From Candidatus Bathyarchaeota archaeon (lineage in GTDB: Archaea > Thermoproteota > Bathyarchaeia > Bathyarchaeales > Bathycorpusculaceae): 64,000 nt of DNA. The position numbers and the translations under genes were made by a program. Positions 1 through 64,000 of the stretch are shown here, piece after piece (position 1 is the first letter of the stretch; every line of letters starts with the position of its first letter). Location of the stretch: assembly GCA_963707955.1 (NCBI GenBank), contig OY970176.1, positions 1,600,001-1,664,000 on the forward strand. The letters run 5' to 3'. Under the pieces are notes generated by a model. That model saw only the letters and a list, made by a program, of their open reading frames with translations. It was not told where the DNA came from and did no database searches.

Positions 1-266
1 GACCGCACCACGCCTTCTGCTGAAGCTTCTGTTCAGAAGTCTCCACGCACAGGTCGGTGCGTGACAAGAGGAGTCTGATGCGCCATGACCGCTGTTGTTG
101 CTGTGTTGAGCTTTGCCCAGGGACGATATATGTTTGTGTTCGCGTTTTCGCAAATCGTCTATTCCACATGCCCCCTTCTCCATAAGCTGTCCTTCATTTG
201 ATAGCTGTGCAGGCCTTTTCTAGGATTGATAGATTGGCAATAGTAGTGGATAGTCGTATGCTGATT

Positions 267-1188
267 TCAACACATACCAAGTTTCTTCAAGTCGCTGAGT
301 GTTGGCAGGCCACTTCTCGCGCCCATGGCAGTGATGGACCTTGAGGCGACGAAATTGCCTATTTTTCCCGCTTCATTGATGTTCTTGCCGGAGAGTAGCC
401 CGAATATGAAGCCAGCGTCGAAAGCGTCGCCAGCTCCGGTGGTGTCCACAACCTTGACTTTGAAGGGTTCCACCAAGTGGCTTTCATCTCTGTCTATGAC
501 GTAGCATCCTTTGCTTCCCAGCTTTACAGCTAAGACTTCAACACCTTCATCAATTAGCAATCGTGCGCCTGCTTTATAGTCAGTCTTGCCTGTTAGCAAT
601 GCAATTTCACCTGCGTTTGGCATCATTACAGAGGTCTTGTCTATAATGGGCTCTAGTTTCGTTAATCCGATTCCTGCGTACAGTGCTCCAGGGTCGAAGC
701 TCACTCTGACCTCTTTTGGCAGCTGGCCAACAATTTTCTTCTGCGTTTCGAATGACTGTTTTCCAACAAAGGATGATAAATGCAAGAACCTAGTGCTTGA
801 CGCATATTCACTGTCTATTTGGTCAAGTCTTATTGTGTCGTTCACGCCTGGGTCGATGTACAATGCGCGTTCTCCCCCTTTGCCCACGAAACCCATCACT
901 TTGCCGCTTCTTCCCGTCGTCGCAACCGTTACGCCTCTTGTGTCAACGCCTTCTTTTCGAAAATCTTGAAGCAGCATTCTTCCTTCAGCGTCGCTGGCAA
1001 CCTTACCGATGAAACCCACCTTGCAGCCAAGTCTCGCCAAGGCCACCATGGTGTTTGCCGCTGAAACCGCCGCAAGCCTCTGAGTGATCGACTACAAAAC
1101 TTTCTTCCTCGGCAACGGCTATTCTGTTCACCTTAAACAGCTTGTCAACGTTGAGGGCGCCGAATCCTACGGCATCGAGTTTGCTCAT
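267..1188 (-). CDS. PfkB/ribokinase-family kinase (EhaT-like), split by a 1-nt insertion at about 1064-1066
   Basis: N-terminal GFGALNVD in ORF 1003..1188 and C-terminal DTTGAGDAF in ORF 267..1049. Removing one T from GGT TTCA restores GGSAANTMV. Confidence 0.88.
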
Positions 1189-2099
1189 CGAAACAGCTCT
1201 TTCAAATTTATCTTGTAGTCGCCCAACTTTCCACCGTAGTTTCCTGCAGAAATCCTCACCACGCCATCAACGCTCAACGCCGCTTCTATGCCGGCCTTCA
1301 TTGCTTTTCTAACCGCGTCCATGGAGATGCCGTTGATCACTATTTCTGGGATATAGTTGACGCCTTCTGGCACTTTGGACTCGCCTTTTAGCTTCCTTTT
1401 CAGGGAGGGGCAGTACGGATGGTTTGTGGTGGGTCCTATCAGCGGGAAACGTGTTTCAGTCTTCGACCCGGCTGAGCAGACGTCGAATGGTGTTGTTACG
1501 CCCTCAACCTGATGTATGGCTTCCAGTGCTTTCTTTCCGGCGTCGACTACTTGTTTTTTCGTTTTGCCCATGTACCAGAAGTTGCCGCCAGCGATTCCTC
1601 TCGCGTAGCCGATGTAGCGCTCTATGAGAAAGTCAGGCACCATGATTGGAACGACGATCACTTTTTTTCCGTATAGTTGCTCTTCCCACTCATACCCGTC
1701 TCCGCAGTGTCCAACCCTTTCCATCATGTCCATTTTCCCCTCAGGCTTCACGGACAAAGCGTCGAACACCGCTGTGAATGGTTTTACCAAGATATCTTGA
1801 CGAATTCGGTAGGAAAGCTCCTTTTCAAAACGGTCAAGCATGTTTTCTAAAGGTTTCCCTCTGTCTAGGCCCTTCCAGAACTGCAAGATTGCTCCTTTTC
1901 GGTCGTCGGGCGTTTCATTCTTCCCGAGCAGTCTTTCGACTCCGCTGTCAAGTCTGCCTATAACACCCGACGGCGTTGCGGTCGCATCGTCAGCAGCCTT
2001 CTTAACTGTCTCCTCGTCATCGGCGGTCACTATCACGCGACAGTATAATCCTGAAAAGGCTTCGGCATATGTGTCTTCAATCAAGTTTTTCTTGATCAA
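1185..2099 (-). CDS. Formylmethanofuran:H4MPT formyltransferase (Ftr)-family protein (EhaS-like paralogue)
   Basis: [10 protein letters not shown]-terminus, [37 protein letters not shown] and [11 protein letters not shown] motifs of the Ftr family. Confidence 0.9.
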
Positions 2100-2101
2100 A
2101 C

Positions 2102-3184
2102 CTATCCTAACCTGCTGATAGCTTCTCCTCTGACCTTCTTTCTAAACGCACTACTCTTCTTCGCTATGTCTCTCATGTTTTCTCTCGTTATTATTCTGGC
2201 TTTGGGCAGTTCTCGAGGATGCAGTTTGAGAAAACGTTCTCGCAAGTCCTTGTTCACTGAACTATTCTCTAGTGTTCTGCGATTCCATTTCGCCACTAGG
2301 TTTAGTGTTTTCGTTTTTCCGAACCTGATGAAAATGTCGGCGATCAGCGCTGTGGTCAAACTGTCCGCGGAGAGCAGTGCGATTTCAGCGTTTCTGACAG
2401 CGTATTGGTTCCCGTTGAATGAAATAGTCAGACCGCCGTTTTCCTTCACAAGCTTGAAGGCTTTCTCGTCAGTTATGCTGTCACCGACATACATCGTGTT
2501 CCTTAAATCCACGCGTTCCTTGCGTGTGATGTCCTTTATTGCTTCAGCTTTTTCTCTGCCGCCAACAGGTTTGACTTCAGAATAGATTTTTCCGATTGGC
2601 ATTTTGGCAATGGTTTTCCAGAAAATCTGGTCCAGCCTTCGAATTGTTGTCTGTGTCTCTTCTGGAAGGTCTTTTAGGCTCTTCGTTTCTGCTGGATTCT
2701 CGAACACGGGTAACTGCGCGATTTCACGGCCAGCCTTTTTTAAGCAGTCTTTCTCCTCTGAGGTTATGGTGTATGCGTCCAAGCTGAGTTTAGTGCAGTA
2801 GGTTTTCTCAAACGAAAACTCGAGAGCCTTGCATAAGGCCCTGATGTAATGTTCGTAGCTTGTGCTGATGATGTATGCCGGCGAAATGCTTCTCACGTGT
2901 CGAAGCAAGTTCCCTGCGTGTGCGATCAGGACGAGGTTTCTGGCAGAAAACTGCCTGATCTCCTCGTCTGTGACATCGTAAGCCTTGAGGAAGGGTAGCA
3001 CAAGCTTCAACGTGTCGCCTGCCTGGTAACCAGGTCTTCTCAACACGTCTGAAAGGGCATCATCATACCTGCTTACAACGGTGAAGAGTCTGTCGCCATG
3101 TGGGACAAAATGTGACAGCGTTTCGAGAGCGTTGTCGTTCTTCGAAATGGGTCCTTCACAGTCTGTGATGAAAAGCCTCTTCAC
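2102..3184 (-). CDS. HAD-superfamily hydrolase (EhaR-like)
   Basis: Motif I variant [13 protein letters not shown], motif II IISTSY and motif [10 protein letters not shown]. Start overlaps the purD stop (GTGA). Confidence 0.75.
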
Positions 3185-4608
3185 GACTTTCGCCTCAACT
3201 TCTCCATGTGTCTTACGCTCTTCTCTATGTGGTCTTCTGAGGCTATGTCGGTTCGATTCCAGAGGGCTCCACCCCGTATTGCCTTCAAGCCTTCAAGGGA
3301 GATCTGCCGAGCTTTTTCTATGCTTTCGCTGATCCCCACGGCGCACACAGCTCTGGATTTGAGGGCGAAGATCCTGCCGTCGCGTTTTTCCATTGATGCA
3401 GGGTAGATTCGAATATCGCCACCGTATTTCTTGCTCAGTTCATAAGCTCTGGTCAAGTCGACTGGTCTGTCAATGCTGTCTGCCTTGATAAGGCTTGGGA
3501 AGGTTTCTGCGTATCCGCCGTAGGAAGGTGGAGCCTTGTAGGTTACTACGGTCGCGGCTTTTTCTAATTGGAGCCTTGTCAAGTTTCCTTCCAACATTTT
3601 GAAGCAGACATCAATGAAATCATCCTTCAAAACGGGCATTATGTTGATTATCTCGGGGTCTCCTGGTCGACTGTTGTTCTCAAGAATCTTCAGTTTTCTG
3701 CGTGTGTGCATGAACGCAACGTAGAAAGGAACGCCTCGAAGGGCTGAGCTGTCTTCTTCTTTCCATTCTTGAAAGATCGTGTTGACGACGTTCAGCTCCT
3801 TGGCGCGATCAGCATCGGTCAGAAACGGCAACACGTCTCCGACGCCCTTGTACGAACCCATTCCTCCTGTGTTCGTTCCCTTATCGTCGTCGAACGCCCG
3901 TTTGTAGTCTCTTGTATCCGGCAGGGGTATGAGGTGTTTTCCGTCGCAGAACGCCTGAAAGCTTGATTCCTCTCCTTCGATTTTTTCTTCTATTATCACT
4001 GAACCGTGCTGGTAGTTTGAGAGGAAGTGCTCGAACAGCTGTTCTCGGTTCGTAAAGTCGTCACCCCAGACACCGACGCCCTTTCCAGCCGCTGGCTTGT
4101 CCGGCTTAACTACAGCTTGGTCAGCCAGTTTGTCGAGCCAATCGTAAACGTCCTTCTTGACTTCTGCAAGGGTTTTGTACTCTTTTGGGTTGAATATCTT
4201 GAAGCGCGGGTTGACTTCGGGGGCGACTCTTTTGAAAAAGAGCCGTTGTTGAACCTTGCTTCCCTCGATAGCGCATCGCTTTGTTGGACAGATCAGGGGT
4301 ATTCCTGTTCGTTTCTCTATGAGATCCCGTATTCCCTCGATTATCGGTTTTTCAGGGCCCACGATGCCGAAGTCAATTCTATGTTTATTCATCTCTGCGA
4401 ATTTGCAGATTTCCTCAACATTGAGGTCAGGTATTACAACGTGTTTTGTTGCCCTTTTCGCGTTGAAGGGGTTGCGTTGCTTATCGGCAACGTAGATCTC
4501 CACCTTGTAGTTTCGGCTGCGGGCGAAAGCGTCAACCATGGCTGCTTCTCTTGACCCATAAGAAACAACGAGTACGCCTACTTTTTCCATGAGTAACCCT
4601 TCTGCCAT
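3181..4608 (-). CDS. purD: Phosphoribosylamine--glycine ligase
   Basis: GSREAA, VGPE, VVKPDKPAAGKGV, DYKRAFDDDKGTNTGGMGSY and RPGDPE motifs. Confidence 0.92.
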   Translation of the reverse strand: MAEGLLMEKVGVLVVSYGSREAAMVDAFARSRNYKVEIYVADKQRNPFNAKRATKHVVIPDLNVEEICKFAEMNKHRIDFGIVGPEKPIIEGIRDLIEKRTGIPLICPTKRCAIEGSKVQQRLFFKRVAPEVNPRFKIFNPKEYKTLAEVKKDVYDWLDKLADQAVVKPDKPAAGKGVGVWGDDFTNREQLFEHFLSNYQHGSVIIEEKIEGEESSFQAFCDGKHLIPLPDTRDYKRAFDDDKGTNTGGMGSYKGVGDVLPFLTDADRAKELNVVNTIFQEWKEEDSSALRGVPFYVAFMHTRRKLKILENNSRPGDPEIINIMPVLKDDFIDVCFKMLEGNLTRLQLEKAATVVTYKAPPSYGGYAETFPSLIKADSIDRPVDLTRAYELSKKYGGDIRIYPASMEKRDGRIFALKSRAVCAVGISESIEKARQISLEGLKAIRGGALWNRTDIASEDHIEKSVRHMEKLRRKS

Positions 4609-4637
4609 CGGATTGACCGTGAAGACCAGTTCTTGTG

Positions 4638-6143
4638 CTAGGCTCTTGGAACGGCTTCTTCCATTTCGTACAGTCTTTCTCTCTCTTCAAAACCCTGCAA
4701 GAACCGTTTCTTCATCTCATCGGCTATTGCTTGGGCCAGCGGTGTTGGATATTTGCCTGTTATGCACCCCGTGCACAACTCGTCTTGCTTAAACCCCGTT
4801 GCTTGTACCAAGCCTTCGAGTGACTGGTAGCACACTCCGTCTGCCCCTATGATCTTTGCGATTTCTTCTGTGCTGTGTTTTGAGCCTATGAGTTGGCCAT
4901 ATGTTGCCATGTCTATTCCGTACAGACATGGTCCGACTATCCGTGGAAAAGTAACGAAAACATATACTTTCTCGGCGCCCATCCTGCGCAATTTGTCAAC
5001 TATGACCCTTGTCGTGTCCCCTCTGACGATGCTGTCTTCGGTCACTATGATGCGTTTTCCTTCGATTCTGGGACCGAGGATGTTGATTTTCCTCTCTATC
5101 GTTGGGCTTCGGTCCTTGCTAAGTAGGATGAATGCCCTCTCGGTTACGTAGCGGTGTCTTCGTGAAGCCCTTTCCCATCTCAACCCAGAAGCTTCGTGAA
5201 CGCCGAGGGCCGAGTCGTCGCCTGTTTCAGGCACGGAAAGAATTATATCCGCGTCCTTGACAACCTTCGGATTCTCTCTCACGAGGTTTCTTCCAAATTC
5301 TTCACGAATCTCATAGACGTACTTGCTGTCAAACCGTGAGTCTGGCCTTGCAAAGTATGCGAATTCAAAGGCGCAGAAAGCCTTTCCTTTCCCGTTTACG
5401 AGCTTCTGCCTTTCAAACCCTTTGTTTGAAACCGTGACGAGCTCTCCCGGCTGCAGCTCGAAATCTCTTACGAAACCGTTTATGTCTAAACTGGCGGTTT
5501 CAGAAGAGAATGCATACGTTGAGTGGTCTTCGCTGTGGCCTGCGCACAACGGCCTTATTCCATGCGGGTCCTTAAAGGCGAAGAGATTGCCGTTTTGGTC
5601 TATGCACGCCACAGAAAAGGCTCCGTCGATTTCTTCCATACATGTCCCAACGGCGGATGTTAGATCCTTTCCTTTCAAGAGTTCGATCAGCAGTTTGTAG
5701 CAGATCAAATCTGCGTCGCATTCAGATGTAAACTGTGGAAACTCCTTGCATATCTCTTTTCGAAGCTCGAACGTGTTGACCACGTTGCCGTTGTATGAGA
5801 CGGCGAGCCCATGACCTTGTTTTGAAGCTGTCACTGGTTGCGTTCCTTCCACGAGCGATTTCTCGTCGCATTTTCCGGACGTTGTGTACCTCACGTTTCC
5901 AATGCCGACATTTCCAGGCAACCGGCCAAACCATTCTTGAATTGCGCTCGTTCTAATCTTCGGCACGAGGTCGAGGCTTCTGTGAACGTGGAACTTTCCA
6001 TCAAAATACGTGAGGAAACCATGAGACTGATGTCCCCTGTGGTTTTCAGCCCGTAAACCCCAATAAATGTATTGAAACACTGGCCGTTTATCGTAGTTTA
6101 CAGCTGCATATACTCCACATGCGATCTTCGGCTGGTCTCCCAT
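4638..6143 (-). CDS. purF: Amidophosphoribosyltransferase
   Basis: Propeptide then CGV, NHRGHQSHG, VRYTTSG, CAFEFAYFARPDS, PRPP motif EDSIVRGDT, and Fe-S cysteines CLYGID and CTGC. Confidence 0.95.
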   Translation of the reverse strand: MGDQPKIACGVYAAVNYDKRPVFQYIYWGLRAENHRGHQSHGFLTYFDGKFHVHRSLDLVPKIRTSAIQEWFGRLPGNVGIGNVRYTTSGKCDEKSLVEGTQPVTASKQGHGLAVSYNGNVVNTFELRKEICKEFPQFTSECDADLICYKLLIELLKGKDLTSAVGTCMEEIDGAFSVACIDQNGNLFAFKDPHGIRPLCAGHSEDHSTYAFSSETASLDINGFVRDFELQPGELVTVSNKGFERQKLVNGKGKAFCAFEFAYFARPDSRFDSKYVYEIREEFGRNLVRENPKVVKDADIILSVPETGDDSALGVHEASGLRWERASRRHRYVTERAFILLSKDRSPTIERKINILGPRIEGKRIIVTEDSIVRGDTTRVIVDKLRRMGAEKVYVFVTFPRIVGPCLYGIDMATYGQLIGSKHSTEEIAKIIGADGVCYQSLEGLVQATGFKQDELCTGCITGKYPTPLAQAIADEMKKRFLQGFEERERLYEMEEAVPRA

Positions 6144-6163
6144 GACTGGGCAGTAAGGGAACC

Positions 6164-6180
6164 GCTATTTATCAGTTTTG
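6164..6180 (-). promoter_or_regulatory. Putative BRE/TATA promoter of the purF operon (near-leaderless)
   Basis: Minus strand reads CAAAACTGATAAATAG about 25-30 nt upstream of the purF ATG. Confidence 0.5.
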
Positions 6181-6238
6181 AGCACATTTTTAACTAAAAA
6201 CCATATCGGCTTTTACAAAAACAATGCTAATCGAAGTC

Positions 6239-7558
6239 TCATGGGGTCAGTCTGAACTTGTCTCGAGGATAAAGTGTGACTTCTCTAATGTTGTTCTTAC
6301 CTGTTAACATCATTGTCAGCCTTTCCAGACCTATTGCCCAACCTGCATGCGGCGGCATTCCATAATCAAAAGCTTGTAGGTGGTGCTTGAAGGCTTCTGG
6401 GCTCAGACCCTTCTCCCTAAGCCGCTTTATGAGCAGGTCTTTTGAGGCTATTCTCGTACCGCCTGAAACGAGCTCCAACCAGCGCCACATCAGGTCGAAG
6501 CCTTCAGAGATTTCGGGGCAGTCGTCACGCGGCTTTGTGTAGAAGGCTCTTGTCACCGTTGGCCAGTCAACTATGAAGTAGAAGTACGGATGAAGCTTGC
6601 CCAGCTTTCTATAGGCTGGTGTCGGTATGTCCTCTCCCCATGGAATCTCCATGCCTTCTCGGTTCAGTTCTTCGAGAACCTCAGAGTATTTTAATCGTTT
6701 GAAAGGAACGTCCGGCACCTTCAAGCTGTGTTTCAGCGTCTTCAGTTCCCTTTGACATTTTTCAGCGACGGTCCTGCAAACGTGCTGCATGAGCTGCTCA
6801 AGTATCTGCATTACATCTTCAGCTGTTGCGAAAGCCTGTTCGATGTCTATCGACACAAACTCGCTCAGGTGGCTCCGAGTGTGCGACTCTTCAGCTCTGA
6901 AAAAGGGTCCGATCTCGAAGACTTTTTCCAGGCTCATGACAAGCTCTTCTTTGTACAACTGCGGGCTTTGAGCCAGGTATGCTTTTCTGTCAAAATAGTC
7001 AAGCTGAAAGAGTGCGGAGCCTCCTTCTGTCGCTGAGGCAATTATGCGAGGCGTGTGCACCTCTAAGAAACCTCTTTCGAACAGGAAACCTCTGATTGCT
7101 TCTACCGCGGTGTGTTGGACCTTGAAGACCGCGATGTTTTTTTCTCGACACAAGTCTAGTGTTCGTGCTTCCAAGCACGTTTCGATACTTGCTGGGGTCT
7201 TGTCACAAATGTCTATTGGCAACTCTCGCGTGGCCGTGCTCAGAATCTTGATGTCCTCCGGTAGGACTTCGACGCCTCTTTGCGTCATGTCAGTCTTCTT
7301 CACCGTTCCTTTCACGGCTATGCTGTAGCGCCTCTGCAGTCCGTCGGACTTCGATATGACTTCGCTGGGGGCCTTCTTTCGAAGGATAGTGACTTGAATC
7401 GTGCCTTCCCTGTCCTGCAATATTATGAAGCGAATTCCACCCAGGTCTCTTATTTCCTGGATCCAACCGAAAAGGGTAACCTCTTGGCCGTCGAGGTCAG
7501 GTTTAACGTCAACAGAATAGTGCGTTCTGCGCCAATCATCAATGGAATCCAGTTTCAT
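6239..7558 (-). CDS. aspS: Aspartyl-tRNA synthetase, archaeal type
   Basis: OB-fold GWIQEIRDLGG, YLAQSPQLYK, FRAEESHT and GMPPHAGWAIGLER. Confidence 0.95.
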   Translation of the reverse strand: MKLDSIDDWRRTHYSVDVKPDLDGQEVTLFGWIQEIRDLGGIRFIILQDREGTIQVTILRKKAPSEVISKSDGLQRRYSIAVKGTVKKTDMTQRGVEVLPEDIKILSTATRELPIDICDKTPASIETCLEARTLDLCREKNIAVFKVQHTAVEAIRGFLFERGFLEVHTPRIIASATEGGSALFQLDYFDRKAYLAQSPQLYKEELVMSLEKVFEIGPFFRAEESHTRSHLSEFVSIDIEQAFATAEDVMQILEQLMQHVCRTVAEKCQRELKTLKHSLKVPDVPFKRLKYSEVLEELNREGMEIPWGEDIPTPAYRKLGKLHPYFYFIVDWPTVTRAFYTKPRDDCPEISEGFDLMWRWLELVSGGTRIASKDLLIKRLREKGLSPEAFKHHLQAFDYGMPPHAGWAIGLERLTMMLTGKNNIREVTLYPRDKFRLTP

Positions 7559-7579
7559 GAGAGCCTTTCACCGTGCTGC

Positions 7580-8089
7580 CTAGTCCGCAAACTCTACTCG
7601 CAACGTTATGTTGCGAACTCTACTGGCGATCTCCTTTAAAGCCTTTACATCAAAAGACGGGTGTGTTACACGTCTTCTTCGCAGAATAACTCGAGTTTCC
7701 ATGCTTCCGTCTGGCAACCATATCGTGTTAATCGTCATTATGCTGATTGGGGCAAAAAGGTCTTCTAGAAATTTTCTGTCATCAACGCCGTACTCTAAAA
7801 CACGAATGTTCTTGCCTGTCTCGTCGCCTATTGCTCTGACGATCTTCCCTCCGTAACCCAGAAGGCGGGGGACATCTCCGGGGCCAACCACTATCGCCAA
7901 GGTGCCGTCGGCATCGATTGCTTTGTGAAAGTATAAGTTTTGAAGAGAGGGGTACTTTTCCTCTAACGACATCATTATTCGGGCGATTTTCAGGTCAAGC
8001 TCGCTTATTTCTCCAGACTTTACTTTAGCTAAACACTTTTGGCACAGCATACCACTCTTTAGACAGAAACTGCAAAGCCCCATCTTCAA
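7580..8089 (-). CDS. NusA-like KH-domain protein with N-terminal Zn-binding cysteines
   Basis: CSFC...CQKC N-terminus and KH-like LLGYGGKIVRAI. Confidence 0.7.
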   Translation of the reverse strand: MKMGLCSFCLKSGMLCQKCLAKVKSGEISELDLKIARIMMSLEEKYPSLQNLYFHKAIDADGTLAIVVGPGDVPRLLGYGGKIVRAIGDETGKNIRVLEYGVDDRKFLEDLFAPISIMTINTIWLPDGSMETRVILRRRRVTHPSFDVKALKEIASRVRNITLRVEFAD

Positions 8090-8155
8090 CTACAAAATCG
8101 CCCTCCGCGAACAAAGGAGGGGCGGCGGAGCATTGACCCTAGCGAGAAACGATTC

Positions 8156-8434
8156 CTAGCGTTCAAGCGAGATCTCGATTGTGCTCACGTTTGAAGGCGA
8201 GCCACCCTCTTCTCTGGGTGCCATCTGCTGTGTTCCAATGCCAACACTTTTGACTTTTACGTCCGGCAGGAATCTGCGTCTGACGACTTCGACGACATCG
8301 ACTGCTCGACTTATTGCTCTCCCTCGTGCCTTGACGTTCACTTCCTTCGCTCCGCCGTGAAAGAGGGTTATGCATGCCAGTACATAGTTCATTACTGGCT
8401 TGTTTCCGATCAGCACTGCGTTGCTATCAGACAT
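8156..8434 (-). CDS. albA: Chromatin protein Alba
   Basis: [25 protein letters not shown] and VSTIEI. Confidence 0.95.
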
Positions 8435-8647
8435 TTTGTACCGCCTTACTCCTAAGTTTCATTTTTTCTCTAGGTTCGATAACCTTCCTTCTCGGCAAAT
8501 AAATACATTACGGTTTCAATTCGCAGTTGACAAAACGTCAAATCCCATCGCATTTAATCCAATTTGCCTCTGTCTTGCTAAAAACTTAAAAGAGAGCTAC
8601 TATTGTAAAACTCTGACTTAACAAACTACAACGATGAGGAACAGTGT

Positions 8648-9106
8648 ATGGAAACGCTCACAAGACGGTCAATGCAACTACTTCGAATGCTCTACGAAAG
8701 AGGCGAGTCTACAAGCACCTACACCCTTCGCTTGAAGCAAGACGAACTGGCAAAACAGCTTGGCATAAGCAGGCAGGCCTTGAACGTTCATCTGAGAAAA
8801 CTCAGGGATCTACACTACATACGTACAGGCAGAGGCTTCATAGACGTGACAGATCAGGGATTAAGCGCGCTTGGAATATCCTCTACACCCGCCTTCATTC
8901 TGATCAAGGTTTCACCGCTCAAAAGAAGTTACGTGTACGAGAAAGTCAAGGAACTTGCCGTTCAAAGGGCGTTTAGAATCGCAGGAGACGTTGACGCACT
9001 CGCCGTGGTTGACAGGGAGAAGCTTGATGAAGTATTGAAAAAGCTGTCTTCTGTTGATGGTATACAGGACACAAAGTCCTACGTCACGATAGAAGTCATA
9101 AGATGA
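8648..9106 (+). CDS. Lrp/AsnC-like transcriptional regulator
   Basis: wHTH QDELAKQLGISRQALNVHLRKL and a C-terminal RAM-like domain (IAGDVD...IQDTKSYV). Confidence 0.75.
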   Translation: METLTRRSMQLLRMLYERGESTSTYTLRLKQDELAKQLGISRQALNVHLRKLRDLHYIRTGRGFIDVTDQGLSALGISSTPAFILIKVSPLKRSYVYEKVKELAVQRAFRIAGDVDALAVVDREKLDEVLKKLSSVDGIQDTKSYVTIEVIR

Positions 9107-9119
9107 GGGGGGCGAGGGG

Positions 9120-10256
9120 TTGAAGCTTTACGAGTATGAAGCAAAAAACATTCTTGGGAAACATGGCATTACAACGCCTCAGGGCGGATTGGCGACGAGT
9201 GCGGGCCAAGCTCGCGAAGTCGCCGCTAAGCTCAGGCTGCCAGTCGTGATTAAGGCTCAAGTCTTGGTCGCTGGAAGAGGAAAAGCAGGCGGCATACTTT
9301 TTGCCCAGTCGGCTGAGGAGGCTGAAAAAACAGCAGAAAAGCTGCTGCGCATGAAGATAAAGGAGATGCCTGTCAAAAGCGTCTGGGTCGAGGAGAAAAT
9401 TCAGGTTAGGAGAGAGCTTTACTTTGGCATAACAACTGACAGACTTAACCGATGCTACGTTGCTGTCGCTTCTTCACTGGGAGGCGTGGACATCGAGGAA
9501 GTAGCTTCGAAAACGCCTGAAAAAGTGGTGAAAACCTCCATAAACCCGCAGCTTGGTCTCCGCTCCTTTCAAACCAAAGAAATTGCTACGAAGATGGGTT
9601 ATAGGGGCAACCAGATATCTGACTTGGGAAAAATCTTGGAAAGACTTTATGCTGCTGGGTTGGAAAATGACGCTGAATTGATCGAGATGAACCCGTTGAC
9701 GGAGACTGTGGAAGGGAGATTTGTGGCAGCGGACGCAAGGATTATCGTCGATGACAACGCGTTGTTCAGGCATCAGGATTACAAGAAGAGGCTTTTGGAA
9801 GGCGAAAGTGACCTTAGTCCACAGGAGGTGGAAGCCATGAACAACGATCTGGCGTACGTTAGACTTGAAGGTAACATAGGCGTGATCGGCAACGGAGCAG
9901 GTCTCGTGATGGCGACACTGGACACGATCCAGTACTACGGGGGAAAACCAGCCAACTTCTTGGATGTCGGAGGCGGAGCGCCATCAGAAAAAACGGCCTT
10001 GGCGCTGAAAATAGTGTTGTCTGATCCGCGGGTTAAGACACTCTTCATAAACATTCTAGGCGGCATCACGCGCTGTGACGAAGTTGCACGAGGCATACTT
10101 GAGGCGAAACGGAAGGTCGGAGTCAACATGCCCATGGTGATCAGACTCGTAGGCACAAACGACGCGGAAGGCAAGCGAATACTGAAAGAGGCCGGGATCC
10201 ACGTGCTAGAAAGTATGGAAGAGGCCGCTCGGCGAGTCGTTGAAATGTCCAAGTAG
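9120..10256 (+). CDS. sucC: Succinyl-CoA ligase (ADP-forming) beta subunit
   Basis: [35 protein letters not shown] and [11 protein letters not shown]. Confidence 0.95.
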
Positions 10257-10270
10257 GGAGGCAACAGGCT

Positions 10271-11152
10271 TTGGCAATAATAATTGGCAAGAACACACGG
10301 GCAATCGTTCAAGGCATAACCGGATCGCAAGGAAGTTTCCACACTAAGCTCATGATCGACTGTGGAACAAGAATAGTTGGTGGCACCTCGCCTGGGAAGG
10401 GAGGATTGGAGGTGCACGGCGTTCCAGTCTACGACACCGTTGAGGAAACCCAGGAAAAACGCCGTGCCAATGCTTCGATAATTTTTGTGCCGGCGCCGTT
10501 TGCAGCAGACGCAGCGCTTGAAGCGCTTGACAACAGTATAAGAACGGTCGTGATAATAACCGAACACATCCCGATAAGAGACGCTATCGAAGTCATGGCC
10601 TATGCGAGTCAGAAGAAGGCAAGGATAATTGGTCCAAACACGCCTGGCATAATAACGCCTGGAGCCTGCAAGCTCGGCATAATGCCTTCACACATCTTCA
10701 CGTCTGGCGGCGTGGGCATGGTTTCCAGGAGCGGCACCCTCACTTATGAAATAGCTGCCGGTTTGACGAGGAGAGGCTTAGGTCAGTCGACGTGTCTCGG
10801 TCTTGGGGGAGACCCGATAACGGGACTAAACTTCACAGACGCCCTGAAGATGTTCGAGAAGGACATGCAAACAAGAGCTGTGGTTTTGATAGGTGAGATC
10901 GGCGGCAACCTTGAAGAGCTGGCGGCAAATTACATTGCGACGGAAAAATACCCGAAACCCGTTGTAGCATTCGTGGCTGGTCGTTCGGCTCCGCCGGGAA
11001 AACGCATGGGCCATGCAGGTGCGATAGTTATGGGCAGAGCAGGAACAGCTGAAAGCAAGATTGAAGCTTTCAAGGAAGCGGGCGTTGCAGTCGCTGAGAA
11101 ACCAGGTGACGTACCTGAACTGTTGGCAAAAGTGGTTGACATCAAAGAGTAG
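10271..11152 (+). CDS. sucD: Succinyl-CoA ligase alpha subunit
   Basis: [29 protein letters not shown] and phospho-His motif MGHAGA. Confidence 0.95.
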
Positions 11153-11232
11153 CCAATGTTTCCGGGGAGAACAAAAAGTATATTTGACACTGAACCGTGT
11201 GAGTGTTAGCCTCCGAAAAGTAGGACAAGAAA

Positions 11233-11394
11233 ATGCCAATATTGGATCCGCTGAAGAAGGCACTGGCTCAGAAGCACAGGTTGTACATGAAAATATGCCG
11301 CGATTGCGGTGCAAGGAACGCTGCGACCGCGACAAAGTGTAGAAAGTGTCATGCAAAGAACCTGCGGTGGAAGAAAAGAGAAATCGTGAAGTAG
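11233..11394 (+). CDS. rpl40e: 50S ribosomal protein L40e (not in the ORF track)
   Basis: Hand translation: MPILDPLKKALAQKHRLYMKICRDCGARNAATATKCRKCHAKNLRWKKREIVK. Confidence 0.93.
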   Translation: MPILDPLKKALAQKHRLYMKICRDCGARNAATATKCRKCHAKNLRWKKREIVK

Positions 11395-11416
11395 TCTTCG
11401 CCTGTATTCTGTTTTC

Positions 11417-12031
11417 TTACAGAACGTTGAACAGGGTTTCAATGTTAAAAGCAGTGTTGGCGCATCCATTTTTTATCAGTGGAACGTGCTGACCAACGAC
11501 GTTCATGGCTTTCAACACGTCTCCTCCGAGTCTCACTTCTTCGCCGCAGGCGACTCCCACGACACCTTCATACTGCTTGGCCTTTAGAATCTTTGGGATG
11601 CAAGAACCGCCTGGCAGGATGTACACGTCATAGCCTTTCTTCTGGCCGAAGAGCACCGCTCTTCCTATGGGACAGTCTGGTGAGCAATGGGCGCATACGT
11701 AAGATGGGATGCTCGGGTCGAAGGACGCCCCGCATCTGTTGTCCATAAACTTCCTGGAGCAGTGAGGCAGGAACAAGGCTCTCCTTTTTGTTTGGACGAA
11801 TTTTTCTCTTTCAACGAGGTTTCTTGCTTGTGCATCCATCAGGTCTTCTAGAAGGGTTACAGCGTCGTGCAAGTTGAGGCCTGTTGCCTCTTCTATCTTG
11901 AATTTTCTTATGATCTCTTGTGCCGTTTTGCTAACCTGTTTATGCATGCCCTTTTGATAGCTGGCCTTAGCTATCTCAGTGAAGAAGAAGCGCGGGATTT
12001 TTGAGAGATCAAACGTGAACTTGTATGGCAT
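11417..12031 (-). CDS. DUF116-family protein
   Basis: LFLPHCSR, CAHCSPDCPIG, YILPGGS and GVVGVACGEE pattern. Confidence 0.8.
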   Translation of the reverse strand: MPYKFTFDLSKIPRFFFTEIAKASYQKGMHKQVSKTAQEIIRKFKIEEATGLNLHDAVTLLEDLMDAQARNLVEREKFVQTKRRALFLPHCSRKFMDNRCGASFDPSIPSYVCAHCSPDCPIGRAVLFGQKKGYDVYILPGGSCIPKILKAKQYEGVVGVACGEEVRLGGDVLKAMNVVGQHVPLIKNGCANTAFNIETLFNVL

Positions 12032-12120
12032 ACCCTAGCTTGTGGAGAGACAAACCTTTAAGATTAACTATTCTATACTAGTCCAAAATTGAAGATACTC
12101 AAAGCTGCGGAGGTTTAGCG

Positions 12121-12513
12121 TTGCAAAGATTCAGAAGAAGAAGAGAAGAAAAGAAATCGGATGTTGAACATGAGAGGAAGGTTTCGGAACTTGAACAGCT
12201 TGCTGGGAACGACAGGGAAACCTACGAAGCTTTGTGTTCAACGATGTTTCTCGACCCTAGGAAGATCGAGACTTCTTTGAAGCAGGCGGCTGACAACGCT
12301 GAGAAGAGTGAAAAAGACGGGGACATGGCAAGGGTTGGGATGTGGTATGAGGTCGCTGGGGGGCTAGCGATCTACGAGGGAAACGTGAAGAAAGTCATTG
12401 AGCATTACACTGATGCAGCAAGAGTCACAGGTAGACAATACGTGATATTGAAAAACCCTGAAAAAGCGGTGGCCGTTGCGCAAGAATACTATAAGAAAGT
12501 CCTGTTGGCTTAG
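12121..12513 (+). CDS. Hypothetical helical protein
   Basis: 130-aa ORF filling the space between neighbouring genes, with GGAGG upstream. Confidence 0.65.
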   Translation: MQRFRRRREEKKSDVEHERKVSELEQLAGNDRETYEALCSTMFLDPRKIETSLKQAADNAEKSEKDGDMARVGMWYEVAGGLAIYEGNVKKVIEHYTDAARVTGRQYVILKNPEKAVAVAQEYYKKVLLA

Positions 12514-12562
12514 CCGCGGAAATATTTGGTCTTCAAGTCAAAAACCGTGAGCAGCGGTTTTT

Positions 12563-12988
12563 CTATTTTTCTTCTTCCGTATATCCCAAAAGGTCTCTAA
12601 GAGATCTCACTTCTTCTCTGAGCACACTCACTTCGCTTTCAAGGGCGTCCGCTCTAGACTCTGCAACTTTTCTCAAGTTTTCGATCTCGACCATGAGGTT
12701 TGCCCGTTCTGTTTCCAGAGTTTTTATCTTCTCGCGGAGATTCGTGAGCGTCTGCATGAGTTCTTCCTTGATGCCCTTAATTCTTCCTACCATATTTTTA
12801 ATACTTGCTGTCTGTTGAATTTTCGTTTCACGTTCAACGGCCGATCTGAACCTAGCCCTGCAACTGGGACATTCGAATATGGCAGCAAGCTTGACTTCTG
12901 CACCTTTTTTCAAGGGTTTGCGAGAGGGAATCGGCCAAGTCTTGACAGGCGCGGCCACTTCGCAGCCGCATTTTGGACAGTTGACCAA
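12563..12988 (-). CDS. Cren7-like Zn-ribbon domain fused to a coiled coil
   Basis: CPKC..PVKTW..IFECPSC..FR N-terminal domain followed by about 75 aa of heptad repeats. Confidence 0.6.
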   Translation of the reverse strand: MVNCPKCGCEVAAPVKTWPIPSRKPLKKGAEVKLAAIFECPSCRARFRSAVERETKIQQTASIKNMVGRIKGIKEELMQTLTNLREKIKTLETERANLMVEIENLRKVAESRADALESEVSVLREEVRSLRDLLGYTEEEK

Positions 12989-13090
12989 GCAGATTCCTCG
13001 TGTGATTTATGGCGTGCTGCGTCTAAAATCTGTTTTGTAGAAAAGCATGGAACGCGCTGTTGACGTTAAGAAAAAAAGGGAGGGAGTGTG

Positions 13091-14065
13091 TTAGATAGTC
13101 ATGTGGAACATTAGCCGTTCAACAAGCTCTTTGTACCTGTTTCGAATGGTGACCTCGGTTACCTGCGCTATCTCGGCTATTTCTCTCTGTGTTTTTCTTT
13201 CCCCGGTCAGTACAGAGGCAATGTAACTTGCTGCTGCTGCGATGCCCGTGGGGCCTCGGCCTGAAGTCAGTTTGAGTTCTTTTGCTGCTCCTAGGATTTT
13301 GTGGGCGATCTCTTCTACCTTTCCCTGCATCGTTAGTTGATTTGAGAACTTTGTGATGTACTGGCTTGGTCTCACGGGCGGTATCGAATAGTTCAGTTCC
13401 TTGATTAGAAAGCGGTAGCTCCGTCCGACTTCCTTCTTGTTCACACTCGAAGCTTGTGCTATCTCCTCCAATGTTCTAGCCAGCGCACACTGTCTGCAGG
13501 CCAGATAGATTGCCGCTGCAGTTACGCCCTGAATGGACCTTCCTCTTATGAGCCTCTCTTTGACTGCCTTTCGGTAGATGACCGAAGCTGTTTCAAGAAT
13601 GCTCTTAGGAAGGTTCAGGTTGTTGGCAATCTTTGTGATTTCGGACAATGCGAAAGCAAGGTTGCGTTCCGTCGCGTCTGAAACCCTTATGCGACGCTGC
13701 CATTTTCTGAGCCTGTAAACCTGTGCCTTCTGTCCTGGCGATAGGCTTTTCCCATAAACGTCTCTGTCGTGCCAATCAATCATCGTTGACAAGCCTTTGT
13801 CGTGAATAGTGTAAGTCAACGGTGCGCCTACCCTCGTTCTCTTGGCTCTTTGTTCATCGTCGAAAGCTCTCCACTCTGGTCCCCTGTCAGTTATCTTCGC
13901 AGCCAGGACGAAACCGCAGTTCATACAAACGATTTCTGCACATTCATAATCGCGCATGAGCCTTGTGCTGTGGCATTCCGGGCATGTCTGGATCTTTACG
14001 TGCTCAGGGTTCTGCGGCGATGCGGACGAGTCTGGGTTTGCCTGAACTTCGTCACTATCATCCAT
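13091..14065 (-). CDS. tfb: Transcription initiation factor IIB
   Basis: Zn ribbon [17 protein letters not shown], two cyclin repeats and [13 protein letters not shown]. Confidence 0.97.
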
Positions 14066-14315
14066 ACTTGTTTTTCTCCTTTCTCCTCCTTGAGGGGATT
14101 ACGTAGACTGGTTTGTTCACCAATCTTTCAAGACCATGCATTGTGGGTCTTATTGCCACGTAAGGCGAGGACACTGGACCAAGTATGTCAAAAACCTTTC
14201 CGACGGGTTTTAGGTTTTCATCGACGACTGTTTCGCCAATCCTCGGAATGTTTTCAACCTTCGCTATCATGTTCCGACTTGGGCTTATCTGAAGGATTAG
14301 GCCTAGTCTCTGCAA
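14058..14315 (-). CDS. gar1: H/ACA RNP protein Gar1
   Basis: [18 protein letters not shown]. The gar1-tfb order is conserved in archaea. Confidence 0.88.
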
Positions 14316-14709
14316 ATTTTTAGTTTCCCCCTCACGAAAAGCAAAATGCTTCAGCCAAGCAGCCTATTTAAACTTTTCCACGTTTAAATTTTAGGAACAC
14401 GGCCATTTTCGAAAAACTGGCCTGCAACAGCCGATTTTAACCTTGATTGTCATCGAGATCTTGGCAGAAATTTGATTTGCGCGTTCAAAATGTCAGCTTT
14501 TCATTGTCCAAGCGCGTGATTTGCGTGGAAACTTCCCTGAAGGAAGGACTCCTCGTCTATTGGTACGGCAAAACACTTTTTCCAGGCGCATGGTGTCGGA
14601 CTGGGTCGAGGCTTATCATGAAAACACGCGGCAAAAGGTTACTTCGAGAGGTCGAAACCTTCATAAATAAGGACTGTTGATTAGACTGTGCATTTGAAGG
14701 GTGAGGCTT

Positions 14710-15090
14710 ATGTCCAAACCGTTTTATGTGAAGTTCGAGGTTTCGAAGGAACTTGCAGATGCGGCCTATGAAGCCCTGCAAATAGCCGCAAGAACAGGCT
14801 CTGTGAGGAAAGGCACGAACGAAACGACGAAGGCTATTGAAAGAGCTCAGGCCAAGCTTGTGGTTGTGGCAGAGGATGTACAGCCGCCAGAGGTTGTCGC
14901 GCACTTGCCTCTTCTGTGCGAGGAAAGGAAGATTCCTTACATCTTCGTCCCGAGCAAGGAGAAGATAGGCAGCGCGATAGGCATTGATGTTCCTGCTGGC
15001 GCCGCAAGCATCGTCAAAGAAGGAGACGCCACGGGACTGGTTAAGGAGATAGTTGAAAGAATCGAGCAGGCCAAAAGAGGAGCAAAGTGA
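14710..15090 (+). CDS. rpl7ae: 50S ribosomal protein L7Ae
   Basis: [13 protein letters not shown] and [19 protein letters not shown]. Confidence 0.97.
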
Positions 15091-15320
15091 TGAGCAAAGA
15101 GGCAAGAGAGACTGAGCATGCACAGCTCACCCCGGCCGAGGTAATTCAAGTCATCGGGCGCACAGGTGTGACGGGTGAAATCGCTCAGGTCAGAATACGA
15201 ATTCTCGAAGGAAAAGACAAAGGGCGCATCATAACGCGCAACGTTAAAGGACCAGTTCGGGCTCAAGACGTTCTCATGCTCAGAGAAACTGAGAGGGAAG
15301 CAAAGAAGATCAGTAGATAA
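15087..15320 (+). CDS. rps28e: 30S ribosomal protein S28e
   Basis: IGRTGVTGE and RNVKGPVR...LRETEREA. Confidence 0.96.
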
Positions 15321-15342
15321 GTTTGAGTCAGAATCGCAGGGG

Positions 15343-15549
15343 ATGCCCATCATGCCGAGACCTAGGAAATGCTCATTCTGCGGTAACGACTTCCCAGCGG
15401 GCACGGGCATGATGTACGTTAAGAACGACGGGTCAGTCTTGTGGTTCTGCTCAAGCAAATGCAGAAAGAGCTCCTTGATGTTTGGAAGAGACGCACGAAA
15501 GCTCAAATGGACAACATACTTCGGGAAGGAAGAGAAAGGAAAAGCCTAG
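15343..15549 (+). CDS. rpl24e: 50S ribosomal protein L24e
   Basis: CSFCG...PAGTGMMYV...FCSSKC...LKWT. Confidence 0.96.
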
Positions 15550-15628
15550 AATTCCATTCATAAAGAAGACGCACTAACCTTTCAGCTTCAACTGTCTTTT
15601 TCGGACGAGAATCCTGAACCGGCTTGTT

Positions 15629-15753
15629 TGGTAGCGGGGGGTTGATTTGAACAACCGCTAGAGGCAGCTTGATCTAGCTGCTATCTCTGGGTCCCTCAGA
15701 GCATTCGAGCTCTTATGAGCCCAGCGGGTTAATCCTGGCTACCCCACCCCGCT
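15629..15753 (-). tRNA. Initiator tRNA-Met(CAU) with two BHB introns (37/38: 15693-15713, 21 nt; 47/48: 15658-15682, 25 nt); CCA encoded
   Basis: A1:U72 acceptor stem AGCGGGG/CCCCGCT, three G-C pairs closing the anticodon stem, CAT at 15715-15717 and T loop TTCAAAT. Both inserts fold as 3-4-3 bulge-helix-bulge motifs. Confidence 0.95.
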
Positions 15754-15883
15754 GCATCTTTTATGCTGACGGGTATCTCTCTTAAATCTTTTACCAAGAA
15801 GATTTGGCCCAAAACCCGAGTTTTCCGGCCTCTTTGAAGTCGCTTGGGAGACGGAAACGTTTTAGACCCGCAATGCTTACCTA

Positions 15884-16549
15884 TTGAGTTTGGTGCTTCG
15901 AGGCTTGAACAAACCCTATCTCAGACAGACATCAAGTCCAACCCTTAAGAATCCGATTTTTGTACAAGGTCTTCCCGGGTTCGGGAATGTTGGCAAGATT
16001 GCAGCTTACCTGTTGATGAAGTTTTCTGGAGCGAAGCTTTTTGCCGAGCTGTATTCACCATCTTTCCCAGACTATGTTTCAATTAATTCAAAGGGGATCT
16101 GTCATCTGCCGCGATACGAGTTCTACGCCGCACCTACAGAAAAAAATGATTTCATTATAATGACAGGTGACACGCAACCCTCTTTCGACGATGTGGTCGC
16201 GCATTACGCGCTCTGCAGTGAAACGCTGGATTTCATCGAAAAGAGAGGTTGCAGCTTCCTTGTAACGCTGGGCGGAGCACCCGTCAAAGACGAGAAGGCA
16301 CAGGTGTACGTGGCGGCAACTTCGCCAAGAATTGCGTTGGAATTTATGGAGAAAGGCGCCGTGATTTACAGCAAGGGCAGGGTCGTCGGGGCTACAGGTC
16401 TCACGTTGGGGCTGGCAAAGGAGCGCGGCTTAGAAGGTGTGTGCCTGCTGGGGGCAACAACGGGCTTTAAAGCAGACCGAGGCGCAGGTTTTGCCGTGTT
16501 CAAGTTTCTGATGAAGGCTCTGGGCAGCGAGGTAAAGGAAGGGTTATAA
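15884..16549 (+). CDS. PAC2-family proteasome assembly chaperone-like protein
   Basis: FVQGLPGFGNVGKIAA, LYSPSFP, GDTQP and VTLGG. Confidence 0.85.
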   Translation: MSLVLRGLNKPYLRQTSSPTLKNPIFVQGLPGFGNVGKIAAYLLMKFSGAKLFAELYSPSFPDYVSINSKGICHLPRYEFYAAPTEKNDFIIMTGDTQPSFDDVVAHYALCSETLDFIEKRGCSFLVTLGGAPVKDEKAQVYVAATSPRIALEFMEKGAVIYSKGRVVGATGLTLGLAKERGLEGVCLLGATTGFKADRGAGFAVFKFLMKALGSEVKEGL

Positions 16550-16591
16550 GAGAAAACATCGATTTTAAGTCATCATCGAGGCGAGCGAAGG

Positions 16592-16810
16592 TTGACGGAA
16601 CAAAAGCAGAAAGCAAATGCAGGCTTCTTTAAGTCCAAGTACTGGAAGATGCTTCTCGTGCTTGTGATGGGTATCTTGCTGTTTGGAGCACCATACGCAA
16701 TGTATATTTTGCAAAATCACTACACCATTTCAACGATCGCCGGGTTCGGAGCCGTCTTCCTAGGTTTGTTGCTGATGTGGTACCTGATTAAGACCAAAGT
16801 CATTTCCTGA
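16592..16810 (+). CDS. Small membrane protein with two TM helices
   Basis: Two hydrophobic stretches in a 72-aa ORF downstream of PAC2. Confidence 0.6.
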   Translation: MTEQKQKANAGFFKSKYWKMLLVLVMGILLFGAPYAMYILQNHYTISTIAGFGAVFLGLLLMWYLIKTKVIS

Positions 16811-17008
16811 GTACAAGCTGTTTCTGCCTCAGATACCCTAGAGTACATCACCTTTTCAGACATTAAGGTTCGTCATCGGCAGGTCTAAAGGTGCGTGAGC
16901 CCTGTTAAAAATTGTTCGGTTAAAAGAGATTGGTTAGCAAAACATATAGTCTAACCAACGGCAATTACCTGTGTTGAACATTATTGCTTGAGCAAAGAGT
17001 GTGCAAAG

Positions 17009-17353
17009 ATGAGCCAAGATGAGAAGAACGCTTTGAAAACTGGGTTGACGCAGCCCACTAAAATGGCGGATCTGATCGCCTACCAGGAAGGTTCTGTCGT
17101 AAGTAGAACAATTGTGGACAAGAAGTCCGGGACTGTTACGCTGTTCGCTTTTGATAAGGGAGAGGGACTGAGTGAGCATATGGCACCATTTGATGCTTTA
17201 GCTTATGTTGTCGATGGAGAAGCAGGGGTCACTATTGCCGGCAAATCTCTTGTGCTGAAGGAGGGAGAGATGATCGTGATGCCGGCCAACAAGACGCACG
17301 CCTTGAGGGCGACTCGAAGGTTTAAGATGCTCTTGGTGATGATCCGGGCCTGA
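17009..17353 (+). CDS. Cupin-domain protein
   Basis: TLFAFDKGEGLSEH...MPANKTHALRA. Confidence 0.88.
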   Translation: MSQDEKNALKTGLTQPTKMADLIAYQEGSVVSRTIVDKKSGTVTLFAFDKGEGLSEHMAPFDALAYVVDGEAGVTIAGKSLVLKEGEMIVMPANKTHALRATRRFKMLLVMIRA

Positions 17354-17418
17354 GTATGCTTCAATATGCTCCAGCAGAGACACAAATTATATAAAATATG
17401 CTGAGAGATATACCAGTT

Positions 17419-18003
17419 ATGGAGAACGACAAAGAGAAAAAACTTGAAGAAATGGTTAAGAAGGGCGGAAGTTCAGCCAAGAGAACAACAATAATCCTTG
17501 AAAAAGATGAAAGGGAATTCATCGACTCCCTGATCCGTGAGGGGAAGGAACCCGGTATCAAGCCTCTCATCTCTAAGATGCTAGATGTCTACAGAAGCAT
17601 GATGATTTACGATTGGCGTTTTCCCGGCGAGTACTACTGCGGCATCAGCCGCATAGCCTTCGTGAATGTTGAACTGCTCAACATCCTGATCCAAAACACT
17701 CCGCGGGAGAAATGGCGCGAAATCGGCAGAACAATGGGTGAAGCCACAAGGGTGTCGATTGAAACCACCCTGGGAATACGAACACAGGACCGCGAGAAAT
17801 GGTCAGATGTTTTCAAGCGCTTGCGAGTGCAGGGTTTTGGTGATTTCTATCTGAAGGACAAGTACCTTCTTATAAAAACGCCTTTCATCGGCGAATCTGA
17901 GATCTGGGCTGGCCTGCTGGAGGGCTTATTCGATATAGAATTGGACGTGAAAACCACTTCTTCCCCGTTGGTTTTCGAAATGATAAAAAAAGACACAAAA
18001 TGA
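17419..18003 (+). CDS. Hypothetical protein, RHH-like N-terminus with V4R-like C-terminal domain
   Basis: KRTTIILEKDEREFIDSL resembles a ribbon-helix-helix start; REIGRTMGE...QGFG pattern follows. Confidence 0.55.
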   Translation: MENDKEKKLEEMVKKGGSSAKRTTIILEKDEREFIDSLIREGKEPGIKPLISKMLDVYRSMMIYDWRFPGEYYCGISRIAFVNVELLNILIQNTPREKWREIGRTMGEATRVSIETTLGIRTQDREKWSDVFKRLRVQGFGDFYLKDKYLLIKTPFIGESEIWAGLLEGLFDIELDVKTTSSPLVFEMIKKDTK

Positions 18004-18063
18004 ACGAATAGATCTTATACTTCATACGCCAAGATTTGAAGAAAGGCTCAAGAGGAGAGTTAA

Positions 18064-19119
18064 ATGTCACTTCACGAAGCGATGCTTTACCAGAAATTGG
18101 AGGACAAGAAAGTCAACTGCTACCTTTGTGCGAGAAGATGCCATATAAACGACGGAGGCACAGGTTTCTGCCTGGTAAGAAAGAACAATGGTGGCACTCT
18201 TTTTTCGCTCAACTATGCTAAAGCAATATCTGCTGGCGTGGATCCTGTGGAGAAGAAGCCTTTGGCACACTTTGACCCAGGAGCCTTGGTCATGTCCATC
18301 GCTACAGTAGGCTGCAACTTCCGCTGTCAGTTCTGCGACAACTGGATGATCAGCCAAGAGAAGGAGATAGCAGGCAACCCCCTTCCTCCTGAAGAGGTCG
18401 TCAAGGCTGCCAGAGACAACGACTGTCAGGGAATAAGCTACACTTACACAGAGCCGACGATATTCTTCGAGTACGCTTACGACACGTCCAGGCTAGCACA
18501 TGAAGTCGGGTTCTTCAACACGTTTGTTACAAACGGTTACATGACACCAGAGGCTGTAAAGACTATAGCACCATATTTAGACGCTGCAACCGTAGACTTC
18601 AAGGGAGGCGGAGACCCAGAATTCTACAAAACTTTTTCAGCTGTTCCTTCCGTTGCCCCCATTTTCGAGGCTCTGAAAGAGATGAGAAGGAACAACGTCC
18701 ACGTTGAAATCACGAACCTAATCGTGCCAAAATCAGGAGATTCTCTAGAGAGAATAAAAGAGCTCGCAATTTGGATTAGAGACGGAATCGGCAAGGACAC
18801 ACCGTTTCACCTACTGCGTTTTCATCCTGACTATCAGTTAACCTCAATCCCCGCAACACCTATCGAAACATTAGAAAAGGCCTACATGACAGCGAAAGAA
18901 GCTGGACTAAACTACGTTTACATTGGAAACGTGCCAGGGCATCCAAGCGAGAACACGTATTGTCCAAACTGCAACGAAATGCTGATCAAGCGATACAGCT
19001 TCGCGGTCACGCGGTGGAATCTGACTAAGGACATGCGCTGTCCCGTCTGCGGACAAAGCATCCCGATCAAGGGCACACTGCACCCAAGCGGGCACTCGCT
19101 TCCCTACGCCCTGTTCTGA
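18064..19119 (+). CDS. amrS: AmmeMemoRadiSam-system radical SAM enzyme
   Basis: CYLCARRC, DPVEKKPL, CNFRCQFCDN, SYTYTEP, RFHPDY and C-terminal CPNC/CPVC. Confidence 0.88.
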   Translation: MSLHEAMLYQKLEDKKVNCYLCARRCHINDGGTGFCLVRKNNGGTLFSLNYAKAISAGVDPVEKKPLAHFDPGALVMSIATVGCNFRCQFCDNWMISQEKEIAGNPLPPEEVVKAARDNDCQGISYTYTEPTIFFEYAYDTSRLAHEVGFFNTFVTNGYMTPEAVKTIAPYLDAATVDFKGGGDPEFYKTFSAVPSVAPIFEALKEMRRNNVHVEITNLIVPKSGDSLERIKELAIWIRDGIGKDTPFHLLRFHPDYQLTSIPATPIETLEKAYMTAKEAGLNYVYIGNVPGHPSENTYCPNCNEMLIKRYSFAVTRWNLTKDMRCPVCGQSIPIKGTLHPSGHSLPYALF

Positions 19120-19152
19120 CAAATCCAAAGCGTCGAGTAAGACTGATTAGAA

Positions 19153-20244
19153 ATGTGGAGACTCCTTCGCCCAGATGCCCTTGCCGTTCTCCAAGATGAA
19201 TCAGCAAAGAAAAGTCTGGTCAGATACTTCGCGGTTATGCAGGATGAGAAGCCCGCAAAATTCGTCATCGCCAAAAAGCTTCCCGCCGAATTCAGTGAAA
19301 ACGATTCAGTTGAGACGCTCTGGCAAAAACACGCAAGCCTCACTCAGGAGTTTTGCGAAATCGAAAGAGAAATTGACCATGGCCACGAAAACTTGGCGAA
19401 GATGCCGACTCCAAGCAAGTCTTACCTTGACCTGAAAATTGAAATCGCAAACAGAATTCTGCTTTCCTGCCACTTCTGCACACGCAAATGTCAGGTCAAC
19501 AGGCTGAGGGGGCAACTAGGCTATTGCCGATGCGGTTCAAAGATTACGGTTTCAAGCATTTTTGAGCACACGGGCGAAGAGCCTGAACTTGTGCCTTCCG
19601 GAACCGTTTTTACGATGGGCTGCACGATGCGCTGCAAGCACTGCCAAAACTGGACGATCTCTCAATGGGAGGAAAGAGGCGAAGTCTACGAGCTGGACGC
19701 ATTAGCCGAAGAGGTGAAGCAACTGCGCCTAAACAGTTGCAGGAACATCAACCTCGTAGGCGGAGAACCAACGCCTTGGCTTCAACAATGGTTCAGCACG
19801 TTCAAGCACGTTGACATCAACGTCCCAGTCGTCTGGAACTCAAACACATACTACAGCCCAGAGACGGCCAAGCTATTAGCAGGCTTTGCCGACATTTACC
19901 TATTAGATTTCAAATACGGACCGGGAGATTGTGCAGAAAAGATATCCGACGCTCAGAGCTACTGGAAAGTGTGCACTTACAATCATTTGGAGAGTAACAG
20001 ATTCGGAGAACTCATAGTGCGCATCCTTGTCCTACCAAATCATCTGGAGTGCTGTGCAAAGCCGATCATCAATTGGATAGCGGAGAATCTAAGCCCTGAC
20101 ACGAGGGTCAACGTCATGTTCCAGTACAGACCGGAGTGGCGAGCGTGCGAGGTTCCAGACTTAAGTAGGAGCCTAACAAGCGCTGAGAAGGACAGGGCTA
20201 TTCAACTGGCCAGAGAGGCAAATCTGACAAATTTCATAACGTGA
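19153..20244 (+). CDS. Radical SAM protein, PflX-like (PFL-activating enzyme-like)
   Basis: CHFCTRKC, HTGEEPELVPSGTVF, CTMRCKHCQN and VWNSN. Confidence 0.85.
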   Translation: MWRLLRPDALAVLQDESAKKSLVRYFAVMQDEKPAKFVIAKKLPAEFSENDSVETLWQKHASLTQEFCEIEREIDHGHENLAKMPTPSKSYLDLKIEIANRILLSCHFCTRKCQVNRLRGQLGYCRCGSKITVSSIFEHTGEEPELVPSGTVFTMGCTMRCKHCQNWTISQWEERGEVYELDALAEEVKQLRLNSCRNINLVGGEPTPWLQQWFSTFKHVDINVPVVWNSNTYYSPETAKLLAGFADIYLLDFKYGPGDCAEKISDAQSYWKVCTYNHLESNRFGELIVRILVLPNHLECCAKPIINWIAENLSPDTRVNVMFQYRPEWRACEVPDLSRSLTSAEKDRAIQLAREANLTNFIT

Positions 20245-20317
20245 AGTCACTTCTTCGAGAGCGAAACGTATTTCTCAAGCTGCCCTCACTTCTAGACGCA
20301 GAAACGAGTGAATAAGA

Positions 20318-20525
20318 ATGCCATATTGTCCCGAATGTGGCGGCGAAATGCAGTACATGATAGCCACCAAGCACTACGTGTGCAAGAGACTGCGGGCTCT
20401 CTGTGACGCAGCAGGAACTGATGGAACTGAGAGAAAAACTCAGACCCAACATGGAGTCTGAGGAAGAAGAGCATCAGAAACAGAAGAAAGAATACCTGAA
20501 ATGGTACTTGAGCAAGAAAAAATAG
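20318..20525 (+). CDS. Small Zn-ribbon protein (about 68 aa), masked by a 1-nt insertion at 20389
   Basis: MPYCPECGGEM...YVCK[S]CGLSVTQQELMELREK...EYLKWYLSKKK reads through once one A is removed. Confidence 0.75.
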
Positions 20526-20619
20526 GACAAGCCCTCAGCTTTTCATGGCGAAAGTCAGCAAACAGCATAAAAGAATGAACGGCTTTTCAATAATCGCTCA
20601 AACAGCGGAGAAGTCTGAA

Positions 20620-21453
20620 ATGAGCGTTAAGATGGAAATAGTCTGCGTTGGCAACGAATTGTTGATCGGCAAAACATTGAACACGAACGCTCAATGGCTA
20701 GCCAAGCGTGCCACCACTCTGGGAGTAATTGTGCACAGAATAACGGTCGTAGGCGACGACGTTGATGAAATTGCCAGCGCAATGCGCGAGTCTCTTAGAC
20801 GCAAGCCACGTTTCATAATAACAACGGGTGGACTCGGCCCGACTTTTGACGACAAGACGCTCAAAGGAATTGCTAAAGGCTTCAAGCGGAAGCTTGAAGT
20901 CAACGATGAAGCCCTACAGATGGTCAGAAGGAAATATGAAGCCCTTCTGAGGGAAGGAAGAATAGAGAAGGTTGAGCTGACCCCTGCAAGAGTTAAAATG
21001 GCAACGTTTCCAGAGAGTACAAAACCGCTGCACAATTCTGTTGGCACCGCCCCAGGGATGATAGCAAGTGTTGATGGGACGTTCTTGATAGCCTTGCCCG
21101 GCGTTCCCCCGGAAATGGAGGCTATTTTTGAGGAGTCGGTAGTGCCCATGCTCAAGAGGGACGCGGGGGAATCTGCCTTTTTTGAGGCAAGCATTTACGC
21201 CAATGGCGTAATGGAGTCGAGCTTGGCGCCGCTGATTGACAAGGTTATGCGTGATAATCCTGATGTTTACATAAAATCGCATGTTTATACAAAGTCGCAT
21301 CCACAGGTTGAAGGAAGAAGATCCCATATAGAGCTTCACTTCTCCACAACAGCAGAAGACTCCAAGATCGCTAGGATCCGGTTGGACAAGGCGATGACTC
21401 AGTTGTCAGAACTGGTGCTGGAGAACGGTGGAAGAGTAGGCAAGGCGGCATAG
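20620..21453 (+). CDS. CinA N-terminal-like molybdopterin-binding domain protein
   Basis: VGNELLIGKTLNTNA, TTGGLGPTFDD, GTAPG and LPGVPPEM. Confidence 0.88.
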   Translation: MSVKMEIVCVGNELLIGKTLNTNAQWLAKRATTLGVIVHRITVVGDDVDEIASAMRESLRRKPRFIITTGGLGPTFDDKTLKGIAKGFKRKLEVNDEALQMVRRKYEALLREGRIEKVELTPARVKMATFPESTKPLHNSVGTAPGMIASVDGTFLIALPGVPPEMEAIFEESVVPMLKRDAGESAFFEASIYANGVMESSLAPLIDKVMRDNPDVYIKSHVYTKSHPQVEGRRSHIELHFSTTAEDSKIARIRLDKAMTQLSELVLENGGRVGKAA

Positions 21454-21460
21454 TGATCGG

Positions 21461-22255
21461 GTGAACATAACGGTCGCAGATTATCATGTTCACACGAAGG
21501 CTTCGCCAGACGCTGAGGGAAGCATGAAAGAATACGTGAGAAAGGCTGAACAGAAGAAGATTGAAGAAGTAGGTTTTTCAGATCACATTCTTCTGCAGCA
21601 TCTCGATGGTCGTTCAGATTTCCTCGTCAATGCAATGCCTGCTTACGTTCAAGACTTCTTGGCTTTCAAAAAGAAAGTAAAAATGCCGGTCAAACTAGGC
21701 GTCGAGGTGGACTTCTTTCCTGACATAATTGAGAAAATGGGAGCCTTCATTCGCGAGTATCCTTTTGACTACGTGATAGGGTCTGTTCATGTGATTGGTG
21801 AATGGATAATTGACGAGCCTTCAACAAAAGATGAGTACTCAAGAAGAGATCCTTTCCAAACCTACGAGGAGTATTTCAGACTTGTCAGAGAAATGTGCGC
21901 ATCCAGGCTGTTCGATGTTCTAGGCCATCCTGACCTGATCAAGATCTTTGGCACTAGGCCAACGGAAGACCTGACCCAGATATACGAGGACACAGCAGAG
22001 ACGATTGCAAGGTCCAAGATGTGCGCAGAGATTAACGCAAAGGGGTTGAACAGACCTTGCCGAGAGATCTATCCAGGTGAACAATTCTTGAAAATACTCT
22101 ACGATCACGATGTTCCCATAGTCTTTGGTTCAGACGCCCATGAGCCGAACGACTTGGGCAGGAATCTTGAAGAGGCCGTGAGACTTGCCAAGAAAGTCGG
22201 CTATACCGACGCGTGCAGATTCAGTTGCAGAGAGAAAGAGCTCGTGAAGATCTGA
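21461..22255 (+). CDS. PHP-family histidinol-phosphatase (HisJ/HisK-like)
   Basis: DYHVHT, GFSDH, DYVIGSVH, GHPDL and FGSDAH. Confidence 0.85.
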   Translation: MNITVADYHVHTKASPDAEGSMKEYVRKAEQKKIEEVGFSDHILLQHLDGRSDFLVNAMPAYVQDFLAFKKKVKMPVKLGVEVDFFPDIIEKMGAFIREYPFDYVIGSVHVIGEWIIDEPSTKDEYSRRDPFQTYEEYFRLVREMCASRLFDVLGHPDLIKIFGTRPTEDLTQIYEDTAETIARSKMCAEINAKGLNRPCREIYPGEQFLKILYDHDVPIVFGSDAHEPNDLGRNLEEAVRLAKKVGYTDACRFSCREKELVKI

Positions 22256-22386
22256 TCAGCAAGAGGATAGTGAAGCAGGAAATCCTTGCCAAGAGATGTG
22301 GTCTTTGAACGGAAAAAGCTTATACTTGAAGATGCCGGTTTGGCAGCTTAGGCACGTTATCAAAATGTGCATGGAGACCGCGAAAC

Positions 22387-23148
22387 ATGTCTATGGTTTT
22401 CATAATAGGAACTGCGGGGTCTGGAAAGTCTAGACTCACAGCCGCATTTGGCGATTGGCTGAAGATGTCTAAACAGGACGTTGCAATCGTGAACTTGGAC
22501 CCTGGAGTGTCTGTACTTCCGTATTCGCCAGAAATCGATGTTCGCGACTACGTTGATGTTGGAAAATTGATGGAGGAGTATCAGCTGGGTCCAAACGGCG
22601 CTCTGATAATGGCCGCTGACCTGGTTGCAGACCAAGTTGAAGAGATTTCGAAGGAGATTGAAGGGTTGCAGTCTGACATTATTCTGGTCGACACCTCAGG
22701 ACAGTTGGAGCTGTTCGCTTTTCGGGCGAGTGGACCCTACATCGCTAACGAACTCACAAAGGGGCCCAGAGCAATAGTCTACCTGTTCGACGCAGTTTTT
22801 TCGGTAAACCCGCTTAACTATGTTTCAAACCTCTTTCTCTCGTCAGCAGTCTACAACAGGTTTATGTTACCTCAATTGTATCTGCTTTCGAAATCCGACC
22901 TGCTCCCGAAAGAAGAGGTTAACAAGATCGTCGACTGGTCGACCAGCCAGGACGCTCTAGCTAACGCCATCGAACAGAAACTTGAAGGGACAAGACGTTT
23001 ACTAAGTAGAAGCGTGATGCAAGCGATTTACAAGCTCGGACTAAGGTTTCCCTTGATTCCCGTTTCAGCCAGCACGAACGACGGAATCATAAATTTCAAC
23101 ACAGCCCTAGAACGCATCCTCTCCGAGGGAGACAAGTACACCTTTTAA
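22387..23148 (+). CDS. GPN-loop GTPase
   Basis: GTAGSGKS, NLDPG, LGPNGA and DTSGQLELF. Confidence 0.92.
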   Translation: MSMVFIIGTAGSGKSRLTAAFGDWLKMSKQDVAIVNLDPGVSVLPYSPEIDVRDYVDVGKLMEEYQLGPNGALIMAADLVADQVEEISKEIEGLQSDIILVDTSGQLELFAFRASGPYIANELTKGPRAIVYLFDAVFSVNPLNYVSNLFLSSAVYNRFMLPQLYLLSKSDLLPKEEVNKIVDWSTSQDALANAIEQKLEGTRRLLSRSVMQAIYKLGLRFPLIPVSASTNDGIINFNTALERILSEGDKYTF

Positions 23149-23207
23149 TTGTGCAAGATGGAGATATAATTTCAGTCTTCGCTATGGAGCCCGCGGAAGA
23201 GCTTACA

Positions 23208-23246
23208 CGTTTTGCATATACGTTTTGCATATACATTTTGTATATA
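23208..23246. repeat. 13-bp tandem repeat, three copies
   Basis: CGTTTTGCATATA, CGTTTTGCATATA, CATTTTGTATATA between convergent genes. Confidence 0.85.
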
Positions 23247-23305
23247 CAGTTGGTGAGGATTGGTGAAAAGTGCGCGCTAAAATGGAAGAAGGCAAGTGTG
23301 GACCT

Positions 23306-23734
23306 TTATCGGTTGACTTTAGGAACGTAATATTCTCTTACAATGCCCGCTGTCAGAGCAATTAGGCCTACTGCCAACAAATAGACCATTGGATAAATGA
23401 ATATTGAGAGCATGGTTTGGTACGTCGTTCCTGACGGCAACTGTGGAGAGAAGAACACAGCAAGCCACATTATGACGAAAGTAACGATGCATCCTATTCC
23501 TAAACCCACAAAGAGCCCGCTAACAAAAACGTTTGTCTCGCCTCTGTTGTTTCGCTCATCGTTGAGCTGGCCGCTTTCGCAAGGTGGGTCTTTTTCCTCT
23601 TTCATCATTGCCATGGTCTCATCTTCAGGCTTCGGTTCGGCTTGTTCTTCTTTCCATTCTTGTCCTGAGTCTTCTACCCATGGCTCCTCATCATTCTTCA
23701 ATTCTTGTTGGGGAGCTTGATTCTTAGCCTCCAT
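23306..23734 (-). CDS. Membrane protein with acidic N-terminus and two TM helices
   Basis: E/D-rich N-terminus followed by two hydrophobic helices. Confidence 0.65.
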   Translation of the reverse strand: MEAKNQAPQQELKNDEEPWVEDSGQEWKEEQAEPKPEDETMAMMKEEKDPPCESGQLNDERNNRGETNVFVSGLFVGLGIGCIVTFVIMWLAVFFSPQLPSGTTYQTMLSIFIYPMVYLLAVGLIALTAGIVREYYVPKVNR

Positions 23735-23835
23735 ACTGTTCGCCTTGGCTTTTGTTCTGGCCCTTGCACTAATAAGACTATTCGATTCGAGATTTTGATG
23801 CAGAATAAGAATTCAGAATACGCAAGAGTAAAGGG

Positions 23836-24099
23836 TTATTTTGAGACGAGTTTGGGCGTAAGCTGTTCTATAGCGGTTTTCAGTTTGTTCCATTCGTCCA
23901 GGTTTCTCACGTTGAACTTGTGCTTTCTCTTCCATGTGTCCGCTTTTTTTTGCCACAGGTACAGGCCGATTGACCGTTTTCCATACGATTCGAAGATGAC
24001 AGCTGCCTCCCACCATTTCTGGCTCTTGAAAAGAGTAACGTAGTCAACGACTTTATAGAAGTCGGATATGGGTAATTTTTCCTCTGCGCCTTCAGTCAT
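23836..24099 (-). CDS. Hypothetical protein, possibly PC4-like fold
   Basis: 87 aa of Trp/Lys-rich predicted beta strands ending in the helix LDEWNKLKTAIEQL. Confidence 0.65.
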   Translation of the reverse strand: MTEGAEEKLPISDFYKVVDYVTLFKSQKWWEAAVIFESYGKRSIGLYLWQKKADTWKRKHKFNVRNLDEWNKLKTAIEQLTPKLVSK

Positions 24100-24218
24100 G
24101 ACATTTCGACCCTTCTGTGATTCTTGCTTTTGGCATTTAAACGTTTCAACTGCGCGCGAGCGATGTTGTTTGAGAAATGCGTTTTCAAGCTTAGGTCTGA
24201 GCTTGTGACATTATAATG

Positions 24219-25427
24219 TTAGCAGGGTGGTATTTTTCCTTCGGCTAATTCCATGCAGAATTTTTGTATGTTTTCAAGTTCATCGTCTAGAACTTCGTTT
24301 ATTTTGTGTTTGACCTTGTCTATGTTGTTGTTTCCCTTCATTATGACTTGCGCAGTTGCGATCGCTGGGTGGTCTATGGGGCCTCCTATCTTGCTTAGTA
24401 GCCAGATGTAGACTTCCTCCAGTTCTTCAACCTCTTTGTACACGTGCTCGGCTGTTCTGAACGTTAGGAAGTTGTAGATTTTTCCCACGTGACTCACCGG
24501 GTTTTTTCCTGCTGCAGCCTCTGAGCAGAACGGTCTGTTGAGCGATATCAGGCCGTTGACACGGTTTCCTCTGCCCACCTGTCCTGAGTCGCCGCTGTCT
24601 GCGCTTGTGCCTAACACCGTGAGGTACAACCCTCCTACGCCTCTTCCTTTCACGTCCAGAGTGTTCAGCTGCACGTCTACCGAGTCGAAGTCCGTGTTAA
24701 CTGCCACATACTTGTTGATTTCCCCAGCGATCCTTTCCTTCTTTTCGAAGTAGTCTTCTTCGCTGCTTATGTAGCGGTCAACGAACGCCATTGCAACCGT
24801 GAGGTTGAGGTCGTTGCGGTTTCTGAAGGCCATGACTTTCACGTCTTCGCCCGACTCGGGAAAGCGCTTCTTGAACGGCTCTGAGTTCACGTATCTTTCA
24901 GTTTCCAGAACTATCTTCTCTGTTCTTGTCATAGGCGCGTAGCCCACCGCGGCTGACGTGTCGTTGGCGCCCAGCACTTTGCCTTTTCGTTTGAAAATGT
25001 CGGTCAGTCCGACTGAGCCGGGCTTCAGTTCTACCTGGTATTTCACGTGCTCTTCGGGATCGACGAAGCGCATGTTCTTCCTGAACCATTTCTTGGCAGC
25101 TTTTACGGCTATTTCGCCAACGTCTATCGTTTGGTCGTCGAATTTGGACGTTGCTCTGTCACCCAACACGAAGAGTATGGGTTGCTTGATGATGCCGCCG
25201 TTGAACCTGGGCTCAGTTTCTCCGGCGACGAGTAGTGACTTGTCAACATTATGGTGAAGTATAGTCCCCGCTTTTTCCATGTACTCTTTGCTGAGGCTGA
25301 TCGATATGCGGTCGGCCACTGCGTCGCAGATGTAGTCGGGGTGTCCGATGCCTTTCCTTTCAACTATCTCTAGGCGTTGTTTCTCAAGGGGTGTCTGTTT
25401 CAAGTCTTCTACGATTATGTTTCGCAT
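24219..25427 (-). CDS. mat: S-adenosylmethionine synthetase, archaeal type
   Basis: EIVERKGIGHPDYICD, HHNVDK, GANDTS, GEDVKVM and AAGKNPVSHVGKIYN. Confidence 0.95.
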   Translation of the reverse strand: MRNIIVEDLKQTPLEKQRLEIVERKGIGHPDYICDAVADRISISLSKEYMEKAGTILHHNVDKSLLVAGETEPRFNGGIIKQPILFVLGDRATSKFDDQTIDVGEIAVKAAKKWFRKNMRFVDPEEHVKYQVELKPGSVGLTDIFKRKGKVLGANDTSAAVGYAPMTRTEKIVLETERYVNSEPFKKRFPESGEDVKVMAFRNRNDLNLTVAMAFVDRYISSEEDYFEKKERIAGEINKYVAVNTDFDSVDVQLNTLDVKGRGVGGLYLTVLGTSADSGDSGQVGRGNRVNGLISLNRPFCSEAAAGKNPVSHVGKIYNFLTFRTAEHVYKEVEELEEVYIWLLSKIGGPIDHPAIATAQVIMKGNNNIDKVKHKINEVLDDELENIQKFCMELAEGKIPPC

Positions 25428-25503
25428 TGTAAGTCTCCTTTCTGCGAAGTTTACGGTGTATAGTTGCGATAAATATATATTTTACTGTATGATTTATAAG
25501 AGA

Positions 25504-25522
25504 AAATAACTGGTGGTTATTT
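25504..25522. promoter_or_regulatory. Palindrome, candidate operator
   Basis: AAATAAC-TGGTG-GTTATTT lies between a TTTATAA box and the ATG of the HTH-CBS gene. Confidence 0.5.
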
Positions 25523-25523
25523 C

Positions 25524-26057
25524 ATGTTAGTAACGGGCAGCTCTATAAGAGAGTTAAGAATTAAAGCAGGTCTCACTCAGAAAACGCTTGCCGCACTAGT
25601 CGGCGTTTCCCAAGCGCACATAGCGAAGATAGAACAGGGTAAGGTTGATCCTCGGTTCTCAACCGTCAACCGGATCTTGGGCGTTCTCAAGCCGGGGCAG
25701 GAAAGAAAATGCAGAGATGTCATGACCAAGGGCGTGATTTTCGCTAAGTATAACGAAGTTATTCTGAAGGCTAGTGAAATCATGGTTAGAAACGCTGTTT
25801 CACAACTCCCCGTGCTTGATGGAAGCAGAGTTGTTGGAACCATAACAGAGCAGGGCATAGTGCGAAACTTGAGGTCGAGCTTGGCAGACGAGAAGGTCAG
25901 CAAGGTTATGGATCCGCCTTTACCTGAGGTACAGGAAGACACGGGCATAGAAACTGTTCGTGCAGTGCTAGAGAAAAGTCCAGGCGTGCTTGTTAAAAAG
26001 GGTGGGGAAGCAGTCGGCATAATAACGCGGTCAGACCTGTTGAAGACGATTTGTTGA
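25524..26057 (+). CDS. XRE-HTH plus CBS-pair transcriptional regulator
   Basis: GLTQKTLAALVGVSQAHIAKIE, then CBS motifs SQLPV and GIITRSDLL. Confidence 0.88.
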   Translation: MLVTGSSIRELRIKAGLTQKTLAALVGVSQAHIAKIEQGKVDPRFSTVNRILGVLKPGQERKCRDVMTKGVIFAKYNEVILKASEIMVRNAVSQLPVLDGSRVVGTITEQGIVRNLRSSLADEKVSKVMDPPLPEVQEDTGIETVRAVLEKSPGVLVKKGGEAVGIITRSDLLKTIC

Positions 26058-26072
26058 CAAGTTAAGTCAGGT

Positions 26073-27455
26073 CTAGAATCCTGCTTTCACTACGTCGTGT
26101 GGTTTCATAAACTCTCTCAGAACTATCGTTGCATAAGAACCACGGTACAGCGTGAAATCCACTTTTATCGTGCGGTTTTGAGGGTCGCCCGCGTCGGATA
26201 CATCGTTCAACGTGAAATCTAGCAGCGGAGTCGCGATCGCTCGCAGTTCTCCTCTCGAACCCATCTCCTGCATTTCTGAAACCTTGAAGTCATGCGGAGA
26301 AACGCCTTCTTCTTCGAGTATTCTGCTCTCGATTTCCCCCTGAACCCCCCGCGACGTGTGTTGTCTGAAGCCGATGAGTGGAATGGCCAGTCGCACTTTC
26401 CCATTTCGAACCGCACCGTTTATTTCTGCAAGAGTCTCAGAGCTTACTGTTCTATACATTTTCGACAATGGCACTCCAGACTTTTCAACATTTACGACAT
26501 AGTCCCCAGCCTCAGCTATATTCATCATAAGGCCATTCTTGATTCTGCTGCTCAGGAACCTGTTGAAGAGATAAGACTGGTACGCCTGAATGAACAGTTC
26601 TAGGAGTTTGGTGGGCAGTTTCTTAAACGCCCCGGCAAAATCGAGGGGTTTTTCAGCCAAGCTTCTCAGCATCATGCGTTCGTACCGTAGCTGTTTTGGG
26701 TAACTTTTGAATGCTTGTTTGAAGTCTTGCGTTGCCTGTAACTCTTGACGTGCTTGTCTTGACTCGGGATGTTCATAAGGGCTCGATTTCGCCAAGAACA
26801 ACATTGCTGCCCTTTTGAGGTTTCCCTTGACAAAGCTTTTTCCGACTAGATGAGTTATGGAGCGGGTTGTTCCGAAGCGCTGGTGCCCAAAAAAGTTTGG
26901 AATTCCTCCGAGCCCGTGAAGCTCTTTCACAGTCTTCGCAGTTCTTCTCTCGATAACAGTTTTGGGATGCTTTACATTTTTGATCCTTACTTGGAAACTG
27001 TTTCCGAGAAGATAGTAAGAGGATAGTTCAGTTCGCAGATAGCCTATCGGGCGTACTTCTATGTCCTTGAGGCGGAGCTTCTGAACATCTTCAATCGCGA
27101 CGTCTTCGATCGTAACATGCTGAGCCGTCAAGGCTTTCGCATCTTTTATGCCGGCGATTTGAATCCGCGTTGTGTTTATGCCTAATTGTTGGGCCACGTT
27201 TCGGAGGGCCATGAACGTGTCCCAGTTTCGCTTAAACAAGACGCATAATAGATAACGATTCTTGACAGAAGAGGATCCAAGCACTGTTTGCTCAGTGTTT
27301 CCATCAGACCTGCTTACTTCTGCCTTGGATCCATCAACTAGGACTTCCTCAACTACAAAGTCTTCGGCACTCTGTCTGATTGTTCCACCAGTTCCTGGAG
27401 AACGTGTTGCATAAACTTCTATTCCAATCGATCTCTCCAAACCTGGGACAAGCAA
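26073..27455 (-). CDS. truD: tRNA pseudouridine(13) synthase
   Basis: EDFVVEE, AGIKDAKALT, PNFFGHQRFG, AYQSYLFN and GSYATIVLRE. Confidence 0.93.
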   Translation of the reverse strand: MLVPGLERSIGIEVYATRSPGTGGTIRQSAEDFVVEEVLVDGSKAEVSRSDGNTEQTVLGSSSVKNRYLLCVLFKRNWDTFMALRNVAQQLGINTTRIQIAGIKDAKALTAQHVTIEDVAIEDVQKLRLKDIEVRPIGYLRTELSSYYLLGNSFQVRIKNVKHPKTVIERRTAKTVKELHGLGGIPNFFGHQRFGTTRSITHLVGKSFVKGNLKRAAMLFLAKSSPYEHPESRQARQELQATQDFKQAFKSYPKQLRYERMMLRSLAEKPLDFAGAFKKLPTKLLELFIQAYQSYLFNRFLSSRIKNGLMMNIAEAGDYVVNVEKSGVPLSKMYRTVSSETLAEINGAVRNGKVRLAIPLIGFRQHTSRGVQGEIESRILEEEGVSPHDFKVSEMQEMGSRGELRAIATPLLDFTLNDVSDAGDPQNRTIKVDFTLYRGSYATIVLREFMKPHDVVKAGF

Positions 27456-27468
27456 TGTCTCCGCCTGC

Positions 27469-27831
27469 TCAAAGAAGCCGGAGCGCGCCCGTTATTCTAT
27501 CTATCCTTTCCACAGGTGCAGGACCAATTCCCAGACATGTAACGGTTCCAGGCGGAATTTCTGTGAGGCCCCTGTCAACTATCAACGCGCATGGCAAGCC
27601 AGACTCTTTGGCCTGCATTTCCAGTTCAGCCATTGCTTTCGCATTCTTTACCTTAACCGCGATCTTGCATTGCCCTTCTTCAAGCCAGTCTTCAAACCAT
27701 TTGCTGCGATGTTTACGCGCCTGTTCCGCTGCCGAAACCGCGGCATGTCCAACCTGAGCCGCCGTCTTGCCCTTACTCAGCCTCAGGTCGGACCGGAAGA
27801 CAATGACCTGTTTGTAGCGAAATTCAGACAT
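27469..27831 (-). CDS. pth2: Peptidyl-tRNA hydrolase, Pth2 type
   Basis: KQVIVFRSDL, GKTAAQVGHAA and DRGLTEIPPGTVTCLGIGP. Confidence 0.95.
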   Translation of the reverse strand: MSEFRYKQVIVFRSDLRLSKGKTAAQVGHAAVSAAEQARKHRSKWFEDWLEEGQCKIAVKVKNAKAMAELEMQAKESGLPCALIVDRGLTEIPPGTVTCLGIGPAPVERIDRITGALRLL

Positions 27832-27873
27832 GCTTCCCTTTACCTTTCCCTATCAGTCTACGCTTCAAAGATT

Positions 27874-29097
27874 TTAAAGGTTCGCAAAAAAGTCCGCTAG
27901 GAAGAAATAGCTAAGAGCGGCCAATGCGCGAGGGCTCCGCAAGAGACGCAAAAGCGTTCTTCCCTGAAAGTCTATGTCCTCCACTTTCTGAAGAGTCTTG
28001 TTCAAAGCGAGTTTTGTGCACAATCCGATTAGCCCGTCAAGTCTTCTGTCAGACATGGCGTCGAGCGTTTTCCTCATTCTGACCATCATCTTCGCGTCGA
28101 ACCCCAGGGCTTCATCGCATCGGCGTCCGTAAGCGCTTAGGGATTTTGAGGAAAAGTCGTCTTGGCGAATAGCCTCGCGCGCGACTTCTGCAGCGACTGC
28201 TGCGCACGTCATCCCGAAGATGACGCCTCCCCCCGTGGTGGATTTCACCTGTGAGGCTGCGTCTCCAACCGCTAAGAACCCGTTTGAATAGGCTTTCGGT
28301 ATCGGGCCTCCCAGCGTTATCGGGTGAGCCGTGATTTTATCGATTTTTGCCTTGGCCAGTTTCTTTGAGGCCACAGGATGCTTGGCCACGAGTTTTTGCA
28401 GAAGCTCCTTTGGGTTTCTGGCCTTTGCTGCAAGTCCAACCTTTGCCTTCCCATCCTTCTTAGGTATCAGCCACGCGTAGAAGCCGGGAGCATAATCTGC
28501 TCCCAAGTAAACCTCGACCATGTCGAGCTGTGTGCCCTTGACGTTTTCAGCTTCCGCCTCGACGCCGTTGACTAACATACGCTGGTTGGGACCTCGCAGA
28601 CCCGTTTGCCTGAGTATTTTCGAGGATATTCCTTCAGCGTCTATGACTATCTTGGCCAGTCTGTTCTCGGTTTTGCCTTGCCGTCTTATCGTGACCCCCT
28701 TCACGGTGCCATCGTTAACCATCAGACTTTCAACTCTTGAGTCTAAGCAGTACTCTGCGCCTGCGTCCTGTGCTCTTTCTGCAAGGTACTTCTCAAAGAG
28801 GGCACGGTCAACCACGCAGGTCACGGGCGAAGCAAGGCGCACCAAGAATCTTTTGCCAGTCGGCGAGTAGAAAGCAGCGCCTCGAAAAGTGTTCTCAACG
28901 ATTTCGACGGGAAGAGTGTGAATCCTCAGACGTTTAAGACCTCGTATGCTGAGGTGACCGGGGCAGTGGGATGGAAGGCCTATTTCGCTGTGCTCTTCGT
29001 ACACTCTGACGTTGACGCCTAGTCTTGCAAGTTTCAAAGCTGCGAAGGAGCCAGACGGGCCGCCTCCAACCACTATTACGTCGGCAATTTCCTTCAT
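27874..29097 (-). CDS. Geranylgeranyl reductase-family flavoprotein
   Basis: VVGGGPSG, APGFYAWLIP and VGDAASQVKSTTGGG. Confidence 0.88.
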   Translation of the reverse strand: MKEIADVIVVGGGPSGSFAALKLARLGVNVRVYEEHSEIGLPSHCPGHLSIRGLKRLRIHTLPVEIVENTFRGAAFYSPTGKRFLVRLASPVTCVVDRALFEKYLAERAQDAGAEYCLDSRVESLMVNDGTVKGVTIRRQGKTENRLAKIVIDAEGISSKILRQTGLRGPNQRMLVNGVEAEAENVKGTQLDMVEVYLGADYAPGFYAWLIPKKDGKAKVGLAAKARNPKELLQKLVAKHPVASKKLAKAKIDKITAHPITLGGPIPKAYSNGFLAVGDAASQVKSTTGGGVIFGMTCAAVAAEVAREAIRQDDFSSKSLSAYGRRCDEALGFDAKMMVRMRKTLDAMSDRRLDGLIGLCTKLALNKTLQKVEDIDFQGRTLLRLLRSPRALAALSYFFLADFFANL

Positions 29098-29134
29098 CAG
29101 GATACAGCCACATGTTTCCGCGCGGCTTCGCAGC

Positions 29135-29374
29135 TTACCCTATCAGTTCGACCCGTCTCTTTCCGCGAGACATAGAAGTCATACGGATCTTTCCGCTGAT
29201 TTCTAGCCGCATCAATATTTCGTTGAAGTCTTTGAAGCCTAAGTCCTTAAACTCTTCAATCAGCGCGTCAAAGAGTTCTGCGTCGGTCAGGGCTCCCTTC
29301 TTCTCCAAAAGGTCGAGTAGGACGAAGTAGGCGGGATGAGTTTTCCACGTCTTGGTCGGCATCGGCATGTGCAC
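29135..29374 (-). CDS. Small winged-helix protein downstream of cdc48
   Basis: LLEKKGALTDAELF...LMRLEISGKIRM wHTH pattern. Confidence 0.7.
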   Translation of the reverse strand: MHMPMPTKTWKTHPAYFVLLDLLEKKGALTDAELFDALIEEFKDLGFKDFNEILMRLEISGKIRMTSMSRGKRRVELIG

Positions 29375-29380
29375 ACTCGC

Positions 29381-31552
29381 CTACGCAACTGGCGTCGCAG
29401 GTTTCTGCACTTGTCTGGCCTGCTGCATAAAGCCCTTGTACCATTTCTCCATGTCAGGCGTTGTTGAAGGTCCGATGCGTTTCTTTGCCTCTTCGAAGTC
29501 TCTGATCGTGACTTCTTTCACATTCACGTCTCTTCTTAAAGCAATCATCGCCGCCTCACGGCAGAGGGCTTCTATGTCAGCGCCTGAATAGTTCCTTGAG
29601 TTGGATGCCAAAGCCTTCGCGTCCACATCTTTTGCCAACGGCATGTTCTTCGTGTAGATCTTGAAAATCTGGATCTTGCTCTCTTCATCAGGTTCAGGCA
29701 CGTATATCAGCCTGTCAAATCTTCCGGGACGGAGCACCGCTGGGTCTACCATGTCAGGCCTGTTCGTTGCAGCGATGACAACTATATCTTCCAGAGTGAC
29801 CATGCCGTCCATTTCAGTTAGAAGTTGGCTTATGACCCTTTCGCTGACACCGCTGTCGCCGAAACCCAGACCTCGGCGCGGCAGGAGAGAGTCAATTTCG
29901 TCGAAGAAGATCACTGCTGGAGCAGCCATCCTGGCTTTTCTGAAGACTTCTCTTATTGCCTTCTCTGATTCTCCAACCCATTTGGAGAAGATTTCGGGGC
30001 CTTTGATCGTTATAAAGTTAGCAGCGCTCTCAGTCGCCACAGCCTTCCCTAAAAGTGTCTTGCCGCAGCCTGGAGGTCCAATGAGCAGGATACCCTTAGG
30101 CGGTTTTATGCCGAGCCTACTGAAGATTTCAGGGTTATTCAGCGGCCATTCAACCGCTTCTTTGAGGTCCTCTTTGACTTCTCCGAGTCCCCCTATGTCA
30201 TCCCAGTGAACTGTGGGGATTTCTATGTACACTTCGCGCATGGCTGTCGGTGTTATCTCTTTGTACGCGTTGACGAAGTCTTCCATGGTCACTTCCATTT
30301 TCTCCAGCACGCTCGGAGGTATACGCTCTTCCTCAAGGTTTATCTGTGGCAAGTATCTGCGTAGTGACTTCATCGCTGTCTCTCTACCCAGAGCTGAAAG
30401 GTCAGCGCCAGTGTATCCATGGGTAATCTCAGACAGTTTCTTGAGGTCAACGCCTTCGGCCAGCGGCATTCCTCTAGTGTGGATCTGGATGATCTCGTAC
30501 CTTCCCGGCTTGTCGGGAACACCTATCTCGATCTCTCTGTCAAACCTGCCGGGTCTGCGAAGTGCTGGGTCAAGGGCGCTAGGCCTGTTTGTTGCGCCTA
30601 TCACTATCACGTTTCCTCTTCCAGACAGACCGTCCATGAGCGCAAGAAGCTGCGCGACCACGCGTCGTTCAACTTCCCCCGTGACTTCCTCTCGTTTAGG
30701 TGCAATAGCGTCCAGTTCATCGATGAAAATTATGCCTGGGGCGTTCTGCTGCGCCTGCTGAAAGATCTCCCTGAGCCTGGCTTCTGACTCTCCGTAGAAC
30801 TTGCTCATGATTTCGGGTCCGTTTATGGAGAAAAAGTTGGCTTCTGACTCGTTTGCCACAGCCCTAGCCAAAAGTGTCTTGCCGCAGCCTGGAGGTCCGT
30901 GGAGCAGAACACCTTTCGGAGGTTCTATTCCGAGTCTCTGGAAAAGTTCAGGGTGCCTCAAAGGAAGTTCAACCATTTCCCGTACCCTTTGGATCTCCTC
31001 ATGCAGTCCTCCAACGTCTTCATAAGTCGTCCTAGGCAGTCCTTTTCCTTCAGGTGCAGGTTCGTTGAGTATCGTGAGTTTTGTCTCTGCCGTGACTTTC
31101 ACTATCCCGTGTGGACGGGTTTTCGTGGTTGTGAACGGTATAGCATGCCCGAGCATCATCACGAGGGTCGTGTCCCCCTCTACAAGTGTCCTTTCCATCA
31201 AGCGGTTCTTCACAAAATTCGTGAAGTCCTCGTCAACGTTCAGTCTCATGTCGACTGGAGCAAGAGCGATGCTTAGTGCAGGCTTGACCTTGGCTGCCCG
31301 AACGATTACGTACTCGTTGATGGCTACTCCGGCGTTCTTGCGTGTGAACCCATCTATTCGTAGCAGGTCTCGGTTCTGGTCTTCGCTGTAGGCTGGCCAG
31401 GCTATGGCTGAGGTTGTTCTTTTGCCGCAGATCTCTACCACATCGCCGGCTGATATGCCAAGCTTCTGCATGGTTTTTTGGTCAATGCGGGCTATGCCCC
31501 TGCCTACGTCTCTCTGTCTTGCGTCTCCGACACGTAACTGTATCTCACTCAA
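29381..31552 (-). CDS. cdc48: AAA+ ATPase Cdc48/VCP
   Basis: N domain plus two AAA modules (GPPGCGKT twice, DELD/DEID, RPGRFDR twice). Confidence 0.97.
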
Positions 31553-31645
31553 GAAAAATCCTTCCCATAATGTGGTACGTTCGAAACAGAATGGTTTTCA
31601 GATATAAATGTATTGAGCATAAATGTTTTAAGCAACCGTTAGCGG

Positions 31646-31921
31646 CTACCTGCTCGTTCTTCTGACCATAAGGGTCGTTACCTGGCTTATGCCGTCTATG
31701 GTCTCAATCTTCTTCTCAAATTCTTCGAGCAGGCCAGTCTTGTCTTCTGGGAATTTGATTTGCACCAGAAGGGCCTTTAAACCGTAAGCAACGAGTTCCT
31801 CGCCATACCCGTGGACCGATGCAGACTCGGGCAGGTTGCTCTCAATCTTCTTCTTCATGGGACTGAAGTCTGAAATTATGTCGTTTGGAAAAATCTTGTA
31901 CGTGACGACTACAAAACCCAT
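31646..31921 (-). CDS. ef1b: Translation elongation factor aEF-1 beta
   Basis: KIFP and EELVAYGLKAL. Adjacent to the Zn-ribbon gene as in other archaea. Confidence 0.85.
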   Translation of the reverse strand: MGFVVVTYKIFPNDIISDFSPMKKKIESNLPESASVHGYGEELVAYGLKALLVQIKFPEDKTGLLEEFEKKIETIDGISQVTTLMVRRTSR

Positions 31922-31944
31922 TTTGAAGTCTCCTCTTCATCATT

Positions 31945-32133
31945 CTATGGGCCGATGAAACCGCATTTTGGACATTTGTACGGGCGTCCGAACTTTCTGC
32001 ATTTGCTGCATCGTCTTATCTGAATCTCGCCGCAGCTTGGGCAGAGGAATTTTGTGGATTCTGCCCCCGGCGGTATCGGTTTGCCGCAGCTCGAGCATGA
32101 AATTAAGGTCAGCGTTGACGTTTTTTCAGTCAT
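31945..32133 (-). CDS. Zn-ribbon RNA-binding protein (DUF1610/HVO_2753-like)
   Basis: CSSC...FLCPSCGE...RCSKCRK...YKCPKCGFIGP. Confidence 0.88.
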   Translation of the reverse strand: MTEKTSTLTLISCSSCGKPIPPGAESTKFLCPSCGEIQIRRCSKCRKFGRPYKCPKCGFIGP

Positions 32134-32250
32134 GACGAATGTCCTCAGTGAGTGCTTCTGTAATTGGGAGACTTCCTTATATCTTATATGTCTCGGTCTT
32201 AGCAACTTTATTATTTCAGTCATTCGCCAATATTGGCTAGGGGTCATTTT

Positions 32251-33285
32251 TTGGGCGTAGACCTTCGCGACCTTGTCCCGAAAACGACTGTCAGGCTTGA
32301 GGACCTGAGCGGAAAAGCCATCGCCATAGACGCGTACAACGCGTTATACCAGTTTCTAGCCATAATTCGTCAGCCAGACGGCACACCTTTGAAGGACAGT
32401 TCAGGCAGAGTCACGAGTCATCTCAGCGGTCTGCTATACAGAACGAGCAACTTGGTGGAGTTGGGCACAAAGCCCATCTACGTTTTTGACGGAGCGCCAC
32501 CAGCGCTCAAGGAAGTTGAAATCAACAGGCGAAGAAAGGTGAAAGAAAAGGCTATGGTGCAGTATGAGCGGGCCTTAAAGGAGGGTAAGACTGAAGAAGC
32601 GCGCATGTACGCCCAAGTGACGTCGCAGTTAAAGGACTACATGGCGGAGGACAGCAAGAAGCTGCTGGATTTAATGGGAATCCCATGGATTCAAGCGCCC
32701 AGTGAAGGTGAGGCCCAAGCGGCCCACTTGACCAAGAAAGGGGCAGCAGACTACTGCGCAAGCCAGGATTATGATAGCCTACTGTTTGGTGCTCCAAGGT
32801 TCGTCAGAAACGTGACCATTTCAGGGCGGAGAAAACTTCCCAGCAAGAACGTCTACGTCGAAGTTGTTCCTGAAGTAGTCGAGCTGGAGCAGGTTCTCAA
32901 GCAGTGTGGGATAACTTACGAGCAGCTAGTCGATGTTGGAATACTGATCGGAACGGACTTCAACCCGGACGGGATCAAGGGTTTAGGGCCGAAAACTGCT
33001 TTAAAACTGATAAAGGAACATGGAACCCTTGAAAATGCCATTCCACACATCAAGAACGCAGAGTTTCCAGTTGAACCTCAAAGAATCAGGGAGATTTTTC
33101 TGCACCCAACAGTAACCGACGACTACAGGATCGAATGGAAGGAACCTGACGTCGAGGCGGTTGTGAATTTCATTTGCAGGGGAAGAGATTTCTCAGAGGA
33201 CCGCGTTCGGAAAGCTTTACAAAAGATGCAGAGAGGAATCACTGAAGAAAAGGGAAAGACAACTCTGGAGAAATGGTTCGGGTAA
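32251..33285 (+). CDS. fen: Flap endonuclease-1
   Basis: IDAYNALYQFL, APSEGEAQAA, SQDYDSLLFG, GTDFN and PIP-like TLEKWF. Confidence 0.97.
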   Translation: MGVDLRDLVPKTTVRLEDLSGKAIAIDAYNALYQFLAIIRQPDGTPLKDSSGRVTSHLSGLLYRTSNLVELGTKPIYVFDGAPPALKEVEINRRRKVKEKAMVQYERALKEGKTEEARMYAQVTSQLKDYMAEDSKKLLDLMGIPWIQAPSEGEAQAAHLTKKGAADYCASQDYDSLLFGAPRFVRNVTISGRRKLPSKNVYVEVVPEVVELEQVLKQCGITYEQLVDVGILIGTDFNPDGIKGLGPKTALKLIKEHGTLENAIPHIKNAEFPVEPQRIREIFLHPTVTDDYRIEWKEPDVEAVVNFICRGRDFSEDRVRKALQKMQRGITEEKGKTTLEKWFG

Positions 33286-33361
33286 TTCATCGACCACAAC
33301 AGGTGTGTAGCGGCGGAAATCTTTAATTAAGAACCCGTTATAGTATGCATCCTCTTCAGAA

Positions 33362-34675
33362 ATGGTGATCTTTATGGAGAAGGATCAGATAGCTCTGTCA
33401 ATAGACGAGTTTCCCACTAAATGGTACAACATTGCGCCAGACTTGCCTGAGCCGCTTCCTCCGCCGAAGGAGCCTGAAACTGGGCCTTCGAGGATGGATT
33501 TCTTGGGCAGAACCATGATTAAGGAGTGTCTCGGGCAGGAAATGTCCAATCAAAGCTGGATCACTATACCTGAAGAAATCCGTGAGCTCTACATTCATAT
33601 GGGAAGGCCCAGGCCGCTTTACAGGGCCAAACGCTTGGAGAAGCGTCTCGGGTTGAAGAAGGTCAAGCTCTATTATAAACGCGAGGACCTGTCTCCGACG
33701 GGTTCGCATAAGACTAACACTGCGATCGCTCAGGCTTACTATGCGCTTAAGGAAGGGAAAACAACCTTGAGCACTGAAACGGGTGCGGGACAGTGGGGTA
33801 CAGCGCTTGCTTACGCTGCGCAGCTCCTAGAGCTTAAATGTGTGGTCTTCTGGGTTAAGTCCGTCTACGACTGGAAAGCTGACCGCAGGATTTTGATGCA
33901 TCTTCTGGGCGCAAAGGTCTATTCCTCTCCAAGCAAACAAACTAAGTTCGGCAGGGAGTTTCTTTCAAAAAACCCGAACAGCTCGGGCTCGCTTGGCATT
34001 GCAATATCGGAAGGACTCGAGTATGCAGAGACGCATGATGATACTGTGTACTGTCTGGGCTCGGTTCTGAATCACGTCATGACCCAGCAGTCAGTGATAG
34101 GATTGGAGACGATCAAACAGTTTGACATGATCGATGAGAAACCAGACTTGATCGTCGGCTGTCTGGGCGGCGGCTCTAACTTCAGCGGAATCGCACTTCC
34201 ATTCATAGGCGAAGTCTTGAAAGGAAAAAGGGAATGCGACTTCTTGGCAGCCCAGTCGATGGCGGCTCCTAACCTTGTGAAGGGAGAATACAGGTATGAT
34301 TTTGGTGATGTCGCTGAACACACGCCGCTCCTGAAGATGTACACTTTGGGCCACAAAGCTGATATGACCCCCATCAAAGCAGACGGGTTGCGGTACCATG
34401 CGGCTGGTCCAATCGTCAGCCTGCTGAGAAAGCATAACATCGTCAAAGCCGTGGCCTATCCTGCTGACGAGAAGTCAATCTTTGAAGCGGCTAAACTCTT
34501 CCTCCAGGCTGAGGGTTGGTTAGCCGCCCCAGAATCCAGCTATGCAATCCGCGCCAGTATTGACGAGGCTGTCAACGCTGAAAAGGCTGGCAAAGAGAAA
34601 ACGATATGCATGAACATAAGCGGACATGGCTGGCTGGATTTGGAGGCGTACAAGGAAAAGCTAGAAATCTCATAA
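33362..34675 (+). CDS. trpB2: Tryptophan synthase beta chain type 2 (TrpB-like PLP enzyme)
   Basis: SPTGSHKTN, TETGAGQWG, GSVLNHV, GGGSNF and GLRYH. Confidence 0.9.
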   Translation: MVIFMEKDQIALSIDEFPTKWYNIAPDLPEPLPPPKEPETGPSRMDFLGRTMIKECLGQEMSNQSWITIPEEIRELYIHMGRPRPLYRAKRLEKRLGLKKVKLYYKREDLSPTGSHKTNTAIAQAYYALKEGKTTLSTETGAGQWGTALAYAAQLLELKCVVFWVKSVYDWKADRRILMHLLGAKVYSSPSKQTKFGREFLSKNPNSSGSLGIAISEGLEYAETHDDTVYCLGSVLNHVMTQQSVIGLETIKQFDMIDEKPDLIVGCLGGGSNFSGIALPFIGEVLKGKRECDFLAAQSMAAPNLVKGEYRYDFGDVAEHTPLLKMYTLGHKADMTPIKADGLRYHAAGPIVSLLRKHNIVKAVAYPADEKSIFEAAKLFLQAEGWLAAPESSYAIRASIDEAVNAEKAGKEKTICMNISGHGWLDLEAYKEKLEIS

Positions 34676-34687
34676 ACAGCGATTCTA

Positions 34688-35396
34688 TCAGAATCGGTGG
34701 CCGTACTTTCCAGTCAATGGCACAAATGCTACGCCACCCAGATTTTCTTCCTTCATTTCTCCGTCGCCCGTTTTAGTAATCTTAATCAGGTTTTGGAATA
34801 GAGACAAGCTGCCGACTGGAATCAGCATTATTCCTGTGGGTTTCAACTGTTCGATTAGCACTTTAGGGACGTCAGGCGCAGCTGCTGTCACAAGGATTCT
34901 GTCGTACGGAGCCTTTTCAGGGTAGCCTATTGAACCGTCGGCGTAAATTATCGTCACTCGATCGCCGTACCCGCAGTTCATGATGTTCTTCCGGGCGAGT
35001 TCGGCCAGACCTTGCACAATTTCAACGGTGTACACGTGTCCCCACTCGCTTCGCGGCGCAGTTTTCGGCGCGATCAGCTCAGAAATTGTGGCGGCGTGCC
35101 AGCCTGAACCTGCTCCGACCTCCAAGACTTTCAGTCCGATCTCCAACTGCAGGGCTTCATTCATTATTGAAACCATGTCTCGCCTAGCCGGCAACGAGGC
35201 CTTGGCTATGTGGCGCAGAAACCGTCTGCCCGAAGCCTATAGGAAGAGGCGTATCGACAGCACCGTAAGACCGCATGTTTTCGGGAAGGAACTTTTCACG
35301 CGGCACTTTACGCATCGTCTCAATAACCTTCGGAGAGCGGAGAACTGCTTCCTTGATCAGGTTCTGAATTAACTTTTCCCATTCGTTTTCTTCCAC
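34688..35396 (-). CDS. pcm: Protein-L-isoaspartate O-methyltransferase in two exons (35210-35396 and 34688-35178); start may be GTG 35396 or ATG 35411
   Basis: Exon 1 has VPREKF...PLPIGFGQTVSAP and exon 2 has HMVSIM...VLEVGAGSGW...APYDRILVTAA. Spliced product is about 225 aa. Confidence 0.92.
35179..35209 (-). other. 31-nt bulge-helix-bulge intron in pcm pre-mRNA
   Basis: CGCC/GGCG 4-bp helix flanked by bulges ACA and AGA, with intron stem TAGCC/GGCTA. The insert contains an in-frame TAG. Confidence 0.88.
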
Positions 35397-35507
35397 TTGG
35401 AGCACCGACATAAACATGGCCGAGTCAGTTATTAACATATTTGAATTTGAGAATAAGATGTTAAATAACAAACCCCGCCTAAAGATTAGACGCTAGCTGG
35501 AAGCGTT

Positions 35508-35948
35508 TTGAGCCGAAAAGAAAAAGCTGATTCGAGCGCTGAAGAGCTGAGCAAGAAGCTAGACCAGATAATTCACAGACTCGACCTTCTAGAAGAGTTG
35601 CTCCTTGAAAAGCCAGAGTATGAGGGTTTAGCGGCTTCCTTGCGTTTGACAAAAATGGGCATAGGCATGTATGGTGAGCCATTAAAGATTGCTTCTCGTC
35701 TGAAAAACGCTGAGACATACTTACGTTTAAGAGACGTTGCCCAAGACGAGATTTCACGATGCATCGTTCAGGCATTGGCTGTGAAAGGAGCCTTGAATGT
35801 TTCCGCTATAACGCGGCAGGTGGCTTCGATGAGGGGAAAAGCAAGCAGACGCATAGTGCGTGACAGGCTGAAAAGACTCGTAGAGCAGGGAGTCTTGTCG
35901 AAGACAGGCGGTAGGGTTCCCACTTACGAGTTGGTTGAAAAGGGTTGA
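35508..35948 (+). CDS. Winged-helix transcriptional regulator
   Basis: C-terminal LNVSAITRQV...ASRRIVRDRLKRLVEQGVL wHTH with an N-terminal coiled coil. Confidence 0.75.
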   Translation: MSRKEKADSSAEELSKKLDQIIHRLDLLEELLLEKPEYEGLAASLRLTKMGIGMYGEPLKIASRLKNAETYLRLRDVAQDEISRCIVQALAVKGALNVSAITRQVASMRGKASRRIVRDRLKRLVEQGVLSKTGGRVPTYELVEKG

Positions 35949-36233
35949 TCACTGACTGGTCACTTTTGCACAGAACACCTAACTATAGTGACCATCCTTT
36001 GTCAGCTTAAGGTGAGCAATAAATGAGAAATGAATACCTACGTAACATGAGCAGAAGAAGCAACACGCTAACTTCTTCAGGAGAACAGGGTGCGAGTTCA
36101 CCCAAAATAGTCGCAGCGGCTCCATCAAGGTTGGCAAAACCAGAAAACAGAGATGAAATCACACTGGAAGACGTTTGGGCACGTTCACGATTTCACTGTA
36201 ATCTTGTGTAAACTATCTGGGAGGTGAATTAAA

Positions 36234-36629
36234 ATGGTTGATGATGAAAAGGAACGTGAAAAGAGGCATGAGAGGCAGAGTCCAGAGAACATCAAAGAAA
36301 TACTAGGCGTGGTCTCTGCGGAAGTCCCGTCGCTGATCAAGAACATACTTGGCTCGGTTTTCTCCGAAGAAGCAGGAAGGAGCATGGGCAAGGCGGCAGC
36401 TGCATATTACAAGGAACTGAAGAACGGCGGACTGCCTGAACCCGTGGCTGTCAAGTTGACAGAAGACTACATGCGAACCTTCACAAGCTTGGGCGATATG
36501 CTCAGAGGCGCTGACAGAGGTGGATGGTCCAGAAAGGCTGGAGAAGACATCGGCGAAGAGGTCAAAAGAAAAATCCGCGAAGGACTTGAGAAAAAAGGAA
36601 AAGAAGAGGAAGAAGAGGAAGAAGAATAA
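36234..36629 (+). CDS. Hypothetical helical protein with poly-Glu tail
   Basis: Strong RBS GGAGGTGA and AAYYKELKNGGLPEPVAVKLT. Confidence 0.75.
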   Translation: MVDDEKEREKRHERQSPENIKEILGVVSAEVPSLIKNILGSVFSEEAGRSMGKAAAAYYKELKNGGLPEPVAVKLTEDYMRTFTSLGDMLRGADRGGWSRKAGEDIGEEVKRKIREGLEKKGKEEEEEEEE

Positions 36630-36666
36630 CTTTCCTCTTTTCTTTGTCTAACATGGTGATGAAGCT

Positions 36667-36924
36667 TTGAGCGATTCGTCGGTTTTCACAGAATTGTTCA
36701 AGTCATCTCCGTACTTGGCTCGAATGTCACTGCAACTTTTCTACGCGTATCTCACATTAGGGAGTCGAGTGCGAAAGACCAGAAGGGCCTTTGAGGAAGA
36801 GCTTGTTCTCTCAGGAATGTCGAAAGTCGATGCTGAACGCATAAGCGCATGCTATGAAGAGCTCAAAAACAACATAACAAGCACGTTGAAGAAGGGAGTT
36901 GCGCGCAGTCTTGAGCAACGATAA
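36667..36924 (+). CDS. Hypothetical protein
   Basis: GGTGA RBS. FEEELVLSGMSKVDAERI resembles the helical motif of the upstream gene. Confidence 0.65.
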   Translation: MSDSSVFTELFKSSPYLARMSLQLFYAYLTLGSRVRKTRRAFEEELVLSGMSKVDAERISACYEELKNNITSTLKKGVARSLEQR

Positions 36925-36958
36925 GAGCTCAGGTTCTGCGCGCTTAATCTTGTGTTGC

Positions 36959-38788
36959 TTATTTTACGGTTACCGATTTTGCCAGGTTTCTCGGTTTGTC
37001 CGGGTTGTAGCCTCTTTCGAGAGCCATGTAATAGGCTAAGAGCTGAAGTGGAACTACAAAGGGTATGGGTGACAACACTTCGGGGATGCCCTTCGGGACT
37101 TCAACGTAGTCGTCGGCGAGCTTTTTGATTTCTTCGTCGTCTTCTTCCAGGATGGCGATTATCGAGGCGTCTCTAGCTTTCATCTCCATAATGTTGCCAA
37201 TCAACGTTTTGCGCGTTTCATCTTTTGCACAGATGAAGACCACTGGAAAGCCAGGTTCAATTAGGCTAATTGGTCCATGCTTGCTTTCCCCTGCTGGGAA
37301 GGCTATGGCGGGCACGTAGGCTATTTCCATAAGTTTGAGTCTGCCCTCGTAAGCTGTGGCCGTGCTTATTCCGCGGCCGAGGAAAAAGAAAGTCTTTGCA
37401 TCCTTGTACTTTTTCGCGATCTGTTTTATCTTTCCTTCCTGTTTCTGGATTATTTCCTCAACAGTGTCTGGGATTTTCTTCAGTTTTTCTTCTAGGAAGT
37501 CCATTTCGTCTTGTGAAACCTTGCCCCTCTTCTTTGCAAGTCGTAGCGCCAGTTGAGCCATGACTGAAAGTTGCGATGTGAACGTTTTCGTCGCTGCCAC
37601 ACCTATTTCTGGTCCTGACTGTTGTCCAATGTACACTCTTGATACCCTTGTCAAAGTTGAGCCAATTGTGTTCGTTAATCCTAGGATCGTTCCTGCTCTT
37701 TGGCGGGCAGTGTTGACGGAGGCCAAGGTGTCCGCTGTTTCGCCGGACTGGCTGACCGCGAGGATGGTGCTATCTATGTTCACTGATTTGCCGCATTGTT
37801 CAACAAACTCTGAGGCTATGATCGGAAAGCTTGGAAGAAAAGCGAGTTTGGAGAACATGTAGGATGATGCAAGACACGCGTGGTAGGATGTTCCGCATGC
37901 TACGAGGTAAACGTCGCGGGCTCGGTCAAGAAAAGTTGACATCAGATCAGCGTAGTGCTCCTGCACCCTGAGCGTGTTCCGCAGGCAGCCTGGCTGTTCA
38001 TGAATCTCCTTTATCATAAAATGCGGGTAACCCTGTTTAACCGCCATCTCAGGTGTCCACTCGATGATCTTGGGTTCACGGACAACGACTCGTGAGTCTG
38101 CAATTTTCTTGATCGCAACGTTTCCCAGAGAGAGCGTAACGAGTTCTCCGTCGTCAACTATGATTGCCTTGTTGGTCAGCGGCAGAAACGCCGGGATGTC
38201 TGAGGCGAAGTACACGGCTTTTTCATTGACTCCGACGACGAGTGGGCTTTCGTTTCGGGCGCACACTATCTTGTCAGGTTCCTTCGATGAGATGACCGCG
38301 ATGGAGTATGATCCTTGAAGTTTCTTCACGGCTTCGAGAACGGCTTCAGCGAGGCTCAGAGAGGAATTGTTCTTGAGGATTTCTTCGATAAGATGAGGAA
38401 TGATTTCTGTGTCGGTTTTAGACTTGAAAACGTGGCCGTGATTCTCAAGTTCAAGCCTCAGCTCAGCAAAATTCTCTATGATCCCGTTGTGGACGACAGC
38501 TATCTGTCCGCTGCAGTCAACGTGGGGGTGAGCGTTCACCTGTAGCGGTGCGCCGTGGGTTGCCCATCTTGTGTGTCCAACGCCGAGGCTTCCCGGCAGA
38601 TCATCCAGGTTGTGCAGTATGTGGACTTCGTCTATTTTTCCCTGATCTTTCTTTACGTAGAGTTTTCCTTCATGTATAGTGGCTTCTCCAACCGAGTCGT
38701 AGCCTCGGTATTCGAGTCTTTTCAGCGCCGCGTGAATGACGGGTGCAGCGGCTTCGTCTTTTAGGATGCAACCGAATATTCCGCACAT
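36959..38788 (-). CDS. glmS: Glutamine--fructose-6-phosphate aminotransferase
   Basis: MCGIFG, LEYRGYDS, GHTRWATHG, SQSGETADT and PRNLAKSVTVK. Confidence 0.97.
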   Translation of the reverse strand: MCGIFGCILKDEAAAPVIHAALKRLEYRGYDSVGEATIHEGKLYVKKDQGKIDEVHILHNLDDLPGSLGVGHTRWATHGAPLQVNAHPHVDCSGQIAVVHNGIIENFAELRLELENHGHVFKSKTDTEIIPHLIEEILKNNSSLSLAEAVLEAVKKLQGSYSIAVISSKEPDKIVCARNESPLVVGVNEKAVYFASDIPAFLPLTNKAIIVDDGELVTLSLGNVAIKKIADSRVVVREPKIIEWTPEMAVKQGYPHFMIKEIHEQPGCLRNTLRVQEHYADLMSTFLDRARDVYLVACGTSYHACLASSYMFSKLAFLPSFPIIASEFVEQCGKSVNIDSTILAVSQSGETADTLASVNTARQRAGTILGLTNTIGSTLTRVSRVYIGQQSGPEIGVAATKTFTSQLSVMAQLALRLAKKRGKVSQDEMDFLEEKLKKIPDTVEEIIQKQEGKIKQIAKKYKDAKTFFFLGRGISTATAYEGRLKLMEIAYVPAIAFPAGESKHGPISLIEPGFPVVFICAKDETRKTLIGNIMEMKARDASIIAILEEDDEEIKKLADDYVEVPKGIPEVLSPIPFVVPLQLLAYYMALERGYNPDKPRNLAKSVTVK

Positions 38789-39000
38789 CTTTGGTCCTCA
38801 TCTGTTTGCAGTGAGGCTATTCGAACCGTTTTTGCGCTAATAAGCATTGTTAATACGTAAATCTGAGCGTTAAAAGAAATTTTTGATTCATTTCTCACGT
38901 TGCAACATGGTTGGTTCACTTAACCGTCATCGTTTTTCCTTCAGCACTAAAAAAAATGTTATAAGGGTGATCTTTTTCTTCACTACACCACGGGACAACC

Positions 39001-39966
39001 TTGCAGAAGAAGCTGTTGTTACAAGAAGATGGGAAGACACAGAAGGTCAAGGAGATCACAATAGTCGACGATCCACAAAAGTTGAAGATGATTCTGAACA
39101 GGCTGAGCTGGAAGATTCTGGAGATGCTTTCTGAAAAAGAGATGTACCCGCTGGAAATAGCTAAGGTCCTCAGAGTTCACGAGCAGAAGGTGTACTACCA
39201 CATCAGAAAATTGGAGAAGGCGGGCGCGATAACTGTCGTCAGACAGGAAGAAAAGAAAGGAGCCACCGCTAAGTATTTCAAAACAGTTTCTCCTGCTTTC
39301 GGCATCGAGCTTCCTCAAGGTTATACACCGATAAAGAAGCTCTCTCTATTGGGCATGGAGGGGCAGATCCAGAAGTTCTTCCGAGAATTCATTCGGAAGG
39401 ATAGCTCTTTCGAAGGGAAGATAGTTGTGGGTAGTCCAACGCCTCATGGGGCGTTCAAGACGAGCGCGCGAGACGGACATTACGCTTCTCATCTCGCCTT
39501 CTTTTTAGGCCAGTTTGTGAGGATGCCTGACGAATTTGCGATAAAACTTGACGTTGACGTCAAGGCTGAGAAGGAAGAAAAGAACAACCTGGTTCTTGTG
39601 GGCGGACCAGGCACAAACCTGCTTACCCAAGAGGTGAACGAGTACTTGCCGATAAGGTTCGACATGCGGCACTCGGAGGAGGGTTTCATGTTCGGAGGCT
39701 TGGTGTCCAAGAGAACATCTCTCGTGTACACCGCCGATAATGTTGGTTTAGTCGCGAAAATCGTGAATCCATGGGACAAAGAAAAGCGGGTCATAGTCCT
39801 AGCCGGAAACAAGACGGTTGGCACGAAAACCTGCGTCCTCGCATTGACGAATTTTTGGAAAAAGACCTTGGAAAACTACAAGGGTGACGAGACTTTTGCC
39901 AAGGTTGTTCAAGGCTTTGACTTGGACGGCGACGGAAAAGTTGACTCGATAGAGGTTCTTGAGTGA
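39001..39966 (+). CDS. ArsR-type wHTH regulator with an uncharacterised C-terminal domain
   Basis: EMYPLEIAKVLRVHEQKVYYHIRKLE, NLVLVGGPGTN and terminal DLDGDGKVD. Confidence 0.75.
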   Translation: MQKKLLLQEDGKTQKVKEITIVDDPQKLKMILNRLSWKILEMLSEKEMYPLEIAKVLRVHEQKVYYHIRKLEKAGAITVVRQEEKKGATAKYFKTVSPAFGIELPQGYTPIKKLSLLGMEGQIQKFFREFIRKDSSFEGKIVVGSPTPHGAFKTSARDGHYASHLAFFLGQFVRMPDEFAIKLDVDVKAEKEEKNNLVLVGGPGTNLLTQEVNEYLPIRFDMRHSEEGFMFGGLVSKRTSLVYTADNVGLVAKIVNPWDKEKRVIVLAGNKTVGTKTCVLALTNFWKKTLENYKGDETFAKVVQGFDLDGDGKVDSIEVLE

Positions 39967-40402
39967 CTTGTATCCCCTCAAATTGGACGAAGTTATTCTT
40001 GCACGTGGTCACGAGAACATTTCGGCCACGCATGAGACAACGATTGAAATCACGAAAGAACCGCGCCTGTCAGAAAGTGGCGATTGTATCGTCGCTGTGT
40101 CGGCCAACAAAGCATTAAGTGACTTGAGTTCCGAGTTTAAAAAGAACTTGCTGAAGGATCACGCTGATATCACTGTTTCACTCGAAGCCGGAGGAGTCAC
40201 GGAAACCTTAACCGCCCATGGGAGTTCTCGCCTGATTCTAACACATCCGACTGACATCGTTGTGAGAAAGAGCAACTACGTCTGCAGCCGAACATTGGCG
40301 ATTCAAGCAGACAAGTCAGCATCCGAGCTCTCAAGAGATCTTGTTAAGAAATTGAAAAACAGCAAGCAGAATGTGAGGATAACCCTGACCATGGAAATCT
40401 AG
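39959..40402 (+). CDS. DUF371-family protein
   Basis: ARGHENISATHETTIEITK, GDCIV and VRKSNY. Confidence 0.88.
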   Translation: MSDLYPLKLDEVILARGHENISATHETTIEITKEPRLSESGDCIVAVSANKALSDLSSEFKKNLLKDHADITVSLEAGGVTETLTAHGSSRLILTHPTDIVVRKSNYVCSRTLAIQADKSASELSRDLVKKLKNSKQNVRITLTMEI

Positions 40403-40447
40403 CGCGCTTTCAACGGACGTTGCGGCTTTATCAGGACACAACAAGGT

Positions 40448-41536
40448 TTAACGTATGTTTGCATCTAGGACGGCTTGCCATTCGTACGGGGCTGTTTCTC
40501 GAACCATCCTTGAGAACGGGACTTCTGTGACCTTTCTTCCAGTTTTTTCAACAGCTTCTGCGAGGTGGAGCTTTGTTGCTTCTAACGGGTTTGGCGCGCT
40601 GACAAAACTGTAAAAGTGTATGGTGCCTCCCTCGGGCTTGAGGGCTCTGCATGCTGCATCGACAAATTCGATTGCTTTTTCGGGCAGGTTCATAATCACA
40701 CGGTCTGCGACGCTGGTGACCTTTTCGTCAACGACGTGTCTCGCGTCTCCAAAGAAAGGATGGACTTCACCGACCGCCCTGTTGAGCCTGATGTTCTTTT
40801 TGAGATATGCAAAAGCGTTGGGATTCGCGTCTATCGCGTAGACTTTCACGTTTTGATGGGTTTTGGCTATGAGTATGGCGAAGGGGCCGACTCCTGCAAA
40901 CATGTCTATTATCGTTTCGTTTTCCTTAACTAGAGAGGCCACTCTCTTGTGTTCGTATGAAAGGCGGGGCGAAAAATAAGCCTTGGCGACGTCGACTGAG
41001 TATTGGCAGCCGAACTCTCTGTGGACAGTCTCGGTTTTCCGTTCTCCACCTATGACGCTGAATTCTCTCAATCGGTAGGTTCCGCTGACAGCGCCGGCTT
41101 TTGCCAGCACGGTTCGTACGTTCTTGTTCGTTTTGAGAATTGCTTCACCTATGATCCTCTTGTACGCGTCTAACTCTTGAGGAATCTCGATTATCGCTAT
41201 CTCCCCCACGAAATCCGCGGCGTGCGGTAAACTGGCCAACAGGTGAGGAGGCAATTCGGTTGAAAGCATTTCTGCCAAGGACGGTTTCTGTTTCTTTCTT
41301 TCTTGAAATGTGAACGCTAAAATTTGATAGGTCACTCCTTTTTCGCTGAGAGTCTTCAAAGTATCCTCTTGAAGCTGGCTGATGAGTGGGATGTACAGAA
41401 AATCTTCGTCTCTCTGAACTTCAAATTCCTTATCGATGATCTTCGCTTCACTTGCCAGGGCTATTGCTTCTTCGCCTTGTTTTTTCGGAACTCTTAAACA
41501 TCTGACTTTTTTTGGCATTTCGTCACGCAGGCTCAA
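40448..41536 (-). CDS. trm5: tRNA (guanine37-N1) methyltransferase, Trm5 family
   Basis: YFSPRLSYEH, DMFAGVGPF, RVIMNLP and an N-terminal D1 domain. Confidence 0.85.
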   Translation of the reverse strand: MSLRDEMPKKVRCLRVPKKQGEEAIALASEAKIIDKEFEVQRDEDFLYIPLISQLQEDTLKTLSEKGVTYQILAFTFQERKKQKPSLAEMLSTELPPHLLASLPHAADFVGEIAIIEIPQELDAYKRIIGEAILKTNKNVRTVLAKAGAVSGTYRLREFSVIGGERKTETVHREFGCQYSVDVAKAYFSPRLSYEHKRVASLVKENETIIDMFAGVGPFAILIAKTHQNVKVYAIDANPNAFAYLKKNIRLNRAVGEVHPFFGDARHVVDEKVTSVADRVIMNLPEKAIEFVDAACRALKPEGGTIHFYSFVSAPNPLEATKLHLAEAVEKTGRKVTEVPFSRMVRETAPYEWQAVLDANIR

Positions 41537-42323
41537 TTTTTTCTCGTGTTGCCGTGATGACTGTATAGAACTGGGTTAACTCGGTGTCTGTGAGGACGTA
41601 TTGCTCCTTTGCTTCTTTGCTGGCCGCGTGCACGTATTTGCGAAGTGCCTCGGGACTAATGTCAAAGTATTTTCCTTTGTCCTCGATCAACGCGTCGTAG
41701 GACTTTTTGTAGGCGATGGTTTTCATCCTGGATACGTGGAATCCGTGAGTTTCGAGCAGTCTCTTCGTTTCTGAAGCTTTGTAGTATCTTCTGTGGGCTC
41801 TAGATATCGTTCTCTCCAGCGTTTCGAAGAATTCCTGGTTGTCAGCTTCGTGTGGAGACAGGTCGCCGTACACGAAAGTGCCTCCTTCTTTGAGCAATCG
41901 TCCATAGTTTTCTAGCGTCTTTTCTTGGTCTTCGAAGTAATGCATAGTGCTCATGCACAGTATTGCATCGAAGGCTTCGGCTGCGAAGGGCAGGTGTTCA
42001 GCATCCCCCAGGATCAGTTCTGAATGCTGTCTGTAGGTGAGGAGCTTATCTCTCGCGTTGTTCAGCATTTCTCTCGTTAGGTCAAGCCCTATGAGATAGG
42101 GTCTGATCTTTTCAAGCAGGGGCTTCGCGTTTCTTCCGCTTCCGACGCCCACTTCTAGCAGAAGCTTGTTCTCGAAACGTGTGAAGGCGTTCAGCACTTC
42201 GTCAAGTATTTCAGTTCCAAAACCGTTTTCGGATTTCCACGTCCTGCTCTTCTGCCGGTCGTAGTCTTTAGCCCTAATGGAATAGTATTTCTGGACGGTC
42301 TCTTTGCGGGTGCTGTTGGTCAT
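41523..42323 (-). CDS. Class I SAM-dependent methyltransferase
   Basis: LLEVGVGSG and GDAEHLPF...FDAI. Confidence 0.85.
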   Translation of the reverse strand: MTNSTRKETVQKYYSIRAKDYDRQKSRTWKSENGFGTEILDEVLNAFTRFENKLLLEVGVGSGRNAKPLLEKIRPYLIGLDLTREMLNNARDKLLTYRQHSELILGDAEHLPFAAEAFDAILCMSTMHYFEDQEKTLENYGRLLKEGGTFVYGDLSPHEADNQEFFETLERTISRAHRRYYKASETKRLLETHGFHVSRMKTIAYKKSYDALIEDKGKYFDISPEALRKYVHAASKEAKEQYVLTDTELTQFYTVITATREKIEPA

Positions 42324-42333
42324 GTTGGTCTCT

Positions 42334-43371
42334 TCACTCTGTTCTTTCCACTTTGTGAAGCCCGTTCACGTTTTCAACGTTAAACTTAACGTTCAAGATC
42401 TGTTCCGTAATCCAGATGTTTGTTTCTAAGTGTTCTGAAACTGCGCGCGTGAAGTAGATGGAGTTTCCTTTGGCCAGGGCCACGTATGGGATGAGCAGAT
42501 CGGCCAAGTGCACGTCGACTGTGGGTTCGGCAGCCATCTCCGCGTAGAGTTTCTGAGCGGCCTCTTCGCCGACTTTTTCGCTTGTCTTCTTCAGTTCGCC
42601 TATCGCGTCAGCTCCCAACAATGTGCCCGTGTCAGTTTCGGCCCACATCACCATTGAGCTGCCCTTCTGCAGGGGGTTTGACGTGTCGTTTACTGCTTGA
42701 ATCTCTGTTGCGTAGCCTTTTTCTCTCAGGTAGTCTTTTGCCGCGTTTGCTTGTCTTTCAGCCACTTTCCTCTCGGCTAAGAATGTGCACACTGATACTC
42801 CTTTGATGGCTTTTATCTTGCCGAATGTTTCCATGTGTAAAGGTCTGAGAGAATGTGCCGGCTTCACTGTTGCCGTAACTTCGCCGTTCCCTCTTGGGTA
42901 GTAACCGTACTTGTGGACCTTCAGAGTTGCTTCCAGACCCATGCGGCAGAGAGTTGGTAAGAGGATGAAGCGGATGTAATTTATTGTGGGCGAGTTTGAA
43001 ACGTCGGTTCCACCCTTGGAAACGTGCAAGACAACGGTGCTTTTAGCATAAGCGCATATCGGCAGCACGGTCATTAAGAGCATTGGTATGCTTCCGGCGG
43101 TGCCGATTTCTGCCTCGATCTTGCCGCCTTCAACTTCTCTGGGCTTAAACCAGAGTTCGCGGGAGTCAATTTTTGCCCCCTCAAGTTCAGCGTTGCACAG
43201 TTTTGCGGCTGTCAAGACTGCTTCCAAGTGTTGGGGTTTCAAGCCTGATTGAGGTCTGTTGTGTCTGACGTTGTAGATGTGAAGCGGTTGCCCCGTTATG
43301 GCTGACAGGGCGACTGACAGTCTGAGGATTGTGCCGCTTCCTCCTTTTTTGCTGCCATCAACTTCGATCAA
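42334..43371 (-). CDS. rtcA: RNA 3'-terminal phosphate cyclase
   Basis: IEVDGS...GTILR, GLKPQHL, TAGSIPM, GGTDV, GYYPRG and VDVHLADLL. Probable TTG start. Confidence 0.92.
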   Translation of the reverse strand: MIEVDGSKKGGSGTILRLSVALSAITGQPLHIYNVRHNRPQSGLKPQHLEAVLTAAKLCNAELEGAKIDSRELWFKPREVEGGKIEAEIGTAGSIPMLLMTVLPICAYAKSTVVLHVSKGGTDVSNSPTINYIRFILLPTLCRMGLEATLKVHKYGYYPRGNGEVTATVKPAHSLRPLHMETFGKIKAIKGVSVCTFLAERKVAERQANAAKDYLREKGYATEIQAVNDTSNPLQKGSSMVMWAETDTGTLLGADAIGELKKTSEKVGEEAAQKLYAEMAAEPTVDVHLADLLIPYVALAKGNSIYFTRAVSEHLETNIWITEQILNVKFNVENVNGLHKVERTE

Positions 43372-43465
43372 GTATGCTCTGCGCGCCTCTTTTTCGGCTT
43401 GTGAGAAGAGTCGGAAACAATTAATAAATAGGTGAAGTATTAAGGATTTGGAGGGTTGAAGGCTT

Positions 43466-43894
43466 ATGAGCATGGATAAAGCGAAGGTGGACAACCTGAC
43501 CAAGAGAGTTGACGAACTCGTCGTGATCTTGAGCGGTATCGCTGAGGACTTGAGGCAGGTGTCCGCTTCGTTGAAGTCGCTGTCGGTTCAACAGATCACC
43601 CAGCCTGTGGCTGCGCCGCCGCCTCTATCACTGGGCCAGTCTCCGACTGTCGCCGGGGCGCCTCGGGCAGCAGAGAAGTCGAAGGCTATAGAAGACCTGC
43701 GAACGATGTTCCCTGAAGACTTGGAAAGCATGTTGAATTTTGAGGAAAAAGACGATTACATAATCATCAAGCCGCGGCAGTACTTGGGCTCTGAGAACTT
43801 CTCAAAAATCGCCTCTGTCGTGCGTCAAGCTGGAGGAGAATACGTCAGTGCCGGAAAAGCATCGCACTTCAGAGTGCCCAGACAGAGGACTTGA
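43466..43894 (+). CDS. Hypothetical protein (coiled coil, linker, small alpha/beta domain)
   Basis: C-terminal IIKPRQYLGSENFSKIA...GGEYVSAGKASHFRVP. Confidence 0.7.
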   Translation: MSMDKAKVDNLTKRVDELVVILSGIAEDLRQVSASLKSLSVQQITQPVAAPPPLSLGQSPTVAGAPRAAEKSKAIEDLRTMFPEDLESMLNFEEKDDYIIIKPRQYLGSENFSKIASVVRQAGGEYVSAGKASHFRVPRQRT

Positions 43895-43924
43895 ACAAAC
43901 TCTTTCCTCATGTGAAAGCGTCTG

Positions 43925-44200
43925 CTAATACCTTATTTCAAAATCGTTGAACTCGCCTGTGTAAGGCTCCCAAGCAACTTCTAACGCGGCGACTCTTGCC
44001 GTCGGAGGACCTCGCTTGCAGAACTCTACGAGTTGCTTCACGTCTTGTTCTTCACCTTCAAAAACGGCCTCAACCCTGTCGTCCGGTAGGTTGCGGATCC
44101 AGCCCTTCACCTGATGCTTTCTCGCCTCGTACCTTGCTTCTGACCTGTAGAACACGCCTTGCACTCTGCCTTCCACGAACACGTGCGCCCTGATTTTCAT
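43925..44200 (-). CDS. acyP: Acylphosphatase
   Basis: VEGRVQGVFYR, GWIRNLPD and GPPTARV. Confidence 0.93.
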   Translation of the reverse strand: MKIRAHVFVEGRVQGVFYRSEARYEARKHQVKGWIRNLPDDRVEAVFEGEEQDVKQLVEFCKRGPPTARVAALEVAWEPYTGEFNDFEIRY

Positions 44201-44313
44201 CGCTTCTCCGTCAGGAAGCTTTTCACTTAAACTCATCTCTCTGCCTTGTAGACGTGTTGTTTCAGCACTTGTTTTAAAAGATGTCCGTTCGACCGTGATC
44301 TTGGTGAGCGTGC

Positions 44314-44649
44314 ATGCTTGAGAATTGTAACGGGAAATTGTTTGTTTACGCCTCGAGTTTTGCGTCTCGCGAAAAACGCTTGAAGCCCGTGAGTGTTGCA
44401 ACAGAGAAGATGGCTAAACATCTGAAGCTGAGTTTCGAAGTCAAGACCTTCACGAAGAAGTTTCTGCCGATTTACGTTTACTACAAGAACGGTGAAGAGG
44501 AGCCTATTCCTATCTATTGCGTAGGCGAGGAGCAGTCAAGCATCGAAGACATTTGCATGCAGTTGAGGAACATGATGTTTGTCTTGTCCTTTCATCCCAA
44601 ACATACAGCTTTGAGGCAGAGGAGGAAAGAAATCATGCAGTTTTCGTGA
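44314..44649 (+). CDS. Hypothetical protein
   Basis: 111-aa ORF convergent with the arcadin-1 gene; PIYVYY...PIPIYC...MMFVLSFHP. Confidence 0.65.
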   Translation: MLENCNGKLFVYASSFASREKRLKPVSVATEKMAKHLKLSFEVKTFTKKFLPIYVYYKNGEEEPIPIYCVGEEQSSIEDICMQLRNMMFVLSFHPKHTALRQRRKEIMQFS

Positions 44650-44959
44650 ACTTCAGGCTTTGATTTTCAAGGTTTATGTCGTAGATCTGGTTAACGTCAA
44701 AGTTTATGCCTAAGGTCTCGTACTCTTGTTCTGTTAAAAACAGGATTATTTTTGGAATTGCGAAATCCACTCTTCCGGGAAACATCGGCATCTGCTGCTG
44801 CAGGGCTTGAAGCACGTCTTGGACAACTTTGGCTTCTTCTGTTTGAGGTCTCATTGTGAAGTGGGGAACTTGTCGGTCTTCGATCAGCTCTATTCGTTTT
44901 CCAAGGTTGCCGTCCGGGTCATGGATGGATTCAATCTTCTGCACTCTTACTCGAAACAT
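44633..44959 (-). CDS. Arcadin-1-like protein
   Basis: DPDGNLGKRIELIE...QTEEAKVVQDV...IPKIILFLTEQEYE matches the remembered Pyrobaculum arcadin-1 pattern (DP-G...I..VE; VPRITLWLTEEE). Confidence 0.72.
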   Translation of the reverse strand: MFRVRVQKIESIHDPDGNLGKRIELIEDRQVPHFTMRPQTEEAKVVQDVLQALQQQMPMFPGRVDFAIPKIILFLTEQEYETLGINFDVNQIYDINLENQSLKFTKTA

Positions 44960-45026
44960 GGTCTGTCACCACTGAAAAGGCTCAAAGGAGCTTTATAGAT
45001 TTCGGAAGCGTCTCCAACGTTTTGAC

Positions 45027-45956
45027 TCAGTCTGTGGAATCATGCGGAAACGACTCATCCAGTCTTGACTGAATTTTGATCTCTTTCGGTTCGGAAACAT
45101 ATTCTGTTGTCTTCTGCAGCTTGCGGAGAAGTCTGAGCTGTTGCTGGATCTTTTCTTCGTCTCTAGTTGGTAATTCTAGGACTTTCGGAGTGTCCTCAAA
45201 CCTCTTATCTCTAACGATGGCATGGAAGACTTGCAACCCTAATTTTCCTTCTCCGATGGCCATGTGTCGGTCGATTCTGCATCCTAAGTCTCCTTTCGAA
45301 TCGTTCACGTGCAGCATCTTGAGCTTGTCCTTTCCCACCTTTGCGTCAAATTCCTTCAAAACGTTCTCGTATCCTTGATAACCTCGGATGTCGTATCCCG
45401 CGGCGAAAACATGGCACGTGTCAAGGCAGACGCCTAGCAGATGGCTCTTTTCCACTCCTTTTATGATTTCTGTCAGATCCTCAAAGCGTGAACCAATAGC
45501 AGTGCCCTGACCAGCCATAGTCTCAAGAAGAATCATGACATGTGAGGCCTCGGTACCGTTGAAAACTTCGTTTAACGCATTGACCGTTCGGCCGATCCCA
45601 GCCTTCTTGCCAAGTCTGCCGCAATATCCCGGGTGCATCACTAAAAGCTGAATTCCCAGCTGATCAGCAATTGACAATTCAGTGGCCAGCCTAGTTTTTG
45701 AGTTTTGCCAGATTGCATCGGTTGGCGCTGCTGGATTTACTATGAGGGGGACGTGTGCGATGACCTGCTTGACGCTGCTTGTCTGCCAGGCTGTCCTAAA
45801 ACTAAGAGTTTCTTCAGGTGATAATTCCCTGGTTTTCCACGTGCGAGACAGTGTGATGTAGGTTTGTGCACATTCGCAACCCCACTTTTGCGCATATGCA
45901 AATAGTGTTGACAGGCCACCCTTACCGGGGTGAGCAGGAACGTTTGATCCAATCAT
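45027..45956 (-). CDS. nfo: Endonuclease IV (AP endonuclease)
   Basis: VMHPG, LLETMAGQG, CLDTCHVFAAGYD, HVNDSK and DRH. Confidence 0.92.
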   Translation of the reverse strand: MIGSNVPAHPGKGGLSTLFAYAQKWGCECAQTYITLSRTWKTRELSPEETLSFRTAWQTSSVKQVIAHVPLIVNPAAPTDAIWQNSKTRLATELSIADQLGIQLLVMHPGYCGRLGKKAGIGRTVNALNEVFNGTEASHVMILLETMAGQGTAIGSRFEDLTEIIKGVEKSHLLGVCLDTCHVFAAGYDIRGYQGYENVLKEFDAKVGKDKLKMLHVNDSKGDLGCRIDRHMAIGEGKLGLQVFHAIVRDKRFEDTPKVLELPTRDEEKIQQQLRLLRKLQKTTEYVSEPKEIKIQSRLDESFPHDSTD

Positions 45957-46217
45957 CTTCTCACTAGTTGTTTACTCGTGCAGGAAGACCGTGCAACTCT
46001 ATGATTTTCCTCATTCCTGCGATCGTATTTGCAACAAGCCTCTTTAGGTCAAAGGTCTGCAAGGCCTAGCCTCTCAGGCTGTTAACTGCTTTGCGGTTTT
46101 ATGTTTTGCGCAGTGTGACGCCTTGGCAATTCCCAGCTAGATCTCTCATGATTTTAGACTGGCGCGCGCGGGCAGAAAGACATAATAGTTCTTTGAAGCC
46201 ACGGTATTGTGGAAACA

Positions 46218-46493
46218 ATGAAAATAAACATTGACGTCCTAATGGTCATTCTTCTCGTGATCTTCGTGGGGAGCCTAGTCGGGCTTATAATCTATGGCGA
46301 GGTGTGGCGCATCAACCTCTCGATGACTGACACGCAGATTGAAAACTTCGATGCAGAACGCACGCGAAACGCTTTCATATTGTCAGCTGTTTGTATTGCA
46401 TCCGGGGGCTCCATGTTATATATACTTATTACAAGGTTCTCGCCGGAAAAAGAAAAGAAAAAGGTCTCTGCCTCCGGCGTCACCCATGAATGA
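46218..46493 (+). CDS. Small membrane protein with two TM helices
   Basis: Two hydrophobic helices, flanked on both sides by (GC)4-5 runs. Confidence 0.6.
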   Translation: MKINIDVLMVILLVIFVGSLVGLIIYGEVWRINLSMTDTQIENFDAERTRNAFILSAVCIASGGSMLYILITRFSPEKEKKKVSASGVTHE

Positions 46494-46635
46494 AGTATCG
46501 TGTTTCTGTTGAATTGCGGTCGCGCAAGGACCGCGCGCGCGACGGAGGGTTAGCAAGTGTCAAAAACAGCGTTTGACTTTGTGAAATTTTATATTCGTTG
46601 CATGTTATATCCTTAACATGTTTGGGGGAAGTGGC

Positions 46636-46788
46636 GTGAAACTTGTAACCGTATTATTGCCCGAAGCTTATTTGGAAGGTTTAGATGAGCTCGTGAGAGC
46701 TAATATGTATCCGAGCAGGAGTTCAGCTATACGGTCTTCGGTGAGGGATCTGCTGAAGAAAGAGCTTTGGGAAAGACGCGGAAGATGA
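46636..46788 (+). CDS. Ribbon-helix-helix (CopG/CdrS-like) regulator, not in the ORF track
   Basis: Hand translation: MKLVTVLLPEAYLEGLDELVRANMYPSRSSAIRSSVRDLLKKELWERRGR. Confidence 0.85.
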   Translation: MKLVTVLLPEAYLEGLDELVRANMYPSRSSAIRSSVRDLLKKELWERRGR

Positions 46789-47444
46789 AGCTTTGCAGTG
46801 GAAGGAAACTTCAATACACAATTCCACTGCCCGCAAGGCTCATCAGTTTTCTCAGAGGTAAGTCGGTAAAAACTGTCTTGGAACTCGGCTGTGGTTATGG
46901 CAGAGCCTGCTTTTTCTTACATGAGAACGGTCTTTGCGTCGCAGGCGTCGACTTAGACAAGGTGCAGGTCGGATTGGCTTTACAGGAAGCAAAATCGCGG
47001 AGGATTCACGATGGAATAGACTTTGTGGTCAACGATGCTGGAAATCTATGTTTCCCAGAATTCTCTTTTGACGCGGTCACGATGCTAGGAGTCCTCACTC
47101 TGGTTCCAAAAGCCGAAAGGCCGAGAATAATGAACGAAGTTGAAAGAGTCCTAAAACAGGTGGGCTACGTTTTCATCGAGGAGTTTGGCCGGACTTGGGA
47201 GAATCCGGTTTACAGGAAGAGATACAAGGAGGACTTGAAGGTCACCGGTGAATTGGGCACAGTCACAGTTAGGGATGACAATGGCAGGGTTCTGCATTTT
47301 GGGCATCACTTCACCCGCGGAGAGCTGCTCAGTCTTCTCAGAGGCTTCCAAATTGTCAGTTTCGAAAAAGACGTTTTCACAAGTTATTATCACAGAAACT
47401 GGGTCAAAGGAAACATCATACTGGCCCAGAAACAGCGAAGATAG
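46785..47444 (+). CDS. Class I SAM-dependent methyltransferase
   Basis: VLELGCGYGR and DAGNLCFPEFSFDAV. ATGA overlap with the RHH gene. Confidence 0.82.
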   Translation: MKLCSGRKLQYTIPLPARLISFLRGKSVKTVLELGCGYGRACFFLHENGLCVAGVDLDKVQVGLALQEAKSRRIHDGIDFVVNDAGNLCFPEFSFDAVTMLGVLTLVPKAERPRIMNEVERVLKQVGYVFIEEFGRTWENPVYRKRYKEDLKVTGELGTVTVRDDNGRVLHFGHHFTRGELLSLLRGFQIVSFEKDVFTSYYHRNWVKGNIILAQKQRR

Positions 47445-47495
47445 GTTTTTTCCATCAAAATGGCTTTGCGTAAAGCTCTTCTTATTGAAGCGTCA

Positions 47496-48263
47496 TTAGC
47501 TAGGTTTTCCTAGGTCTCTCACTTTCTTGGCTGTTTCCGCAGGGTTTTCTGCGAGTGTTATCTCTCTTCCCACGATCAGATAGCGCGCGCCAGCCTCTAT
47601 GGCCGGTCGAACCGTTGCACCTTGAGCTCCTATTCCAGGCGAGTATATTGGAACCTTTTCTCCGAGTATTTCATGCACTTCTTTTATCTTCTCAGGGTAA
47701 GTCGCGCCCACAACTGCGCCGTCTGCGTCGTATTTCAGAGCTTTTTTTGCGAAGGATATGTACTGAAACGTTTTCGCGCCGCTTTCAGTTTCAATGATTG
47801 TTTGCCCGTAGCCTTCAGCTGCGGCTTTGTGACTCATGTAGACGAGGAGGATTACCCCGCGGCGCAGTCGGCGTGCAACATCAAAGATGGGTTTCAACCC
47901 TTCTTCCCATCCGGTGAATGGGTTGGCTATTAGGGCGTCGAAGCCCGCGGCATAGTAGTACTCAGCGATAACTTGGTTCGTGGCGCCGATGTCATTCGCC
48001 TTGCAGTCCATTATTGTCATCAATCCGGCATCGTGAGCCTTTCTGACAAGTTTTTCAACACCGTCAAACGTGCCCAGAGGAAGGACTAGGTGATGGTTGA
48101 ATTTGACAGCGCAAATGTAGGGATGAACAATGTCCAGAACGTGTTCTGCTTTGAGAAAGAGGGCCCTTCGGTTTTTTGGGTTTTCAAACGGAAAGTCAAA
48201 AGCCAAAACGATGTTAGATTCCTTTTCCCTTGCCTTCTTTTCCATCTTGACGCGGAAAGACAA
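47496..48263 (-). CDS. pyrF: Orotidine-5'-phosphate decarboxylase
   Basis: DCKANDIGATN, VVGATYP, YSPGIGAQG and IVGR. Confidence 0.92.
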   Translation of the reverse strand: MSFRVKMEKKAREKESNIVLAFDFPFENPKNRRALFLKAEHVLDIVHPYICAVKFNHHLVLPLGTFDGVEKLVRKAHDAGLMTIMDCKANDIGATNQVIAEYYYAAGFDALIANPFTGWEEGLKPIFDVARRLRRGVILLVYMSHKAAAEGYGQTIIETESGAKTFQYISFAKKALKYDADGAVVGATYPEKIKEVHEILGEKVPIYSPGIGAQGATVRPAIEAGARYLIVGREITLAENPAETAKKVRDLGKPS

Positions 48264-48337
48264 ACTCAAACGCCTCTCTCTACTTGGTGATAAGACTAAA
48301 AACTCTTTTGCTTCCCACACTTGCCCAACTGCTATTC

Positions 48338-48931
48338 CTAGCTCATGTCTAAATCCTTCAGCGAAAGCTCTTGTTCTAGAGCTGACAGGAAAGCCATGGT
48401 TCTCGCGTGTCTTTCCTTCGCAATTCTCTTTGACGTGGGAGTGTTAAGTAGACCGTAGATGGGCTTCAATTCTTCAAAGCAGTTCTTCACAACGGTTTCA
48501 AATGGTCTCTTGCCTAACCAGTGGAATACTCTGGCAACGCCCGCCGCTCCTAACAGGTCGATTTTGTCCGCGTCCCAAACAATCTTCTCCTCCAGTGTTT
48601 CCAGCTTGTCTCTGAGAGGAAGCGCGTGATGTAACACTATCCTCGCGACTCTGTCACTCTTTTCACGAGGATAGTCTGTGCCGCTTAGAATCTCGCTTGC
48701 GAGTCTTGCTCCCGTTTCGTTGTGCGGTTCACCGACCGTTCGCCCTATATCGTGTAAGATGGCTCCTATCTGTACCAATTCGACATCTGCTTTCTCTCTC
48801 TCAGCCAGGAAAGTTGCGATTCTGAAGACGCGACCAACATGGGAGTAGGAGTGAACGGTCCCTTCCAGCGGAGCCATCTTCTCTTTAACGGTGATTATCA
48901 AGCGCTCTATCAATGGTCGCATGTCTATCAC
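48338..48931 (-). CDS. HD-domain phosphohydrolase
   Basis: HSYSHVGRV, ILHDIGR and VWDADKID. Confidence 0.88.
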   Translation of the reverse strand: MIDMRPLIERLIITVKEKMAPLEGTVHSYSHVGRVFRIATFLAEREKADVELVQIGAILHDIGRTVGEPHNETGARLASEILSGTDYPREKSDRVARIVLHHALPLRDKLETLEEKIVWDADKIDLLGAAGVARVFHWLGKRPFETVVKNCFEELKPIYGLLNTPTSKRIAKERHARTMAFLSALEQELSLKDLDMS

Positions 48932-49009
48932 GGCGATTTGTGGTGTGCTTTCTACACTAAATTTAAAAGTTAAACCTTATAAATCGTAGAGTGAGAAACC
49001 GCACACCTG

Positions 49010-49453
49010 GTGGCATGCATGAAACCTCAACCAGTGTTGAGCAATGAGCTTCGGAAACTCGTTGAATCTCGCATGAAGAGCAATCTAGAGGGGATAGAGC
49101 AAACGCTGCAACAGATATTTGGAGCACAGAAACTTGGCTTGGAAGAATTGAGGGAAACGATAAAGGGGCTTGAGGAGAGCTTTGACCTTCTGTCTCAGAA
49201 ATGGAACCTCCAGATCCTCTACATACTGTTTCTCAGAGAAACCACGGGGTTCGGCGAGCTGAAGAAGATTCTCAGGGCGAACTCTCGCACCTTATCGGAC
49301 AAACTTAAAATGCTCAACCAGAATGGATACATCAGAAGGTCAGTGGACGAGGGTCCTCCTCTGAGAGTAGGGTACTCGCTTACGACAAGAGGCCGCAATA
49401 CAGTTCTTCTCGCATTGCCTTTCCTATATTATTCTAGCAGTAACCTGACATGA
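49010..49453 (+). CDS. HxlR-family wHTH regulator
   Basis: KWNLQIL...FGELK...SRTLSDKLKML...PPLRVGYSLT. Confidence 0.85.
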   Translation: MACMKPQPVLSNELRKLVESRMKSNLEGIEQTLQQIFGAQKLGLEELRETIKGLEESFDLLSQKWNLQILYILFLRETTGFGELKKILRANSRTLSDKLKMLNQNGYIRRSVDEGPPLRVGYSLTTRGRNTVLLALPFLYYSSSNLT

Positions 49454-49463
49454 GAAACAAGTT

Positions 49464-50159
49464 CTACACAGAACTGTTTTGGAACACTTTGATAGATTCG
49501 ATTTCCCCTCCTGAAGACTGTTTGATCAGTGACAATGCTGTAGCAACAGCCTCTCTCAGCCGGTTCTGCAATATCCCTGGAGCGCCATATCCGACCATGG
49601 TCGCGTTTTTTGTCTCCAATGTTATCTTCGTCTTGTCCGAATCACGGTAAGGATAGATGCACAAGACCTGTTTTCCATCTGCCAAAACAAGCATATTTTC
49701 CTTCAAGGAAATCGGTGCTTTCATGCCAATTCCAGTGAAGGCTTCACCGTTTCTGGCAAAACGAACTTGAAACGGTGGAGCTATGCAGTCACGGTCGAAT
49801 CCACTCATTGGAACCATCGTTTTCACAGATGCCAGATTGTAAGCGTCCACGACCGTGGACACGTTTGGAAGCTCGTCACCACACAAGACTCTTCGAATTA
49901 AGGCTTCACCAGCCGGCCTTGTCTTCGTTGGGTCGATGCCAAGCTTCCAATAGAAGTCCCGGTAGTCTCTCACAGTCGAGTCATCTTTCAGGTCCGCAAT
50001 GTTATATTTGCTTCTGACCTCTTCGTACAAGATTTTCTTGAGTTGCCGGAGCTGTTCGTTCTCTTTTCGTGCAGTAACGCCGTTGATGAGTCCGATGCAG
50101 ATCGCAAGTTGCGGTAACTTTTCAGAGACTTCAGGGCTCCAGTTGACGTCTATTTGCAT
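49464..50159 (-). CDS. B3/B4 domain (tRNA editing-like) protein
   Basis: YRDFYWKLGIDPTKTRPAGEALIRRV and VVDAYNLAS. Confidence 0.85.
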   Translation of the reverse strand: MQIDVNWSPEVSEKLPQLAICIGLINGVTARKENEQLRQLKKILYEEVRSKYNIADLKDDSTVRDYRDFYWKLGIDPTKTRPAGEALIRRVLCGDELPNVSTVVDAYNLASVKTMVPMSGFDRDCIAPPFQVRFARNGEAFTGIGMKAPISLKENMLVLADGKQVLCIYPYRDSDKTKITLETKNATMVGYGAPGILQNRLREAVATALSLIKQSSGGEIESIKVFQNSSV

Positions 50160-50238
50160 TTTCGTGCACCATTCAGTTCTTATTTTGGCCTCTGCATACT
50201 TAATAGCCTCAAGCAGAATCTCAACCAAAGCCTAAAAA

Positions 50239-51132
50239 ATGATCGGTGAGCTTGCGGCGTTGGGCGCTGCTATCAGTTGGACAGTGTCAGCGTTATTCTA
50301 TGGAAAAGCGCTGCAACAGGCTAGGCCGATCTCCGCAAACATTATTCGTCTCACGTTAACAGGCTCGATTTTGCTCTTGTTCCTCGTTATTTTAGGCAAA
50401 CTTACATTTTTGACTGATTTACCTTCAGGAGTCGTTGTCATCTCAGCCGTCAGTGGCATAATTGGTCTAGGCTTAGGTGACACCTTGTATCTGGTGAGTC
50501 TGAGCCGAATAGGCGTCGCACGAGCCGTTCCGATAACCTGTGTTTATCCATTGTTTAGTCTTATATGGGCCTTTTTCCTCGAAGGTGAGCCGGTCACTTG
50601 GGCCGTTGTCCTCGGGGCCGTTGTCATAGTTGGCGGGATATGGTTTCTTGGCCAGGGCACCCATGCAGGCGAAGTTGATACAAAGAAGAAATCGTTGATC
50701 ATTGGCATGATCTTCGCCCTTCTAACTGCCATATTGTGGTCTATTAGTATTGCAATGATGGATATCGCAGTGAGAGAAACGCCGGACCTGGATCACGCTT
50801 TGGCCATCAACACGATGAGAGTGATCGCAATTGCGGCGTTTTTGTTCGCGGCTTCTCCTCTGCTCGATCGGAAACTGGGCTTTCTGAAGGTGCCGAAGAA
50901 AACCGTGATGGCCTTGGTTGCTGGGGGAATCGTCGCACTGGGTCTCGGATGGTTTTTTCTGGCGTACAGTTTCGTGCAGATTGCGCAGTCTCGGGCTGTT
51001 CCAATATCTTCAACGACCCCTCTCTTTTCGACGCTCGCCAGTGTTTTCCTGTTGCGTGAAAAAGTCACTGCCCGAACAGCTCTTGGATCGATAATGATCG
51101 TGGCTGGGATTTTCCTGGTCTTTCTGGCATAA
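50239..51132 (+). CDS. EamA/DMT-family transporter
   Basis: About 10 TM helices in two repeats; GDTLY and PLFS...LREK. Confidence 0.88.
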   Translation: MIGELAALGAAISWTVSALFYGKALQQARPISANIIRLTLTGSILLLFLVILGKLTFLTDLPSGVVVISAVSGIIGLGLGDTLYLVSLSRIGVARAVPITCVYPLFSLIWAFFLEGEPVTWAVVLGAVVIVGGIWFLGQGTHAGEVDTKKKSLIIGMIFALLTAILWSISIAMMDIAVRETPDLDHALAINTMRVIAIAAFLFAASPLLDRKLGFLKVPKKTVMALVAGGIVALGLGWFFLAYSFVQIAQSRAVPISSTTPLFSTLASVFLLREKVTARTALGSIMIVAGIFLVFLA

Positions 51133-51220
51133 AACTGTTCTTTTCTCAAACCGTGTATAGCTTTTTATAGTGCGTGCCGTTCTAAGGGGGAACTTGGCGA
51201 ATTTGCAAGGTAGAGATTGA

Positions 51221-51994
51221 ATGTCGGCGTCTCCGAGCGCTCGCGAGTCGGTTCTGGCCCGAAGAATCGCTGGCGAGATAATTCTCTCAAGTAAACCTGG
51301 AGCTACGATGCGGAAGTGGCGTGAACTTTTCGCTATTTCACAGATGAGGCTTTCAGACAAGATGGTGGTTTCATCATCAGTGATCAGCGACTACGAAAGT
51401 GGCAGGCGACCGAGCCCCGGAGCAAGGTTTGTGAGAAGATTTGTTTGGGCCTTGCTGAAAATCGATGAAGAACGTGGAAGTCGTTTCACACACGAGTTTG
51501 CCAAACTGACGAGTTCGCCGAGTAACGCCATAATAGACCTTCGCGAATTCCCACTGCCCGTGCGCGTGGAGCATCTGTGCAAAGCCATCGAGGGCAAAGT
51601 CGTGGCATGCATGGACAGATACGTTAGAGAGATTAACGGTTACACTGTTGTGGACAGCCAGAGGGCTGTTGAAACGCTTTCGGGGCTGGAGTTCTCTCAA
51701 CTCTTCGGTGTTACAACCGAGCGGGCGTTGATATTCACAAACATAGAAAATGGCATTTCTCCCATGCTCATCGTACGGGTCAGCAGTTTGAAGCCGCGTG
51801 TTGTGATTTTTCACGGCACTCAGCCGGACGAGTATTCGATACGGTTGGCGGAGTATGATGGCATCCCGCTCATATACTCCGGCCTGTCCAGTGTCGAGCG
51901 TCTGGTGAAATCTTTGAGAAAACTGTATCACATTGCTCTTCGCAGAAAGCTAGGCAGATCGGCACGTCCGCCGCCTCCGCAAGTGAGCGCATAA
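51221..51994 (+). CDS. XRE-HTH transcriptional regulator with DRTGG-like C-terminal domain
   Basis: IAGEIILS...SVISDYESGRR.SPG and ERALIFT. Confidence 0.82.
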   Translation: MSASPSARESVLARRIAGEIILSSKPGATMRKWRELFAISQMRLSDKMVVSSSVISDYESGRRPSPGARFVRRFVWALLKIDEERGSRFTHEFAKLTSSPSNAIIDLREFPLPVRVEHLCKAIEGKVVACMDRYVREINGYTVVDSQRAVETLSGLEFSQLFGVTTERALIFTNIENGISPMLIVRVSSLKPRVVIFHGTQPDEYSIRLAEYDGIPLIYSGLSSVERLVKSLRKLYHIALRRKLGRSARPPPPQVSA

Positions 51995-52026
51995 GAACCG
52001 TTTAGATTTTGACAACGTAAAATCTG

Positions 52027-52659
52027 CTAAGAAGTTGAAGGGCTGACAAGTCCCATTTTCAAAAGCTCGTCTTTTATCCGCTGGAAGTCTTCCTTCAACT
52101 GTTTCTTGTATCGCGCGCTGTATAGCGCTGCCGCAGGGTGAAACGTGGGGAAGACTGCAACCTTCAAGCCAAGAATAGATGTTTCATAAACCTTGCCTCG
52201 CGCCTGCGTTATGCTGTGGAAAGGTAACCTTGCTTTTGAGAGAATATATGCGGTTGAATGGTTGCCAAGAGTGACGATGAATCTTGGCCGGATAATGCCT
52301 ATCTGCTTGTTCAAGTAAGGTGTGCACGTTTCGATTTCATCGGGCCTGGGGTCACGATTTCTGGGGGGCCTGCACTTTACAACATTAGTGATGAAAACGT
52401 CTGTTCTTGAGAGCCCAGTTTCGGAGAGCAGAGTGTCTAAAAACTTTCCTGCTGCACCAACGAAAGGTTCGCCCTTCAAGTCTTCTGATTGACCCGGAGC
52501 CTCTCCGATGAACAGCACTCGGCTTTCAGGATTGCCAACTCCTGGGACAGCTTTTTTGCGGCCTTTCCAAAGGTCGCACTTGATGCAAACCACGACTTCT
52601 GCAGCAACAGCGTCTAGAAGATGTTTCTTAGACAAGATGAGGCCATCTCGTATCCTCAC
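52027..52659 (-). CDS. udg: Uracil-DNA glycosylase family 4
   Basis: Fe-S cysteines, FIGEAPG, PFVGAAG, NVVKCRPP and TFHPAAALY. Confidence 0.92.
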   Translation of the reverse strand: MRIRDGLILSKKHLLDAVAAEVVVCIKCDLWKGRKKAVPGVGNPESRVLFIGEAPGQSEDLKGEPFVGAAGKFLDTLLSETGLSRTDVFITNVVKCRPPRNRDPRPDEIETCTPYLNKQIGIIRPRFIVTLGNHSTAYILSKARLPFHSITQARGKVYETSILGLKVAVFPTFHPAAALYSARYKKQLKEDFQRIKDELLKMGLVSPSTS

Positions 52660-52688
52660 TGTTCCATGAATCGGTCAGAGGCCATTGG

Positions 52689-52981
52689 TCAGCATAGGTG
52701 TTTTAGGGCGTCAGCTCCTTTCATGCCTACTTCGACGCCCAGGTTTTGGCCTTAGGCGTCACTGCTTTGACCTGTCCGTTGAGCACGTCATCAAAAGTCT
52801 TCACTCCGCTCACAACTGCGGCGGCTACGCCTAGTTTTTCAGCTGATTCGACGTTCAGGAAGCCGCACATGACGAAGCCTTTTTCGGCGGTGATGAGAAG
52901 AAGCGGTGGGCTATCCGGAAGATCTGTGCGGAGGCCCAAGCAACTCTTGCCGTCAACCTTAACTGTCATGATGCTTATCAT
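52689..52981 (-). CDS. YunC/DUF1805-family protein; one base missing in the A-run at 52744-52747
   Basis: KGFVMCGFLN...AAVVSGVKTFDDVL. Adding one A gives AKNLGVEVGMKGADALKHLC*. Confidence 0.82.
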
Positions 52982-53052
52982 GGCGAACACCTTTTAACTG
53001 CACACATAACATATCCACGCTTAAATAAGAATCGCTGGAGAAACACCTGCCA

Positions 53053-53673
53053 ATGCTGACGAGGCTGAAGCAGAAGATTCAATCCATGCTGGGGACTGAA
53101 GCAAGAATCGCACATGGAATCGGCCTCACGCCCAACAGGATAACCGTTCTCGGCGCTTTCCTAGCTTTCTTATCAGCTTTTGTCTACGCAAAATGGCAGG
53201 CGAACCCCCTTCTTCTCTTGCTTGCAACCGTTCTGCTTTTGCTTTCAGGGTTCTGCGACGCCTTGGACGGCGTGGTTGCCCGGTTGTATAAACAAGCGAC
53301 AGTGTTCGGTGGTTTTCTAGATTCTCTGCTTGACAGATACGCTGACGCTGCTGTGTACGTGGGCATAGGTTTCGGAGGGCTGTGCAATCTCTATTGGGGT
53401 TTGGCGGTTGCGATAGTAGGTTCGTTGCTGGTGAGCTACAGTCGGGCCAGAGCCGAGGCTGCGGGATTGAAAATGGAATCGATCGGCCTTGCGGAAAGAG
53501 CGGAACGCGTGTTAATACTTGCCGTTGCAAGTCTAGTGGCGATTTTCTGGCAACCTACCATGGTGATGAACGCGGCGATAATACTGCTTGCGGTGCTCAC
53601 AAACCTGACGGTCTTGCAAAGAAGCCTCTACGTTTACGGCAAATCAAAGAAAAAAGCATTGAGTGAAAACTAG
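53053..53673 (+). CDS. pgsA: CDP-alcohol phosphatidyltransferase (archaetidylinositol-phosphate synthase-like)
   Basis: TPNRIT, DALDGVVAR...FGGFLDSLLDRYAD and VSYSRARAE. Confidence 0.85.
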   Translation: MLTRLKQKIQSMLGTEARIAHGIGLTPNRITVLGAFLAFLSAFVYAKWQANPLLLLLATVLLLLSGFCDALDGVVARLYKQATVFGGFLDSLLDRYADAAVYVGIGFGGLCNLYWGLAVAIVGSLLVSYSRARAEAAGLKMESIGLAERAERVLILAVASLVAIFWQPTMVMNAAIILLAVLTNLTVLQRSLYVYGKSKKKALSEN

Positions 53674-53963
53674 AATCTTCTCGGTCGCGTGCGAATCCGT
53701 CGTTCGTTCTCTGCCCTTACCTTCACGACACCACGATGCACTGCGCACGACACGCAATAGTACTTGGTCGTGGATGGCATCTCAATGTACGTGCCTTTCT
53801 GGCGTAGCTCCTTCGCCAGTTGATAATCAACGATGGAGTGTCTCCTGGTTACTTTCTTAGCCTTGTCACGGGGTACCATCGACCCGCAACTTGCACATTG
53901 AACGACACCGCTGCTGCCCTTACCGCCCTTTGACCTTCCGCGGCTCTTTCGTTTGAACGGCAA
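53670..53963 (-). CDS. rps26e: 30S ribosomal protein S26e
   Basis: KRKSRGR, VQCASCG..VPRDKA and YCVSCAVH. Confidence 0.93.
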   Translation of the reverse strand: MPFKRKSRGRSKGGKGSSGVVQCASCGSMVPRDKAKKVTRRHSIVDYQLAKELRQKGTYIEMPSTTKYYCVSCAVHRGVVKVRAENERRIRTRPRRF

Positions 53964-54166
53964 CTTTTTCTTACTCCTACACTTCCTTTAAGCAAACAAT
54001 CTGATCTGCTGCTTTATATATCTGTTCCAATTCCAATTTAAAGACGCCGAGAAATCTTTTAACGTGTACAACGCTAGAAAATGTCTCCATGCGAAGAAAC
54101 CGTGTTTTCCTGCTGTCCTCTTCAATCGTGCTTCTAGCTTTGGCCTTGACTTTTTCAAGCGCGCGC

Positions 54167-54249
54167 TGACAGGCTGCCCTGCGGTTGCAGCGTCTAATTC
54201 GAAGGTTACGGTGCATTTCATCGACGTTGGTTCGGGTGACTCAATTCTA
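54167..54249 (+). pseudogene. Fragment of a ComEC/Rec2-type metallo-beta-lactamase gene
   Basis: Reads LTGC...KVTVHFIDVGSGDSIL with no plausible start or continuation. Bounded by GCGCGCGC and GCGTGCGC. Confidence 0.7.
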
Positions 54250-54270
54250 GCGTGCGCTGGTCGAAACGAA

Positions 54271-55161
54271 TCAGATGTCCTTTCTTAACTTCAGAATTGA
54301 CGCGATGTTCGCTTTCTTGTCGATTCTCGGGACGATTTTTCCGGTGGAAGATGTGAACAGTGTTGTGACCCCTGGGCCGTGACCGGCTATGACGCAGTTT
54401 GTGTGTACTGTGATGCCGACGGAGATCGCGCCTTGTTTGTATATCCTTCCGAAGGTGTGGTCTGCGTCAATTATGGCAACGAGGTCTCCTAGTCTCAGGT
54501 CGTCGAGGCCAAACTGTTTCCTCACTTTTTCATCGAAGAGCTGAATGTCGTAGTCTCCGGAATAAGTCTGGTTGGCGCCGAGTCCTGAGCCCATGATGGC
54601 GGCTGGAACCATGTGAGTGACCGGAACCTCCAGCTTGTCACCTTTCAATCTGGGTTTCAATGCTGTCAGAAACTTGGGGTCCAAATTCATCACCGTGACG
54701 TGAGGAGCGTCTAACAGTTGGAGGCCAACTCCGAAAGCTTTGACGAGAAACTTGTCCCCGATCACAAGTTTGTCCATGACCTCGGGCTGAACATCGACTA
54801 GCACGTGTTCTATGCCGCCGTGCTTGCCCGTGACAACTCCTTTTGAACCCTTGGCTTCGCCACTTATGATCGTGGCCTCATTCCCAACGCATGAGAGCAC
54901 GTTGAAGGCGGCGTTTGCGCCTTGTCCAAAGCGCGGGTCGTTCTCTTTGTTTTCAACGCTTACTCCAGGTTCAACATGATCGGCTTGCCATCCTGAGGCC
55001 GGGTCGCCTACCCTGATGTTATAGGTGATTCCTCCGACGCCTGGCAAGACCACTGGGTTCCCTTGAGCCGTGATCCTGTAGACGTCTCTTCCGAACACGG
55101 GGCTCACTACTTCGCCGACGACCGAGATCTTCACTAACTTGTCCTCGTTGGTTCTCAACAT
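54271..55161 (-). CDS. DUF4438-family protein
   Basis: LPGVGGITYN, DHVEPGVS, GKHGGIEH, IMGSGLG, GDYDIQ and GHGPGVT. Confidence 0.8.
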   Translation of the reverse strand: MLRTNEDKLVKISVVGEVVSPVFGRDVYRITAQGNPVVLPGVGGITYNIRVGDPASGWQADHVEPGVSVENKENDPRFGQGANAAFNVLSCVGNEATIISGEAKGSKGVVTGKHGGIEHVLVDVQPEVMDKLVIGDKFLVKAFGVGLQLLDAPHVTVMNLDPKFLTALKPRLKGDKLEVPVTHMVPAAIMGSGLGANQTYSGDYDIQLFDEKVRKQFGLDDLRLGDLVAIIDADHTFGRIYKQGAISVGITVHTNCVIAGHGPGVTTLFTSSTGKIVPRIDKKANIASILKLRKDI

Positions 55162-55334
55162 TCAACATTCCACGTTAGATTATGTGGTTTGCAGGGCGGA
55201 CACTAATAAAACTTGGCCTAGTCAAAATTGTGACGTGCGAGGTGAATACGGGAAGTTTTAAATTTGGGGCTCTCTTTTGAGTTGAGTGAAGTCAAACCTT
55301 AATAGTGGCATGCATTATTTACGTGGCGAGAACC

Positions 55335-55918
55335 ATGGCTGAGATTGGACTAAGGTCTAAGATGCTGGTCAAAGACGTCATGAGCAGCCCAGCGGTTACC
55401 GTGGACGAAAATGCTCCTGCTAACAAAGTTGCGGAACTCATGGCTAAACACGAGTATGGATGCATCCTAGTGACGACCAAGCAGGCAAAGCCGATGGGAA
55501 TCATAACTGAGAGGGACCTTGTTGTAAGAGTCTTGGCTAAGAACGTCAAACCTGACACCGTTAGGGCTAAGACTTCATGACTTCTCCGCTGATGACGATC
55601 GAATCGGACGCAACGATAAACGAGGCAGCCAAGAGAATGAGCAAACTGAACATCAGACGTCTAGGAGTCACGTACAAGGGACAGCTTGTCGGAATAATAT
55701 CAAGCAAAGACGTCTTGGCCGTCATGCCTGAACTTTTGGAAACAATACAGGAGAAAGCCATGATAGAAGGTGAGAACATGGCTGAAGAAGCACAGAAGGA
55801 ATCGACACCCCTCACCGGATACTGCGACCACTGCGGAGTCTGGTCTGACAGCTTGACAGAAGTCAACGGCGAATTCCTCTGCGAGGACTGCAAGGTTGAA
55901 CTGGAAACTGAGGAGTGA
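55335..55918 (+). CDS. CBS-pair protein with C-terminal Zn ribbon; one base missing near 55570
   Basis: VKDVMS, GIITERDL, IRRL and GYCDHCG...LCEDC, joined from two ORFs. Confidence 0.82.
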
Positions 55919-56715
55919 GAGGAGATCTTTTGCGTGTCAAAGAGGTCATGGATCAAAAGCATCCGTCGATCTATGAAGACCAGCTCGCCACGAAAGCACG
56001 CGCGATAATGAGAGAGTTTAACCTGAGGATTCTTCCAGTAACCGATAAGAACAAGATGCTTCTGGGAAAAGTTTCGCGCCGCGACGTGATGACCATTTCT
56101 TCATCCGTGTCGCCGATAACCGTGAAAGGCATTATGACATCTGCAAAGCACATCGCAACGGTTGAGGATGAGGTAACTTCAACGTTTAGAGCTATGCTTC
56201 GAGTGGATGTTTGGCATGCACCCGTTGTCGCTTCAGCCGAGGACAGAACCTACAGGGGGGTCGTAGGGTTAGAAAGCTTCATTGAATCACTGATGAAAAC
56301 GAGTCCTGACCGATTTGTGAAGGACGTTTCCGAAATCATGACCACAAAGGTCGTAACATGCTCTCCAGAGGACGAGATTGACGATATCTGGCGCCTCATG
56401 ACAGAAACGCGGTTCGCAGGATTGCCGGTTATTAAGAACGGGAAGTTTGCGGGCATCGTTACGCAGAAAGACCTTCTTGAATCTGGAGCTATGCTGCCGA
56501 CCTTCGAGTCTAAGAAAGGACGCTTCCGAGACTCGCCAAAAATATCTTCTGTAATGAATACAAACGTAGTTTCTGTTGAGCCTTCAACAAAGGTGATCAG
56601 AGTTGCCAGAGTCATGGTTACGAAGAACGTTGGAAGGATACCGGTGGCGGACAAGAATGGGAAACTGCTCGGTATAGTGGATCGCGAAGACGTAGCAAGA
56701 TTAGTTGTCAGGTGA
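55915..56715 (+). CDS. Four-CBS-domain protein
   Basis: Repeated VxxxM...LPV...GIVTxxD motifs. Confidence 0.88.
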   Translation: MRGDLLRVKEVMDQKHPSIYEDQLATKARAIMREFNLRILPVTDKNKMLLGKVSRRDVMTISSSVSPITVKGIMTSAKHIATVEDEVTSTFRAMLRVDVWHAPVVASAEDRTYRGVVGLESFIESLMKTSPDRFVKDVSEIMTTKVVTCSPEDEIDDIWRLMTETRFAGLPVIKNGKFAGIVTQKDLLESGAMLPTFESKKGRFRDSPKISSVMNTNVVSVEPSTKVIRVARVMVTKNVGRIPVADKNGKLLGIVDREDVARLVVR

Positions 56716-56727
56716 GCGTGAGCACAA

Positions 56728-57636
56728 TTGAGCGGAGAAGGCTTCAGAAGAAGGCTGCGGGGAACAGGCCCCCTAGACTTGAAGACTCATCCTTCCAAGA
56801 ACCGTGAAGGCGAAATACTTACAGTTGCAAAAAGCCCCGTTGTAATGGTGGCTCCAACTACGCCTATTTATGACGCGGTTCAAAAAATGGCGAAGGAAGG
56901 ATTTCGCCGGCTACCCATAGCTAATCCTGGAACCAAATACTTGGAGGGAATCGTCACAGCCACGGACATAGTCAACTACCTCGGCGGCGGGCAAAAATTT
57001 GAGATAATCCAGCATAAGTACGGTGGAAACTTCTTCAAGGCCATAAACGAGCAGATCCGGCTCATAATGACTCAGAAAGTCATTTCGATCACGACTGAAG
57101 CAAAAATAGGTGAAGCAATCGAGAAGATGAAAGAATCAAACCTCGGCGGCTTGCCCGTAGTGGATGAAAAAAACAGCGTAAAAGCCATAGTGACCGAGCG
57201 TGACATCGCAGTTCTCTTCGCCGACCGAACGAGCGGCGTAACCGTTGCCCAACTCATGTCAGAGAACGTGGTCACGGCCTTGCCCCAAACGACGATATTT
57301 GAGGCTGAAAAAACCATGGTGACGCACGGATTCAGAAGATTGCCGATAATCTCTGACAGCAAGCTCATCGGCATAGTGACGGCCATGGACATCATCCGCT
57401 TCTTCGGCTGCGGAGAAGTCTTCAGCCACTTGCGATCCGGAACAATAATCCAAGTTTTAAACACGTCTGCGCTTGAGATAGCGACAAAAAACGTTTCAAC
57501 CGTAGAACCGGAAACCGACGTGGGTCAAGCTGCAAAGATCATGAGGGAGAAAGACATAGGAGCCGTTCCCGTTGTCAAGAACGGAGTGCTCGTAGGCATA
57601 TTCACAGAAAGGGACTTCTTCAAGATAATCGAGTAG
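56728..57636 (+). CDS. Four-CBS-domain protein
   Basis: GFRRLPI twice, GIVTATDI and GIFTERD. Confidence 0.88.
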   Translation: MSGEGFRRRLRGTGPLDLKTHPSKNREGEILTVAKSPVVMVAPTTPIYDAVQKMAKEGFRRLPIANPGTKYLEGIVTATDIVNYLGGGQKFEIIQHKYGGNFFKAINEQIRLIMTQKVISITTEAKIGEAIEKMKESNLGGLPVVDEKNSVKAIVTERDIAVLFADRTSGVTVAQLMSENVVTALPQTTIFEAEKTMVTHGFRRLPIISDSKLIGIVTAMDIIRFFGCGEVFSHLRSGTIIQVLNTSALEIATKNVSTVEPETDVGQAAKIMREKDIGAVPVVKNGVLVGIFTERDFFKIIE

Positions 57637-57873
57637 CATCGAGTAGCCCTCGCTGTTGAGCTGTAGCCCTCTGTCATTCTTTTTCACTACTAAATGGAAA
57701 ATTCGGCCTCCACTGCACTCTTTCGCCATTTTGAATCCAGATTTTCACTGGCCATCCACAATCAATAGGCCGTCTGAAAAGTCTGAAAGAATATCACAAT
57801 TTCTCATGGAAACGACAAATGCCTAAATAAGATCATCAGTAATGCAAGCTAAGTATCAGGAGAAACAGGTAAC

Positions 57874-59013
57874 ATGGTCAAACCAGGCACTTATTTTTGG
57901 TCAGGAAACGAAACCTGCGTTGAAGCAGCAATAATCGCTGGTTGCAGATTCTTCGCTGGATACCCAATATCACCCTCAAACGAGATACCTGAACGCCTTT
58001 CAGAACGCCTACCGCAGGTTGACGGCATATTCATGCAGATGGAAGACGAGCTGGCTTCGATAGGCGCGGTTATGGGCGCCAGCTGGGCAGGGAAGAAGGC
58101 TATGACGGCCACTTCTGGACCGGGCTTCAGCCTGATGCAGGAGACTATTGGCTGGGGCTTCATGACTGAAACCCCGTGCGTGATAGTTGATGTTCAAAGA
58201 GTTGGACCGGGCACTGGACAGGCAACCAAGTGCGGTCAAGGAGACGTCATGCAAGCACGTTGGGGAACTCACGGTGACTACGCGGCAATCGCGCTTTCGC
58301 CTAACTCGGTGCAGGAGATGTTCGAAATTACGGTAAGAGCTTTTAACTTGGCTGAAAAGTATCGCACGCCCGTGATCCTGTTGGCAGACGAGACCATAGC
58401 TCATTTGAGGGAGCAGGCAACTGTGCCGCGACTTGAGCAAATAGAAATATTCGACCGAAAGAAACCAGGACCCAGCGACAGAGCTTTCTTCGGCTCGGAA
58501 GAAGTTGCTCCGATGCCGTCGGTAGGCGAAGGCTTCAACGTCGCTGTAACAGCTTCGACCCACGATGAGTATGGTGTCCGATTTACACAGGACCCGCTTG
58601 TTCACAGAAGAATGTTAAGCAAACTTAATGCCAAAATAAATGATCACGCAGACGACATCGTTGAAGTGGAAGACTACAACGTTGACGATTGCAAGGTTGG
58701 CATAGTCTCCTACGGCTGCACGTCCCGCGCTGTCTACGAGGCTACTGAACGGGCAGAAGCTGAAGGAATGAGAACGGGCTACGTCAGACTGAAGACAATC
58801 TGGCCTTTTCCAGACAAAGTCGTTAAACGACTCGCTGAAAGCGCTGAGAGAATAATCGTTCCAGAGATGAACCTTGGGCAAATCAGCCGCGAAGTACAAA
58901 GAGTTGCGTGCGACGCAGAGGTTATTCCGCTGAACAAGATCGGCGGAGGAGAACTTATCACGCCTGAAGAATTGCTGGCCAAGATTCTGGAAGGAGGCAA
59001 GCAAAGTGACTGA
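57874..59013 (+). CDS. 2-oxoacid:ferredoxin oxidoreductase alpha subunit (KorA-like)
   Basis: FFAGYPISPS, QMEDELAS, TATSGPGFSLMQE and VPEMNLGQ. Confidence 0.9.
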   Translation: MVKPGTYFWSGNETCVEAAIIAGCRFFAGYPISPSNEIPERLSERLPQVDGIFMQMEDELASIGAVMGASWAGKKAMTATSGPGFSLMQETIGWGFMTETPCVIVDVQRVGPGTGQATKCGQGDVMQARWGTHGDYAAIALSPNSVQEMFEITVRAFNLAEKYRTPVILLADETIAHLREQATVPRLEQIEIFDRKKPGPSDRAFFGSEEVAPMPSVGEGFNVAVTASTHDEYGVRFTQDPLVHRRMLSKLNAKINDHADDIVEVEDYNVDDCKVGIVSYGCTSRAVYEATERAEAEGMRTGYVRLKTIWPFPDKVVKRLAESAERIIVPEMNLGQISREVQRVACDAEVIPLNKIGGGELITPEELLAKILEGGKQSD

Positions 59014-59846
59014 AGCGTTCTCACCTCGAAAATACATGAGAGACTTAAAATTGCCCTTCTGCGCAGGCTGCGGACTTTTTTCACTCAGTGACGCTTTTCT
59101 CAGAGCTGTACACGAGACTGGGCCACGAAGACCTGACAGGGTTCTGCTTCACAAGTGGCATAGGCTGCTCTTCATGGATTCCTTCGCCCTATTTTGAAGC
59201 CGATTCTGTGCACACACTTCATGGAAGAAGCATACCGCCCGCCACTAGCATAAAACTCATACGCCCAGACCTGAATGTCGTGGTCTTCGGCGGCGACGGA
59301 GACATAGTCGGCATAGGCCTGAGCCACTTCCTACACGCAGCGAGGAGAAACACCGATATCCTCGTCATAATGGGCAACAACATGGTTTACGGAATGACAG
59401 GCGGCCAAGTAGCCCCCACAACACCCTTCAAAACGCGGACGACAACCACGCCGTACGGAAACTTCGAGTATCCGATAGACGCGGCGAAGCTCGCGGTTGC
59501 GGCAGGAGCGGCATACTCAGCGCGATGGACAACCGCGCATCTGCACGAATTAGTAGAGTCCATCAAGAAAGCATTGCAGATGCAAGGTTTCAGGTTCATC
59601 GAAGTTGTGACCCACTGCCCAACAACCTACGGCAGGAGAGCAGGATTCAAAAACATCGCAGAAATGCTCAAACATTTCAAAGAAAACGCCGTCACAGTTG
59701 AGCAAGCTGAAAAGATGAGTCCTGAAGAGCTTGAAGCGAAAATAGTCATCGGAGAATTCGTTTCAAGAAGACGCCCAACACTGGTTGAAACAGTCTACGC
59801 CATGATTAAGGAGGCAAAGGAAAACGGCGAGCAAAACAGAGATTAG
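59006..59846 (+). CDS. 2-oxoacid:ferredoxin oxidoreductase beta subunit; 1-nt insertion near 59117
   Basis: FCAGCG in the first ORF; SGIGCS, HTLHGR, GGDGD, YGMTGGQ and HCPT in the second. Confidence 0.88.
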
Positions 59847-60351
59847 AATAGGCGGAAGTGGCGGGCAAGGCGTAGTCTTGGCTGCCCAAATATTGGGCAA
59901 GGCCGCAGTCCTAGATGGGAAAAACGCGTTACAAACGCAGGCATACGGGGCTGAAGCAAGAGGAAGCCTTGCCGAGAGTGAAGTCATAATCTCGGACAAC
60001 AAAATAGGGTTCCCAGCAGTCAGAAGACCCGATGTACTAGTGGCTATGAGCCAAGAAGCACTTGACAGGCTACTCAAGGATTTGAAGGAGAATGGAACGC
60101 TGATAATTGACAGTTCCAACGTGACCAAGGTGCCCGAGTCAAAGGCAACGGTCTATAGGTTTCCGATAACAGAAGCGGCGAAGAAAACTTTCGGAGAAGC
60201 CATGTATGCTAACATGGTTATGCTCGGAGCTTTCGTAAGGATGACCAGACTGGTCACAGTTCAATCAATGGAAAAAACGATAAGAGAAAATGTCTCTGCA
60301 AAGACTGTGGAAACCAACATCAACGCCTTTAGAAGAGGATTACAACTCTAA
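59824..60351 (+). CDS. 2-oxoacid:ferredoxin oxidoreductase gamma subunit; apparent ACG start
   Basis: EIRIGGSGGQGVV lies upstream of the called TTG; QAYGAEARG and NMVMLGA follow. Confidence 0.85.
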   Translation, partial: TASKTEIRIGGSGGQGVVLAAQILGKAAVLDGKNALQTQAYGAEARGSLAESEVIISDNKIGFPAVRRPDVLVAMSQEALDRLLKDLKENGTLIIDSSNVTKVPESKATVYRFPITEAAKKTFGEAMYANMVMLGAFVRMTRLVTVQSMEKTIRENVSAKTVETNINAFRRGLQL

Positions 60352-60524
60352 TCTAGCGTACGCTAGGTTTTCTGTTTGGATCTAGAATATTTGAACCCGA
60401 ACGATGTCAGCAGTGGCTCTGTCGTTTAAGCCTTAGTTTATCTTCTATCGTCCTGCAGATTGAGGATTTCTGTTTTTGAGGCTTTTCGTGAATTTGTCCT
60501 TGTTGCGTTTCCTCTAGGTCCTGT

Positions 60525-61313
60525 CTAACTTGGGCGTCTTGTTTGCACACTTTTTCTACGGACAATGACTGCTAGAAGTGTTGCCGTCATGAACAATGGC
60601 AGAACAAGAAGTGATGGAAACTCTGGTACAACCCCACTCCAATGGACAGTTAGTATAGGAGCATAATCTGAGATGGAAAATTCCTTAGAATTGAACGAAA
60701 TTGATGAGACGAGACCAGAAGGAGAGGGTTCAAACAAGACGATTGTTACTGTTCTGGTGGTGCTGGAAAGCTGTGAAGCTTGAGGTTGAAATTCACTATT
60801 CAAAGCGTATCTGACGGCGTCAACGACGCTCCAATTATACCATTGATTATTGGTTGCAACTAATACTGAGTCCATTGATGTCGTGTTGTAGCTAGGCATG
60901 TTGGAATATGTCAATGTCAATTCTGTCCAAGAAACAAAAGCAGATGCATTCAGGAAATCAGAACCTGAATAAGCATTAACATTGAATGATCCAGTAACGC
61001 TGGACGTGCGCAGCTGAAGTGTTGCCCCATCAATCACTGCCCCATCTGGAACAGAAGACAAATTGAATTTCAGCCATACTATGCTTTCGTAGGCACTATT
61101 GATTTGACTATTGTAATTCGTGATTTGAAGATAGTTCTGCTCGCCATAGTTTGAGTTTGGGTTGCTGGAATCAGCATAGGTATCGTCTGTCGGTTTGAGC
61201 GTAACGTCACCAACTTGAGCACTGACGGATTTGGTACTCAAAGAAAATAACAATACGACTAGGCCTAGTACGATCAGAAGCTTCCCACTAACATCAAACT
61301 TCTTTTCACTCAT
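60525..61313 (-). CDS. Secreted DNRLRE/CBM96-like domain protein with PEF-CTERM-like sorting signal
   Basis: Signal peptide, PTDDTYADS..PNSNYG...LKFNLS, and C-terminal VPEFP + TM helix + RRK. Confidence 0.8.
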   Translation of the reverse strand: MSEKKFDVSGKLLIVLGLVVLLFSLSTKSVSAQVGDVTLKPTDDTYADSSNPNSNYGEQNYLQITNYNSQINSAYESIVWLKFNLSSVPDGAVIDGATLQLRTSSVTGSFNVNAYSGSDFLNASAFVSWTELTLTYSNMPSYNTTSMDSVLVATNNQWYNWSVVDAVRYALNSEFQPQASQLSSTTRTVTIVLFEPSPSGLVSSISFNSKEFSISDYAPILTVHWSGVVPEFPSLLVLPLFMTATLLAVIVRRKSVQTRRPS

Positions 61314-61529
61314 TCTTAAACCCCAAATTCATCTTCTCTTATGTTGAACAGCGCAGCCGTTGGATTTTATCCTAAGCTTTAGTACATCATGTTTCAGAAG
61401 CTAGTACGGCTTCACACCCACGCGCGCGCTTCTCATGCGACATAGAACTGGAAATGGGAAGTTTCCATCATTCTTTTTAGGCTGGTTTCGTTGTGTACTG
61501 CAACAACTTCAGCGAATTGTGACCATTCC

Positions 61530-62030
61530 ATGAGCGTGCGAATCAGGAAAGTGAAGGATGAAGAGGTTTCAGCAATCCTTAGATGGCTAGACGACCCTCC
61601 TTTCCGTTCCGAGTTTCTGGCATTCGGCAGAGATTCGGATTCAATGGTTGCTGAGAAGTTAGGAGACGTGGTTCACGGTACGGAAGAGGCAAGTTATCTA
61701 GTGATCGAACGGATAACGGATTCAAAGCTTATCGGCTTAGTGTTCTCCCACAAAGTTTCCAATTTTCATTACTTCGAAGTGGGGTTCTACGTTATTCCTC
61801 AGGAAAGAAGCAAGGGCTACGGCACGAAAGCCATGAGATTACTCCTGGAATACATCTTCGAAACCCAATCAGTTAAGACGATTGTGGCTGGAACGTCTTC
61901 TCTGAACGTAGCATCGCAGAAGGCCTTGCTGAAAGCTGGGTTCAAAAAAGTTGGGATGCTCAAGAAGACACTTTTCAGGAATGGTTCGTGGGAAGATTCG
62001 ATAATCTACCAAGTCACGGGCGATGAGTGA
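61530..62030 (+). CDS. GNAT acetyltransferase (RimJ/RimL-like)
   Basis: EVGFYV..ERSKGYGT and NVASQKALLKAGF. Confidence 0.85.
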   Translation: MSVRIRKVKDEEVSAILRWLDDPPFRSEFLAFGRDSDSMVAEKLGDVVHGTEEASYLVIERITDSKLIGLVFSHKVSNFHYFEVGFYVIPQERSKGYGTKAMRLLLEYIFETQSVKTIVAGTSSLNVASQKALLKAGFKKVGMLKKTLFRNGSWEDSIIYQVTGDE

Positions 62031-62090
62031 GGTTTAGAAGGTTCGCTGAAGAAGGAAAGAGGGTCTCAAATCCTTCAACAGGGCGCGCGC

Positions 62091-62279
62091 TGAGCAAGAT
62101 TGATGTCGAATACGGTCTTGATGATATGTTGAAGTTCAGAGACAACGTTTTCGTTCTTTTCTATGCTTCATGGTGTCCTTTTTCACAGAGGTTCTTGCCA
62201 AATTTCGAAAAGTTCGCTCAAGGCAAATCGCAGAGTTGTCTACGCGTTAAGACTGGCGATAAGGCAAGTCTGCGAGAAA
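62091..62279 (+). pseudogene. Truncated thioredoxin-like gene
   Basis: VFVLFYASWCPFSQRFLP (CxxS) present, but no cis-Pro/C-terminal strands and no own start codon. Confidence 0.7.
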
Positions 62280-62389
62280 GCGCGCGCGTTAAGGCTGACG
62301 TTGTCGATCGCTGCGCTGACTGCCAAGAATCCTGGTGCAATCACAGCTAGAATAACCGTGATCGTTGACAGTGCTTTCTTTAGGTTCAT
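62240..62389 (-). pseudogene. Signal-peptide-only remnant of a secreted protein gene
   Basis: GGAGGTGA RBS then MNLKKALSTITVILAVIAPGFLAVSAAIDNVSLN, running into the (GC)4 run and a stop soon after. Confidence 0.6.
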
Positions 62390-62786
62390 TCAGTCACCTC
62401 CTATGTTGTTTTGAAAAGAAAGAAGACCTAGCTCTGTTTCGAGGGAATTAGCGCGCCCTTGGGAACACTTTTATTTAGGCACCCTTCAGCCTTGGATGGG
62501 TTTCCCGGTTCAATCCAACAAATGCAACTGTTGCCTGTCAGTTTGCTACAGGGTTGAATCGCTGGAAACCCCCCTTTCCTTCCTTTTGAGGAAACGTGCA
62601 GGAGTAAAGTTTGCCTAGCTTGGGAACATTTAAGAAAGTTGCCACCTAGAAAGAGTCCTTGGTAACAGGATATGTTCTCCAAGTTGCCTGTACCTAAGTC
62701 ACTTCTCTGAGCGGGCGCTAAATTGAAAAGGTGACAAAACTTCTATATATGTTAGGTGTCTAAGCTTGAACTAGCAGAGATCGAAT

Positions 62787-63011
62787 ATGAAACCTGAGCA
62801 TTATAAACCGATAAGGAAAGAAAAGCCCAAACGAAAGGGCAAGATTAGTGCGCGCAAGAGTCGAATGCTTGCAGTGGCTCAAGAATGGAAACCCATTACT
62901 TCTCTACAATTGCGTGAGGCTTACTCTGCTAAAATAGAATGGGTAAGGAAGCTAATTCCCAAATTGAAAAGAGAAGCAGAAGCGCCGGAAGAAAAAAAAG
63001 AGCTTAGATAA
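62787..63011 (+). CDS. Small basic hypothetical protein
   Basis: 74-aa K/R-rich ORF with a TATA-like CTATATAT about 40 nt upstream. Confidence 0.45.
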   Translation: MKPEHYKPIRKEKPKRKGKISARKSRMLAVAQEWKPITSLQLREAYSAKIEWVRKLIPKLKREAEAPEEKKELR

Positions 63012-63667
63012 GCGTGTGTGCAAATTCTGATGGGCTTGTTTTGGCTGTTTCCTGATAAAAGAAGCATTTTCAAACATAAAACCATACAAAAGAACCAAAA
63101 AAGCGAATATCAAAAAAGGCAAATGTAGTAAATGATAAAAAAGATGGAATATCGATCGATAGAAATCCTCAACAGTCGTTCAGCGCCCGCATGATTGTTC
63201 GGTTTTTCATTGATTTTTCTGGGAATGATGACATCAAGAAGAGTCCTGCGTCCACGAGCTATATCATAACCTACAACGACTTCGCGCGCGCTTCTTCTTT
63301 TCTCCTTACTTTTTCAACGTTACTCTTTCCATGTTTCCATTTTCCTCGGCTTTTCATTCTTTTCAAAAATCGTTCTCTTTTCGCCTGCTTCTTCTCAGAT
63401 CGTTTCAAACAAATCTTCCCTCCCAGAATCAAATAGTAACAACAAACAAGAACTATAACCTATCACCTAAATGCGAAGTGAATGCTGTGTCTGAAACCGG
63501 AATCTAGGATAAGGGAGCCGCGTGAAAACATCCTCAGGATGGCTCTGTTGTTTAATCGCTTATTAGGGAGTATACGTAGTATAGGACTGCGGCGTTCTGT
63601 TGTTGAAGGACGAGAAGAACACAGCAACGTTACAAGTTAAAATCAATGATGAAAGATGTGATGGAAA

Positions 63668-63955
63668 ATGGCGGAAAAATCGGCAATTGTTTTCATTGGA
63701 AGTAAAACACCAATGGACTATGTTCTAGCAGTTATCACCAGACTATCCGCGGGCGATGCTAAGGAAGTGATCTTGAAAGCACGAGGACGAGCAATCACAA
63801 CAGCTGTTGACGTAGCTGAAATAACCAGAAATCGCTTCCTAAAAGACCTAAAAGTGAGCAAAATAGCTATCGGAACAGAGGAGATGCCGGCAAGAGAAGG
63901 CGAAAACAGAGCAAGGATGGTTTCAACAATAGAAGTAACGCTTACAAAAGAGTAG
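63668..63955 (+). CDS. albA: Second Alba paralogue
   Basis: [26 protein letters not shown] and VSTIEV. Confidence 0.92.
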
Positions 63956-64000
63956 GAAAAGCCCTGCTGAACAAAGCGTCAACCGGTAATATCCTTCTTT

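Follow-up and report, generated by a model that had tools for sequence, protein, structure and literature searches.

A HAD-fold protein, an Ftr paralogue and a PfkB kinase coupled to purF-purD in Bathyarchaeia: a candidate system for GAR formylation

Two enzymes are known for the third step of purine synthesis, the formylation of glycinamide ribonucleotide (GAR) to FGAR: PurN (EC 2.1.2.2), which takes the formyl group from 10-formyl-tetrahydrofolate, and PurT, which uses formate and ATP. A curation of 2011 found GAR formyltransferase to be missing in seven Euryarchaeota (PMC3261824), and according to a survey of 2022 ANME-1, Archaeoglobales and Methanobacteriales have neither PurN nor PurT, with the step-3 enzyme still listed as unidentified (PMC9012536). 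The literature thus bears out what a first-pass annotation of the locus described here had stated, namely that several archaea lack both enzymes. The latter survey also describes a clade of uncharacterised paralogues of the formyltransferase Ftr, here called Ftr2. In Ftr itself a protonated Glu stabilises the oxyanion (PMC6926001). Three genes named ehaR, ehaS and ehaT stand at the end of the eha operon of Methanothermobacter, where EhaS and EhaT are co-transcribed with hydrogenase genes (PMC3087415).

The window, i.e. the whole stretch of 64,000 nucleotides that was analysed, carries on its minus strand five co-oriented genes running from 6143 down to 267 (Table 1). The stop of purD overlaps the start of the HAD gene in GTGA, the HAD and Ftr2 genes are 2 nt apart, and Ftr2 overlaps PfkB in ATGA (PfkB ATG at 1188); the five genes and all three junctions are as the first-pass annotation had described them. 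The purM-purS-purL-purQ genes follow on the same strand 3.3 kb beyond PfkB. The PurF protein matches TIGR01134 over its full length with 314 bits, below the cut-off of 350, and has a Cys at residue 9, preceded by a short leader; PurD reaches 251 bits with TIGR00877, below the cut-off of 288. The source genome is a closed single contig of 2,346,764 bp (2.35 Mb; completeness 97.2) that encodes PurL, PurM, PurS, PurQ and PurP and lacks PurH. The earlier remark that no purN or purT lies in the window extends to this whole genome: neither PurN (TIGR00639) nor PurT (TIGR01142) gave a match at E<=0.01, and control genomes were matched. We consider it probable that all five belong to a single purine operon, the last three genes of which supply step 3.

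Table 1. Features of the purF-purD locus in the window
Feature	Coordinates	Strand	Remarks
purF, amidophosphoribosyltransferase (step 1)	4638..6143	-	TIGR01134, GATase_7 and GATase_6; 501 aa
purD, GAR synthetase (step 2)	3181..4608	-	GARS_N, GARS_A, GARS_C; 475 aa
EhaR-like HAD-fold protein	2102..3184	-	weak HAD Pfam matches; 360 aa
Ftr2, divergent Ftr paralogue	1185..2099	-	Pfam FTR and FTR_C; 304 aa; TTG start
PfkB, ribokinase-type kinase	267..1188	-	Pfam PfkB; ~306 aa with the frame corrected
One-base insertion and substitution in the assembly	1060..1070		breaks the PfkB frame

The third gene of the five encodes a HAD-fold protein (Pfam HAD, 31 bits against a cut-off of 27) with 3456 homologues, many of which carry the JGI name 'energy-converting hydrogenase A subunit R'. 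The A. fulgidus protein AF1437 (PDB 1Y8A) belongs to the same EhaR-like family (E 2e-72). In 58 diverse members HAD motifs I to IV (nucleophile Asp, Ser/Thr, Lys, acidic pair) are all kept, the invariant positions being D8-x-E10-G11, K212, G234-D235, T238-D239 and, in the C-terminal region, R352 and G353, while S107-T108-S109, R348 and L359 are conserved in at least 90% of the members. Motif I has a Glu where a second Asp is usual. The protein is proposed to act as a phosphatase or phosphotransferase on GAR. By profile search the nearest characterised HADs, with E-values from 4e-6 to 1e-4, are phosphoserine phosphatases, and some homologues are labelled accordingly in certain sources, so that the protein might instead feed serine into glycine and C1 units, with roles for Ftr2 and PfkB that are unrelated or only loosely related. 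The likeness is, however, limited to the core HAD motifs, the EhaR-like family has extensive cap regions of its own and a C-terminal tail that is conserved, and the translational coupling to purD and Ftr2 as well as the fusions described below point to formylation; a serine-related function is therefore extremely improbable. EhaR-like proteins are named in the sources for Archaeoglobaceae, Methanopyrus, Methanospirareceae (ANME-1) and ANME-2, and these lineages, together with that of AF1437, match those reported to be without PurN and PurT (PMC3261824, PMC9012536).

Ftr2 contains both lobes of the formyltransferase over its full length (Pfam FTR 149 bits, FTR_C 197 bits) and exceeds the cut-off of NF002554 (352 against 297 bits), yet with 251 bits it stays below the equivalog cut-off of TIGR03119 (292.6). 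The first-pass annotation had proposed a check for a separate canonical ftr, and one is present elsewhere in the genome; the two copies are 38% identical. Compared with solved Ftr structures, Ftr2 scores 175-201 bits and the other copy, Ftr1, 295-314 bits, with values of 175 for the window copy and 314 for the canonical copy (L001) in the case of M. kandleri Ftr. Residue E252 of Ftr2, invariant in 29 sequences, corresponds in the alignment to the oxyanion-stabilising Glu, which the M. kandleri enzyme has within Y-E-I-V-I-N-G. A 9-residue insert, a GHCGDG motif and a 2-residue deletion are specific to Ftr2, which we propose as the formyl donor enzyme of step 3.

The last of the five proteins matches Pfam PfkB with 163 bits. 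Its 260-aa piece has ribokinase TIGR02152 as best NCBIfam match, at 146 bits well below the equivalog cut-off of 299.65, and the nearest solved structures of the intact orthologue from the closest species (L003) are ribokinases (E about 1e-25, ~90-96 bits). Both the window and the L003 protein keep the motifs N-x-D, GG and DTTGAGD; N-x-D, GG and DTxGAGD are what we take to be the defining marks of the PfkB/ribokinase family. Near 1065/1066 the PfkB frame is broken in the window sequence, and the open reading frame listing consequently shows 1049..267 only, a break that the first-pass annotation had missed. The contigs of four public runs (X1, X2, X3 and X5), three of them at least 99% identical to the window at depths of 35, 7.7 and 6.6 and the fourth from another study, have one base fewer at 1065/1066 plus an A>G change, and L003 has an intact in-frame GGSAANT at the break point. 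The break is therefore an error in the assembly or, at most, an allele carried by a minority.

Across Bathyarchaeia, 80 species loci were compared, counting only loci with room for the gene concerned. The HAD gene is directly preceded by purD in 72/72 loci and followed by Ftr2 within 250 nt in 71/77; PfkB comes directly after Ftr2 in 67/75, purF lies upstream of purD in 67/69 related loci, and all five genes occur in order in 58/65. As this order recurs in these loci, the arrangement is not due to chance. What emerges from the comparison is that the slot after purF-purD is taken in relatives by PurN, by PurT, by HAD, Ftr2 and PfkB together, or by a distinct PurN-like protein (PurN') with HAD and PfkB. 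Thus purL-purF-purD-purN-folD (L093), purQ-purL-purF-purF'-purD-purT (L091) and purF-purF'-purD-purT-like (L094) are found in some relatives, purF-purD-PurN'-HAD-PfkB in others (L087, L088), and the window shares the order purF-purD-HAD-Ftr2-PfkB with the majority of the 80 loci. The cluster of L098 is rearranged (guaA / pfkB-ftr2 / purD-HAD / purM-purF-purL-purQ-purC), and in three genomes where Ftr2 lies away from the HAD gene it forms an Ftr2-PfkB pair elsewhere (71-74% identity). In a second phylum, L121 has purF-purD-HAD-Ftr2-PfkB-purL-purQ-purM on one strand and L118 has purQ-purL-purF-purD-HAD-PfkB-purE-purB-purM, the genome carrying an Ftr2-like gene at another place. The linkage to pur genes for which the earlier annotation had proposed a synteny check therefore recurs in two phyla, rearranged forms included. 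Judged by gene order, the trio is shown to be genetically welded to purD and to fill the slot of purN or purT in relatives.

On comparative evidence PurN' and Ftr2 take each other's place, and the formyl-transfer part of the module is exchangeable: the two PurN' genomes that were tested (G319, G314) have no Ftr2, their sole copy being Ftr1-like (41% identity). Fusions tell a similar tale, one protein joining PurN' to an EhaR-like domain (P0174) and two others a PurT-like ATP-grasp domain to an EhaR-like one (P0198, P0200), the genes of the PurT-like fusions having neither pur nor PfkB neighbours. Aligned with the classical PurNs of these genomes, PurN' keeps N-x-H-P and the Asp, and has SSGRD-x-AA in place of their SG-x-G-S/T-N loop. 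In PurN this loop is taken to bind the GAR phosphate; if so, its change in PurN' would fit a phosphate-free acceptor. Because PurN' may use folates, this variant may be testable in E. coli.

The distribution of the HAD gene was surveyed in 151 Bathyarchaeia genomes that were at least 80% complete, 127 of which have PurD. Among the 62 that encode PurD and HAD, none has PurT or a PurN over the cut-off; five have PurN' and one a sub-cut-off PurN adjoining folD. In one module-bearing genome, G388, a PurN-folD pair lies on another contig. A PurN- or PurT-type match is present in 62 of the 65 PurD-bearing genomes without HAD (PurN: 16 over the cut-off and 35 sub-cut-off PurN-like; PurT: 3 over the cut-off and 8 full-length PurT-like of 240-271 bits) and missing in three. 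With PurD-less genomes set aside, module and PurN/PurT appear mutually exclusive in Bathyarchaeia, a complementarity that depends on counting the sub-cut-off PurN-like and PurT-like matches, as the curated cut-offs alone give PurN or PurT in 19/65 module-less genomes, and in which the counts overstate independent events because the genomes of a single class are kin. Of the 24 genomes without PurD, 20 lack HAD, PurN and PurT alike, and the trio is absent from 22. The anticorrelation with purN/purT that had been predicted is thus seen in Bathyarchaeia and holds only partly in the second phylum, where PurN is also found in 8/19 genomes with HAD and PurD, and where two loci (L119, L120) have HAD near purD and no nearby PfkB; in view of these cases, HAD and PurN are not strict alternatives.

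The linkage to pur genes, the exclusion in Bathyarchaeia and the presence of a separate canonical Ftr all support the suggestion of the first-pass annotation that the trio is the missing GAR transformylase system. We put the probability that it performs step 3, GAR to FGAR, without PurN or PurT at roughly two in three. PurD makes GAR, from which the EhaR-like protein would remove, or temporarily hold, the 5'-phosphate. With N5-formyl-H4MPT or formyl-methanofuran as donor, Ftr2 would then formylate the glycinamide amine, which closely resembles the aminomethyl group that Ftr naturally uses as acceptor in methanofuran, and the ribokinase-type PfkB would use ATP to restore the phosphate on the 5'-OH of the formylated riboside, yielding FGAR for PurL. 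We infer that the ATP spent would pull an otherwise near-equilibrium formyl transfer, at the same cost as that of PurT; a PurT-type enzyme needs no phosphatase, so thermodynamics alone does not explain the role of HAD. To our knowledge the purine pathway offers no parallel for such a detour via a dephosphorylated intermediate, and our literature searches found no paper linking the trio to GAR formylation. The order dephosphorylation, formylation, rephosphorylation is tentative, at somewhat less than even odds. Slightly more tentative still is the broader idea of a third, modular kind of GAR transformylase, in which HAD, an exchangeable formyl catalyst (Ftr2, PurN' or a PurT-like domain) and a kinase would act via the free riboside.

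It is also conceivable, if rather unlikely, that GAR is formylated by Ftr2 or PurN' while still phosphorylated and that HAD and PfkB are helpers instead of pathway steps. HAD might act as a phosphotransferase, keeping the GAR phosphate on its Asp for a time and giving it back with no net use of ATP, or HAD and PfkB might recycle leaked glycinamide riboside or formylglycinamide riboside. The HAD-IB relatives include ThrH, a known phosphotransferase, and we infer that the Glu in motif I could slow hydrolysis of the aspartyl-phosphate. The adjacency of HAD to purD in L119 and L120, where a classical PurN is present, and the PurT-like fusions without a PfkB neighbour are likewise suggestive of a helper. 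What argues against it is that PfkB so regularly follows Ftr2, the pair being kept even when moved away from HAD, that the classical purN and purT operons of the same class contain neither HAD nor PfkB, and that PurN' has lost the loop conserved in classical PurNs.

A second possibility is that the trio works in C1-cofactor metabolism, where it would make, repair or charge methanopterin or methanofuran, or in an Eha-related task, its linkage to pur genes being secondary. The synthesis of methanopterin involves ribosyl-phosphate chemistry with some steps unassigned, H4MPT and methanofuran are bound by enzymes of the Ftr family, and the place of the trio in methanogens at the end of eha operons, with the co-transcription mentioned above, would fit as well. 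But hydrogenase genes are absent at the present locus, a PurN-type enzyme can replace Ftr2 at the same operon position, in two phyla the trio is flanked by purD and purL, it excludes PurN and PurT in Bathyarchaeia, and most PurD-less genomes are without it, which makes this explanation highly improbable.

If the trio indeed formylates GAR, the textbook pathway would have a third, unrelated solution to this step, the gap noted in 2011 would be filled for Methanobacteriales, Methanopyrus, Archaeoglobi and ANME-1, and a gap could be closed in the metabolic models built for Bathyarchaeia, Asgard archaea, ANME and methanogens. The Ftr family, known only from methanogenesis and methylotrophy, would gain an anabolic role, the 'hydrogenase subunits' EhaR, EhaS and EhaT would obtain a function, and in Bathyarchaeia, Asgard archaea and some bacteria there would be a direct link from the Wood-Ljungdahl C1 pool to purine C8.

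Compared with PurN and PurT, the trio would catalyse the same net reaction from the same slot after purF-purD; one module variant contains a protein of the PurN fold that retains the catalytic residues Asn, His and Asp, and the proposed route would equal that of PurT in ATP cost. The fold of Ftr2 is nevertheless unrelated to either, its formyl group would be drawn from H4MPT or methanofuran, and it would need two partner enzymes that are missing from the classical purN and purT operons. With Ftr (EC 2.3.1.101; PDB 1FTR/2FHJ, 1M5H, 1M5S) and FhcD of the bacterial Fhc complex (6S6Y) Ftr2 shares both Pfam domains, equal length and the oxyanion Glu, and presumably, as far as its sequence tells, the chemistry, in which a formyl group passes between N5 of a pterin and a primary amine (R-CH2-NH2); it differs in being a separate paralogue with its own insert and motifs, coupled to pur genes. 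AF1437, from a genus reported to be without PurN and PurT (PMC3261824), resembles the HAD protein in its motif I (D-W-E-G-P) and C-terminal tail, but is shorter (332 aa) and deposited as a 'hypothetical protein'. Finally, EhaR-EhaS-EhaT of Methanothermobacter belong by name to the same three families, whereas the trio of the window is detached from any hydrogenase and attached to purF-purD.

The first-pass annotation had proposed that the genes for a HAD-fold protein (EhaR-like), an Ftr-type protein and a PfkB kinase behind purF-purD together form a GAR transformylase system, and at the level of function the comparative sequence data support this proposal. The comparisons establish genetic linkage, a common operon slot, an exchangeable catalyst and retained catalytic residues. 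Five co-oriented genes had been claimed, and these are indeed found one behind the other on the minus strand, with family scans that agree with the names and with the junctions as described (the GTGA overlap, the 2-nt gap and the ATGA overlap were all read in the window sequence). What had been missed is a break in the PfkB reading frame near 1065/1066, caused by a one-base insertion and a substitution in the deposited assembly (window 1060-1070). Contigs built from short reads of four runs (three at ≥99% identity, the fourth from another study) have one base fewer and show A>G. Because these contigs lack the extra base and the frame is intact in the closest species, the break is an assembly error, or at most a minority allele. 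The same two observations rule out a pseudogene and a programmed frameshift, and the gene is predicted to encode a normal kinase. Further homopolymer-type errors may be present in this closed genome.

Coordinates of the operon genes in the window and of related genes elsewhere in the genome, in fetched related loci (L) and in other genomes (G)
Feature	Location	Strand	Remarks
purF	window 6143..4638	minus	TIGR01134, 314 bits
purD	window 4608..3181	minus	TIGR00877, 251 bits; all three GARS domains
HAD-fold protein, 360 aa	window 3184..2102	minus	weak HAD matches only in family scans
Ftr-type protein (Ftr2), 304 aa	window 2099..1185	minus	Pfam FTR and FTR_C; NF002554, 352 bits, over cut-off
PfkB kinase, ~306 aa with frame corrected	window, ATG at 1188	minus	Pfam PfkB, 163 bits
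Archaeal-type aspartyl-tRNA synthetase (AspRS)	window 6239-7558	minus	directly upstream of purF
Second Ftr	C1:1016995-1017444		
PurN' subfamily, 278-330 aa	L087:6359-7204	minus	also in protein P0174
PurN' subfamily	L088:8341-9333	minus	
PurN' subfamily	L089:17799-18635	minus	
PurT-like-HAD fusion	L101:8001-10895		metagenome contig; P0200 as query
PurT-like-HAD fusion	L102:8001-10913		metagenome contig; P0200 as query
PurN-like protein, 271-296 aa	L095:1476-2366	minus	85-106 bits, under PurN cut-off
PurN-like protein	L096:8002-8817	minus	as above
PurN-like protein	G330:C8:11972-12553		as above
Partial EhaR-like match	G334:C1:1527442-1528203		model positions 108-361, inside 604-aa open frame
Adjacent purF and purF'	L091:6365-9192		PurT-type relative
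Adjacent purF and purF'	L094:7311-10210		PurT-type relative

The genome is a single contig of 2,346,764 bp, in which neither PurN nor PurT gave a match at E≤0.01, control genomes did match, and the absence claimed for the window thus holds for the genome as a whole. PurP is present and PurH absent, so that the formate-dependent enzyme takes care of the second purine formylation; among the steps examined, step 3 (GAR to FGAR) is the only one without a gene. The genes purM, purS, purL and purQ lie 3.3 kb beyond PfkB on the same strand, past a small wHTH gene and two opposite-strand genes. McrA was sought in the genome and not found. The names attached to its nearest protein relatives assign the genome to Bathyarchaeia. 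A separate canonical ftr, whose existence had been left as a point to check, is present: the second Ftr scores 314 bits against the M. kandleri Ftr versus 175 bits for the window copy, and the two copies are 38% identical. On these scores the gene in the window is a divergent paralogue (Ftr2) and not the housekeeping enzyme.

To describe the linkage, GTDB species genomes were scanned once with a 14-row HAD alignment and the best 80 of 586 confirmed relatives were compared, 79 of which are from Bathyarchaeia by their record titles (HAD identity 51% to 89%). Within these best 80 of 586, every one of the 72 loci with sufficient room has purD immediately upstream of HAD, and 67 of 69 have purF upstream of purD. 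In 71 of 77, no more than 250 nt separate the HAD gene from Ftr2 downstream of it, and the complete five-gene order is kept in 58 of 65. Of the seven loci that depart from this order, three have inserts of 1-1.9 kb that separate the HAD gene from Ftr2, one has a 1-kb gap from purF to purD, one has PfkB 3.4 kb off, one is a filter artefact from a split BLAST hit, and in one (L050) Ftr2 and PfkB are paired elsewhere, as they are in L055 and L068, loci without room on both sides. The synteny with pur genes thus recurs in these loci, as it does in a second phylum (see below).

The strongest new evidence is replacement in place after purF-purD, seen in regions fetched from relatives in the same class without the HAD+Ftr2+PfkB module and in loci with PurN', a special PurN-like protein. 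In L093, L084 and L085 the slot contains a classical purN with folD behind it, and in L094 a full-length PurT-like gene; L091 reads purQ-purL-purF-purF'-purD-purT, with purT over cut-off. In L087 and L088 it is occupied by a PurN-like gene of 281-330 aa, with the HAD and PfkB genes next in line and stop and start codons overlapping. PurN' always adjoins purD and/or the EhaR-like HAD gene. It retains the catalytic N-x-H-P and Asp, has extra inserts, and carries SSGRD-x-AA in place of the SG-x-G-S/T-N loop of these genomes' classical PurNs. This loop we take to be the holder of the GAR phosphate in PurN; if that is right, PurN' would no longer bind phosphate there. Both PurN' genomes that were tested contain only an Ftr1-like gene (the canonical type) and no Ftr2, and therefore Ftr2 and PurN' are alternatives within one three-part module. 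In genome G301, pfkB-ftr2 is divergent from purD-HAD, inside a cluster with guaA, purM, purF, purL, purQ and purC; a 187-bit 'PurT' match considered there as an exception is followed by purE, and is thus PurK.

The distribution of PurN and PurT was counted in 151 genomes of the class that are at least 80% complete, conditioned on PurD (127 genomes); because the genomes are related to one another, the counts cannot be read as independent trials. Among the 62 with PurD and HAD, PurN over cut-off, PurT over cut-off and PurT-like genes of 240-271 bits are each found in none, sub-cut-off PurN-like genes in six (five PurN', one next to folD), and 56 have none of these. Three of the five PurN' matches immediately adjoin the HAD gene, the other two belonging to the same family; the folD-associated match (G388, 100 bits) is on another contig in an assembly of 370 contigs. 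The 65 genomes with PurD and no HAD include 16 with PurN over cut-off, 35 with sub-cut-off PurN-like genes, 3 with PurT over cut-off, 8 with PurT-like genes of 240-271 bits and 3 with none of these; counting nothing but genes over curated cut-offs leaves just 19 of the 65 as PurN/PurT-bearing. In several genomes (G330, G326, G382, G366 and that of L094) the sub-cut-off PurN/PurT-like gene directly follows purD. As for the 24 genomes without PurD, 20 have none of HAD, PurN and PurT, and 2 have only partial HAD matches. Four genomes without the module, PurN or PurT (G020, G303, G304, G308) were considered as counter-examples and ruled out, as all four, when tested, lacked PurD. One family (f7) combines HAD-type, PurT-like-type and PurN-type genera, and therefore the switch happened more than once. 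As a separate observation, a PurN-like protein of 271-296 aa has kept the classical loop and has a C-terminal extension. Most genomes of family f57 have no PurN-type gene besides it, and in G330 and G326 it lies directly after purD; it may represent an unrecognised archaeal form of PurN.

A second phylum was sampled with 121 genomes from that of the L045 genome (Candidatus Thorarchaeota), 21 of which gave a HAD match (weak in G444) and 76 of which have PurD. Leaving G444 out, 19 genomes have both, 8 of them with PurN and 11 without PurN and PurT; the 57 with PurD and no HAD divide into 44 with PurN, 3 with PurT and 10 with neither. The exclusion between HAD and PurN is therefore much weaker here than in Bathyarchaeia, and the predicted anticorrelation with PurN/PurT, which stands in the latter (0 of 62 over cut-off), is only partly borne out in the second phylum (8 of 19 with PurN). 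Linkage is kept all the same, with at least 14 second-phylum genomes having the HAD gene and purD no more than ~1.7 kb apart. L121 has the order purF-purD-HAD-Ftr2-PfkB-purL-purQ-purM, and L118 the order purQ-purL-purF-purD-HAD-PfkB-purE-purB-purM, with an Ftr2-like gene elsewhere in its genome that is 50-53% identical to the window Ftr2 and has the GHCGDG motif. In the PurN-bearing genomes (L119, L120), purD is followed by a 160-aa gene and then by HAD, and PfkB is missing from the vicinity. A HAD gene that adjoins purD despite a classical PurN fits poorly with an order in which phosphate is removed first, and speaks for the main rival, according to which the HAD protein has a phosphate-parking or helper role.

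A second poor fit to removal first comes from fusion proteins. P0174 (599 aa) joins PurN' to a HAD domain, and in P0198 (899 aa) and P0200 (961 aa) an EhaR-like HAD domain is fused with a very divergent PurT-like ATP-grasp region of ~540-600 aa, so that three unrelated formyl-transfer catalysts are joined to one HAD family. The best NCBIfam match of the ATP-grasp domain is PurT, at only 33 bits over a short stretch. For a PurT-like fusion a phosphatase should be superfluous, and because of these two poor fits the phosphate-parking or helper role is kept beside the removal-first order. No pur or PfkB neighbours were found in L101 and L102, the two fusion loci fetched. The AspRS gene that neighbours purF in the window does so in many of the best 80 related loci and also lies upstream of the fusion in L102; since the L102 AspRS is 67% identical to that of the window, its carrier is probably related to the window organism. 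The partial HAD match in G334, a one-contig genome with no PurD shown, could be another fusion or a remnant.

The HAD family carries the JGI label 'energy-converting hydrogenase A subunit R'. A cut-off of E<1e-5 gives 3456 homologues, and clustering at 50% gives 625 representatives. A structure has been solved for one member only, AF1437 of A. fulgidus (PDB 1Y8A, 'hypothetical protein'; E 2e-72). In a set of 58 diverse members, the catalytic motifs are fully or almost fully invariant, motif I being D-x-E-G-P, with Glu at the position of the second Asp in most HADs, and the C-terminal tail R-K-x-V-R-G-x-x-x-G-x-L-G is conserved. The PfkB kinase is closest to ribokinases, has the N-x-D, GG and DTTGAGD motifs that are diagnostic of its family, and would suit the 5'-OH of a ribofuranosyl compound as target. 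Ftr2 is set apart by a 9-residue insert, the GHCGDG motif and a 2-residue deletion, and retains the Glu aligned with the one that, according to passages of PMC6926001, stabilises the oxyanion in Ftr and FhcD. Complex prediction for the HAD protein (alignment A1) with Ftr2 (alignment A3) gave scores of 0.01 and 0.00, which speak neither for nor against binding.

In the proposed route the HAD enzyme would remove or hold the GAR 5'-phosphate, Ftr2 would transfer formyl from N5-formyl-H4MPT or formyl-methanofuran onto the glycinamide amine, and PfkB would restore the phosphate at the expense of ATP. The order dephosphorylate-formylate-rephosphorylate fits in that each enzyme is used once between known flanking intermediates, and it would likewise fit the alteration of PurN' at a loop conserved in classical PurN. 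It also fits the likeness of the glycinamide amine to the aminomethyl group that Ftr-family enzymes formylate, as described in part of PMC6926001.

By source names, EhaR-like proteins occur in ANME-2, Methanosarcinales, Archaeoglobaceae, Methanospirareceae (ANME-1), Methanopyrus, Methanomassiliicoccales and Aenigmarchaeota, and among bacteria in Ammonifex and in Chloroflexota and Nitrospirae MAGs; the distribution in Methanobacteriota and Halobacteriota is taken from such names, PDB 1Y8A and papers. Three bacterial members (P0407, P0410 and P0412, from Ammonifex degensii, A. thiophilus and a Chloroflexota MAG) bear the annotation phosphoserine phosphatase. That H4MPT-using archaea had been reported without PurN and PurT is borne out in passages of two papers. 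The first (PMC3261824) did not succeed in finding a GAR formyltransferase in two Archaeoglobi, four Methanobacteriales (printed 'Methanomicrobiales') and M. kandleri, and gives M. thermautotrophicus as a purine prototroph. The second (PMC9012536) describes an uncharacterised Ftr2 clade in ANME-1, ANME-2a/b, Archaeoglobales, M. kandleri and M. marburgensis, and reports ANME-1, Archaeoglobales and Methanobacteriales without PurN and PurT; in its passages on these subjects, which stand in separate sections, the two are not connected. A link of Ftr2 or EhaRST to GAR formylation was not found in the literature within reach, which excludes most subscription journals, and a term search of PMC11237513 and PMC9635834 turned up nothing on the subject. 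What is added here is the four-way replacement seen at a single slot of the operon, the finding of PurN' and of its exclusion of Ftr2, counts conditioned on PurD, the counter-evidence in the second phylum and the corrected PfkB frame. The adjacent purF and purF' of the PurT-type relatives (L091, L094), finally, resemble the purF duplication described for Crenarchaeota in a passage of PMC3261824.

Follow-up and report, generated by a model that had tools for sequence, protein, structure and literature searches.

REP/BIME sequences are lineage-specific intergenic palindromes that occur by the hundreds and are insertion sites for certain insertion sequences (ISs) of the IS1397 type; REPs are imperfect palindromes of 20–40 nt, which fold into stem-loops and are associated with the RAYT (Y1) transposase. 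Transposons of the IS5 group typically have a short palindromic target duplication, for which 4-bp GCGC would be typical, and piggyBac, whose target is the palindrome TTAA, moves by seamless cut-and-paste. Integron cassettes and Xer-dependent dif modules are gene-sized, vary in order, and lie between short palindromic sites of 28 bp or longer. HIP1 (GCGATCGC) of cyanobacteria is an octameric, G+C-rich, lineage-restricted palindrome that is many-fold over-represented. Its enrichment and conservation extend over coding DNA, where all three frames show them, and over non-coding DNA, and it is better conserved than control palindromes are (PMC5861425); it is also associated with cognate methyltransferases (PMC4390886, PMC13756078).

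The window analysed here is a stretch of 64,000 nt from Candidatus Bathyarchaeota archaeon (GCA_963707955.1 OY970176.1:1600001-1664000), an uncultured Bathyarchaeia archaeon with a genome of 2.35 Mb (G000), and we searched ten congeners that include its nearest relative (G001), the more distant G007, and G003, G004, G006, G008, and G009. The motif is the short palindrome GCGCGCGC, which has hundreds of intergenic copies in the host genome and the consensus (T)A-GCGCGCGC-T(A). A sequence-only reading of the window had counted nine alternating G/C runs of at least 8 nt, and each of the nine is present at the position it gave. Just two lie inside long ORFs, the two it had placed in core genes: CGCGCGCG at 28176-28183, inside a 407-aa ORF (27874-29097, minus strand), and the run at 47583-47590, which is conserved in G001 and G007 and lies inside ORF 47496-48320 (minus strand). 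Three lie between ORFs, namely the run at 46162-46170, which is a 7-mer in G001 and contains a 184-bp MITE-like insert in G007; a 10-mer at 46532-46541, which G007 retains but G001 lacks, having unrelated bases there; and the run at 54159-54166, which borders a variable stretch of 83 bp in the host and 232 bp in G007. The other four lie in the tail of the window, and the shorter GCGCGC(G) at 24152, 36938, and 40402 are likewise present.

GCGCGCGC occurs eight times in the window compared with 1.19 on average across 100 shuffles that preserve dinucleotides, none of which reaches eight. The genome-wide comparison with a Markov background that the same reading had suggested bore out this excess, with 464 copies observed where 25–34 are expected (orders 0–3), and GCGCGCGC ranks first among the over-represented 8-mers of the genome, in which other dinucleotide octamers have 17–79 copies and other G+C palindromes 11–33. 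Using a rough ORF caller to place 419 runs, we found 366 that are intergenic, 40 that are coding, and 13 that straddle a boundary; the density of GCGCGCGC is 0.767 per kb in non-coding DNA versus 0.025 per kb in coding DNA (~31-fold), and its 45 copies in coding DNA are 4.9 times the 9.2 expected at order 3. The likeness to HIP1 proposed earlier is apt in one respect. Both are many-fold over-represented, lineage-restricted, G+C-rich octameric palindromes, but the Bathyarchaeia motif does not share the coding enrichment of HIP1 and does not appear to share its conservation, its host is an archaeon, and neither a C5 methylase nor Vsr was found in the host genome.

Run density is alike in tandem, convergent, and divergent spacers (0.55–0.88 per kb), runs are scarce within 40 nt upstream of start codons and frequent 50–150 nt upstream and within 30 nt past stop codons, and 16 runs lie 200–400 nt upstream of the Alba start codon across 59 full-length Alba loci of related metagenome-assembled genomes (MAGs). 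Such placement, the occurrence of the same canonical 12-mer in several families, and a weak link to transposases described below would suit a palindrome that is functional or mutation-driven and unrelated to transposons (the target of an abundant DNA-binding protein, a boundary or Z-DNA-prone element between transcription units, or a methylation and repair bias as proposed for HIP1), with transposons and breakpoints coinciding merely via its intergenic place and its 8 bp of perfect G+C microhomology. We consider this explanation unlikely, since only 268 of 1,722 rough intergenic spacers carry a run, with runs concentrated in variable islands, and since base-pair-exact junctions and motif-split elements demand more than co-location. 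The conservation of the runs also looks neutral, with no sign of purifying selection in the few sites aligned: identical runs were found at 4/10 and 4/9 intergenic sites (19 sites only), compared with 45% and 60% for all intergenic 8-mers. The search for a cognate methyltransferase that had been recommended may likewise speak against a methylation bias; C5 methylases were found in only two of the ten congeners, there are eight N6_N4_Mtase matches, and the one methylase family checked across the class does not follow the motif, being present in 5 of 28 motif-rich genomes.

The motif had been viewed as a feature of one accessory mosaic and is instead a property of the whole genome, of the genus, and of a patchy part of the class. 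AGCGCGCGCT has 7–92 copies in all ten congeners versus 0–1 in 20 other genomes of the order (reversed control, 0–4), and 28 of the 301 genomes of the class have at least ten copies; these are spread patchily over at least six Bathyarchaeia families, and the distribution varies within genera. The flanks of the runs have zero information content past ±2, leaving a conserved unit of 8–12 bp, and the run-bearing palindromes in positions 54000–64000 of the window are at most 14–20 nt. The resemblance to REP/BIME consists in hundreds of lineage-specific intergenic palindromes that would serve as IS insertion sites, and it does not extend to the unit, which here is short with flat flanks, or to the Y1 transposase (PF01797), which was found in none of 31 genomes by a search whose control was positive in 6 of 14 reference genomes. 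Because the pattern recurs in all ten congeners, which are separate assemblies, and the motif is the top 8-mer genome-wide with a window count that no shuffle reaches, chance and low-complexity noise are refuted as explanations. Assembly chimeras are refuted with them: one 4,631-base contig from a public run extends over 59800-62744 and differs from it once, and because it spans the junctions at 60352, 61421, 62083, 62280, and 62451, the concern that these five might be chimeric can be put aside.

Ends of homology between genomes and of repeats within the genome fall on runs at 5–8 times the rate of random intergenic positions. Comparison of synteny breakpoints with the motif, a check that the sequence-only reading had proposed, showed that 21 of 170 ends of G000–G007 homology blocks have a run no more than 10 bp away, compared with 1.5% of random intergenic positions; for repeats within the genome, 47 of 873 intergenic ends have one no more than 3 bp away, versus 1.1%. 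By manual reading, a run marks a junction of 9 of 28 clean indels, and homology is unbroken at 10 of 60 motif sites compared with 289 of 596 random intergenic sites. The items bracketed by runs include gene-sized modules, gene fragments, and a 1.75-kb cargo element. The claim that the octamer is a junction for insertion and deletion holds in part: insertion, deletion, and rearrangement breakpoints coincide with it well above chance and segments are run-bounded here, in paralogues, and in congeners, but ~85–90% of homology breakpoints lie away from the motif.

The tail of the window (60353-63963), which we propose forms the left margin of a 40-kb variable island assembled via motif junctions, illustrates such segments. 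Synteny with the congeners (homology to G007 and G001) stops at 60352. Immediately 3' of the stop codon of the 2-oxoacid:ferredoxin oxidoreductase (OFOR) gamma gene lies the degenerate 14-bp palindrome CTAGCGTACGCTAG (60353..60366), which contains GCGTACGC at 60356, is part of a 20-nt, 90% palindrome across 60350-60369, and corresponds to a perfect GCGCGCGC at the same place in G001. Module 1, which follows, is a surface-protein gene (60525..61313, minus strand) with a DNRLRE/CBM96 domain. Its product, assigned earlier to the PEF-CTERM kind, ends in PEF, a hydrophobic stretch, and a basic RRK tail and has no match to a PEF-CTERM model at E≤0.01. The locus is occupied in G001 by a different gene of ~1 kb with a perfect 8-mer on each side, and in G007 by other, run-free sequence. 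The run CGCGCGCGC (61421..61429) separates module 1 from the GNAT acetyltransferase gene (61491..62030, plus strand), the identity of which is upheld by a match to Pfam Acetyltransf_3 (64 bits).

The region 61495-62720 is 94% conserved in G001, including the run GCGCGCGC at 62083..62090, upstream of a thioredoxin-like stretch, and the run GCGCGCGCG at 62280..62288. The latter is the common end of the thioredoxin-like gene fragment (62138..62279, plus strand) and of an oppositely oriented signal-peptide stub (62240-62389, minus strand), an arrangement noted before. The fragment, residues 38-84 of ORF 62027-62350, has 55% identity over those residues to genome positions 1167137-1167277 (tblastn); homology ends at the run, and the Pfam Thioredoxin score of the ORF (21.4 bits) is below the cut-off of 23.5. 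Of the five sites called degenerate, those at 60356, 62711, and 63012 are backed by perfect runs in G001 or in a paralogue, and the one at 62451..62456, given as GCGCGCCC, is a six-base run GCGCGC that is kept in G001. This six-base run adjoins the start of a 150-nt structured repeat (62464..62614, plus strand; fold z-score -2.56), which has several copies of 88–93% identity in each of G001, G004, G007, and G009, no second copy in the host genome, and no Rfam match.

Module A (62706..63014, plus strand) consists of a 74-aa basic ORF (62787-63011), which matches no Pfam or NCBIfam family, and its upstream region. It is bounded on the left by the degenerate run GCGGGCGC (62711..62718), which is perfect in the paralogue at 1418607 and in G001, and on the right by the degenerate run GCGTGTGTGC (63012..63021), which is CGCGCGCGC in a paralogous copy. 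Two more copies are present in the genome, at 1418602-1418912 (97%) and 870112-869872 (92%), one of them inverted and truncated, and homology among the copies stops inside the runs. At the equivalent of 62711, G001 has a 2.6-kb insert with TCTGA and a run on both flanks. In G001, contig C2 breaks off within module A. The run CGCGCGCGC at 63283..63291 is the exact left end of module B (63284..63963, plus strand), an Alba gene (63668-63955) with a 380-nt leader, and position 63284 is the start of three intragenomic homology blocks and of several in congeners; the paralogues are 1415709-1416389, 868917-870802 (interrupted), and the leader-only 1678638-1678842.

Inverted repeats beyond the run are absent from modules A and B and from the G001 cassette, modules differ in order and orientation among the congeners, and the site after the OFOR gamma stop holds three different cassettes in three genomes. 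A recombinase, for example a tyrosine recombinase, that swaps promoter-bearing modules in either orientation between palindromic core sites, in the manner of integron cassettes or Xer-dependent dif modules, would produce such a picture, and the host genome has nine Phage_integrase matches, one in a gene (847225-848070) that ends ~50 nt before the run at 848120. We nevertheless judge this very unlikely, as tyrosine recombinases occur in 25 of 31 related genomes irrespective of the motif, the 12-bp site is shorter than recombinase sites typically are and far from attC length, and neither an array with a fixed integrase platform nor a common orientation was seen. The suggestion of a minimal cassette system received no support; with modules in both orientations and sites of 8–12 bp, we found no evidence of a dedicated capture system. 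Joined or circular forms were likewise not seen in the contigs compared, although contigs of this kind would not have revealed them.

That no recombinase is encoded, as had been remarked, is true of the window, but outside it genes for IS5-family DDE transposases lie in motif-bracketed elements. One such gene is located 11 kb downstream of the window (genome 1671513-1672498), in an IS that at 1671430 reads GCGCGCGC...GCGC, and a second IS, at 389 kb, reads TA|GCGCGC...GCGCGC|TA. Both encode DUF772 and DDE_Tnp_1, frameshifted in the host; intact copies are found in G003, which has an intact 331-aa ORF, G006, and G001, as well as in another family. The autonomous elements resemble the IS5 family in their length of ~1.1 kb, their inverted repeats, and their DUF772 and DDE_Tnp_1 protein of ~330 aa, and they have MITE derivatives of ~200 bp with matching ends and common terminal inverted repeats. 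One MITE family has 22 near-full copies, mostly with 6+6 G/C bases, A before, and T after, and a second is also bracketed. Unlike usual IS5 elements, these have derivatives with passenger genes and would have a hyper-abundant target of 8–12 bp, the G/C bases being either target or element end. The cargo element, which carries a MEDS gene, is present only in the host, and its empty site in G001 and G007 is an intact 8-mer without TA flanks; this comparison of aligned loci shows one insertion into a pre-existing 8-mer. The element is flanked by 8+6 G/C bases, and with eight at the empty sites this agrees better with a duplication of 6 bp than with one of 4 bp, or else with an original run that was longer.

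The G/C run could alternatively belong to the element. Elements whose inverted repeats end in GCGCGC(GC) and that insert at TA, duplicating it, would leave solitary TA-(GC)n-TA as scars of excision or of tip-to-tip deletion, so that the motif would document past transposon activity and the run junctions would come from transposon-mediated deletions and rearrangements. The target-site duplication of the bracketed elements is compatible both with GCGC-type bases in the run and with TA outside it. In genome G111, both ends of all seven IS copies read exactly GCGCGC, and TA lies outside the left end in six and the right end in five, and the MITEs are mostly 6+6; a 13.4-kb insert (1414420-1427855) starts with its own run, and its empty site in G007 reads ...AATA|ACTC... 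without one. The patchy distribution, variable within genera, resembles repeated invasions. Runs are conserved no more than neutral intergenic 8-mers are and gene fragments end at them, both in line with scars, and growth in copy number would be explained. Tip-to-tip deletion of elements with six-base tips nonetheless predicts TAGCGCGCTA, which has 5–10 copies versus 13–39 for the 12-bp palindrome TAGCGCGCGCTA in five of five motif-rich genomes from three other families (3–6 times rarer) and 13 versus 19 in the host. Run lengths beside related IS copies also vary, (7,8), (8,4), (6,5), (6,6), and (7,6), which is more in keeping with bases taken from the target than with a fixed end of the element, and of 56 small gaps of at least 6 nt in aligned blocks only two touch a run, neither of them as a simple run-plus-TA indel. 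Together with the TA-less empty sites of the cargo element, these observations make this alternative possible but improbable.

We give an even chance to the reading in which (T)A-GCGCGCGC-T(A) is a hyper-abundant intergenic palindrome that is the preferred insertion site of IS5-type DDE transposons, MITEs, and at least one gene-carrying non-autonomous element, and our verdict is a HIP1/REP-like transposon target in archaea. The motif is almost purely intergenic and belongs to certain Bathyarchaeia lineages; on this target reading, the transposase would recognize the palindrome, and the element would insert at its center with duplication of a few G/C bases, giving TA-GCGCGC[element]GCGCGC-TA. 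By analogy with piggyBac, whose transposase is of a different superfamily, a duplicated palindromic target would let excision restore the site exactly, which would fit the intact 8-mers at empty sites; no excision event was seen. Insertion, element loss, and recombination between hundreds of identical 8-bp G+C copies, with microhomology probably driving deletions, would make the motif a recurrent break-and-join point, and accessory segments, truncated genes, and duplicated modules would start or end at it for that reason.

Several observations count against a transposon target. The G111 pattern is equally expected of a TA-duplicating element with GCGCGC-tipped inverted repeats, most runs are solitary, and run-bounded modules are without inverted repeats. 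The 8+6 bases beside the cargo element, the run-free empty site of the 13.4-kb insert, and the large share of breakpoints away from the motif speak against it too. Solitary runs as members of IS or MITE families were considered and rejected, given that an inverted-repeat interior adjoins only 16 of 455 runs of at least 8 nt (null ~0.9% per side) and 813 of 838 run flanks are unique. The transposase family is present in 11 of 28 motif-rich genomes compared with 52 of 273 others, and DUF772 is found in five of ten congeners and in neither G004 nor G008 (93% and 88% complete); MAGs often lose IS copies, and the link of motif to transposase family is weak and not strong evidence either way. The abundance of the motif is also left unexplained by the target reading because a short duplication turns one 8-mer into two 6-mers and never makes new 8-mers. 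A bolder idea, which we find quite doubtful, is that TAGCGCGCGCTA provides Bathyarchaeia with the core site for a minimal system of module exchange that propagates itself, in which promoter-bearing modules without inverted repeats of their own would be cut and joined at bare palindromes by the IS5-like transposase in trans or by an unrecognized recombinase, each event leaving a palindrome on both sides. If true, it would account for both the junctions and the abundance. Such modules would include additional paralogues of Alba, TBP, and SSB-like proteins as well as small basic proteins and surface proteins.

Our literature search, confined to sources outside subscription journals and supplements, turned up no account of the motif; the papers retrieved on MITEs, IS5 elements, and palindromic target sites in archaea do not concern it by title or abstract. 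Bathyarchaeia are abundant uncultured archaea of sediment and soil, and little is known of how their genomes change. Assemblies of these organisms break at such repeats, for example at the end of contig C2 of G001, which calls for caution by annotators. The motif would be an archaeal counterpart to the long-unsolved HIP1 problem that comes with intact site-using transposons ready for experiments, and it may offer a sequence-specific insertion tool. If a site of 8–12 bp marks a large share of accessory-gene junctions in these archaea, it would serve as a marker for variable islands and mobile elements in MAGs.

The sequence-only reading had counted nine runs of eight or more alternating G and C in the window, and our recount returned the same nine positions (starting at 28176, 46162, 46532, 47583, 54159, 61421, 62083, 62280, and 63283). 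The octamer GCGCGCGC occurs eight times in the window versus 1.19 expected, and 0 of 100 dinucleotide-preserving shuffles attained eight copies. The source genome is a single contig of 2,346,764 bp with 47.9% G+C, of which the window represents bases 1,600,001–1,664,000, and it contains 464 copies of GCGCGCGC versus 25–34 expected under Markov models of orders 0–3. This octamer ranks first in over-representation among all 8-mers of the genome, and ranks 2–6 are occupied by its own one-base shifts or extensions (AGCGCGCG, CGCGCGCT, CGCGCGCG, TAGCGCGC, and GCGCGCTA). Other dinucleotide octamers occur 17–79 times each. Runs that start with G and end with C number 4,197 at 4 nt, 348 at 6 nt, 231 at 8 nt, and 43 at 10 nt, which places the 8-mer far above geometric decay. 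An A precedes and a T follows GCGCGCGC in 241 of the 464 copies each; one step further out T (before) and A (after) are commonest, and beyond this the flanks are flat.

Runs were assigned to genomic compartments by using our own rough ORF caller, which predicted 2,011 genes (77% of the genome) and misses some real genes, for example, the surface-protein gene at 60525. With these gene calls, 366 of 419 runs are intergenic, 40 are coding, and 13 straddle a boundary, corresponding to a density of 0.767 per kb in non-coding versus 0.025 per kb in coding DNA. Under compartment-specific order-3 models, the observed/expected ratio is 5.9 in non-coding (406 vs. 68.7) and 4.9 in coding DNA (45 vs. 9.2). 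Spacer type makes little difference, as tandem, convergent, and divergent spacers all have 0.55–0.88 runs per kb, and the 40 nt before start codons contain few runs. The runs are clustered, with 19.9% of the gaps between them shorter than 500 bp versus 8.6% for random scatter, and run-dense islands are located at 380–400 kb, 800–880 kb, 1,660–1,700 kb, and 2,280–2,320 kb. Within the window, runs 28176 and 47583 lie inside long ORFs, runs 46162, 46532, and 54159 lie between ORFs, and the other four lie in the tail (60353–63291), which forms the left margin of the 1,660–1,700 kb island. In this island, runs separate most small ORFs. In the syntenic part of the window, a 94-aa ORF (46209–46493) has runs 46162 and 46532 on either side; run 46162 holds a MITE-like insert in the congener G007, and run 46532 is absent from the congener G001.

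The sequence AGCGCGCGCT is present in 114 copies in the source genome and in 7–92 copies in all 10 congeners searched, whereas 20 genomes of other genera in the same order have 0–1 copies (reversed control, 0–4). In a set of 301 evenly drawn Bathyarchaeia genomes that are at least 80% complete, 28 have at least 10 motif copies, and the control reaches no more than five copies in 27 of those 28. The motif-rich genomes fall in seven families (f1, f24, f26, f27, f29, f35, and f36), and the spread within a genus can be large, as in genus g104 with 83 copies in one genome versus 1–10 in others. In five of five motif-rich genomes from three other families, the 12-mer TAGCGCGCGCTA is present in 13–39 copies versus 5–10 for the shorter TAGCGCGCTA. 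Therefore, the canonical motif is a 12-bp palindrome with four GC repeats, and its distribution is patchy. The palindrome had initially been taken for a feature of a local mosaic of accessory genes; with 464 copies in the source genome and 28 motif-rich genomes among 301, it is instead a genome-wide motif distributed patchily over the class.

We compared the source genome with 400 kb of G007 (~92% identity) and 208 kb of G001 (~94% identity); among the three, G001 is the nearer relative and G007 the outgroup. Homology blocks of at least 300 bp between the source genome and G007 have 170 ends, of which 21 are no more than 10 bp away from a run in one genome or the other (random intergenic positions, 1.5%). 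Repeats within the source genome have 873 intergenic ends; 47 of these come within 3 bp of a run, compared with a null of 1.1%. By our reading, 9 of 28 clean insertion/deletion differences have a run of at least 6 nt at a junction. Among the 60 motif sites that could be aligned on one side or both, homology continues unbroken at only 10, compared with 289 of 596 random intergenic sites and 61 of 137 isolated GCGC sites. The link of runs to breakpoints is real, yet the majority of breakpoints are elsewhere. The proposed role of the octamer as an insertion and deletion junction is thus supported by these statistics (21/170, 47/873, and 10/60), as well as by the anatomy of the modules in the window tail.

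Homology of the source genome to both G007 and G001 ends at 60352, one base past the stop codon of the oxidoreductase gamma gene, and beyond it the three genomes carry three different inserts: the degenerate palindrome CTAGCGTACGCTAG, a surface-protein gene, and CGCGCGCGC in the source genome; GCGCGCGC, a gene of ~1 kb, and GCGCGCGC again in G001; and other sequence without runs in G007. A single 4.6-kb contig of a public run spans 59800–62744 with one difference, and the junctions within are therefore not assembly errors. The gene identities given by the sequence-only reading are broadly right: the GNAT acetyltransferase gene (61491–62030) stands, the thioredoxin-like fragment (62027–62350) is recovered below the Pfam cut-off, and the surface protein (60525–61313, minus strand) matches a DNRLRE/CBM96 domain and carries at its C-terminus PEF followed by a hydrophobic segment and basic residues, but has no match to PEF-CTERM models at E ≤ 0.01. 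G001 shares the region 61495–62720 with the source genome, and with it the run on each side of the thioredoxin-like piece. Homology of this piece to a paralogue at 1167137–1167277 spans residues 38–84 and stops at run 62280, where the signal-peptide stub on the opposite strand also terminates. Module A (62706–63014) has a further copy at 1418602 that is delimited by two perfect runs and another, in inverse orientation, at 869872. Its left end in G001 holds a 2.6-kb insert, which has TCTGA plus a run on either side. The left boundary of module B (63284–63963), which comprises the Alba gene (63668–63955) and the leader before it, coincides exactly with a run; three more copies of the module, full or partial, exist. 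Across related MAGs, a total of 16 runs are located 200–400 nt upstream of the gene at 59 full-length Alba loci. We found no inverted repeats beyond the run itself in the modules of this region, A and B included. In contigs of four public runs, which cannot show rare forms, no excised or rearranged form has a joint at a G/C run; the only joints (60762–60796 and 61199–61359) come from run X5 alone, lie away from G/C runs, and may stem from relatives. Loose contig ends at 62711, 63014, 63284, 63287, 63489, and 63957 match the flanks of the source genome's own paralogous copies.

The tail and the variable islands have additional features. The 74-aa ORF of module A (62787–63011, plus strand; also at 1418602–1418912 and 869872–870112) is multi-copy, rich in lysine and arginine, and without a Pfam or NCBIfam family; a viral origin was rejected after no relative was found among viral contigs. 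Run 63283 is overlapped by another basic ORF, 53 aa long (63271–63432, minus strand). Elsewhere in the source genome, outside the window, a repeat of ~170 bp that begins with CGCTACATCCCTGTATTCGCGTTTT and contains CCTCCCCC, itself among the most over-represented 8-mers, is present in at least 20 copies (e.g., 2331197–2331399, 729060–729235, and 1818440–1818628). After several of them comes ...TCTTCTGGTTTCAT, which on the opposite strand reads ATG AAA CCA GAA (M K P E), a putative start like that of the 74-aa ORF. A 150-nt element at 62464–62614 with a strong predicted hairpin (z-score −2.56) is single-copy in the source genome and present in several copies with 88–93% identity in each of four congeners; a search of 60000–64000 against Rfam-type RNA families gave no match at E ≤ 0.1, this element included. 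The element may represent a small RNA gene or a further MITE. Extra paralogues of Alba, TBP, and SSB-like OB-fold proteins lie side by side in the islands (1416094–1417771, stretch L126 6094–7771; 870483–873461, L132 10483–13461; and L131 38–484). The regions scanned contain three TBP genes, and a TFB gene lies just past the window (L127 4086–5084). A thermosome gene (Cpn60_TCP1; 1667136–1668792, L127 7136–8792) is divided between two ORFs (446 and 104 aa), which jointly span the family profile; the division may be genuine or result from a frameshift or a sequencing error. A C-terminal Cas1 fragment (profile positions 151–279 of 283) stands alone in a motif-rich island (862597–863160, L132 2597–3160).

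The source genome contains two degraded IS copies whose DUF772 plus DDE_Tnp_1 proteins belong to the IS5 family. One (389,080–390,105) reads GCGCGC-ATGCGTGTTCC...GGAACACACAT-GCGCGC with TA outside both ends, and the other (1,671,430–1,672,548), located 11 kb beyond the window, has the sequence TTA-GCGCGCGC-CAGCTTGTTGC...GCAACAGGCTG-GCGC. The ends of a 205-bp MITE match the IS, and its 22 near-full copies mostly take the form TA-GCGCGC...GCGCGC-T. The ends of a second MITE family read GCGCGC-TGGCTTGTCCC, and ends of this type also delimit a 1.75-kb cargo element, which lacks a transposase and contains a MEDS-domain gene together with a zinc-finger ORF. Intact IS copies of three subtypes are found in the congeners G003, G006, and G001; the one in G003 (L140 1402–2394) encodes a complete transposase of 331 aa. 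Taken by themselves, the elements enclosed by the runs are of ordinary types, namely IS5-family transposons and MITEs. Class-wide, the association of the motif with the IS5-like transposase family, one of four families tested, is weak (11 of 28 motif-rich genomes and 52 of 273 others). The sequence-only reading was correct that no recombinase is encoded in the window, but its view of the mechanism needs revision: IS5-type transposons, with one copy 11 kb away, would use the palindrome as their insertion site.

We favor insertion into a pre-existing palindrome, at about an even chance, over the unlikely alternative that GCGCGC belongs to the transposon tips and that solitary runs are scars. The cargo element is present only in the source genome, and G001 and G007 each have an intact 8-mer at that site, which argues for a pre-existing target and against tips. 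Run lengths vary beside related IS copies, being (7,8), (6,5), (7,6), and (6,6) in G003, G006, and G001 and (8,4) at a degraded copy in the source genome, and the 12-mer TAGCGCGCGCTA outnumbers the 10-mer expected from tip-to-tip deletion of 6-base tips; both observations again count for the target and against tips. An arrangement of 6+6 G/C bases, expected from a 4-bp central duplication of an 8-mer, likewise counts for the target. Ownership of the bases by the element is suggested by a 1.12-kb IS in G111, a genome of another family, in which GCGCGC is constant at both ends in seven of seven copies with TA outside (left 6/7, right 5/7), and by a 13.4-kb insert that begins with a run and whose empty site in G007 has none; the motif count could also grow under that alternative alone. 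Filled and empty MITE site pairs in 608 kb of G001 and G007 involved too few elements, and the flanks of one G111 IS copy were not found in its congener G105. At one IS copy in G111 (L158, C1:587184–588837), the left flank TTCGGATA and right flank TATCCGAA are mutually reverse-complementary; therefore, that insertion hit a palindrome of ~24 bp centered on the motif.

Several other sources of the motif were considered. A single large MITE family with runs as its ends was rejected because 813 of 838 flanks are singletons on clustering, and an adjoining inverted-repeat interior accompanies 16 of 455 runs of at least 8 nt. Birth or loss of runs through small indels was rejected since a run is involved in 2 of 56 gaps. 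Purifying selection on runs is not visible in a small sample, in which identical aligned intergenic copies number 4 of 10 in G007 and 4 of 9 in G001 (all intergenic 8-mers, 45% and 60%). A C5-methylase/Vsr route to abundance was rejected, as the source genome has neither PF00145 nor PF03852; a C5 methylase is present in 2 of 10 congeners. Also rejected were a RAYT/REP origin (Y1 transposase in 0 of 31 genomes), tyrosine recombinases as a mover specific to the lineage (they occur in 25 of 31 genomes, with or without the motif), and a methylase–Mrr_cat fusion as cognate enzyme (in 32 of 301 genomes and just 5 of 28 motif-rich ones, with no association). Two paralogous fusions of an N6_N4 DNA methylase with an Mrr_cat nuclease (~1265660–1268425, L148 2660–5425; ~993006–995657, L149 3006–5657) each adjoin an IS6-like (DDE_Tnp_IS240) transposase gene. 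IS630 (DDE_3), IS110, and TnpB were not found in the source genome. A more novel reading, in which the palindrome is the core site of a module-exchange system that would account both for its abundance and for the movement of modules lacking inverted repeats, is quite improbable.

The nearest known analogue of the Bathyarchaeia motif is HIP1 of cyanobacteria. HIP1 is described as enriched and conserved in every reading frame as well as in non-coding DNA and is reported to be an insertion site for SDR5 repeats (PMC5861425), and it is linked to cognate methyltransferases (PMC4390886, PMC13756078). The resemblance to HIP1 first suggested from the sequence holds for hyper-abundance, palindromy, lineage restriction, and use as an insertion site. 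Unlike HIP1, the Bathyarchaeia motif is almost confined to non-coding DNA, is not conserved in excess, and has no evident methylase. REP elements are similar in location and number but unlike it in length and associated transposase. As an insertion site for IS5-type transposons, the palindrome would, through its many identical copies, also provide microhomology for deletion and rearrangement.
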